From an uncultured Acidobacteriota bacterium (GTDB lineage Bacteria > Acidobacteriota > UBA6911): 35,178 nucleotides of DNA. Every line of letters begins with the position of its first letter. Position 1 is the stretch's first letter. Below the pieces are notes generated by a model. That model was not told where the DNA came from, made no database searches, and saw only the letters and a program-made list of their open reading frames with translations. Where the stretch lies: the NCBI GenBank assembly GCA_963827655.1, contig CAWHCF010000048.1, forward strand, positions 1-35,178, given 5' to 3'. This document shows positions 1-35,178 of this stretch, piece by piece. The position numbers were made by a program, and so were the translations under genes.

Positions 1-220
1 CCCACTGCGCCACGGCCTCGAGTACCCGTTCTGCGTCTGATCAAAGGGCAATACTTCAAATCCCTATCTTCCGCAGCAGGAGATCACCTTCAACCGCGGG
101 GAGAAGCCCGACTTCGCCCTCAGCGACGAGGGCCGTCGTTCGGCAACACGCAGGCGATCGGTGGCTGGTAGCATAACCCAAACAACCGCAGCCCATCGGC
201 AATGGCTTGTGGGACTGGCG

Positions 221-447
221 CTACCGGTGCTCGAGAAACTCTTCAAGTGATAGCCCGATGTCGTTCGCGATCTGCCGTAGTAAACGCCGGTGAGATATCG
301 CGTCCCGGGTGAAAAGGTACGGTAGTTACCCGACCGTCGGAATGGGCAAATTGTTTCTGCGAACCGCGCTGTCGCAATTCGGTGAAGCCCGAAGCGCTGG
401 AGAATTGCCACCACCTCACGAGGTTTGAGGACTGGCGGCTTGGGCAT
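221..447 (-). pseudogene. hicA: HicA family mRNase toxin with two +1 frameshifts (pseudogene or sequencing error)
   Basis: Joining three frames gives MPKPPVLKPREVVAILQRFGFTELRQRGSQKQFAHSDGRVTTVPFHPGRDISPALLRQIANDIGLSLEEFLEHR*. Extra bases at ccc 388-390 and aaa 282-284. The GSH motif reads GSQ. Starts 3 nt after the hicB stop. Confidence 0.85.
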
Positions 448-450
448 CGG

Positions 451-660
451 TCAGTCGACTTGGACGGTCTGAATGCCAACAAACTCACTTTCGAGCTCGG
501 GCTCACCGTCTTCAAGCAGCATGGATATGACCTCGCTAAGGTTGACATTGAGCTCGTCGAGCGTTTCGGCCTGGCTGTGTGCGCCGGGGAATCCGGGTAC
601 ATGCCCGACGTACAGGCCAGTCTCGGGATCGCGTTCAACCACCGCCGTGTAGCGTTTCAA
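451..660 (-). CDS. hicB: HicB family antitoxin (short form, no obvious DNA-binding domain)
   Basis: YTAVVERDPETGLYVGHVPGFPGAHSQAETLDELNVNLSEVISMLLE is the HicB partial RNase H fold. TTG start at 660 after a GAGG RBS; the track ORF is over-extended to 744. Confidence 0.9.
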   Translation of the reverse strand: MKRYTAVVERDPETGLYVGHVPGFPGAHSQAETLDELNVNLSEVISMLLEDGEPELESEFVGIQTVQVD

Positions 661-719
661 GGCACCTCTGGTAAATAGCAGTCTAAGTGTACAAGTTTCT
701 TTCCCGAGCTCTTCGCCAA

Positions 720-815
720 ATTTCATGCCGGCGATGAGCCGCAAGCGTCGTCATCACCCTTTCGACAGACCAATGTGGGCGCGTCGATTGTCGGTTCCAT
801 CGCGCCGTGTTAGGC
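720..815 (-). mobile_element. attC-like integron recombination site downstream of the TIR gene, degenerate R'
   Basis: Minus strand: GCCTAAC (R'') 4 nt after the stop, then GCGATG-G-AACCGAC ... GCGGCTCATCGC (L''/L' pairing with an extrahelical G). The expected GTTRRRY is replaced by ATGAAAT. Confidence 0.6.
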
Positions 816-820
816 CGCGT

Positions 821-1699
821 CTACTTGGTCAGCGCCCTCTCGATGGCTGCTGATATTTCATCGTAGACTCTCTCCTGCTCGCCCTCGGAAAGCGTCACAA
901 GAGGCGTCGGATTGATAGCCTGAAACTCGCGCAGCACCTTGTCGCGCCAGAATCTGCACGGCTTCAAGACAACCGGTATGATCCTCGTTCCCTGTTCCCT
1001 AGCCTTGGATAGGAGCTGCTGCAGCTCATTGTTAACGATGAAGTCCGACGCCAGAAAGTCGGCAGTTACCAACAAAACCGCCACCCCCGCGCGTCCGAGC
1101 GCCTCTTCGATCAGTGGCCTCCATTGATCTCCGGCGCCGAGTCTTTTGTCGGCCCACAGCTCAAGTAGGCCCTCCCTCTCAAGAGGCCTCAAGTGTACCT
1201 GCAGGCGCTCGAGGAAGGCCGAGTCTTTGTGACTGTAGCTCACGAAGACCGTACCTCGAGATTTCACAGTACTTGGACGCGTTCTGAACGGTTCTGGATC
1301 CCGGAGGGCCTCGGCGAGTAGTGGGCCAAGTCGTTGGGCAAACTCACGTAGCGATCCCAGGTCGTAGTAGAGGGTCCGCACACTCCGAAGGTCGAAGGGC
1401 ATGCGTTCCAGCTCAGAACTTTGTGAGACCAGGACGATCGGCTTCCTGAGAGCATGTGCGTACCCAAGCCGGTACATTACGTTGGAATTTGTTGTCGTGA
1501 TGTCGCAAACGATTAGATCGGCAGCCTCAATCTCTTCGTAAGCACGCTCAGTGATCGACCCAGCCTCCATCACTTCATCGAGGCGGTGTACTTCGGCTCC
1601 GACCGCGCTGCCAGCCGTCCGGATGGCGTTGCGAACTGCATCGAACTCTTCAAAGAATGGCTGGAACAGGAAGATCCTTTTGGATGGCTGTGTTTGCAT
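821..1699 (-). CDS. Nucleoside 2-deoxyribosyltransferase-like domain fused to a TIR (TIR_2) domain; candidate anti-phage protein
   Basis: N-terminal IFLFQPF...ADLIVCDITTTNSNVMYRLGYAHALRKP...PFDL is NDT-like (NxNVxYELG type). C-terminal VFVSYSHKD...LWAD...GDQW...FLASDFIVNNEL is TIR. Confidence 0.85.
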   Translation of the reverse strand: MQTQPSKRIFLFQPFFEEFDAVRNAIRTAGSAVGAEVHRLDEVMEAGSITERAYEEIEAADLIVCDITTTNSNVMYRLGYAHALRKPIVLVSQSSELERMPFDLRSVRTLYYDLGSLREFAQRLGPLLAEALRDPEPFRTRPSTVKSRGTVFVSYSHKDSAFLERLQVHLRPLEREGLLELWADKRLGAGDQWRPLIEEALGRAGVAVLLVTADFLASDFIVNNELQQLLSKAREQGTRIIPVVLKPCRFWRDKVLREFQAINPTPLVTLSEGEQERVYDEISAAIERALTK

Positions 1700-1706
1700 C
1701 TTGTCC

Positions 1707-1757
1707 GCCTAACCGGTCGCCGTGAGCGGCTGCCGCCGCTCGTCCACGTAGACGAGC
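1707..1757 (-). mobile_element. Right half of an attC-like site (L' and R' core) upstream of the TIR gene
   Basis: Minus strand GCCGCTCACGGCGACCG-GTTAGGC, then 7 nt to the ATG. Preceded by the hairpin GCTCGTC-N6-GACGAGC. No matching R'' visible at 1760-1807. Confidence 0.55.
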
Positions 1758-1807
1758 ACAGGTGATTCATTAACGCGAACAATACAAAAAAGGGTAGCTA
1801 ATCTTCT

Positions 1808-2194
1808 CTATCTCTTCTTCCCTTTTGCTTTTGCCCTTGCCAAATTTTCCTTTACCCTGAACTTCACAATCTTGTCTATCAGGTCGAAAGGAATTGGCTG
1901 ATCTAATGGAAACTTCACCGAACCCTTGGCTCCTTCATAAACAGAAAGCTCCTTCTTGAACTTGTCAATTCCTGTCGGCGTCGGATAAAACCCGATATGC
2001 TCTTTGAAAGCGGCAAAATGAACCAGATTACCCTTCAGAGTGAAGGTCGGGATTTGATAGTTGATGGTTTCTTCCGCGTCCGGCGCCGCTTTTCTGATCG
2101 TCATCCTGATCTTTTCCAGAATCTCTTGAACATCATTTGGGAAGCTCGCAATATACTGATCAATATTCTGGGGTGTTGCTGGTTTAGTTCTCAC
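1808..2194 (-). CDS. DUF1801 / YdhG-like protein
   Basis: IDQYIASFP...IRKAAPDAEETINYQIPTF...VHFAAFKEHIGFYP...KGSVKFPLDQPIP. GTG start after GAAGGAG. Visibly more AT-rich than the flanking genes. Confidence 0.9.
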   Translation of the reverse strand: MRTKPATPQNIDQYIASFPNDVQEILEKIRMTIRKAAPDAEETINYQIPTFTLKGNLVHFAAFKEHIGFYPTPTGIDKFKKELSVYEGAKGSVKFPLDQPIPFDLIDKIVKFRVKENLARAKAKGKKR

Positions 2195-2328
2195 AGTATC
2201 TCCTTCGTAGGTTCCTGAAAAACCTGGCGTACAGGTTTGTTTAGAGTCTCTCGCCAGAGTGACTGCTGGCAGTAGCTGGACAGAAACTCCGGAAAGAAAC
2301 CGTTGAACAAAACCTCTTTGCAACCGCC

Positions 2329-2901
2329 TCAACGTGTCTGCTCGACTTTTTCTTCGCCTTTGAAGCCGATTCGGCGACTGACGGTTTTCCCATCGGGGAA
2401 GTCGAGAAACTCCAGATAGAACTGGTCCTTGTCGTCCAGAATCAGCCGACCGGGCACAAATGTCTTACGATTTACGAACCTGATATAGGCTCCACCAGAC
2501 GCGTCCGCAACAACGTTGATGCGCTCGCGGTTCCGCGGGTCTCCAGTGCCGGGCGGTGCATCAAATCCCATAACCATTCGGCCGTTTGCCTGCAAGCCGA
2601 GTCCGAAGCGTTCCAGACCGTCGGGATCATTGATCACCAGGCCAACCGAAGGACTGATCCGTCCCCCTCCTTTGAGGTCAGGCACCGGGGCCCCAAGGAT
2701 AACCCGGTCACGGCCCTGCTCGTCTTCGACGATGAGTGTGCGAACTCGGACAATCCTCGCGTCCTGGGCGCTACTCGTCCAGGATGCCAAACTCAGCCCT
2801 AGCATTCCTGCTACGAGAGCGGCAGAGACAAAGCGTCCGGAGCGCACTCGTCTCTCGAGCGACTCAATTCGGTATCGTAACTCTTCGTGTAAGTCCGGCA
2901 T
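2329..2901 (-). CDS. Hypothetical membrane-anchored protein
   Basis: Short coiled coil (RIESLERRVR), hydrophobic segment, then beta-rich repeats (IVEDEQGRDRVILG, INDPDGLERFGLG). Start may be at 2901 or 2916. Confidence 0.75.
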   Translation of the reverse strand: MPDLHEELRYRIESLERRVRSGRFVSAALVAGMLGLSLASWTSSAQDARIVRVRTLIVEDEQGRDRVILGAPVPDLKGGGRISPSVGLVINDPDGLERFGLGLQANGRMVMGFDAPPGTGDPRNRERINVVADASGGAYIRFVNRKTFVPGRLILDDKDQFYLEFLDFPDGKTVSRRIGFKGEEKVEQTR

Positions 2902-2943
2902 AGGATTCACCATCATTAATTTGCAAGCATGTGAAGTTACAAC

Positions 2944-3031
2944 GGCCCTGACGGGGCTTCAATGGCGCGGGGCCTTCTTGTGATTGTTGACTGTGGAGCC
3001 GGGGCGCTGCCCGCAAGGCGTGGAAGCCCCG
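2944..3031. repeat. Degenerate REP-like palindromic element
   Basis: GCCCTGACGGGGC hairpin, GGGGCGCTGCCC, and inverted repeat CGGGGCTTC (2952-2960) / GAAGCCCCG (3023-3031). Confidence 0.4.
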
Positions 3032-3093
3032 GTTCGCCTGCAACGGCACTTTGCGTCTCTCATTCAGAAACTACGCAAGCGGCGTTCGCCGAA

Positions 3094-3124
3094 GCTGATA
3101 GCTGAGCGCTGATAGCTGACAGCT
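3094..3124. repeat. Heptamer tandem repeat (GCTGANN)x4
   Basis: gctgata gctgagc gctgata gctgaca gct. A related gtcagctgtcagct occurs at 24419-24432. Confidence 0.75.
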
Positions 3125-3292
3125 CAGCGCGGCCAGGCGTTTTTGATCATTTTTTGGGTTCGTTTTACTTCGATTACTTGGGCTTCTAATCAACGGGCTG
3201 CAACTCTCGACATAAAGACATTGCTCGAAAAACAAGATTTCACAGTCGTGTGATACGAAGACTCAGAATAAACGGTAAGCCGGTGGGGCTTT

Positions 3293-5791
3293 TTACTCGT
3301 GACGCAGTACTCGCAGCGGGTCCAGGCGCGAGGCCCGGCGCGCCGGCAGGAAACCGGCAGCGCAGGCCACCAGGGCAAGCAGGGCCGTCGCCGCAACGAT
3401 CGCGCGCGGGTCGTTCGGCGTTACTCCGTAGAGCTGGGCTTGAACGAAGCGCGAAAGAGCCAGTGATCCGGCTATGCCCAGACACGCTCCGATCCCTACC
3501 AGCACCAGCACTTCTCCCATGATCAACCAGACGACGCTGCCACTGCCCGCGCCCAGCGCCATCCGGATACCGATTTCCCGCGAGCGCCGGCCGACCAGGA
3601 AAGCCATGACTCCGTAAAGCCCGATCACCGCGATCAGCGTCGCCAGCGCGCCGAAACAGGTCGAGAGGCTTGCGACCAGGCGTTCGGTCGAGAGGTTGCG
3701 CACCACCTGTTCATCGAGGGTCCGCACTCCGACTACCGGAAGGTTCGGGTCCAGATTCCGGACGGCATTGCGGGCGGAGGCGACCATCGCCTCCGGCTTG
3801 CCGGAAGCGCGGACGTAGTACCACAAGGAAGTCGCCCAGGGCGTTTGCTGGTAGGGTCGATAGAATTGACGTCCGATCTCCTCGCGTATGTCCTGATACT
3901 TGAAGTCCTGCACGACCCCAATCACCTCGATGTCGGTCTTGGTGCCGGGGTCCGAACCCATGCCGATGCGACGCCCGACAGGGTCGCGCCCTGGGAAGTA
4001 TTGCCGGGCGAAGCGCTCGTTGATGATGACGACGCGGGGCGAATCCATGACGTCGCCCGGGCCGAAATCGCGGCCCGAGACGAGACGGATCCCGAGGGTG
4101 GAGAAGTAGCCGGAACCGATCCAGTTATTGTAGGCCCAGACATTCTCCCCCGGCTTGGGCTCGTAGCCCTCGACCGTAAGGTTTGAGTCCATCTCATAGC
4201 CGGAGACCAGGGCCATGGCGCCTCCGGAAGCCCCCTCAACGCCCGGGAGGGCGCGAAGAGTCTCCAGAAGTCGATCGTGGAAAGAACGCGTTCGCTCGGT
4301 TGTGTAGCCGTTGGCCGAGGGATCGAGATTGAACATCAGAATCCCCCCGGCGCGAAAACCTGGATTGAGCGTGTGAAGATTGTAAAGGCTGTGTACGAAC
4401 AAACCGGCCCCGACAAGAAGCAGCAACGAGAACGACACCTGAGCGACGACAAGCGTCTTGCGGAAAATCGCATGGACACCCGTAGCCACCGAGCCGGCCT
4501 GGTCTTTGAGTGTCACCAAAAGATCGGGCCGTGTCGCCTGGAGCGCCGGTGCCAGCCCGAACAGGATGCCCACCAGTGACGACACGCCGAGATTGAACAG
4601 CAGGAGGCGGAGGTCGATCTCGGGCGTAAACGTGAGCCGCGACACGTCAGTCGGAACCAGACGCAGCAGAAACGCCACGCTCCATCGTGCCACCAGAAGG
4701 CCGCCCAGGCCGCCGGCGACCGAGAGCGTCATGCTTTCGACCAGGAGCTGGCGAATGATCTGGCCACGACCAGCCCCGAGGGCGAGCCGGATGGCGATCT
4801 CCTTCTGCCGCGCCGTACCGCGGGCGAGTTGCAGATTGGCGAGGTTCGCGCACGCAATCAGCAGCACGAACCCGACCAGCGCCATCAGGACCCTCAGGGC
4901 ATTGCCGAACTGCCGGCGCAGGTAGGACTGGCCGGTTCCGCCTTTAAATACCGTCATGTTTGAAGCGAGAAATCGATCGCGCGCTTCCCTGGAAGCCCGC
5001 GCGAATCCTTGCTCCCGGACTTCCATCTCGATGACCTGCTTGTACAGTGGCTGTACGGCAGCGTTTGCCTGCTCAAGGCTGACGCCGGGCTTGAGACGCC
5101 CGAAGATCTGGAGGGTGCGGGTCCGGCGATCCTCCAGCAACTTCATTCCCGGAATCATTCTTTCCTGCATCGCGACCGGCACGAAAATCTGGGTAGCGCT
5201 CCCGAGTTCGACGCCGAAGAAGCCCTCGGCGGCCACACCCAGCACGGTAAAGGGCTGGTTGTTGACGACCACCGTCCCGTTGACGATGTTCGGGTCTGCG
5301 CCGAAGCGTGACTTCCAGTAGTCATAGCTCAGGACCACGACCGGGTGTCCGCCGGGCCTCTCGTCGTCTTCGGGGAGTAGCGGACGGCCGAGGGCCGCTG
5401 CGACACCCAGTACCTGAAAGTAGTTGCCGGACACCATCTCTGCCCTGACCCGCTCAACCTGGCCGCCGTATCCGAGACTACCCGAAGTGCCCTGGCGGCA
5501 AAGAAGACCTTCGAAGACTCCAGCCCGGTCGCGGAAGTCGCGGTACATCGGGTAAGACATCGCATTCAGGCCCCAGTTGGAACCGTAGTGCGAGCCCCGA
5601 GCGGCCATTTGAACGATGCGGGCAGGATCCTTGATAGGGAGCATGCGCAGGAGAAGCTGGTCGAGAAGGCTGAAGATTGCCGTGTTGGCGCCGATCCCCA
5701 ACCCGAGCGAAAGGATGGCAACCATCGCAAAGATCGGGGACCTTGCCAGGGATCGAATGGCGAAGCGAAAGTCTTGCCAGAGTGCGTTCAT
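3293..5791 (-). CDS. ADOP-type duplicated ABC transporter permease (MacB_PCD/FtsX x2), orphan
   Basis: LWQDFRFAIRSLARSPIF...LGIGANTAIFS, LLIACANLANL...RQKEIAIRLALGA, GLYGVMAFLVGRRSREIGIRMALGA, PARRASRLDP. Likely start MNALWQD at 5791. No adjacent ATPase gene. Confidence 0.95.
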   Translation of the reverse strand: MNALWQDFRFAIRSLARSPIFAMVAILSLGLGIGANTAIFSLLDQLLLRMLPIKDPARIVQMAARGSHYGSNWGLNAMSYPMYRDFRDRAGVFEGLLCRQGTSGSLGYGGQVERVRAEMVSGNYFQVLGVAAALGRPLLPEDDERPGGHPVVVLSYDYWKSRFGADPNIVNGTVVVNNQPFTVLGVAAEGFFGVELGSATQIFVPVAMQERMIPGMKLLEDRRTRTLQIFGRLKPGVSLEQANAAVQPLYKQVIEMEVREQGFARASREARDRFLASNMTVFKGGTGQSYLRRQFGNALRVLMALVGFVLLIACANLANLQLARGTARQKEIAIRLALGAGRGQIIRQLLVESMTLSVAGGLGGLLVARWSVAFLLRLVPTDVSRLTFTPEIDLRLLLFNLGVSSLVGILFGLAPALQATRPDLLVTLKDQAGSVATGVHAIFRKTLVVAQVSFSLLLLVGAGLFVHSLYNLHTLNPGFRAGGILMFNLDPSANGYTTERTRSFHDRLLETLRALPGVEGASGGAMALVSGYEMDSNLTVEGYEPKPGENVWAYNNWIGSGYFSTLGIRLVSGRDFGPGDVMDSPRVVIINERFARQYFPGRDPVGRRIGMGSDPGTKTDIEVIGVVQDFKYQDIREEIGRQFYRPYQQTPWATSLWYYVRASGKPEAMVASARNAVRNLDPNLPVVGVRTLDEQVVRNLSTERLVASLSTCFGALATLIAVIGLYGVMAFLVGRRSREIGIRMALGAGSGSVVWLIMGEVLVLVGIGACLGIAGSLALSRFVQAQLYGVTPNDPRAIVAATALLALVACAAGFLPARRASRLDPLRVLRHE

Positions 5792-5851
5792 GAGTAATGA
5801 GACGTAGGATCGGCGCCGTCGGTTAGCAAGACCGGCCTTCGGTCGAAAGGT

Positions 5852-5894
5852 TACCAAATACCACCAAGACACAAGGACACGAAGAAACGCTAAG
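5852..5894. repeat. Half copy of the 9-bp-periodic palindromic intergenic element
   Basis: taccaaataccaccaagacacaaggacacgaagaaacgctaag matches the arm seen at 15023 and 24481. Confidence 0.8.
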
Positions 5895-5906
5895 TCACGA
5901 CGCCGG

Positions 5907-8786
5907 TTACCTGGAGACAGCGCCCTGTTTCGGAACCAGGGCGGCGCTCGACGCAACCATCAGTCTCCAATTCTCGATCGGAGTCCCCCTCGTGTTCAGT
6001 CGAGACGTCAGGTAAAACAATCGCTGAGTTCCTGGAGCGTCAGGCGCCTGCTCAAAGCGCTGCATCAGGTAATAAGGCGGGATCGACTGGTAATACAGCG
6101 CCGCCTTTACAGTGAGCTTTGAAGCGTCAATACCCTTCGGCAACTGTGACATCGGGATCTCGTAACGCACGACGCTCGCGCCGCTGCCGTTGAGATAAAC
6201 CGGATCGTCCGCGGCTGCGCCTTCCGGAAAAGTCGAGTGCAGAAACTCTCCCGAGAATGAATTCGGCGCAGGCCCCTTAGCCGTCCAGCCCTTGGGCAGC
6301 AAGCGATTGTCTTTCGGAATCTTGTTTCGACGGATGAAGCTCGTGGTGAAGTCGCCGTTCGAGTCCGTCACCAGCTCCTCATAGATCTGAACTTGTTTTG
6401 CCGAAGTGATCGGATGCTCTTTGCCATAGAAGTGCGGCTGGAAGGGTCCCTTCTTGTGGCCGGCGGTCCCGACGTACTCGGTTTCGAGAATGTTGCCTTC
6501 GTTGTCGACTATGAACCCGGCTTCATTCGTTCGCCCGGAAGACCAAACGATCTTTGGCTGCCTGTTCTTCGGGTCGATGACCCGCGTGTCCATCACGTCA
6601 AGCTCAATAAATGCTCGCCGGAAGCCAACTCCACTCGGGAAGCGGTGGCCGACTTTGTTCGTGACAGTCACTTCGGCCGTGAGTCTTTGCGCCTGGATCG
6701 TCGGCTGCGAGACTTCAATGGTCGCGGTGTCGTTCTGAGCGGCTTGAACGAAATTAGAGATCGCGTTTTGCAGATCGTTGTCGAGCGTGCTCATGTAGTC
6801 GCTCTTGCGGACGCCCAGGATGCCATTGGAGTAATTCGGCGGCGTGCTGGCGTCGGGCGTCATGAACTGGTTGAACATCTCGAGCAGAAAGATGTTGAGG
6901 CCCTGCAGCTGGTGGCGCACGAATCCTTTGTCGCGGAATCGCGCGCGAATCTGATCGAACGGCGCGGTGTTTTCGGCCGCCGGATAGGTGTCATCCTGTA
7001 CGTCTGCGAACGCCGTTTGAATTACCTTCACATCGACCTTGTTGTGCGCGTTTGCGTAGCTGGTCGACATGTGACAATCCTGGCAGGACCTGGCATTCGG
7101 GCCGGGACTAAAATCGGTCTGATACTGGCTATTGAGCCATTCGAGATAAGTCACCTGTTCGAGGGAATGCCCGAACGGTTTTTGGTCCATCACCGGCAGA
7201 TTGATCGTGTGACAGTTGCCGCACAAGCGCGAATCTTTTATGTAGTCGTTGTACTTGGGATCGATACCGAGCGCCTCCTTCATCGGATGAGGCGAGATGT
7301 CCTTGTCTTCGAACGGGCCAAATATCTCGGAGGCTTTCCCGGTGGTGAACTGGCCGGTGATGTAGTGATTCAAGAAGTACTGAAGGGGATCCTGGCCTGG
7401 CGGCGTATGGTCCTTGACTATGTGATGACAGGAAGCGCAGCTAACGCCGTCACGCGCGAGCGCGCCATACTTGAAGTCTCTACTGGTGAGGTCGGTATTG
7501 TAGACGAAATCGAGCTTGAAGTTTGGCTCGGGAACTTTGTTATCCGGAGAAGCCGGATCATACCCGTTATCGGCGTCGAGCTGACGCTTGCCCATTACTC
7601 CGTGACAGCGAAAGCACATGTTGACTATTGTCTGCTGATCCGCAGGTCTGTCTTTCAGGTAGGCCAGCTCGCTGTCCAGTTGCGCGTAGAAGATCGGATC
7701 CCTTCCCGCGAGTCCCATCGGAGACCATCGCCATTCGCCGTAAGGCGACACGTTCACCGGGTTATTCGAGTTGCCTTCGAGAATCATCGTATACTTCTGG
7801 CCGAACCACGCGTTTCCGCTGTGGCAGGACATGCACGAATCGGACGTGATGAATTGTTCGGCGCCGCCGGGCCCGGCTACGACGTGGTCATATGTTTCCG
7901 CCGGCATCACCTGAAGGCCGTCGCGGATCGGCACGTCTTTGAAGAATTTCAGAAACTCGTCGCGGGCAGCCGGCTCGACGCGCGCCATCGCCGGCCTGAG
8001 CTTGAGCATTCTGTGACCGGGAGCCAGATCGGCGAGCACTTTCGACTCCGGCGGCGGCGGGTTTCTCCAGGTGTCGTCGATGAAAAAGCTGAGCGGATTT
8101 CCCGGGAAGCCCTTGATGTTGTTGAGCGATGCGAAGGTGAACTCCTTTTCCGAAGACGCATGGCAATGGAGGCACGTGAGTCCGAAGCCTTCGTTGAGCA
8201 CAGCAAACGGCGGCTTGTAGCTATCGCTCGGCCTGGGCATCGGCGGACTGCTGGTCCATAGGCCGCCCCAGAACCATCCGTCCTTCGACGCCTTCGAATC
8301 TTTGATCATCACGGTCCAGGAAACCGGGTCGAGTTGCTTCCCTTCGTATCTGGCGGCCGGAGCAGGCGCGTACATCTCTTTCACGATCATCGCGCCGTCA
8401 GGGAGGTTGTCGATGCGTCCATTGATCAGCCACTTCATAATCGCAGGCGAATAATAGACTCGAACCGCCGGATGAGTGCCGAGGTATTCCGAATCAATAT
8501 AGGGTCCGGTGTCTCGCACGGTTTTGTCGACGCACCAGCCGAGCTTCACGTATTCGGTGTTTTGAAGGAAAGCGAGGAGCTTGTCGTGAAAACCGTCCGG
8601 CGACATGGAACTCGGCAACGGCAGCGGGTTCTCCTTCGCGTCGGGGCACTGGGCTATTGCCGTCGCGGACTGCGTTTCAATCGACGCTATTGAGCCGGCC
8701 GATGCATTGCGCCCTGGTGCTGCGGTCGCGAAGCAGATCACGAACACGTAAAACACGAGCAGAAGAGACTTGATTGATTTACTCAC
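5907..8786 (-). CDS. Exported multiheme c-type cytochrome with N-terminal cytochrome P460-like domain (6 CxxCH)
   Basis: Signal peptide. P460-like VRVYYSP...LPDGAMIVKEMY...MIKDS...GWFW...CLHCH, followed by CMSCH, CFRCH, CASCH, CGNCH, CQDCH and a C-terminal NKVGHRFPSGVGFRR domain. Confidence 0.85.
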   Translation of the reverse strand: MSKSIKSLLLVFYVFVICFATAAPGRNASAGSIASIETQSATAIAQCPDAKENPLPLPSSMSPDGFHDKLLAFLQNTEYVKLGWCVDKTVRDTGPYIDSEYLGTHPAVRVYYSPAIMKWLINGRIDNLPDGAMIVKEMYAPAPAARYEGKQLDPVSWTVMIKDSKASKDGWFWGGLWTSSPPMPRPSDSYKPPFAVLNEGFGLTCLHCHASSEKEFTFASLNNIKGFPGNPLSFFIDDTWRNPPPPESKVLADLAPGHRMLKLRPAMARVEPAARDEFLKFFKDVPIRDGLQVMPAETYDHVVAGPGGAEQFITSDSCMSCHSGNAWFGQKYTMILEGNSNNPVNVSPYGEWRWSPMGLAGRDPIFYAQLDSELAYLKDRPADQQTIVNMCFRCHGVMGKRQLDADNGYDPASPDNKVPEPNFKLDFVYNTDLTSRDFKYGALARDGVSCASCHHIVKDHTPPGQDPLQYFLNHYITGQFTTGKASEIFGPFEDKDISPHPMKEALGIDPKYNDYIKDSRLCGNCHTINLPVMDQKPFGHSLEQVTYLEWLNSQYQTDFSPGPNARSCQDCHMSTSYANAHNKVDVKVIQTAFADVQDDTYPAAENTAPFDQIRARFRDKGFVRHQLQGLNIFLLEMFNQFMTPDASTPPNYSNGILGVRKSDYMSTLDNDLQNAISNFVQAAQNDTATIEVSQPTIQAQRLTAEVTVTNKVGHRFPSGVGFRRAFIELDVMDTRVIDPKNRQPKIVWSSGRTNEAGFIVDNEGNILETEYVGTAGHKKGPFQPHFYGKEHPITSAKQVQIYEELVTDSNGDFTTSFIRRNKIPKDNRLLPKGWTAKGPAPNSFSGEFLHSTFPEGAAADDPVYLNGSGASVVRYEIPMSQLPKGIDASKLTVKAALYYQSIPPYYLMQRFEQAPDAPGTQRLFYLTSRLNTRGTPIENWRLMVASSAALVPKQGAVSR

Positions 8787-8846
8787 GGTTGAGCTCTTTC
8801 TAAACCGAGTACCGCTGGGGGCTTATGCTGGATTGGGGAGCGCGCG

Positions 8847-8875
8847 ATTATACCTCCCGTTGCATGAGCGTTCAA
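8847..8875 (-). promoter_or_regulatory. Sigma70-type promoter for the multiheme cytochrome
   Basis: Minus strand TTGAAC-17 bp-TATAAT about 60 nt upstream of the GTG start. Confidence 0.6.
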
Positions 8876-8887
8876 TGGCGGCAGGTA

Positions 8888-8961
8888 TCGTTCAGAAGGG
8901 GCCTTTCGTTCAGGGCGAAGTCCCCGAACGAACCTTAGCGTCTTCGTGTCTTCGTGGTTAG
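8888..8961. repeat. Hairpin plus 9-bp-periodic arm element (type B)
   Basis: TTCGTTCAGGGCGAAGTCCCCGAACGAA hairpin followed by ccttagcgtcttcgtgtcttcgtggtt. Closely similar to 34839-34908. Confidence 0.85.
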
Positions 8962-9125
8962 CTTGCACAAAACCGTCACGATGCCGGTTGTACAGCGCAA
9001 AGGCAATTCCGATCGGATCGAGACTCTGCCCCAAGATATGCACCCTAGGAGCGCCGCGCTCACGGACGACAACGTTGTTTTCTCCAGCGGCCGAGAAGAC
9101 CGGCACGGAGCCGCAGGGATTAGGC

Positions 9126-9131
9126 TATAAT
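9126..9131 (+). promoter_or_regulatory. -10 box upstream of the SnoaL-like gene
   Basis: Perfect TATAAT 11 nt before a GGAG RBS; no clear -35. Confidence 0.4.
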
Positions 9132-9160
9132 CGCATTTCTCTGGAGATCGTAAGTGAAAC

Positions 9161-9691
9161 GTGCTGCCATTGGTCATTGCGGTTGCTTCGCTGATGTTGT
9201 CCCTGCTCTCCGGACAGACTCCCGAGAACAAACCTCAGTCCAAGCCCGATCAAGTCGTTCATCTGTGGTTTGAGCGCTGGAACGCTCTCGACGGCTCGGA
9301 CGAAGCCACCAATCGATTGCTGGAACTCTATCTCCCCGATGCCTTCCATCAAATCGGTCCGACCGAAAAGCAGGTGGGTATGGTGCGGCTTGTGGGCCAT
9401 GCGGCCATTCGAAAGATGATCGAGGACTTCGCCAAGACGAACACCGAGATCACTTTCAGAATTGACACTGTCGCGGCAAACGAGAAGAACGCGCAGATCG
9501 TCCACGTCGGCGAAGGCCCGTGGGGCGGAGTCTCGGCGGCCGTCCAGTATTCGGCGGCCTATACGACGCGCAAGGACAAGCGGCGCTGGATGTACCCGGG
9601 CGCGGCTTTCTTTCAGATTCAGGACGGAAAGATTCGCGGCCTGCGGCTCTACATGGCACGCGATGAATTGATGGAAGTCTTTTCGCGATAG
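9161..9691 (+). CDS. Exported SnoaL-like / NTF2-fold protein
   Basis: VVHLWFERWNA...LLELYLPDA...GHAAIRKMIE...FFQIQDGKIRGLRLY, with a hydrophobic N-terminus. The true start may be the GTG at 9154 if a 1-nt indel lies near 9172. Confidence 0.8.
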   Translation: MLPLVIAVASLMLSLLSGQTPENKPQSKPDQVVHLWFERWNALDGSDEATNRLLELYLPDAFHQIGPTEKQVGMVRLVGHAAIRKMIEDFAKTNTEITFRIDTVAANEKNAQIVHVGEGPWGGVSAAVQYSAAYTTRKDKRRWMYPGAAFFQIQDGKIRGLRLYMARDELMEVFSR

Positions 9692-9760
9692 GGCGCCGCC
9701 AGTCTATCTTTCACCCGCGTCGCCCGGTCAGTCCCACATTGAAAAGCAAACGCAGGCAGG

Positions 9761-10600
9761 CTACCGGGACGACGGAGACTTGACGCCCGTACCCGGCTTG
9801 CGCGGAGCCTCGCCGAACCCCTTGACGCAGCGAAACCCTATGGTCGGGCTTCGTTCTGCCTGGCGAGCCCAACTGCGGTATGAGCAGGTCAGGAAGAGCT
9901 GGGGCTGGTCGAACCAGGAACCGCCGCGAAGGACCCGGTAGATGCCCTTGTCGGGTCCGGTCGGGTTGCGGTCGGGAGCGACCTCGTAGTAATTACGGTC
10001 GTACCAGTCGGCGGTCCACTCCCACACATTGCCGATGATGTCGCACAGGCCGAAGTAGCTGCGCTCCTTGGTGCAGACGGCTGCGGCGCCGTTGTCGAGG
10101 TTGAAGACCGCCTGCTGAGCGGTCGGATTGCTATCGCCCCACGGGTACATGCGCCCTTCGGCGACGCCGCGGCAGGCGCGTTCCCACTCGGCCTCGGTCG
10201 GCAGGCGCTTCCCTTCCCAGGCGCAAAACGCCGCGGCGTCATCCCAGCTTACGTTCACGACCGGATGCTTCTCTTGTCCCTTGGAGATTTCTCCCTTGAA
10301 CCACTGGTAGGGGGGCTTGTGACGCGCCGCCTTCACAAAAGCGGCGTAGCGCTCGTTGGTAACCTCGGCTTCATCCATGTAGAAGGGATCGATGTGCAGC
10401 TTACGGACCGGCGTGTCGTCTTTCAACGGATTCGGGTACCAGGCCAGGAGGGTGTCGGGCCAGTCGTAGCCCCGGCCTCGCGAGAACTCGCCGCCGGGAA
10501 TGAAGACCATCCCGCGCTCGGCGGCAAGGCCGGCATCAAGGCAGAGGACGCATAGAACGCCGAGGCCCCATCTAGCTGCCGTAGATCGAAGAGAGTTCAT
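9761..10600 (-). CDS. FGE-sulfatase (SUMF1/EgtB/PvdO) fold protein, copy A
   Basis: MVFIPGGEF, EVTNERY, HPVVNVSWDDA, RLPTEAEWERACRG, GNVWEW, RGGSW, GFRC. Lacks the catalytic CxxxxC. Overlaps the 3' end of the DUF1501 gene. Confidence 0.92.
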   Translation of the reverse strand: MNSLRSTAARWGLGVLCVLCLDAGLAAERGMVFIPGGEFSRGRGYDWPDTLLAWYPNPLKDDTPVRKLHIDPFYMDEAEVTNERYAAFVKAARHKPPYQWFKGEISKGQEKHPVVNVSWDDAAAFCAWEGKRLPTEAEWERACRGVAEGRMYPWGDSNPTAQQAVFNLDNGAAAVCTKERSYFGLCDIIGNVWEWTADWYDRNYYEVAPDRNPTGPDKGIYRVLRGGSWFDQPQLFLTCSYRSWARQAERSPTIGFRCVKGFGEAPRKPGTGVKSPSSR

Positions 10601-11981
10601 CCGTGGGAATCAAGCTGTTGGCGCCGAGCGAATCCACGTAGACGTACGTACGGCCGGAAGGCAGGTTATGGACCTCCTTCGACCAGTCGATGCCGAGGGC
10701 CGAGTACATGGTGGCAACCACGTTTTCGATGCGCGGCTGCACCTTGCGGTTCCAGCCCGGGTCCACGCAGCGCGCGCCGTCCGAGTCGGAGGCGCCGATC
10801 ACCAACCCGCCCTTCACGCCGGCGCCCGCGAACAGCGCGGGAAACACGTACTTATGATGGTCACGCCCGGCCAGATGATTGAGCGGCCCCGGGGTTCGAC
10901 CAAACTCGCTCATCAGCACAACCAGCGTCTCGTCCAGGAGGGTCTTCCCGGGTGTGCCCTTGGAAGGCGTAGCGGCAAGGTCCTCGATCAGGCTGGCGGC
11001 TGCAGGATCGAATTCGCTGATGAGCTTGTAGTGGTTGTCGGCAATTGTCTTGTCCCAAATGCGCTTGTGATGATCCCAACCATGCTGGCAGATGTGGATG
11101 TAGCGGGTGCCGGCGTCCTGGGCCAGGACATTACGGGTGAGGGCACAGGCGATCCCCGTGGCGTTATTGCCGTAGCGCGTGCGATCCTGGTCGGTGATCT
11201 GGAAGGCGGCGGGCCAGCGCGAGTCGGTGAGCAGGCGCTTGGCGGTGGCGCTGAAATCCTCGAAGGCCTCGACCTGGCGGCCATAGCCCCCCATGGCGGC
11301 GCCACGGCTCTCGCGCAAACATTGGAGCACCCGCCACCGCTCCTCGATGAGTTCCACGGCCTTCTGGTCGAGCGACATGCCCGAGAGGGCCTGCTGGGCG
11401 TTAAGGTCGAAGACGGAGAAGCGCGGCGGCAGGAAACCGGTCGAGAGCGCGCCCACCTGGTTGGTTTCGAGGTTGAACGAGACGTAAGTTGGAAAAGTGT
11501 CCGACTCGCGGCGGCGCGATTCGAGTTCGGCGGCGATGACCGAGCCTACCGACGGAATCTCGCGCGCAAACGCCACGTTGAGCGGGCGTCCGGCCTGCAC
11601 GTAGTACTGCCCGCGCAGGTGAACCTCCTCGTGGCTCGCCAGCGAGCGCACGATCGCGATGCGGTCCATCATCTTTTCGAGCCGCGGAAACATGTTCACC
11701 GGGAAGTAGATTCCGGTGGAGATCTTGCGCACCTCGAAATCCTTGGGCGTGGCAGGGTTGTCTTTGAAATCGAAGGTGTCGAGATGGCTGATGGCGCCCG
11801 AGATCTCGAAGAAGACCACGTTGCGGGCGTTGCCGCGCGGCCGCGTCTTGCCGCTGTCCGCTGCCCGAACCTTGAGCGGCCAGATGCCGCCGAGAGAAGC
11901 GCCGACCAGGCCGAGACCGCCGAACTTCAGCAAATCGCGGCGGGTTGGGATCAGATCACCGACAGTATTGGGACGGCTCAC
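10572..11981 (-). CDS. DUF1501 family protein with Tat signal, copy A
   Basis: TRRDLLK twin-arginine signal; GAISHLDTFDFK, GWDHH, SEFGRTP, GRDH, AGAGVKGG motifs. Confidence 0.92.
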   Translation of the reverse strand: MSRPNTVGDLIPTRRDLLKFGGLGLVGASLGGIWPLKVRAADSGKTRPRGNARNVVFFEISGAISHLDTFDFKDNPATPKDFEVRKISTGIYFPVNMFPRLEKMMDRIAIVRSLASHEEVHLRGQYYVQAGRPLNVAFAREIPSVGSVIAAELESRRRESDTFPTYVSFNLETNQVGALSTGFLPPRFSVFDLNAQQALSGMSLDQKAVELIEERWRVLQCLRESRGAAMGGYGRQVEAFEDFSATAKRLLTDSRWPAAFQITDQDRTRYGNNATGIACALTRNVLAQDAGTRYIHICQHGWDHHKRIWDKTIADNHYKLISEFDPAAASLIEDLAATPSKGTPGKTLLDETLVVLMSEFGRTPGPLNHLAGRDHHKYVFPALFAGAGVKGGLVIGASDSDGARCVDPGWNRKVQPRIENVVATMYSALGIDWSKEVHNLPSGRTYVYVDSLGANSLIPTDELSSIYGS

Positions 11982-11994
11982 GGCGCCCTCCTTG

Positions 11995-13878
11995 TCAGAA
12001 GTTATAGAGGAACTCGACCAGGTTGAGGAGCGCCCACTGAACGTTCTGCGCGCCTTCCACGCGGTTGCTGTCCAGGAAGGAAACCGCAGTTGTCCGCTCC
12101 TCGGGCGTGGGCGCGCGCGACAGCGTCGCGAGGAAGAGCTCGTCGACCACCTTGCCGTTGTCCTGATTGCTGTCGAGAAGGCGCTGCACGCGGCTATCCT
12201 TCGCGGCCAGCACCCGGTCGTTGACCACCGACGATCGCATCAGCATGATGGGCTGCAAGGGAGACGGCTGCGGGGGCCGGGCCGGGGCTCCGCGATTGGA
12301 CTGTCCAAAAGCCTGCATGAAGCTCTTGAGCTCGCCCGATGCGCGCGGCACCGCGACCTGCATGGCCATGGTTACCGTGGGGCCGACCGGCTCTTCGTCG
12401 TTCATGACCGGTCTCCGCCTGCCGCCTCCGAAGGAGCCGGGGCGGTCCGTCGCAATGGTAATCGAGTCATGCAATTCCTCGGCGGTCAACATGCGGGCAT
12501 ATTTACGCGCGTAATACCGGGTGTAGCGCTCGTTCCACTCGCCCGGGAAACGCGCCGAAAGCTGGTAGGCGCTGGAGTTGCAGATCACGCGAAACAGGGA
12601 GTGGAGACTGTAGTTGCTCTTGCGGAAATGGGTAGCCAGAGCATCGAGCAATTCGGGATGGGACGGCTGGACTTCCCAGCCCTCGGGGACGTTCTTCGGA
12701 TCCTGGCGCGCAAGATCGAACTCGTCGGCGGGATCCACGATGCCCACTCCCATCAGCTTCGACCAGTAATGGTTGACGGTGACCCGGGCGAACTGCGGGT
12801 GTTTGGTCAGCATGCGCGCCAGTTCGTCGCGCGGGTCGGCGCCGGGCCGGGCGGTCTCGTCGGTGAGGATGAATTTAGGAACGGCCGGGCCGCCGGAACG
12901 CTCGATGCGCAGCAGGCTGTCGGCCTTCGTGTCATAGCCCGCGGCCAGGTCATCCACGACGAAGTGGCCCATGATGGCCTCGGTATGCTCGACGTGCGGG
13001 ATGTAGCGCGTGCGGCCCAGGAAGGCCGCCTGCTGGAAAAAGTCGGAGCGCTTTTGCCGGCTCAGGTAGACGTTGACTTTCTCGAGGTGGCCGTCGCCGT
13101 CATGGCAGGCGATGCAGGAGAGATTGATACCCAGGAAAACCTTGCCGAACAGAATCGTGAGCTCGTCGTGAGTATCGACCTGATGGACCTTTCTCAGGTC
13201 ATCGCCGTGCTCCACCTGTCCGGGCTTGCCCTCGACATGTTCGCGAACCAGAGGATTGACCGAAGCGACGACGAGGTTGCTCTTGGCCGAACCGGCGATT
13301 AGGGCGCGCGCGAAATCGTCATAAGGCCGGTCCGAAGCCAGGCTCTCCTTGAGCATGTAGTGGAACAACTGGACACCGCGCCCCATCTTTCCGTTGGCCC
13401 GCAGCATATCCATGTAGAAGTAGGACCATTTGTCGACGAAGGCCGGGCTGCCGATGAGGCGGTCAATCAGGCGAGCCCGCTTGTCGGGCGAAGTGTCGGC
13501 GAGAAACTCGCGCAGGTCCTCGTGCTTCGGGATGCGTCCGGTCAGGTCGAGAGTGACCCGGCGGAAAAACTCCTGATCGTTGGCGACAGGGGCGTACGGG
13601 ATGCCGTCCCGCTCCATCTTGCCGAAGATATGCTCATCGATAAAATTGCGGCGGGGAACACTTCCGGCCGACGTCCGTCCCGGCAGACCTGCGGCGAGGC
13701 GCTCGGTCGTGGCGCCCGCGTCCAATGGCTTCGGACGCTGGAACAGAGGCGCATGGGCGTCCGATGACATCGTGGAAGAATCAGGAGCAGCCTTTTTCTT
13801 TTTTTGTTGTTCTTTATTGGTGTCTGCAGCCCAAGCCAGAAGCACCGTGAGGGGGAGCATCCATATCCATCGATACAC
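11995..13878 (-). CDS. DUF1549/DUF1553 (PSCyt2/PSD1) protein, copy A
   Basis: NFIDEHIF, FFRRVTLDLTGRIP, CIACHD, VNHYWSKLMGVGIVDP, PSHPELLDALA, ELFLATLSRAP, WALLN. GTG start after AAGGAGG. Confidence 0.92.
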   Translation of the reverse strand: MYRWIWMLPLTVLLAWAADTNKEQQKKKKAAPDSSTMSSDAHAPLFQRPKPLDAGATTERLAAGLPGRTSAGSVPRRNFIDEHIFGKMERDGIPYAPVANDQEFFRRVTLDLTGRIPKHEDLREFLADTSPDKRARLIDRLIGSPAFVDKWSYFYMDMLRANGKMGRGVQLFHYMLKESLASDRPYDDFARALIAGSAKSNLVVASVNPLVREHVEGKPGQVEHGDDLRKVHQVDTHDELTILFGKVFLGINLSCIACHDGDGHLEKVNVYLSRQKRSDFFQQAAFLGRTRYIPHVEHTEAIMGHFVVDDLAAGYDTKADSLLRIERSGGPAVPKFILTDETARPGADPRDELARMLTKHPQFARVTVNHYWSKLMGVGIVDPADEFDLARQDPKNVPEGWEVQPSHPELLDALATHFRKSNYSLHSLFRVICNSSAYQLSARFPGEWNERYTRYYARKYARMLTAEELHDSITIATDRPGSFGGGRRRPVMNDEEPVGPTVTMAMQVAVPRASGELKSFMQAFGQSNRGAPARPPQPSPLQPIMLMRSSVVNDRVLAAKDSRVQRLLDSNQDNGKVVDELFLATLSRAPTPEERTTAVSFLDSNRVEGAQNVQWALLNLVEFLYNF

Positions 13879-13997
13879 CTTACCCTCCTTACGCAATTGC
13901 GTTGTTCGTTGGAGTGACTATCCCCCGGCGAGACCTGAAATGTCAAGAACAAACACCGGGCCGACGTCTCTCGGAAGTCGTTAGAATGGACAGGGTT

Positions 13998-14034
13998 CTT
14001 AGTATTTCTTTGAGTCTTTGTGTCTTGGTTTGTT
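13998..14034. repeat. Degenerate half copy of the 9-bp-periodic element
   Basis: cttagtatttctttgagtctttgtgtcttggtttgtt. Confidence 0.7.
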
Positions 14035-14041
14035 CCGCGTC

Positions 14042-15020
14042 CTACTTGCCCGTGTATCGCGACCCACCCTGGCGTGGTGACGGGAATGCTCCACAGGGTG
14101 CCGCCGGCGGAGATGAATAGAGTCTTCCAGTCCTTCCCGCCGAAAGCGACGTTCGTCACTTCGTCAACCGGGATCGGTACGACGTCGAGCAGCTTTCCTT
14201 CCGGCGTAAGAATGTAAACGCCGCCTTTGAACTCGTCGGTTTCGTAAGCGCTGGGTTGAGTGCGCCCGGCGGCGACGTAGAGCCTCCCCTCCCGATCCAT
14301 CTCGAGCCCGTCGCCCCCACGTCCTCCCTTCCAGTCAAAGATCAGGGTTTGACTCGCCGCATCGATCGTGCCGTCTGGACGAAGACGAAAGCGAAGCAGC
14401 TTGCGCGGGGCGCCCACATTGTTGTTGTTGTTGTCCGCGACGTAGAGAGAGTCGTCGCCGGGTGAAACGAGGATGCCATTGGGCCGGTCCACCTCATGAG
14501 TAATGATGCGCGTGATCTTGCCGGGCGCATCAATGCGATAAACCCCCTCGACGAGACGTCCTTGCTGATCCTTGATTTCCATGTCGCCGCGGTTGCCGTA
14601 CCGGGGATCGGTGAAGTAGACCCTGCCTTTGGAATCGATGGTCAGGTCATTGGGAGAGTTGAATCGCTTCCCTTCGTAGTTGTCCGCGAGCACGGTAATG
14701 CTGCCGTCCCGCTCGGTGCGGGTCACGCGCCTGTTCCTGGACTCGCAACCGATCAGGCGGCCCTCAAGGTCGAACAGAAGTCCGTTCGTTCCCGCATTTT
14801 CGCGGAAGACGCTGGTGGTTCCGTCAGGGTTCCAACGCCCGATGCGACCACCGCCGGAGAACAGGAGATACCCGCTCGGATGCCAGAGCGGGCTTTCCCC
14901 TGCGCCGACATTGCCGAGATTGGTGGGCTTTGCCCCCGGAGCGATCGGCTGCTCCGCGGCTTCAAGGAGGAGCGCAGCCAGTGTCACGATGAAAACCAAA
15001 CGCCTGGTCGAGAAGATCAT
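14042..15020 (-). CDS. SMP-30/gluconolactonase/LRE family beta-propeller, exported
   Basis: GESPLW, TNGLLFD, FNSPNDL, YFTDP, PNGILVSP, GDGLEMD, TNVAFGG. The domain ends near 14070. The track ORF reads through the repeat to 13542; a natural TAG at 14042 is reached with a 1-nt frame correction. Confidence 0.88.
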
Positions 15021-15022
15021 GC

Positions 15023-15066
15023 CTAACCAATACCACTAAGACTCAAAGACACGAAGAAACACCAAG
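15023..15066. repeat. Half copy of the 9-bp-periodic element
   Basis: ctaaccaataccactaagactcaaagacacgaagaaacaccaag fills almost the whole 50-bp intergenic gap. Confidence 0.85.
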
Positions 15067-15070
15067 AGGA

Positions 15071-15910
15071 TTACTTGGACGCGCAGCGGAAGCCGACTGT
15101 GCTGGACGGCAGATTCTGGTTCGTGAAGTTCCGGTAGTGCAGCGCAAGGATTCGCTCGTCGTTGTCCGACCAACCGCCGCCGCGGATTACGCGGTACAAG
15201 CCGGTTTCGGGACCCTGCGGATTCTTGTCCGGACTGACCGCATAATAATTCTGATCGTACCAATCGGCGACCCATTCCCAGACGTTTCCAATCACGTCAT
15301 AGAGTCCGAATCCGTTGGGAGCGAAGGATCCCACGGCTGTTGGACCGTTCGGGAAACCGAAACGCGCCCGCTTGGGCTGCGGTTGTCCTCCCGAATCGGA
15401 TTCCTCTCCCCCGCGCCGACGTGTTCTTGTTCCCAACTCCGCGCCCCACGGATACATGCTTTTTTCCACTCCGCCCCGCGCGGCGCGCTCCCATTCGGCC
15501 TCCGTGGGAAGCCGCTTGCCTACGAAGCCGCAGTAGGCCACGGCGTCATCCCACGTGACGTTGTAGACCGGAGATTTCTCCTGGCCCGAGGGAACCTTCC
15601 CGCCGATCCAGTGAAAAGGTTTGCGATGGCCGGACGCTTCTGTGAACCGGGCGTATTCGCTGTTCGTGACTTCGTACTTGTCGATCCGGTACGAATCCAG
15701 ATAGACGAGATGGGCCGGCTGGTCATCGAGACGCGGACGCAAGTGCATGCCGAGCTCATCCACCAGCCAGTTCTGCGTGCGCCCCATCCAGAACTCGCCA
15801 GCCGGAATCTGGACCATGTTTGACGCCGCATCCTCAGCCAGGACGGGAATGACAGCGAAAAGACACACAAAGCAGATAAAGCCCGAGAAGACTCTTCGCC
15901 TGGGATCCAT
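15071..15910 (-). CDS. FGE-sulfatase fold protein, copy B
   Basis: MVQIPAGEFWMG, YEVTNSEY, RLPTEAEWERAARGG, PNGFGLYDVIGNVWEW, RGGGW, GFRC. No CxxxxC. Start MDPRRR at 15910. Confidence 0.92.
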   Translation of the reverse strand: MDPRRRVFSGFICFVCLFAVIPVLAEDAASNMVQIPAGEFWMGRTQNWLVDELGMHLRPRLDDQPAHLVYLDSYRIDKYEVTNSEYARFTEASGHRKPFHWIGGKVPSGQEKSPVYNVTWDDAVAYCGFVGKRLPTEAEWERAARGGVEKSMYPWGAELGTRTRRRGGEESDSGGQPQPKRARFGFPNGPTAVGSFAPNGFGLYDVIGNVWEWVADWYDQNYYAVSPDKNPQGPETGLYRVIRGGGWSDNDERILALHYRNFTNQNLPSSTVGFRCASK

Positions 15911-15917
15911 TCCTGTC

Positions 15918-17309
15918 TTATTCGAACAGGGGCGCGATTTCGTCGGTGCTGATGAACTCGCCGCCGCCGATCGGAGCGGTTTGCACGAATTCATAAGTGC
16001 GGCCCGATGGAGTGTTTTCGATGGTCTTCATCCAGTCGATGCCGAGCGCGGAAAAAATAGTCGCGACGCAGTTGTCCATGAACGGCTGCACTCTGTGCTT
16101 CCATCCGTTATCGACAACAGCGGAGGCGTCGTCATTCGTCTTGCCGATCACGCGACCTCCCTTGACGCCGCCGCCGGCAAACAGGGTCGTGTATGCCTGC
16201 CGATAGTGATCGCGTCCCGCGACTGCATTCATTGCCGGCGTTCGGCCGAATTCACTGGTGGCGATGATCATGGTCTCGTCCAGCAGCGTTTTCCCCGCGG
16301 TGCTTCCCGGCATCGAGGAAAGGTCTTTGACGAAGCTCGCGAAGCCTTTGTCAAACCTCTCGCAGTTCACGTAATGATTGATGCGCCGGCTGCGATCGAA
16401 GATGTAGCTGTGTTGATCCCAGCGGCTGCCATCGTTGATGTAGATGAAGTGCGTTCCCGCGTCGGCACAAAGGATGTTGCGGGACAGTATCAGCCCCATA
16501 CCATATTCGTCCTTGCCGTACCGCTCTTGCTCCTCGGGCGTGATCTTGAACAAGGCGGACCAGCGCGGATCGCTGGCCACTCGTTGCGCATCGGCGTAGA
16601 AGGTTTTGTAGTCGTCGGCCTTTTTTCCCATCGCCGACCGGTCGGCGCCGGCAACCTTCTCGAAGCGCTGGAGCAGCTGCCAGCGCCGTTCGAGGGCCTC
16701 GCTGGAGCCGGCCGAGCTTTTTCCGAACGAATCACAGACCGTGGTCGGATCGAGATCCAGTCCTGTAGCGCGAGTGGGCAGGAATCCGCAACCGATGGCT
16801 CCATTGCTGGATTGAGCCATATACATGCTGACGTAGGTCGGAAACGTATCGGACTCGCGGCGCCGGCCTTCCAGTTCGTGGGCCACGACGCTGCCCAAAG
16901 CCGGAATCTCCCGCGCCACGGCGACGTTCAGCGCGCGTCCGGTCTGCGTGTGATACTGGCCGATAAAGTGGATCAGTTCGTTGGCGCGCATGCTTCGCAC
17001 CAGGGCGATCTTGTCCACATACTCCGACGCGCGCGGGAAGAGGGTCTTTGACAGGTAGATGTCGGACGTGAACTTCTGGATGTCGAGATCTTTGGGTGTG
17101 TGGCGCGTTTCCTTGAAATCCCAGCAGTCCGCGTGGCTGATGGCGCCGCCCATCATGATGATGACGCAGTTGCGGGCTGTTCCGCGCGGATTCGCCTTGC
17201 CCGCCGCCTTGACTCTCGGAGGCGCGATCACCTCGCCCGCGCAGGCGGCCGCGAGCGCTGTGCCTCCCCACTTCAATATGTCTCTACGGTCGAGAAGTTG
17301 GTTTGACAT
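15918..17309 (-). CDS. DUF1501 family protein with Tat signal, copy B
   Basis: DRRDILK; GGAISHADCWDFK, WDQH, SEFGRTP, GRDH. Paralog of 10572-11981 (shared PRGxARN, ESDTFPTYVS, GKTLLDET). Confidence 0.92.
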   Translation of the reverse strand: MSNQLLDRRDILKWGGTALAAACAGEVIAPPRVKAAGKANPRGTARNCVIIMMGGAISHADCWDFKETRHTPKDLDIQKFTSDIYLSKTLFPRASEYVDKIALVRSMRANELIHFIGQYHTQTGRALNVAVAREIPALGSVVAHELEGRRRESDTFPTYVSMYMAQSSNGAIGCGFLPTRATGLDLDPTTVCDSFGKSSAGSSEALERRWQLLQRFEKVAGADRSAMGKKADDYKTFYADAQRVASDPRWSALFKITPEEQERYGKDEYGMGLILSRNILCADAGTHFIYINDGSRWDQHSYIFDRSRRINHYVNCERFDKGFASFVKDLSSMPGSTAGKTLLDETMIIATSEFGRTPAMNAVAGRDHYRQAYTTLFAGGGVKGGRVIGKTNDDASAVVDNGWKHRVQPFMDNCVATIFSALGIDWMKTIENTPSGRTYEFVQTAPIGGGEFISTDEIAPLFE

Positions 17310-17321
17310 CGCAGGACCTCT

Positions 17322-19211
17322 TCAGTGATTCAGGATAAACTCGATTCCGTTCAGCAACGCCCACTGGACATCCTCAGCGCCCTCTTTTCGATTCCTTTCG
17401 AGGGCCTGAAGCGCCACCTCCATTTCGGCGGGCACGGGGCGCCGCGCAAGGCTGGTCAGGAACATTTCCTCAATGATCTCTTGATTCGACTTGCCTCCCG
17501 CCAGCAACCGTTCGATGCGGCTTCCCTTTTCGGCCAGTACCCGGCTATTGACCACGTTGGCGCCCATCATCAGCAACGCCTGCAGAGTGGTCGGCTTGTT
17601 TCCGTCCGGCACCTGGGTGGCGCGATTGGTCTGGAAGAAGGCTTCCATGATGCTGGAGATCTCTCCGTTCTCACCCGAGTTCCCGACGTTTTTCGGCGTC
17701 GCCAATTGTTTGACTCGGGTGACCTTTACGCCGTCGATGACGTACTGGCCCGGACGGTCGGTCACGCTGTTGATGGCGTCCACTACCTCGGGGCCGCTCA
17801 AGACCCGGATGTACTTGCGCGCGTAATAGGGCGCGTAGTCGTCCTTCCACTCGGCTTCGAACCGCGACGACAAGCCGTACGCGTTCGATTTCATAATTGT
17901 TTTGATCAGGTGCTGAACGCTGAGATTATGCGAGCGGAATTCGTTCGCCAGCGCATCCAGCAGTTCCGGGTTGGTAGCCTGACCTTCCCACCGCGCCAGA
18001 TCAAAGCCGTCGTAAGGCTCCACGAACGCCACTGTCATCAGGCGTCCCCAAATCCAGTTGACAGTCGCGCGGCTGAACTGGATGTGCCCGGTAAGCATGC
18101 GCGCAAACGCGGCTCGAGGGTTTTCACCCGGCTTTGGTTCCTCGCCGGTCAGAATAAAAGCCGGCTGGTAGGTTTTGCCGTCGCGCGGCATGCGGCTCAT
18201 ACTCTCGGTCATCCAGGGCGCGTCACTGCCGGTATTGTATCCGGCGGCTAGATCATCGATAACCTGGTCGCTGTTTCCGGTGTTCTTGCTTCGATCGCTC
18301 CACTCCACCAGAATCCGTGTTTTGCCCAGAAAGGCCGACTGCCGGAAGAACTCCGCGCGCGTCCTCTTGGCCATGTAGTGATTGATCTCTTCCAGGTGCC
18401 CGGCCCCGTCGTGGCAGGATATGCAGGTGAAGTTCAGTCCCAGGAAGATCCTTCCGGTATCGATATTGAAATCGTCGATCGCATCCAGCCGATTGCCGAC
18501 GCGGTAATCATCGGTAGCCGCGGGCAGAACGTTGGTATCGTAGCTGTTTCGGCCGATCAGGTTCGTCGCGGGAATGGAGCTATGACTTTTGGCCGATGCG
18601 ATGAAGAGATCATGAATGACTTCATTGTACGGACGATCCGAGCGCAGCCACTCCTTGTTCCAGAAGTGAAACAGGTGGCCCTGGTTGCCGTCTCCGCTCC
18701 GGCCCAGCACACGAAACAGATCTCCCCACAACCAGCCCCACTGTTCGGCGAACTCTTCGGAGCCGACCAGGGAGTCGATCAACAGGTCGCGCTTCTGCGG
18801 ATTTCGGTCGGCAAGGAATCTGCGAACGGACTCAGCGGAAGGGAGCTGGCCGGTGGCATCGACGTAGACGCGGCGAAGGAATTCTTCATCGCTGCTCAGC
18901 GGCGCATGAGGAATACCGTCGCGCTCCATGCGTCCGAAGAGGTGCTCATCGACCAGGTTTTTGCGTTTGATCTTCGCCGCCCCAGCGGCGCCAGGCAACG
19001 CCGACGAGACGCGGTGGGTGAAGCGCGCGGCTTCGCCCTCCGCATTCGGTTTTTTGCGGAATAACTCACGGTGCGCTTCATCGACCATCTGCTCGGTCTT
19101 CTTCTTTTTTTCCTCAGCGGTTGGACCGGCAGTCTGAGCGGATAAATCCGCAACCAGCAGGTAGGGGAGAGCGATCAACCAGACGAAAGACTTGACCAGG
19201 GACCTCATCAT
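17322..19211 (-). CDS. DUF1549/DUF1553 protein, copy B
   Basis: NLVDEHLF, FLRRVYVDATGQLP, CISCHD, PELLDALA, WALLNGIEF. ATG after GGAGGAG. Confidence 0.92.
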   Translation of the reverse strand: MMRSLVKSFVWLIALPYLLVADLSAQTAGPTAEEKKKKTEQMVDEAHRELFRKKPNAEGEAARFTHRVSSALPGAAGAAKIKRKNLVDEHLFGRMERDGIPHAPLSSDEEFLRRVYVDATGQLPSAESVRRFLADRNPQKRDLLIDSLVGSEEFAEQWGWLWGDLFRVLGRSGDGNQGHLFHFWNKEWLRSDRPYNEVIHDLFIASAKSHSSIPATNLIGRNSYDTNVLPAATDDYRVGNRLDAIDDFNIDTGRIFLGLNFTCISCHDGAGHLEEINHYMAKRTRAEFFRQSAFLGKTRILVEWSDRSKNTGNSDQVIDDLAAGYNTGSDAPWMTESMSRMPRDGKTYQPAFILTGEEPKPGENPRAAFARMLTGHIQFSRATVNWIWGRLMTVAFVEPYDGFDLARWEGQATNPELLDALANEFRSHNLSVQHLIKTIMKSNAYGLSSRFEAEWKDDYAPYYARKYIRVLSGPEVVDAINSVTDRPGQYVIDGVKVTRVKQLATPKNVGNSGENGEISSIMEAFFQTNRATQVPDGNKPTTLQALLMMGANVVNSRVLAEKGSRIERLLAGGKSNQEIIEEMFLTSLARRPVPAEMEVALQALERNRKEGAEDVQWALLNGIEFILNH

Positions 19212-19236
19212 TCTCCTCCCGTAAAAGCCTGCCGAA

Positions 19237-19265
19237 ATTGTTGGCCGGAGCGCACTTATTGTCAA
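19237..19265 (-). promoter_or_regulatory. Candidate sigma70 promoter heading the DUF1549/DUF1501/FGE cluster
   Basis: Minus strand TTGACA-17 bp-AACAAT, 25 nt upstream of the ATG. Confidence 0.5.
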
Positions 19266-19348
19266 GTAAATTGGCAGCACTGACCGCCAAGACGCGAAGA
19301 AGCACAACCGGCGCTTATGTCCGAGCTTACGAGAATTTTGTTCACGTT

Positions 19349-19565
19349 AGAAGCCAGAAGCCAGAAGTCAGGAGCAAGAAGTTAGTTGGCACTACCGAAA
19401 AGGATAACATCACGAGATGGAGTGATCTGATGCAAGCCTGATTCTGGCACACGACCTGGGTTAAGCCTCAAGAAGGAAGGATGAATCTCCTGGAGGAAGT
19501 GAGCCGCCTGCTGAATGCATATGCAAAGGGCCATTCTGGCTCCTGGCTTCTGACTCCTGGCTCCT
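19349..19565 (+). pseudogene. Four-helix-bundle (23S rRNA IVP-like) gene remnant between inverted heptamer repeats
   Basis: (AGAAGCC)n at 19349-19383 and inverted (TCCTGGC/TTCTGAC)n at 19534-19565. Between them are the fragments LILAHDLG* and MNLLEEVSRLLNAYAK/AILAPGF*, matching the family C-terminus. Confidence 0.7.
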
Positions 19566-19608
19566 ATATCCCGCACAGCGGGATATCAAGGGCGCAGCCC
19601 TTGCCTGG

Positions 19609-21844
19609 CTAGAAGATCCTGCCCAGGGCGAAGTAGAACTTCCCCCGCCCGCCTTCGGCCCAGCTGCCGCCGATGAAGATCGGGCCCACACGCGTCTCGA
19701 TGAGGAGGCCGCCGGTGCCGCTCGTGCCGTAACTGGCGGCGTCAAAATCATTGGCAGCCTTCCCGGTGTCTAACCAGCCGCCGGCGAAGACACCCCCACC
19801 GAGGAAGGACGGGAGCCGGCGAAGCAGTCGCAGGTAGCCCAGTTCACCGAACAAGTAGTGATCACCACGGAACTCCCCTCGGCCAAAACCTCCCAGGCGG
19901 AATACTCCGCCCAGCGGGAATTTCTGAAATGGCGAGGCAGTCTTGCCGAACGTCGTCCCGCCCGAGCCGGCAACAAAGAGGATGTTGCGCTCGTCGAGCG
20001 GGTAGGCGTAGACGGCTCGGGTCTCGGCCTGCGGGAAGCCCTCCTCCGCACCCGGGCTCTTGAAATACCAGTTAGCCGCACTGCGCCAGAGCAGGCCGCG
20101 GGTCGGGAACTGGGGGCTGTTCTGCCCGAAGTAATTCCAGCGGAGGGTAGCGACGCTCTCTGTGCCGCTCACGTTGGGGAGGATCGGACTGCCGATCGTC
20201 CGCTCGGCCTTGAGGTGGGCGACCGAGTAGCCCAGCCGCATCTCACTCTTCGCGCTGAGGGAGTAGCCGAGATCAAGTCCGGCCTTCGCCGTCTTCTGCT
20301 GGTATTCGGCGATCTTTCCGCCGCGCACAAACAGGTTCTGCTGCAACTTGTCGTATGAGGCATAGGGCGCTGCGAAAAAACGTCCGCCAAGCGGCCGGAA
20401 GTATTCCGTCCCAAGCAGCAGCCGCGAGCCGAGACTGAAATCGCTGCGCCATTCCGCGCCGGGGCTACCAACGTCATAGACGGTCAGGCGCCCTAGAAGA
20501 TTGACCTCGGTATCGTCCGTGGATGAGTTGTTAACCACCAATCCGATGTCGAGGAAGGGCGGGCCGTAGGTTTTCTCCTGAGCGCGGATGAGCAGGCCGG
20601 TCTTCCCATTCTCGACTATCCATCCATAGTTCAATGCATCAAACCGGCCCGTTCCCCACGCGTCTCTCAATTCGCGCTCCAGGAGCTCCGTGTCAAGCGG
20701 CTTGCCCTCCAGCTTCGTGAGGCCTTCGGTGATAGCCTCTCCGGCTTTGGACTTGGTCCCCTCGATCTTGACGAACGCCGGCGAGGCCTGCGCCTCAGGC
20801 AGGACGCGAGCTTGCCGCGCGGCAAGATGCTCCCGCCATTCGCCCTCGCTGAGGCTGAGTTTCTGCAACAGGAGCGCCTTCTGCTCGGCCCCTTTGTAGC
20901 CCAGGTCGGCGATCGCGGCGCTCGACGTGAAATCGAGCAACGTGTATCCCTCGAGATCCGGCGAGATGAGCAGGTCGGCCAACCGAATATTGCGCCTGAT
21001 GTTTTCGATGGTCGCCACGCCGCTGGTCTGGTTGAGCACCCCGAACAGGCTGTTGAGAGCCTCCTTATCGCCGAGCGGCGTCCCGATATCGACGGCGATC
21101 ACGATGTCGGCTCCCATCTGCTTTGACGACGTCGGTGGGCACGTTGTTGAGTACGCCGCCGTCGGCGAGTATCCTGTTGTCAATCTCCACCGGCGTGAAC
21201 ATGCCAGGGAGTGACATCGTCGCCCGGAGCGCGCGCGAAAGCGAGCCCTGCTTCAGGATGACAGGCTCGGCGGCAACCAGATCGGTAGCGACGCAACGGA
21301 AGGGGATGGGCAAGTTGTCGAAGCTCCCCACGTTGTCATAGGAGAGCGTCACGCGGTCGAAGACCAGGCCAATCTCCATCCCGGCGTTCATCCCCGCCGG
21401 GCGACCGATCCCGCCCTTCAGGCCGATGACGATCGGCCCCGGAAGGTAAAGACGATCTTCCTTCCTCCGGTAACTCAACTGCTGGAATATGGGGAACCCG
21501 CGCAACAGGGCGTCCCAGTCGAGGCCGCCGACCAGTTCCTGCATCGACTTGGGACTCTTCCCAGTCGCGTAAAGCCCGCCGACCAGGCCGCCCATGCTGG
21601 TCCCCGCGATATAGTCAACCGGGATGCGGTGCTCCTCGAACCACTTGAGGACGCCTATGTGCGCAAAGCCGCGAGCCCCGCCGCCACTCAGGGCCAGGCC
21701 GATCTTCGGCCGCTTCTGCGGGCTGGCCTCCCGGGCCGAAGGGAGGACGGGCGAGAGGCCGCCCAGCACGCCGGCCGCGGTCAGGATGAGGATCACACGA
21801 AACAGGCGAAGCTGAACGAAGCCAGCGAAATGGTTCATCCCCAT
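19609..21844 (-). CDS. Patatin-like phospholipase fused to POTRA and an Omp85-like beta-barrel (PlpD-like, type Vd); +1 frameshift at about 21123
   Basis: LSGGGARG, GTSMG, DGG patatin motifs. Frames join as VPTDVVKQMGADIVIAVD when one A is removed. C-terminal barrel has FPLGG and ends in LGRIF. Confidence 0.88.
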
Positions 21845-21868
21845 ACTCCCGTCATCAGGTCCAGGGCG

Positions 21869-21956
21869 GGCAAGATTCTTGGTGTTTCTTCGCGTCTTTG
21901 AGTCTTAGTGGTATCGTTAGACAGCTCTAACCACGAAGACACGAAGAAACACCAAG
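21869..21956. repeat. Full palindromic copy of the 9-bp-periodic element (type A)
   Basis: cttggtgtttcttcgcgtctttgagtcttagtggtatc-gttagacagctctaac-cacgaagacacgaagaaacaccaag. Confidence 0.9.
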
Positions 21957-21963
21957 CAGTTAT

Positions 21964-22797
21964 CTACCCCGTGTGTTTGACCAGCAGAACTTCGTTACCC
22001 GTTTCGTTGTAAATCAACTCATCGACGAGTTGCGAAGCGATCAAAATACCAAATCCTCCCGGTCGCATCCCGAGGCTTTCGCGGTACGGGATGTGCGTCA
22101 GGGGATCGCTGGATGGGCTGACAGCGGCTACCTGCTCCAACATGTCCCGCTGGAATCCGAAACCCGGGTCTCGGAAATGATAGACAATGGCGCGTTCGGT
22201 GCGGACTGCCGTCACTTCGATAACCTTTTCCGGATCGAAGCCCGCCCCGTGCTCCATCGCGTTGAACAACATTTCCCGGAAGGCGATGAGCAACTCGTCC
22301 CTCTCCCCCTCGGGAATGTCTCTTCGCATTTCCGCCATGAAGTGCACCAGGCGGTCGGCCGTCAACTGGTGGCAGGCCACTCGCAGCGAAATCCAATCGC
22401 GCCGCGCCGAGAGCACTTCGATGCTGTGGCGCCAGTCGGACGCCTCCAGAGCCTCAACCATCATGTCTGCGATTTCCGCATAGTTGAAAGGAGCGCCGAA
22501 GATGGCAAAAACCTCCTGGCGCAATGCTGCGATGATATCCTCGGGAGTCGCTTCCGGGGCGAGTATAAACGTCCGCAATCCCGGCCGGATGCGGCGCATC
22601 TCGGCCAGTAATGCCAGATCTTCTTCGACCGAAGTTCGCGGATCGGTGATTACCTGGTCGAAAACCCGAAGCCGCAACCGCTGCAGAGCTTCTGCGCTTC
22701 CCGAGGCGCTCACGATTTCGCATTCCCGCAACTGCGGGGTCTGGGCGAGTCGGGCCTTAAGGCCAGGCTCATCACCGATCATCAAGATTCGCTTCAT
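21964..22797 (-). CDS. Receiver-like domain fused to HATPase_c_2 (RsbW/SpoIIAB-type kinase)
   Basis: N-terminal REC fold (RILMI...AEALQRL...DQVITD). C-terminal FREMLFNAMEHG, RDPGFGF, RPGGFGILIASQLVDELIYNETGN. Confidence 0.85.
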   Translation of the reverse strand: MKRILMIGDEPGLKARLAQTPQLRECEIVSASGSAEALQRLRLRVFDQVITDPRTSVEEDLALLAEMRRIRPGLRTFILAPEATPEDIIAALRQEVFAIFGAPFNYAEIADMMVEALEASDWRHSIEVLSARRDWISLRVACHQLTADRLVHFMAEMRRDIPEGERDELLIAFREMLFNAMEHGAGFDPEKVIEVTAVRTERAIVYHFRDPGFGFQRDMLEQVAAVSPSSDPLTHIPYRESLGMRPGGFGILIASQLVDELIYNETGNEVLLVKHTG

Positions 22798-22881
22798 AGC
22801 TGACGGTGCCAAAACCTCCACAATTGATCGCAGGAAGCGTTCGCCCCATCGGGCGCAACTCCTTCGGGCAGGGAAGTCCGC

Positions 22882-24384
22882 TCACGGCTTGGCGGACTGA
22901 TCTGCGATAACGATCTCCACGCGGCGATTCTTCTGTCGACCCGCGGCCGTATTGTTATCGGCCATTGGCTGCGTCTTGCCCAGGCCCTCCGTGGTGATAA
23001 GCTCCGGCCTGACACCAGCCTTTTCCAGATATTCTCTGACGGAGCCGGCGCGTTGTTCCGAGAGTTTCAGATTGAATTCGTCACCCCCCACGCTGTCGGT
23101 ATGCCCTTCGACTTTAAGGGTGACCCCCTGGGCAACCATCAGGACGCCGGCAATGCGGCTGATCACTTCCCGGGCTTCCGGGCGCAACGTGGATTTGCCG
23201 GTGTCAAACAGGATATCGGGCAAGTTAACGATCAGCCCGCGGGCGGTCGAGCGGGTTTCCGCGATCTGTCCCAGCGCCTGAGCCATCCGATTCTTGGCCT
23301 CTTCCCGTTCCCGGGTGGCCCGAGCGGCTTCCTCCGCTGCCCTGGCCGCCGCAGCCTCCGCCTCGCGGCGTCGAGCGGCTTCTTCGGACGCCTTGCGAGC
23401 GCTTTCGGCCTGGGCCTTCCGGTTCTCTTCTTCCCGGCGCGCCGCCTCTTCGGCGGCGAGTCGCGCTGCCTCCTTGCGTTGGGCGGCTTCCTCGGTGGCC
23501 CGGCGTTGGGCTTCAGCCGCGTCTGCAGCGAGCCGCGCCCTCTCCGCCTCGTCGGCCTTCTTCTTCTCCGCGATTCGGGCTTCTTCGGCTTGCGTTTGCG
23601 CCTCAAACGCTAACCGGACCGCCTCTTTGCCCAGAATCGCCACCTGTCTCTTGTCCACCCGCCCTTTTTCCGACTCCTCGGCCTTGCGCAATGACACCCT
23701 GGCTTCTGTCAACTTCACCAACGCATATTTTTCTGCCTGGGCGCGTTCGGCAAGTTCCACGGCTTTTTGAGCCTGAAGCAACTCCGTCCGCATTTCGCTT
23801 TTGGCTTCCAGTTCCCTGGGAATGGTCTCGCGGACGAACTTATAGTCAGCTTCGGCCCCTTGGAAGCGAATCTTTGAGGTTTGCGCCGGCGTCCTTAGAT
23901 CGCTCTTGAGCTCCGTATTTACCATCACGACAAACCGGCTTGGCGTCCGCACCATGTAGTGAGGCTCGGCTGTGATAAACATTCCGAAGGTTTGGAGCCG
24001 GCTTGTGACGTCAAGCTTGCCGCGGTTGCCCTCCAGGACGAACTCGCCGACGTTGGTCGCGAATCCCTCGGGAGAGACTGTCCAAAACACATAGGTGGCG
24101 AAATCACCCCCGAAAAGCAAGGCGGGCCGCATTTCATCCAGTTCAATCTCGATTTCGGTGGTGCCCTGCTTTCGCTCGACCTTGGCCTCACCCTCGGCCC
24201 TTTCCAGACGAGACGTTCCCATCAGCTTGACGGAAACCGTCTTACCTTCCGGGTAGGTCACCGCCATGATGTCTTGTACCGCAAGTTCTGGAGCCTGGCT
24301 GGTGGCCTGGCCAAGAGCCAATGTCCCGGGAAGTGCCGCAAGCACCAGGCACAATCCAAATCCAAAGCAACGACGGACAATCAT
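22882..24384 (-). CDS. OmpA family peptidoglycan-binding protein with long Ala/Glu/Arg coiled coil
   Basis: Signal peptide; C-terminal ILFDTGKSTL, VEGHTDSVG, NLKLSEQRA, GRQKNRRVEI. Confidence 0.93.
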   Translation of the reverse strand: MIVRRCFGFGLCLVLAALPGTLALGQATSQAPELAVQDIMAVTYPEGKTVSVKLMGTSRLERAEGEAKVERKQGTTEIEIELDEMRPALLFGGDFATYVFWTVSPEGFATNVGEFVLEGNRGKLDVTSRLQTFGMFITAEPHYMVRTPSRFVVMVNTELKSDLRTPAQTSKIRFQGAEADYKFVRETIPRELEAKSEMRTELLQAQKAVELAERAQAEKYALVKLTEARVSLRKAEESEKGRVDKRQVAILGKEAVRLAFEAQTQAEEARIAEKKKADEAERARLAADAAEAQRRATEEAAQRKEAARLAAEEAARREEENRKAQAESARKASEEAARRREAEAAAARAAEEAARATREREEAKNRMAQALGQIAETRSTARGLIVNLPDILFDTGKSTLRPEAREVISRIAGVLMVAQGVTLKVEGHTDSVGGDEFNLKLSEQRAGSVREYLEKAGVRPELITTEGLGKTQPMADNNTAAGRQKNRRVEIVIADQSAKP

Positions 24385-24430
24385 CTCGGATCTCCTTTCA
24401 CAAACAAAAAAGCCACGAGTCAGCTGTCAG

Positions 24431-24540
24431 CTTAGTGTTTCTTGGTGTCTTCGTGTCTTCGTGGTTAGGGCTGTCTAAATCAAATACCGCTAGGACTCAA
24501 AGACACGAAGAAACACCAAGAAACTTGCCAAAAAAGCCAA
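24431..24540. repeat. Full palindromic copy of the 9-bp-periodic element (type A, inverted orientation)
   Basis: Reverse complement aligns along its length with 32514-32621, including the ttttttggca tail. Confidence 0.9.
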
Positions 24541-24545
24541 AGCGC

Positions 24546-25907
24546 TCACGCGGCATCCGCCTGAGGGACCTGCTGTTCTGTGAGGCCGCGATAGTGTCTA
24601 AGCAAAAGTACTCCCACCCCTAGCCATGCCAGGCAAATTACGACGTTGGCGCCGGCAAAGCCCCGGGGCCCGAACTCGAGGAAGGTCGTCCCGACAAACA
24701 CCAGTCCTGCCGCGGCCATATCTCCGACCCTGACGATGAACGTATCGGCCGCCTGCTTCGCCTTGTATTTCTCCTCGCGGCTGGTCGGCAACCACAGCAT
24801 CTGACGCGCCGTATTCATGATTGAATAGTCGGTAGCGTTCTCCGCGACCTTGGCGACCCTGACCAGAGCCAGGGTTGCTCCGGCAACCACCATGCTGTAC
24901 GAACTGAGGGCTACGACCGGGAGGGCCAGCAGAGCACCCGCAATCCCCAGATATTTGACGATGCGCGAAACCAGGAGAGCCTGGATGATTACGCTGAGGA
25001 TGTTCACCGACAGAAGGTAACGCCCATAAAATCCGCCCAGGAAGGCCTCTTTATTGAAGGAGGGATCAGCAGCCCCCCGGGCCGCCGCTTCTTCGAGAAC
25101 ATACTTATCCAGGACATACTGTCCGGTCGTGTTTACCAGGTTAAGAAGAATCAAGAGCAGACAGATCAACCGCAGGTATGGGCTCCTGGCTAAAAGAAGG
25201 AATCCTCCCTCGCCTGCTTTCAGCCTGGTCCCACGGGCGCCCCGCTGTCTACTTTGCCCCTGGCGGCGCTCCACCATCCAATAAATTCCCATTGTCGCCA
25301 ACAGAACCACGGCCGTGATTTGAAGCATGGTGTAGGAGGGCACGCCACTCGAGAAGAGGCGCTCGGCGAGCAAGGAGCCGACGGGGCTGCCCAGTGTGGC
25401 GCCAATCCCGATGATGGGAAAGAGACGTTCACCGGCGGTTACAGGATAGATATCGTTCCCGTAGGACCAGAACTGGGCAATGATGGCGTTGTTGAAAATC
25501 CCCACCCAGATGAAGAAGGCGACTCCCACATAAGGAACACCCATCTTGACCAACAGCCAGAACAGCTCGACATTCAGAATGAAAAACAGCGTGACGCCGA
25601 AGATCAGCCGGACCCGATCCACCCTGGAGGCGAACCAGCTGTAGAGCGGGATGAATCCCATCAGGACCAGAGCCTGCCCGGCTGCGGCATAGGATTTCAC
25701 CTCAGCCCCGCCACCCGAAAGGATGAGGGGTTCGCGTACGGTTTTGCAGATGTAGTAGCCCGCCAGGATCAAAAAAATGTTGAGCAGCATTAACAGCACG
25801 GTGACTGTCTCGCCGGCTCTCACATCTCCAAACAGGCTCAAGAAGCCTGTCTTCGGCTTTATTTCGGACTTTGGGGCTTCAGGGTTCGTCATCTTGATTC
25901 CCATCAA
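24546..25907 (-). CDS. NTT/TLC-like (ATP/ADP translocase-related) MFS transporter
   Basis: AGYYICKTVREPLIL, FFIWVGIF...QFWSYGND...ERLFPIIG, DYSIMNTARQMLWLPTSREEKYKAKQAADTFIVRVGD; about 12 hydrophobic segments. Confidence 0.85.
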   Translation of the reverse strand: MMGIKMTNPEAPKSEIKPKTGFLSLFGDVRAGETVTVLLMLLNIFLILAGYYICKTVREPLILSGGGAEVKSYAAAGQALVLMGFIPLYSWFASRVDRVRLIFGVTLFFILNVELFWLLVKMGVPYVGVAFFIWVGIFNNAIIAQFWSYGNDIYPVTAGERLFPIIGIGATLGSPVGSLLAERLFSSGVPSYTMLQITAVVLLATMGIYWMVERRQGQSRQRGARGTRLKAGEGGFLLLARSPYLRLICLLLILLNLVNTTGQYVLDKYVLEEAAARGAADPSFNKEAFLGGFYGRYLLSVNILSVIIQALLVSRIVKYLGIAGALLALPVVALSSYSMVVAGATLALVRVAKVAENATDYSIMNTARQMLWLPTSREEKYKAKQAADTFIVRVGDMAAAGLVFVGTTFLEFGPRGFAGANVVICLAWLGVGVLLLRHYRGLTEQQVPQADAA

Positions 25908-26462
25908 AATGGTTCACGAGGCAAGAGTCCCCGAGCGTCACACCGGCCGCCAGCCAACTTTCAACTTCTCTTGTCCCTTCAAGCCAAACCAAACCGACCC
26001 CAGCGAAGATCGGGCAGACTAGACCGATATGAAAACATGATTTTGTTGAGCCCGGCTCCAAGCGCTTGGTGAAGGCCTGCCACCCAGACAAATCGTGCTT
26101 CCGGCCGCACGAACAACCAGCCCACAACCCCCATCCCCGTGACCAAGAAGCCTCCGCTCATCACGGTCCCCCGCCTTCAACCTGTCCACCAGATGACCCA
26201 CGAGGGGCCCAGCAAAGCGGTCGTGAGGGTCCAGAGCATCATTTGCAGCGACGCGAGCGCCGGAAGGCTTTTCAGAATGACCTGAAAATAGGACAAAAGC
26301 AAGAGGCTTGCGCCCGAGCATGATCCCGGTAAAACGATGCCGACTGCTATCGCGAGCGGGAAGTCTCAGGATGAGTATCAAGTCTAATGGCAACGAAGAC
26401 AGACCCGGGACGGGACCTGGCCTAACTCGGCATTTCGCTTGATCGGAGTGCAGGCGTTGGAG

Positions 26463-26500
26463 AAAAGGCCCGGCAAGGCAAATAAGGCGGCCGGGCCTTT
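26463..26500 (-). terminator. Intrinsic terminator (possibly bidirectional)
   Basis: AAAGGCCCGGC-N15-GCCGGGCCTTT stem with a T-run, immediately after the stop of the small ORF at 26501-26614. Confidence 0.7.
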
Positions 26501-26614
26501 CTATTTTGCGGTACGGACAGGTCGCGCTTCGGTTCGGGCCAAACCCGCCGAAGCGGATTTAACGGTTGTGGGCGTCGCCACATATTTGAGGTGGGCATCG
26601 ATGGGAAAAAGCAT
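26501..26614 (-). CDS. Putative 37-aa small protein
   Basis: GAAGGAGAG RBS, ATG, MLFPIDAHLKYVATPTTVKSASAGLARTEARPVRTAK*, directly followed by the terminator. Too short for the ORF track. Confidence 0.45.
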   Translation of the reverse strand: MLFPIDAHLKYVATPTTVKSASAGLARTEARPVRTAK

Positions 26615-27482
26615 CTGCTCTCTCTCCTTCGTTGAACTCAGAATAACCGGATCAATGATCGTTAGGGAATCCGGTAGATCTGGTATTCGGGCAGAAAAGA
26701 ATTCGTACTCCGACTAAGTAGAGCTGGTATATCCTTTGCGGAGAAATCGTCTCAGTGTTTCCTGGACTCGCGGTGTGATTACTTGGTGTCTTCGTAGTGA
26801 TCCTTGTAGCCTCCAGCAAAATACCGATGACTTTACTGTGAACCCACAATCGATTGCCAGGTATCATTGGCCCGGATACCAAATCTACTCGATTCCATGG
26901 TAAAGGGCCTTTTATCTATTCTCATTTTCCGCCGGAGGACGACACCTGACCCCTCTCTGTCGCCGCCAGAGAACTTGGACCGCCAGGCGGTGGTGTTCCA
27001 AAGCTCGGGAGAGAAGGCGTCGGCAAGACTGTCCTCCTGACGGCTGGAGCGGGAGAATACATACTGGAAGCGGGTCGCAGTCACCGCACAGCTGTCGTCG
27101 TCGCCCTGGGGGCGACAGAAACGCATGTTTGGCCAATCGCACGAACCGTGGACGGCTCCGGCGAATGTAAGGTGGATCGGGTCGGAAGGTTTCAACCGAC
27201 CTTCATTTCATCGAGCTACCCAAACCCTGATAGAAAGCGCGAAAACGGCTTTCTCGAGAGGGTATAACCTGGCTGGTAACGCTCTCGCGCTTCGCGCCGG
27301 CGGCAAGCTGCTCGTGGGGTTGAATCTCCCGATCGCAAGCGGGCGTGCCGGTACACTGCAATTGAAGTGATGGTAAAAGGAAGCTCAATGATCGGCTTTC
27401 CCCTCAATTTTCTTGCATCGCGCGAGCGAAGTCGAACCGTTTAACCGCGATCTGACAAATGAGTCGGATCCGAGGAGGAGTT

Positions 27483-27967
27483 ATGAATCGTTTTCTTTCG
27501 GTTGGGATGATCGTTTGTTGGGTGCTTGCGACCGTGGCGCTTTACGGTCAGGCAAAGTCAGGCAAGGAGGGACAGATTGAGCTTAGCCGGCAGATCATCC
27601 AGATGAGACGTCAGGAGATCGTGAATCAGATGATGACGCTGACCAAAGAGGAAAGCGAACCGTTCCGGCAGCTCTACGAAGAGTGGCGCGGCAAGCAGGC
27701 GGGACTGGGAGACCGCAAGGTCACTTTGATCACCCAGCTGGGAGAGAACTTCGGCGATCTGACCGACGAAAAGCAAAGCCGATGCTGGACGAGTGGATGA
27801 AGATCCAGGAAGACGAGCTGCAGTTGAAAAAGGAATACGTGAAGAAATTCCGCAAGATCTTGCCTGAGCGGAAGGTAGCGCGGTTCTTTCAACTCGAAAG
27901 CAAGATGGACGCGGCGGTAGCCTACGATCTGGCCGGCAAAGTTCTGATGGTCGAGGTGGCCAAGTAG
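27483..27967 (+). CDS. Exported alpha-helical conserved hypothetical protein; -1 frameshift at aaaa 27769-27772
   Basis: GAGGAGGAG RBS and signal peptide. Frames join as LTDEKAKPMLDEW...KKEYVKKFRKILPERKVARFFQLE. Confidence 0.8.
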
Positions 27968-28239
27968 CGACGCTTCGCTTTCCTGGAGTCTTAACCGGAC
28001 GTCGTGGCGGACCTCACCAGGCACAAATCTACCTGATTGAATACAGAGAGTTGTTTGTCTATCCTGGTCTCCAGGAGCCGAGAGGAAAAACTGAGTCCTT
28101 GGCTTAGTGATCAGGGTCATGTCCGGCAGCGATGCCCGCAGCTCGGTCGAGCTCTCAAGGAAGCGTAACGGCCAGGAGCGCCGCAATCAATCATCGACGT
28201 TAACGTCTCACGAACACGTTTTATGAGGAGGGAAGTCCA

Positions 28240-28917
28240 ATGAAAAAACTGTGGCTTTTAGTAATCGGGATGGTTTTGTATGCAGCAACGGCGTTTGCCG
28301 ACGAGGTGAGCGAAAGGCTCCAGGCCGCCGCCACGGTCATGGACGAAATCATGGCCGCCCCTGATAAGGGTATTCCCGGCGATGTCCTGGACAAGGCGGA
28401 CTGCGTCGCGATCATTCCCGGAATGAAGAAGGGAGGATTTATCGTAGGGGGCAGATACGGCAGAGGGGCGGTGAGCTGCCGGAACAAGGACCAGACGGCC
28501 TGGGAAGCTCCGGTCATGCTTGCGCTCGAAGGCGGCAGCGTGGGTTTGCAGATCGGCGCCTCCTCGACGGACGTGGTGTTGCTCATCATGGAAAGAAGCG
28601 GCCTCGACAGCTTGATGAAAGACAAGGTGACATTGGGCGGGGACGCCTCGGTGGCGGGCGGTCCGGTGGGACGAAGCGCCACGGCCCAGACGGACGCCAT
28701 GATGAAGGCCAAGATCCTCAGTTATTCGCGCAGCCAGGGGGTCTTCGCGGGATTGGAGCTCGCAGGATCAACCCTGCGCCCGGATAAAGACGACAACAAG
28801 GCGTTGTATGGAAAACCGATCGAGGCCAAAGACATCCTGATCGGCAAGCCAACTATTCCGAGCGCCGCACAACCGGTCATCGAGGCCCTCACCAAGTATT
28901 CTCCCAAGGGAAAATAG
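28240..28917 (+). CDS. Lipid-binding SYLF (Ysc84) domain protein
   Basis: IPGMKKGGFIVGGRYGRG, GGSVGLQIG, LGGDASVAGGPVGR, SYSRSQGVFAG. Strong RBS and signal peptide. Confidence 0.93.
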   Translation: MKKLWLLVIGMVLYAATAFADEVSERLQAAATVMDEIMAAPDKGIPGDVLDKADCVAIIPGMKKGGFIVGGRYGRGAVSCRNKDQTAWEAPVMLALEGGSVGLQIGASSTDVVLLIMERSGLDSLMKDKVTLGGDASVAGGPVGRSATAQTDAMMKAKILSYSRSQGVFAGLELAGSTLRPDKDDNKALYGKPIEAKDILIGKPTIPSAAQPVIEALTKYSPKGK

Positions 28918-28957
28918 ATCCGGGTCGAGGCGACGCCGGCGCCGGCGAGAGGTCGAC

Positions 28958-30214
28958 ATGAACTCGGATACGCGACCAGTGCAGGAGACGGACCGCATCA
29001 CCCGAGTCATCTTCGAGTTTGCGGCTCGCATCGGCGAGGCACAGGAACCGGACCTCCTGCTCGTTCTGAATGCCGGGCTCGCCCGCGACCTGGTCGATGC
29101 GGATCGATGCAGCATCTGGCTGGCGGATCCGGACCACGGCGAATTGCGCACCAAAGTGGCGCATGGCGTGCCGGAGATTCGCATACCCGCCGGCCGTGGG
29201 CTGGTAGGCGCCTGCATCGAAACCAACGAGACCCTGCTGGTCAATGATACGTCAACCGACCCGCGTTTCGCCGGTCACGTGGACCGGGAGAGCGGATACC
29301 TGACTCGGTCGATGGTGGTGATCCCCCTGCATGGATCCGGCGGAAAAGTCATAGGCGCTCTGCAAGCTCTGAACAAGCCCGGAGGTTTCTCTCCCGACGA
29401 CGTCAACCTGCTTCGGCTGGCGGCGGCTTACGCCGCCTCTGCCATTGAAACCCAGCGGCTCCGTCAGGAAGCCGAGACGGCCCGGCTCGTGTATCGGGAA
29501 CTGGAGATCGCGCTCAGCGTACAGCAGAGGCTGCTTCCGGAACAGGCGCCCGACGCCGAGGGTCTGGAGTGCGCCGCATTTTGCCGGCCGGCTAAATTTG
29601 TGGGGGGCGACTACTACGACTTCATCGCTCTGCCCGGAGAATCACTTGCCTTCACCGTAGGCGACGTCTCAGGGAAGGGGATCGCCGCGGCCATGCTCAT
29701 GGCCAGCCTTCAGTCTCTGCTGCGCTCGGAGATGGCGCGGGCCCCGGCGTCTCTGGCGAATCTCATGAACAAGTTCAACGACGCGGTGTGCCGCTCTTCT
29801 GCGCCGGAACGCTACTCGACCCTTTTTTGCGGCCAGATCGACCGACAGCGGAGGAGCCTGACTTACGTGAATGCGGGACACGTGAGTCCAATGCTGCTTC
29901 GATCCTCGGGCACGCTGGAGCGTCTGGATACAGGAGGGATGCCGGTGGGACTCTTCGACCTGGCTCGCTATGAGGAGGGACGAGTGGACCTCGCTTCAGG
30001 CGACGTTCTGGTCTGCTACTCCGATGGAATCAGCGAGGCGACAAATACTGCCGGGGATTTATGGGAGGAGGAGGAACTCGAGCATGTTTTGCGCCAATCT
30101 GCCCGCTGCCCCGCGAGTGAATTGGTGGAAAAGATTGTCCGGGCCGCCGACGCCTATGCCGCGGGAGCCGAACAGTCGGACGATATGACGTTGGTTGCCC
30201 TCCGCATCCTGTGA
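28958..30214 (+). CDS. GAF domain plus PP2C (SpoIIE/RsbU-type) serine phosphatase
   Basis: GAF: DRCSIWL...DPRF...TRSM...QALNK. PP2C: VGGDYYD, GDVSGKG, NAGH, YSDGISE, DDMTL. Confidence 0.93.
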   Translation: MNSDTRPVQETDRITRVIFEFAARIGEAQEPDLLLVLNAGLARDLVDADRCSIWLADPDHGELRTKVAHGVPEIRIPAGRGLVGACIETNETLLVNDTSTDPRFAGHVDRESGYLTRSMVVIPLHGSGGKVIGALQALNKPGGFSPDDVNLLRLAAAYAASAIETQRLRQEAETARLVYRELEIALSVQQRLLPEQAPDAEGLECAAFCRPAKFVGGDYYDFIALPGESLAFTVGDVSGKGIAAAMLMASLQSLLRSEMARAPASLANLMNKFNDAVCRSSAPERYSTLFCGQIDRQRRSLTYVNAGHVSPMLLRSSGTLERLDTGGMPVGLFDLARYEEGRVDLASGDVLVCYSDGISEATNTAGDLWEEEELEHVLRQSARCPASELVEKIVRAADAYAAGAEQSDDMTLVALRIL

Positions 30215-30221
30215 ACGATCT

Positions 30222-30248
30222 CCTTAGCGTCTTCGCGTCTTAGCGGTT
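30222..30248. repeat. Short copy of the 9-bp-periodic arm overlapping the cyclase stop codon
   Basis: ccttagcgtcttcgcgtcttagcggtt, compare 8933-8959. Confidence 0.7.
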
Positions 30249-32348
30249 GGCTGCCTGCATCGCCAGGCGGCCCCGCAGCAACCACACGGTCATTCTTCCC
30301 TTTCCCTTTACCTCGATCTCGCCGCGCGGCTCGAACTCGTATTCATTCTTAAGGTGCTCGTACACCGTTCGCGTAACCTGGACGCTGCCGGCCACGCCGT
30401 GAGATTCCATGCGGCTGGCGGTGTTCACCGTGTCGCCCCACAGGTCGTAGATGAATTTCGTCGCTCCGATGACTCCTGCTACCACCGGTCCGGAGTTGAT
30501 GCCAATGCGAAGGGAAAAGTCCACGTCGCGATCCCTGCTGAAGCGGTGCGTCTCCGCCGTCATCTCCAGCGCCATGTCGGCCATCCGCTGCACGTGGTCG
30601 TCGCACTGGATGGGAAGTCCGGTCACTGCCATGTAGGCATCTCCGATGGTCTTGATTTTCTCGACCCCGAACCGCTGGGCTATGGCATCGAAACGCCGGA
30701 ACAGATCATTCAGCAGATCAACCACCTCGGTGGGTGGCCTTCCGTTTGACATCGTGGTGAATCCGACGATATCGGCAAACAGAACCGTCACTTCGGCAAA
30801 ATGGTCGGCGATGGTGCTCTCGCCGCTCTTCAGCCGGTCGGCGATAGGTCCGGGAAGTATGTTGAGCAGAAGCGCCTCGTTTTCCCGGTTCTTCTGATGA
30901 ATCTCTTCGGTCTGCTGTTGAATGCTGCCGGCCATTGCATTAAAGGTGTCCGAAAGATGTCCAAGTTCATCTTTCGAAGTCACGGGAACTCGGGCCGAGA
31001 GGTCCCCGGCGGCCAGACGTCGTGTCGCGGCGACCAGCGCGTTTACTGGCTTAAGAGTCCAGTGGCTGGTCAGGAGTACCAGCACGACCGTCAGCGCCAG
31101 CACCAGAAGCGTCAGGCGGCGCAGCCGCTGGCGCAGCTGTTCGACCGGCGCCAGAGCTTCATTCTCATCCATGCGCGAGGCGATGGTCCAATGAAGTCCC
31201 TCGATATTCAACGGGCCGTAGGAGACCAGCGTGCGCCCGCCGGCGCTCCCGATCTGGACGCGCGTGCCCTCCTCTCCGGCCAGGGCCGCCGTCACGGAGG
31301 GCAAGCGGACCTCCTGGAGCAACGAGGTCGAGTTGTATGCCTTCATGCGCAGCAATGTCTTGTATGGAACATTGCGCGCGCCCAGCCGTGTCAGATGCCG
31401 CTCCGGATCTTCGATGAAACCGCGCGAGGTGCTGCGCATCAGATAGTCGGGCCCGACGATCCCCGAGTCGCCGGTCCTGCCCAGCCCGTCTCGAACCCAA
31501 CCCTGGTTGCCCGAAACCACGTTGTCGATTTCGTGGTTAGACAGCTGCAGCGCCAGCACGCCGATCCTCTGGCCGTCCTTGACGATCGGCGAACAGACGA
31601 AGGCGCTCGGCTGTCCCAGGGAAGGCTCATAGGCCTCAAAGTCGGCTATCGCCAACCTCCCTGCGGTCCGGCAGTTCTCAAACGCCCGCGCCAGCGCCGT
31701 GCTGCGGTAGGGACCCGACCTGAGGTTGGTGACGAAATCCGGCTCTTTCAGCATGGTATAGAAGATCTGGCCGGTCTCGTGGTCAATCAAGAAGATGTCA
31801 ACGTAGCCGAAACGCTCGACAAACTTCCGTAACTCCTGGTGGTAACGGACATGGATTTTGCTGTATTCGCTGCCGTCGCTCGCCTGGTCCAGGTAATATT
31901 TCTTGCCGATCGGATGGGGGTTGTTGACGATATAGTGATACTGGAGGTAGTACGGGCCGCTGCCGCCGGGCAGGTACTGCTCGAACTGCGGTCGCAGATC
32001 CATGAATCTGCTCAGTTCGGGCAGGTAGCCTTCGCGGTAATAGCGGATGACCGGGTCCTGAAGTCGAGAAGGAATTTCCGGGCCTTCGAGTTTGGCGAAG
32101 GCGCTGCGAAACTCCCCCAACGCCGTAACGATGAGGCTGCTCTCGCCCATCGTCCTGATCTCATTGAAGGCCGTGCGGAAGTAGGATTCCACCTCGGAGC
32201 CTTTGGAACGCCGGATTCCTGTCAGTTGGTTCATCACGGTCGCCGTCAAGCTGTCCCGGGCGGTCACGTAGCCGAGGTAGGAGGAAACCAGGACGGGAAT
32301 CGTGCTCAACGCCAGGAGCAGGAGGGCGAGCTTGATTCCGAGCTTCAT
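30240..32348 (-). CDS. Membrane class III adenylate cyclase (periplasmic Cache-like sensor, HAMP, cyclase)
   Basis: Two TM segments and HAMP (DELGHLSDTFNAM). LFADIVGFT, EKIKTIGDAYM, YDLWGDTVNTASRME show the Lys/Asp ATP-specifying residues. Confidence 0.93.
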   Translation of the reverse strand: MKLGIKLALLLLALSTIPVLVSSYLGYVTARDSLTATVMNQLTGIRRSKGSEVESYFRTAFNEIRTMGESSLIVTALGEFRSAFAKLEGPEIPSRLQDPVIRYYREGYLPELSRFMDLRPQFEQYLPGGSGPYYLQYHYIVNNPHPIGKKYYLDQASDGSEYSKIHVRYHQELRKFVERFGYVDIFLIDHETGQIFYTMLKEPDFVTNLRSGPYRSTALARAFENCRTAGRLAIADFEAYEPSLGQPSAFVCSPIVKDGQRIGVLALQLSNHEIDNVVSGNQGWVRDGLGRTGDSGIVGPDYLMRSTSRGFIEDPERHLTRLGARNVPYKTLLRMKAYNSTSLLQEVRLPSVTAALAGEEGTRVQIGSAGGRTLVSYGPLNIEGLHWTIASRMDENEALAPVEQLRQRLRRLTLLVLALTVVLVLLTSHWTLKPVNALVAATRRLAAGDLSARVPVTSKDELGHLSDTFNAMAGSIQQQTEEIHQKNRENEALLLNILPGPIADRLKSGESTIADHFAEVTVLFADIVGFTTMSNGRPPTEVVDLLNDLFRRFDAIAQRFGVEKIKTIGDAYMAVTGLPIQCDDHVQRMADMALEMTAETHRFSRDRDVDFSLRIGINSGPVVAGVIGATKFIYDLWGDTVNTASRMESHGVAGSVQVTRTVYEHLKNEYEFEPRGEIEVKGKGRMTVWLLRGRLAMQAANR

Positions 32349-32513
32349 GATCGATGCACCATCATTCTTGCGGCAGATCCAAAGCTACAGGTGACCACTA
32401 AACCAGAAGCATCCTGCGGCGAGCTTGCGAGCAGTTGTCATTTTATCGCAGAGGTGAATCCAGCGCCAGACTCAGTAACGGGCCGCTACGTTGTATTACT
32501 AGTTCGTAACTTC

Positions 32514-32621
32514 TTGCTTTTTTTGGCAGGATTCTTGGTGTTTCTTCGTGTCTTTGAGTCTTCGTGGTATTTGTTAGACAGCTCCAACCACAAAGACACG
32601 AAGACACAAAGAAACACTAAG
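32514..32621. repeat. Full palindromic copy of the 9-bp-periodic element (type A)
   Basis: ttcttggtgtttcttcgtgtctttgagtcttcgtggtattt-gttagacagctccaac-cacaaagacacgaagacacaaagaaacactaag. Confidence 0.9.
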
Positions 32622-32643
32622 AGCACTTCGGTTGCGAGCAAAT

Positions 32644-33404
32644 TCAGCGTTCTGCGTCGCTTCTCGTACGGAACCGGGCCCATTCTTCGAGCAGCTCGCG
32701 AGCCAGTTGCCGGGCAAGGAGCCGGATGCGACCCTCGAACCGGTTCGAGGTCTCAAGCTCCCGCTGTCGCATCTGCGCCTCCAGACCCGGGCTCCGTTCG
32801 CGAAGATTGGCGCTCCCAAGCTGCGCGCCGACGTCGTGGGCCACCTCCTTCAGCTCTTCTCTCGTGGCCAGATCGTCGATATCGATTTCGCCATAGGTTG
32901 CATCCCAGTTCCGGATCCACCAGTCCCTGGTTTCGGGGCCATCCGCCTGACGCCTCGGAACCACCGAGAGCACTTCGTGCCGGATCCGTCCTATCTGCTC
33001 CGCCCCGCCGATCACTCGGAAGATCTCGCCCGTTTTCGGCACGTCGAGGCATTCCACGCCCGCGAGGGTCGCTCAGCTGCTTTCCCTCGAGCACCACATC
33101 GTCCTCCGCGGCGGAAGACGGGCCCTCGACGCGAATCAGCTGCTTCAGGACTGTCAGGACACCGATAAAAGGCAAACGAGCTTTACGGCGGGCGAACAGA
33201 GCGCGAGTCGGTCATCGTATTTTGTGCCCTTCATCGCCTCGCTGCCCAGGTACCCATCCGCGGACTCGGCAGTCAGTCTCGTGAGTGAGATGTCCGTATG
33301 CTCTGAGGTCCGGCCCAGAACCCGGGCCCCGCCACGGCTGGTGAGCCAATCAGCGCCAATGAGACCATGACTCCGGCGGCCAGGGTAAGGATCATCCGTC
33401 GCAT
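32644..33404 (-). pseudogene. Fragmented gene with a DUF2252-like C-terminus
   Basis: RBS plus signal-peptide-like start at 33404 that stops at 33273. LIRVEGPSSAAEDDVVLEGKQ joins ELKEVAHDVGAQLG...LLEEWARFR through a frameshift at ggg 33066-33068. Too short for a full-length member. Confidence 0.5.
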
Positions 33405-33479
33405 CTTTTGATCCTCCTCGCCTCTTCGAAGCGGATCTTTGGCCATTGCGCGCGCGCCAGCAAGCTGCCGCAGCAGAAG

Positions 33480-33537
33480 GCGCAACCAAGCCGGGTACTC
33501 CAAAGGCCCTTGGAGTGCGGACCCGCCTTGGTTGCGC
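33480..33537. repeat. Long imperfect palindrome (REP-like)
   Basis: GCGCAACCAAG/CTTGGTTGCGC outer arms, CGGGT/ACCCG and ACTCCAA/TTGGAGT inner arms. Confidence 0.65.
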
Positions 33538-33725
33538 GAAGCTTGCTTCACCAATCCGGCCTCCCCCGGGCTGTGGACCTCTTTGCTCAGAAACCCTGGG
33601 TTACCGCGGTAGTATAAACCTTAACTCTCCCCAGGAGGGGACGTTGTCGAACTACGGCCACACACCCTATGGCTATTGCTTCGTCGCGAGCGTAAACCGC
33701 GCGCCGGGCCTCCACACAAGCACGA

Positions 33726-33755
33726 TTGACATATAACCATACCATTGATATGGTT
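33726..33755 (+). promoter_or_regulatory. vapBC promoter with overlapping operator palindrome
   Basis: TTGACA-17 bp-TATGGT. Inverted repeat AACCATA-N7-TATGGTT. ATG lies 7 nt after the -10 with no RBS (leaderless). Confidence 0.75.
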
Positions 33756-33761
33756 TTCCAT

Positions 33762-33989
33762 ATGAAGACGACCCTGAACATTGATGACACAGTCATGGCT
33801 CAACTCAAGCGCGAAGCGGCGCGTCAGAACCGCACGATGTCCGAGTTGGTTGAGACGGCCTTGCGCGGGCTGTTCCGGTCCCAGAGAAAACGAGAGCACC
33901 TTCCCCCGCTGCCGACTTTTCAGAGTGGAGGTTCGGTCGTCGATGTCGCCGATCGGGATGCCCTGTACCAGGCTATGGAAGGTCGCTAG
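33762..33989 (+). CDS. vapB: VapB-type ribbon-helix-helix antitoxin
   Basis: MKTTLNIDDTVMAQLKREAARQNRTMSELVETALR; stop overlaps the vapC start. Confidence 0.9.
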   Translation: MKTTLNIDDTVMAQLKREAARQNRTMSELVETALRGLFRSQRKREHLPPLPTFQSGGSVVDVADRDALYQAMEGR

Positions 33990-34426
33990 TGCTCGTCGTC
34001 GACACCAACGTACTGGTTTACGCAGCCGACAAGGACTCACGGTTTCACACCGCATCCCGCGCCTGGCTTGAACGCCAGCGCGAGCGCGCAGACGCCTGGT
34101 ATACCACCTGGCCGATTCTATATGAGTTCATGCGAGTGACGACCCACCCGAGGGTAATGCGAGAGCCGTGGAGCGCGCCGGCCGCGTGGGATTTCATCGC
34201 GGTGCTCCTTGCCTCTCCTGGCCTCGATGTCCTTGTCCCAACAGAGCGGCACGCCGAGGTCGCCGCACAGGTTATCTCGGAGCTTCCTCACCTGGCAGGC
34301 AATTTACTCCATGATGCGCACACAGCGATCCTCATGCGTGAGCATGGAATCCGGCGCGTTTGCACGCGAGATACTGATTTCCACAGGTTTCCCTTTCTCG
34401 AAGTCGTCGAACCTTTTCAACCTTGA
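33989..34426 (+). CDS. vapC: VapC PIN-domain ribonuclease toxin
   Basis: VVDTNVLVYA, ILYEFMR, LHDAH, TRDTDF acidic PIN motifs are intact. Confidence 0.93.
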   Translation: MLVVDTNVLVYAADKDSRFHTASRAWLERQRERADAWYTTWPILYEFMRVTTHPRVMREPWSAPAAWDFIAVLLASPGLDVLVPTERHAEVAAQVISELPHLAGNLLHDAHTAILMREHGIRRVCTRDTDFHRFPFLEVVEPFQP

Positions 34427-34838
34427 GGGGTCATGAAGAACCCTCAGCGGCTTGGTTTTTGGCCCTCACCGCCAAGGCCCGAACGTCTCCAGGAAAAACC
34501 ACCCGCTGATCACGCAGAATACTTAATCACGTTGGGGTAGATCCACAATTTGCATACCAGTTTGACCCAGCCTCCGGCCCGAAATTTTTTCTGCTTGAAT
34601 ACCAAATCTAATGGATTTTATGCCAGGAAACGTTTGTTTATTCTCGCCAAGGCAGGGGGCAGTAACTGAGGCTGCCCTGTCACGGGATCGGCGGCCGTAC
34701 TCTGGGGGTGAGGCGGCCGCTGACCCCCCGAAAAGCTGCTTTGCGATTTTCTGAAGCTCAATCTCGTAACACCTGCGACCGCCCGGTATCCCAGAATCCA
34801 GTTTCTAGGCGCTTAGTGAAACGTTCACCAACATGTTG

Positions 34839-34908
34839 TCGTTCACAAGGGTCTTTCGTTCGGGGCGAAGTCCCCGAACGAACCTTAGTATCCTCGTGCG
34901 TTAGTGGT
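34839..34908. repeat. Hairpin plus 9-bp-periodic arm element (type B), second copy
   Basis: TTCGTTCGGGG-CGAAGT-CCCCGAACGAA perfect stem; matches 8888-8958. Confidence 0.85.
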
Positions 34909-34998
34909 CGCGCTCAATACAACGGGCCCATGACCGCACGACACGCGAAGCCCAGCGAAACACCCGCGGTTGATTTTAGGTGCACAAGAGGTGAATCT

Positions 34999-35178
34999 GT
35001 GCGAACCTATTCAAACCCTGACGAACTCTCAAACAGCGTTTTCCCGGCAGCTACTCGCGTGGACAGCGCTGTGACTGCTGATGATCGGTCCTCCATGCCG
35101 CTGATGACAAAAGCAAGGAATGTTTCCTGCGAAGAGGTGACAACTGATCCCGACGGAATGGCCTGGCGCTACGCAAGC
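34999..35178 (+). CDS. Possible 5' part of a gene running off the window
   Basis: GAGGTG RBS, GTG start and 60 open codons to the window edge; no recognisable motif. Confidence 0.3.
   Translation, partial: MRTYSNPDELSNSVFPAATRVDSAVTADDRSSMPLMTKARNVSCEEVTTDPDGMAWRYAS

Follow-up and report, generated by a model that had tools for sequence, protein, structure and literature searches.

The minus-strand gene at 821..1699 of the window (the whole 35,178-nt stretch of DNA analysed here) is bracketed by two complementary integron-type heptamers, which raises the question of whether it is a mobile integron cassette and whether the TIR protein that it encodes is a single-gene anti-phage system, as the sequence-only reading had proposed. 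TIR enzymes are central to bacterial, plant and animal immunity, and integron cassettes have recently been shown to store compact phage-defence genes; Kieffer (2025) and Getz (2025) are both said to describe phage defence encoded by such cassettes. The answer favoured here, with confidence somewhat above even, is that of an orphaned ex-cassette: the window copy would have lost its mobility, and it encodes an NDT/DNPH1-like and TIR protein, predicted to be dimeric, the role of which would most likely be abortive-infection defence via NAD+ cleavage. The protein family itself is large, patchily distributed, partner-less and repeatedly carried as an integron cassette; it unites the theme of cassette-borne defence with a TIR domain that has no partner gene and is fused to an NDT/DNPH1-type fold.

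The ORF list and Pfam confirm the minus-strand gene, with the ATG at 1697-1699, the stop codon at 821-823 and a product of 292 aa; its bearer is a soil-type bacterium. The protein has at least 1306 full-length relatives, and Pfam detects TIR_2 in 109/109 relatives and Nuc_deoxyrib_tr in 99/109 (E <= 0.001); a TPR domain is absent by Pfam from both the window protein and its relatives. The AlphaFold2 model has a mean pLDDT of 89.5. Two-domain dehydrogenases and CODH were returned as whole-chain Foldseek matches and dropped, with TM-scores of 0.22-0.28. The NDT-like plus TIR architecture proposed earlier is upheld: the TIR_2 match lies above its cut-off, and the NDT-like part is sub-threshold in Pfam with its fold backed by Foldseek.

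The C-terminal TIR domain (824..1258, minus strand; residues ~148-292) matches Pfam TIR_2 over residues 151-262 (E-value 1.3e-17; 64.8 bits, where the cut-off is 28), and the PADLOC ThsB model PDLC00420 over residues 150-252 with an E-value of 9.9e-23. Profile matches of the TIR part in the PDB are BtpA-like 4lzp, AbTIR 7uwg/8g83 and PdTIR 3h16; among profiles, the TIR models of Thoeris ThsB and of CBASS/Pycsar match the protein best, and PF10137, counted anywhere along the protein, matches 55/109 relatives at E <= 0.001. Glu225 (codon 1025-1027), which lies in an NEL motif, is invariant in 109/109 relatives and is presumably the catalytic Glu of TIR NADases.

The N-terminal domain (1295..1699, minus strand; residues ~1-135) has a Rossmann-type fold of the NDT/DNPH1/MilB kind. 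In the window protein the Pfam Nuc_deoxyrib_tr match at residues 43-95 has an E-value of 2.7e-5; DNPH1/Rcl chains align with positions 22-89 of the family profile, their YELG motif included, and Foldseek returns MilB 4ohr (TMt 0.65) and NDT 7o62 (TMt 0.66), as well as 9emx/8pqq. The domain resembles DNPH1/Rcl, MilB and the NDTs in fold and motif, and its predicted dimer uses the same helix; it differs from them in scoring below the Pfam cut-off (24.7 vs 28.8 bits) and in lacking the Glu. In NDT/DNPH1 enzymes the Glu of the YELG motif is the nucleophile. The alignment shows this residue of the Y-E-L/I-G motif to be missing from the window protein, which has Arg77 (codon 1469-1471) within MYRLG where Rcl has YELG; at residue 77 the alignment of 109 relatives has 103 E, 3 R, 2 Q and 1 A, the three R being those of the window copy and of the two sequences closest to it. 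Because the conserved Glu is replaced by Arg, the N-terminal domain of the window copy probably serves only as a dimerising scaffold or regulator; most relatives retain the Glu, and in them the domain may act as a second, nucleotide-directed N-glycosidase. For the homodimer model the score is 0.56, with 0.00 for the best control; among proteins solved as same-chain pairs 20 of 30 reach this mark, and among those solved as single chains 1 of 23; contact agreement between runs is at least 69% and partner pLDDT at least 76. The predicted interface (residues 70-84 and 101-104) lies in the N-terminal domain on the NDT-type helix, and the pass may reflect likeness to NDT/DNPH1 dimers, since these have already been solved.

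The heptamer upstream of the gene, GTTAGGC at 1707..1713 on the minus strand, matches the R' core GTTRRRY and is situated 7 nt 5' of the ATG, as had been read; it is interpreted as a putative remnant of a 5' cassette boundary. The downstream heptamer, GCCTAAC at 809..815 on the same strand, matches the inverse core RYYYAAC of R''; its presence agrees with the earlier claim and its spacing does not, as it starts 5 nt and not 4 nt after the stop codon. The two heptamers are exact complements of each other, and GCCTAAC...GTTAGGC is the exact R''/R' consensus of real attCs in the host phylum. The 5' side of the locus looks as expected of a cassette, with a compact ORF behind a GTTRRRY core and, in keeping with the lack of a separate promoter, no sigma-70-like sites in a consensus scan of 400-2500; of the downstream attC that a functional cassette would have, R'' alone is present. 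The L''/L' boxes described in the sequence-only reading are not there, and neither L'', L' nor R' follows GCCTAAC. The spacer between this heptamer and the hicB-like start (661..808, minus strand) has no GTT, no hairpin beyond chance and no covariance-model match; on the coding strand no GTT occurs in 181 nt downstream, so an R' is impossible there, and no AAC occurs in 111 nt upstream, so the R'' of a preceding attC is impossible as well. Folding of the downstream sequence gives no gain over shuffles (z of -0.51, -0.91 and +0.88); true attCs beside homologs have z of -2.93 and -2.45. A far R' candidate, GTTGAAC at 633-639 (183 nt span), was rejected; it lies inside hicB, is complementary at 4/7 positions and is unsupported by either covariance model.

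These two attC covariance models, R1 and R2, were built here from real integrons, R1 mostly from one genus-level attC type and R2 from 13 short sites; they recover attCs outside their training set at other loci, and with filters off they give no match in 1-6000. Over the entire window their top matches have E-values of 0.6 and 1.3 and lie away from the locus. Two integrase loci of the same family (L100 and L101) show no clear cassette arrays and were left out of the models. A strict heuristic (RYYYAAC...GTTRRRY, at least 6/7 complementary, DNA fold) gives 5 hits genome-wide, equal to the shuffled genome, and none on the contig; this heuristic overlooked most real arrays, and a relaxed version and then the covariance models were used instead. 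The genome of the window as assembled (90% complete, 53 contigs) has no integron integrase, the best match to TIGR02249 being 84.6 bits against a cut-off of 265, and there is no integron or CALIN array at the locus, with no attC on the contig and no IntI above cut-off in the genome. Isolated high-scoring attCs do occur in the same genome, at C2:51-128 and C34:98275-98332, and an IntI above cut-off is found in 93/301 genomes of the phylum, a tally that takes in the unpublished genomes G152, G049 and G024.

For the family as a whole the idea of a cassette is well founded: homologs lie in attC arrays or beside an attC, and one follows an integrase. An attC (E <= 0.05) is found within ~120 nt of the gene at 8/48 distinct full-length homolog loci; in three of these (L046, L016 and L025) the homolog lies between attC sites in an array, in four (L017, L022, L024 and L135) it directly adjoins an attC, and in the remaining one (L122, equal to L123) a homolog of 61% identity is the first cassette after the integron integrase. 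The IntI-type gene beside it scores 206 bits over the C-terminal half of TIGR02249; at another locus (L020) a divergent IntI-type gene of 166 bits lies ~300 nt upstream. Homologs are found with GTTAGAC or GTTAGGC at 13-34 nt before the start, and in true cassettes of the family R'' begins anywhere from within the stop codon to ~86 nt past it. Counting motifs only is uninformative for the 48 homolog loci (upstream 10, downstream 8, both 3); among 286 neighbour ORFs, many of which are themselves cassettes, the corresponding counts are 45, 31 and 17. Members carried as cassettes come from Beta-, Gamma- and Alphaproteobacteria, from Chlorobium and from other lineages; no full-length homolog occurs in 136 other genomes of the host class.

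Downstream of the window gene on the minus strand lies a hicB-like antitoxin gene (451-660; HicB_lk_antitox E 1.3e-5), followed by a hicA-like toxin gene (~243-447) split over two frames: that of ORF 243-638 has the HicA_toxin match (E 1.1e-8), and that of ORF 64-447 a HicA-like N-terminus. The TIR gene lies 820 nt from the contig end; no exact overlap of 12 nt or more joins this end to any of the 53 contigs. Upstream is a 581-nt insert of low GC content (1740..2320, minus strand; 44.8%) with a DUF1801 gene (~1808-2191, E 8.4e-16), and beyond it a 195-aa gene with no Pfam match (2329..2916, minus strand). A 95%-identical relative from a metagenome (L120) has this latter gene in synteny upstream as well but lacks the insert, the 195-aa gene there being directly followed by the TIR gene; by blastn, positions 1-729 of L120 correspond to window 3048-2321 and positions 741-1501 to window 1739-979. 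The dN/dS between the two TIR genes is 0.32, a value drawn from just 23 changes. The upstream heptamer of L120 reads GTTAGGG, in which the Y of GTTRRRY is broken. The 195-aa neighbour is absent from 50 other genomes of the host's family, and no empty site that would define insertion edges was found in the 136 class genomes or the 50 family genomes. No defence island surrounds the window gene, its neighbours being the DUF1801 gene, the gene with no Pfam match and the broken hicAB. The claim that there is no partner gene is borne out by clustering of 290 neighbour ORFs from 47 homolog loci, in which no family is shared beyond near-identical contigs.

The mobile cassette of the sequence-only reading therefore stands for the family and falls for this locus, where there is no complete attC, no IntI above cut-off, and a position syntenic in L120; for these same reasons an orphaned ex-cassette is preferred to a mobile one. 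The former cassette status of the window copy is a likely reading of the two heptamers together with the habit of the family. The rival reading is that the heptamers are coincidental and that the TIR gene, an accessory one within a variable part of the chromosome, was never a cassette here. This rival is unlikely, though it carries real weight: every other attC feature is missing at the locus, L120 reads GTTAGGG, and among the 29,741 mechanical ORFs of the genome degenerate motifs on both flanks (23 observed vs 18.7 expected) and exactly complementary flank pairs (3 vs ~1.4) are no more than chance. When the exact heptamers are counted over the same ORFs, 28 have the first, 20 have the second and 1, the window gene, has both, against an expectation of 0.019 per genome; with very many genes scanned, a few exact chance pairs are to be expected somewhere, but coincidence must here strike a member of a family with an attC flank in 8/48 loci and must also match the distances of true cassettes, and relatives of 61-77% identity in other contexts bear GTTAGAC just 5' of the start. 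That the gene is still a mobile cassette, with an attC too atypical for both models and for the GTT/AAC rule, is highly improbable; R1 and R2 were trained on few attC types and the attC of L122 was overlooked until R2 existed, but the absence of GTT downstream, of stem-loop stability beyond shuffles and of an IntI above cut-off, as well as the shared position in L120, all speak against it.

An orphaned ex-cassette would have kept both boundary heptamers and lost the rest of its attC; a decayed attC would hardly spare R'' perfectly, and so a deletion must be assumed. The copy would thus be stranded at a fixed chromosomal place common to a close relative, where it can probably no longer be moved by integron recombination. 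Taken alone, the window locus is a modest result, an accessory gene and not a mobile element; it would be a case of a cassette stranded and kept in the chromosome after loss of its recombination site.

With regard to function, the window protein is pictured as a cytoplasmic two-domain protein in which a dimerising N-terminal fold is joined to a catalytically equipped TIR domain. The N-terminal domains would hold preformed dimers, which on a phage cue would assemble through their TIR domains; the TIR Glu would then cleave NAD+, leading to its depletion or to an ADP-ribose-type product, and the outcome would be abortive-infection-type phage defence. Both the NADase activity with its trigger and the anti-phage function are inferred from domain content. 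A different role is fairly improbable, whether in housekeeping or salvage of nucleotides or NAD+ or as a toxin for other conflicts such as addiction or inter-bacterial competition. The NDT/DNPH1/MilB relatives are metabolic enzymes, integron cassettes also hold many non-defence genes and toxin-antitoxin pairs (hicAB adjoins the window gene), and several non-cassette homolog loci have plain housekeeping neighbours. Against this, the distribution is patchy and horizontally moved (0/136 class genomes), the catalytic-type Glu of the TIR domain is invariant, the top profile matches are Thoeris ThsB and CBASS/Pycsar TIR models, and neither a signal peptide nor a secretion partner was apparent on informal inspection. 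Some homolog loci have a Cap12-type TIR, AbiJ, a DpnII-type nuclease or Schlafen nearby. Counting against the defence reading, by a reader's tally only ~10 of the 36 non-cassette homolog loci have a gene of defence or mobile type within the four ORFs closest to the homolog. No relatives were found in viral contigs, a result that is neutral with regard to defence.

Of the systems already described, type VIII Thoeris comes closest. In the available part of its preprint, type VIII Thoeris comprises the TIR protein ThsB and an effector, ThsI, in which a CMP-hydrolase domain is combined with TPR; upon infection the TIR produces canonical cADPR, and the hydrolase effector is hypothesized by the authors to manipulate the nucleotide pool (bioRxiv 10.64898/2025.12.03.692087). 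In both systems a TIR enzyme goes together with an N-glycosidase-type domain from the NDT/MilB/DNPH1 superfamily, the N-terminal domain being likened to ThsI by the description given in that part of the preprint; unlike type VIII, the window protein is one fused 292-aa chain with neither TPR nor a second gene, and the hydrolase-type Glu is Arg in the window copy. A more speculative and quite improbable reading is that the family is a single-chain type VIII Thoeris-like system, in which the TIR domain would sense infection and a cADPR-type product would activate the fused DNPH1/MilB-like half, in cis or within the dimer, to strip bases from NMPs, possibly phage-modified, hydroxymethylated nucleotide monophosphates; the window clade would then be a Glu77-to-Arg derivative that has lost the second activity, acts on NAD+ alone and was stranded after attC loss. 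Should the favoured defence role be shown, the family would stand as a self-contained TIR system of very small size and as a natural fusion of two enzyme types kept separate in type VIII Thoeris, and cross-talk between NAD+ cleavage and a nucleotide N-glycosidase would be testable within one protein.

Other TIR systems are more distant. The pairing with an effector gene seen in Thoeris types I-IV and VIII is absent among the window neighbours and the 47 homolog loci. The ThsB and AbTIR, BtpA-like and PdTIR NADases share with the window protein TIR_2 with the invariant NEL-motif Glu, and ThsB the PDLC00420 match; the window gene differs in having no ThsA or other effector gene nearby and in its N-terminal domain. 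For the TIR effectors of CBASS and Pycsar (Cap12/PycTIR, PF10137), no cyclase is found among the neighbours of the window gene or at homolog loci. In the literature searched, no published test of an NDT/DNPH1-like-TIR fusion was found.

Defence integron cassettes are described, in the available part of the source, as compact single-gene systems flanked by attC sites and "streamlined variants of known systems" (Darracq et al., 10.1101/2024.07.02.601686); its main text makes no mention of TIR, Thoeris, NADase or deoxyribosyltransferase. Homologs of the window gene are such cassettes; the window copy differs from them in having neither attC nor integrase. PADLOC PDC-S66, which is named in the part of the literature available with no description, is a profile that resembles the family in length (282 positions) and in the offset of the TIR part; it differs in that the match is weak and confined to the TIR part, and it is therefore considered a different family. 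The profile matches 106/109 relatives at E <= 1e-5, with a best E-value of 9e-14 and one of 8.7e-6 for the window copy.

The NDT-like/TIR gene (821-1699, minus strand; 292 aa in the ORF list) belongs to an 8.18 Mb genome of 53 contigs that is 90% complete, and its stop codon lies 820 nt from one end of contig C48, all 35,178 bases of which make up the window. On the minus strand the order is a 195-aa gene with no assigned function (2329-2916, ORF list), a DUF1801 gene recognized by Pfam (about 1808-2191), the TIR gene, a hicB-like gene (451-660) and a hicA-like gene (243-447), all oriented alike. The hicA-like gene is split over two frames, with the HicA-like N-terminus in the frame of ORF 64-447 and the HicA_toxin domain (E 1.1e-8) in that of ORF 243-638; beside an intact hicB-like gene, the split reflects a broken gene or a fault in the assembly. 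The heptamer GTTAGGC (1713 to 1707, minus strand) ends 7 nt before the ATG, as the sequence-only reading had it; its complement GCCTAAC (815 to 809, minus strand) begins 5 nt past the stop rather than the 4 nt claimed.

The proposed NDT-like plus TIR architecture is confirmed: Pfam TIR_2 matches residues 151-262 over its cut-off (E 1.3e-17), Nuc_deoxyrib_tr matches residues 43-95 at 24.7 bits, slightly short of its 28.8-bit cut-off, and the N-half domain superposes on MilB 4ohr (TMt 0.65) and NDT 7o62 (TMt 0.66). PADLOC's model for ThsB, PDLC00420, has a match in the TIR part at E 9.9e-23. In the confident AlphaFold2 model (mean pLDDT 89.5) a long helix and a linker connect two alpha/beta domains; among solved structures, the C-terminal half of the family profile matches the TIR NADases 4lzp, AbTIR 7uwg/8g83 and 3h16, and the N-terminal half matches DNPH1/Rcl, the motif N-V-M-Y-E-L-G aligning on G-V-G-Y-E-L-G of Rcl. 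The architecture is constant across 109 sampled relatives (TIR_2 in 109, Nuc_deoxyrib_tr in 99), and Glu225 of the TIR domain is invariant in all 109. The Glu of the N-domain motif is the nucleophile in NDT and DNPH1; it is kept in 103 of the 109 and replaced by Gln in two and Ala in one, while the window protein has Arg77 there and its two nearest relatives likewise have Arg. MYRLG also occurs in the homologs L120 and L121. The Arg77 change argues that in the window copy the TIR domain alone would be catalytic. The active sites of ThsB, NDT and DNPH1 are described as alike in a paper on Thoeris (PMC11204291). A homodimer model passes its controls (score 0.56, best control 0.00; the 0.56 mark is reached by 20 of 30 one-chain-pair and 1 of 23 single-chain solved proteins), with runs agreeing in at least 69% of contacts, a partner pLDDT of at least 76 and an interface predicted at N-domain residues 70-84 and 101-104. 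The N-domain is read as a dimerising NDT-type domain; the pass may reflect only likeness to NDT and DNPH1, since dimers of both are already solved.

An integron integrase (IntI, TIGR02249) scores over cut-off in 93 of 301 genomes of the phylum, a tally that takes in three unpublished genomes (G152, G049, G024) used in no other result, and in 2 of 6 genomes of the window's own family. Many of these genes sit no more than 1-2 kb from the edge of their contig, where interruption of assemblies by attC arrays would be expected to leave them. The cassette side was fetched for 20 integrases, with clear arrays at eight integron loci (L102-L106, L108, L109, L112); the covariance model R1 was built from an alignment of 51 attC sites and R2 from 13 short, more varied ones, and both detect attCs outside their training sets.

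With these models the cassette idea holds for the family. The family counts at least 1306 members of about 290-300 aa that match along their whole length, drawn from many phyla. Among 80 genome and 80 metagenome loci, a complete or almost complete homolog is present in 48 distinct ones, and eight of these have an attC (E ≤ 0.05, R1 or R2) no further than about 120 nt from the gene, such counts being lower bounds as R1 and R2 cover few attC types. The gene sits between two sites of a 19-site array in L046 and has attCs on both sides in the arrays of L016 and L025; an attC directly follows the stop in L017, L024, L135 and L122 (= L123) and directly precedes the start in L022, and in several of these loci the stop codon falls inside R''. 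An attC also occurs in five loci whose match is confined to the TIR part (L037, L079, L042, L065, L142). The L122/L123 homolog (61% identity to the window protein) has GTTAGAC 13 nt before its GTG and, after the gene, a 58-nt attC that terminates in GTTAGGC. An integron-integrase gene ends about 240 nt upstream in the same orientation (206 bits to TIGR02249, in the C-terminal half; the N-terminal half has no match to the model in that frame). The integron spans L122 1-2480 and L123 1-2468, the integrase pointing the same way as the cassettes; the NDT-like/TIR gene is the first cassette, and a CPBP-type intramembrane protease the second, followed by its own attC. At L020 the homolog has a divergent IntI-type gene (166 bits) some 300 nt upstream.

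At the window locus there is no attC. An attC runs from R'' (RYYYAAC) through L'' and L' to R' (GTTRRRY), and the R' that closes a cassette has to contain GTT; motif search found no GTT within 181 nt after the stop and no AAC within 111 nt before the upstream heptamer. The single strand after the stop folds no better than shuffles (z -0.51, -0.91, +0.88), against z of -2.93 and -2.45 for attCs adjoining homologs. The covariance-model scan that the sequence-only reading had proposed, run with filters off, gave best E values of 0.6 (R1) and 1.3 (R2), both far from the gene, and no match anywhere in 1-6000; the attC-like L''/L' boxes claimed downstream are therefore not borne out. The best TIGR02249 score in the genome is 84.6 bits against a cut-off of 265, and with no attC and no IntI over the cut-off the claim of a mobile cassette fails here. 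Elsewhere in the genome four attC-model matches reach E ≤ 0.1, and two are textbook isolated attCs: C2:51-128 (L207; R2 E 1.3e-6), 50 nt from a contig end, and C34:98275-98332 (L208; R2 E 2.1e-5), between a 317-aa and a 163-aa ORF. Such isolated sites imply cassette-derived DNA in the genome even without a detected integrase. Weaker candidates lie at C40:5268-5321 and C36:38583-38644.

The locus is probably a former cassette with a truncated attC, the truncation having probably occurred by deletion since R'' is intact. A site that still works through an atypical attC is highly improbable, given the missing GTT and the silence of both models. Coincidence of the heptamer pair is a more serious rival, though rather unlikely, and whether the pair looks like chance depends on the question asked. 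Among 29,741 mechanical ORFs of the genome, degenerate cores flank 23 on both sides (18.7 expected), and such pairs are exactly complementary at 3 (about 1.4 expected), which is chance level; the exact GTTAGGC/GCCTAAC pair, identical to the R' and R'' consensus of real attCs in the phylum, flanks 1 ORF genome-wide against 0.019 expected. Counting both strands of the 8.18 Mb, there are just 223 copies of the heptamer or its complement, several-fold below the uniform expectation of about 1000.

Relatives place the gene in its lineage. Two blocks of L120, a metagenomic contig whose protein is 95% identical over the 240 residues available, align to the window: the 195-aa gene (93.6%) and a segment beginning 40 nt before the ATG and running into the TIR gene (96.6%). 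The TIR gene therefore has a fixed chromosomal place in this lineage; the upstream heptamer of L120 reads GTTAGGG. Between the blocks the window carries 581 extra nt (1740-2320) with the DUF1801 gene, absent from L120, at 44.8% GC against 56-57% in the surroundings and with no attC or obvious repeats at its edges. Comparison with L120 gives a dN/dS of 0.022/0.068, based on 23 changes. The L121 homolog (77% identity; 894-1770, split over two frames into 256-aa and 63-aa pieces) has GTTAGAC 20 nt upstream and the exact complement GTCTAAC 88 nt downstream, with no R' thereafter before the contig end; its neighbours are non-integron (rhodanese-like, by eye, and MauE/DoxX-type). A full-length homolog is absent from 136 other genomes of the class and the 195-aa gene from 50 family genomes, so the whole contig end is accessory; no empty site was found among the class and family genomes searched.

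What emerges is a protein without a partner that keeps its TIR active-site residue and a dimerising NDT-type domain, from a family that has spread horizontally and is frequently packaged as a cassette. By analogy with TIR systems of other bacteria, infection would trigger assembly of the TIR domains, leading to NAD+ cleavage and abortive infection; single-protein TIR systems are reported to defend E. coli (PMC11350192). By domain content the nearest described system is type VIII Thoeris, whose TIR protein is reported to produce canonical cADPR and so to switch on ThsI, a protein with CMP-hydrolase and TPR parts that is proposed to attack the nucleotide pool (10.64898/2025.12.03.692087). Compared with that outline, the family looks like both enzyme types fused in one chain without TPR; lacking two genes and TPR, it falls outside Thoeris, while a parallel in mechanism may exist. 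A fused, TPR-less family would agree with the 'streamlined variants' that integron cassettes are reported to carry (10.1101/2024.07.02.601686). TIR defence enzymes and defence-bearing cassettes are already known; the literature searched gave no account of the NDT/DNPH1-like-TIR fusion recurring as a cassette, and preprint supplementary tables may list it. The interest lies in the family-level cassette result and the stranded-cassette reading, not in mobility at this locus.

The absence of a partner gene, part of the proposal of a standalone anti-phage system, is upheld by clustering of 290 neighbour ORFs from 47 loci, in which no neighbour family is shared except between near-identical contigs. 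Homolog neighbourhoods, a suggested check on that proposal, gave a divided answer: by manual reading of the 104 ORFs lying closest to the homolog in 36 non-cassette loci (59 of the 104 with no Pfam match), about ten loci have a defence- or mobile-type neighbour and others have housekeeping ones. A Cap12/Pycsar-type TIR protein (PF10137, E 2e-37 and 9e-34) adjoins the homologs of L010 (7577-8371) and L125 (152-967); the loci are unrelated, yet these neighbours cluster together. Other defence- or mobile-type neighbours include a DpnII-type nuclease, Schlafen/AlbA_2 and a Mu-like protein (L014), AbiJ (L021), HD-CE (L074), HNH (L124), a SLOG protein (L029) and an integrase (L020). These contexts fit a mobile accessory gene and weakly support a defence role. 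A second TIR-domain region in the window's genome (L205, C25:103190-103678), inside a 383-aa open frame, is 42% identical to residues 119-283 of the window protein.
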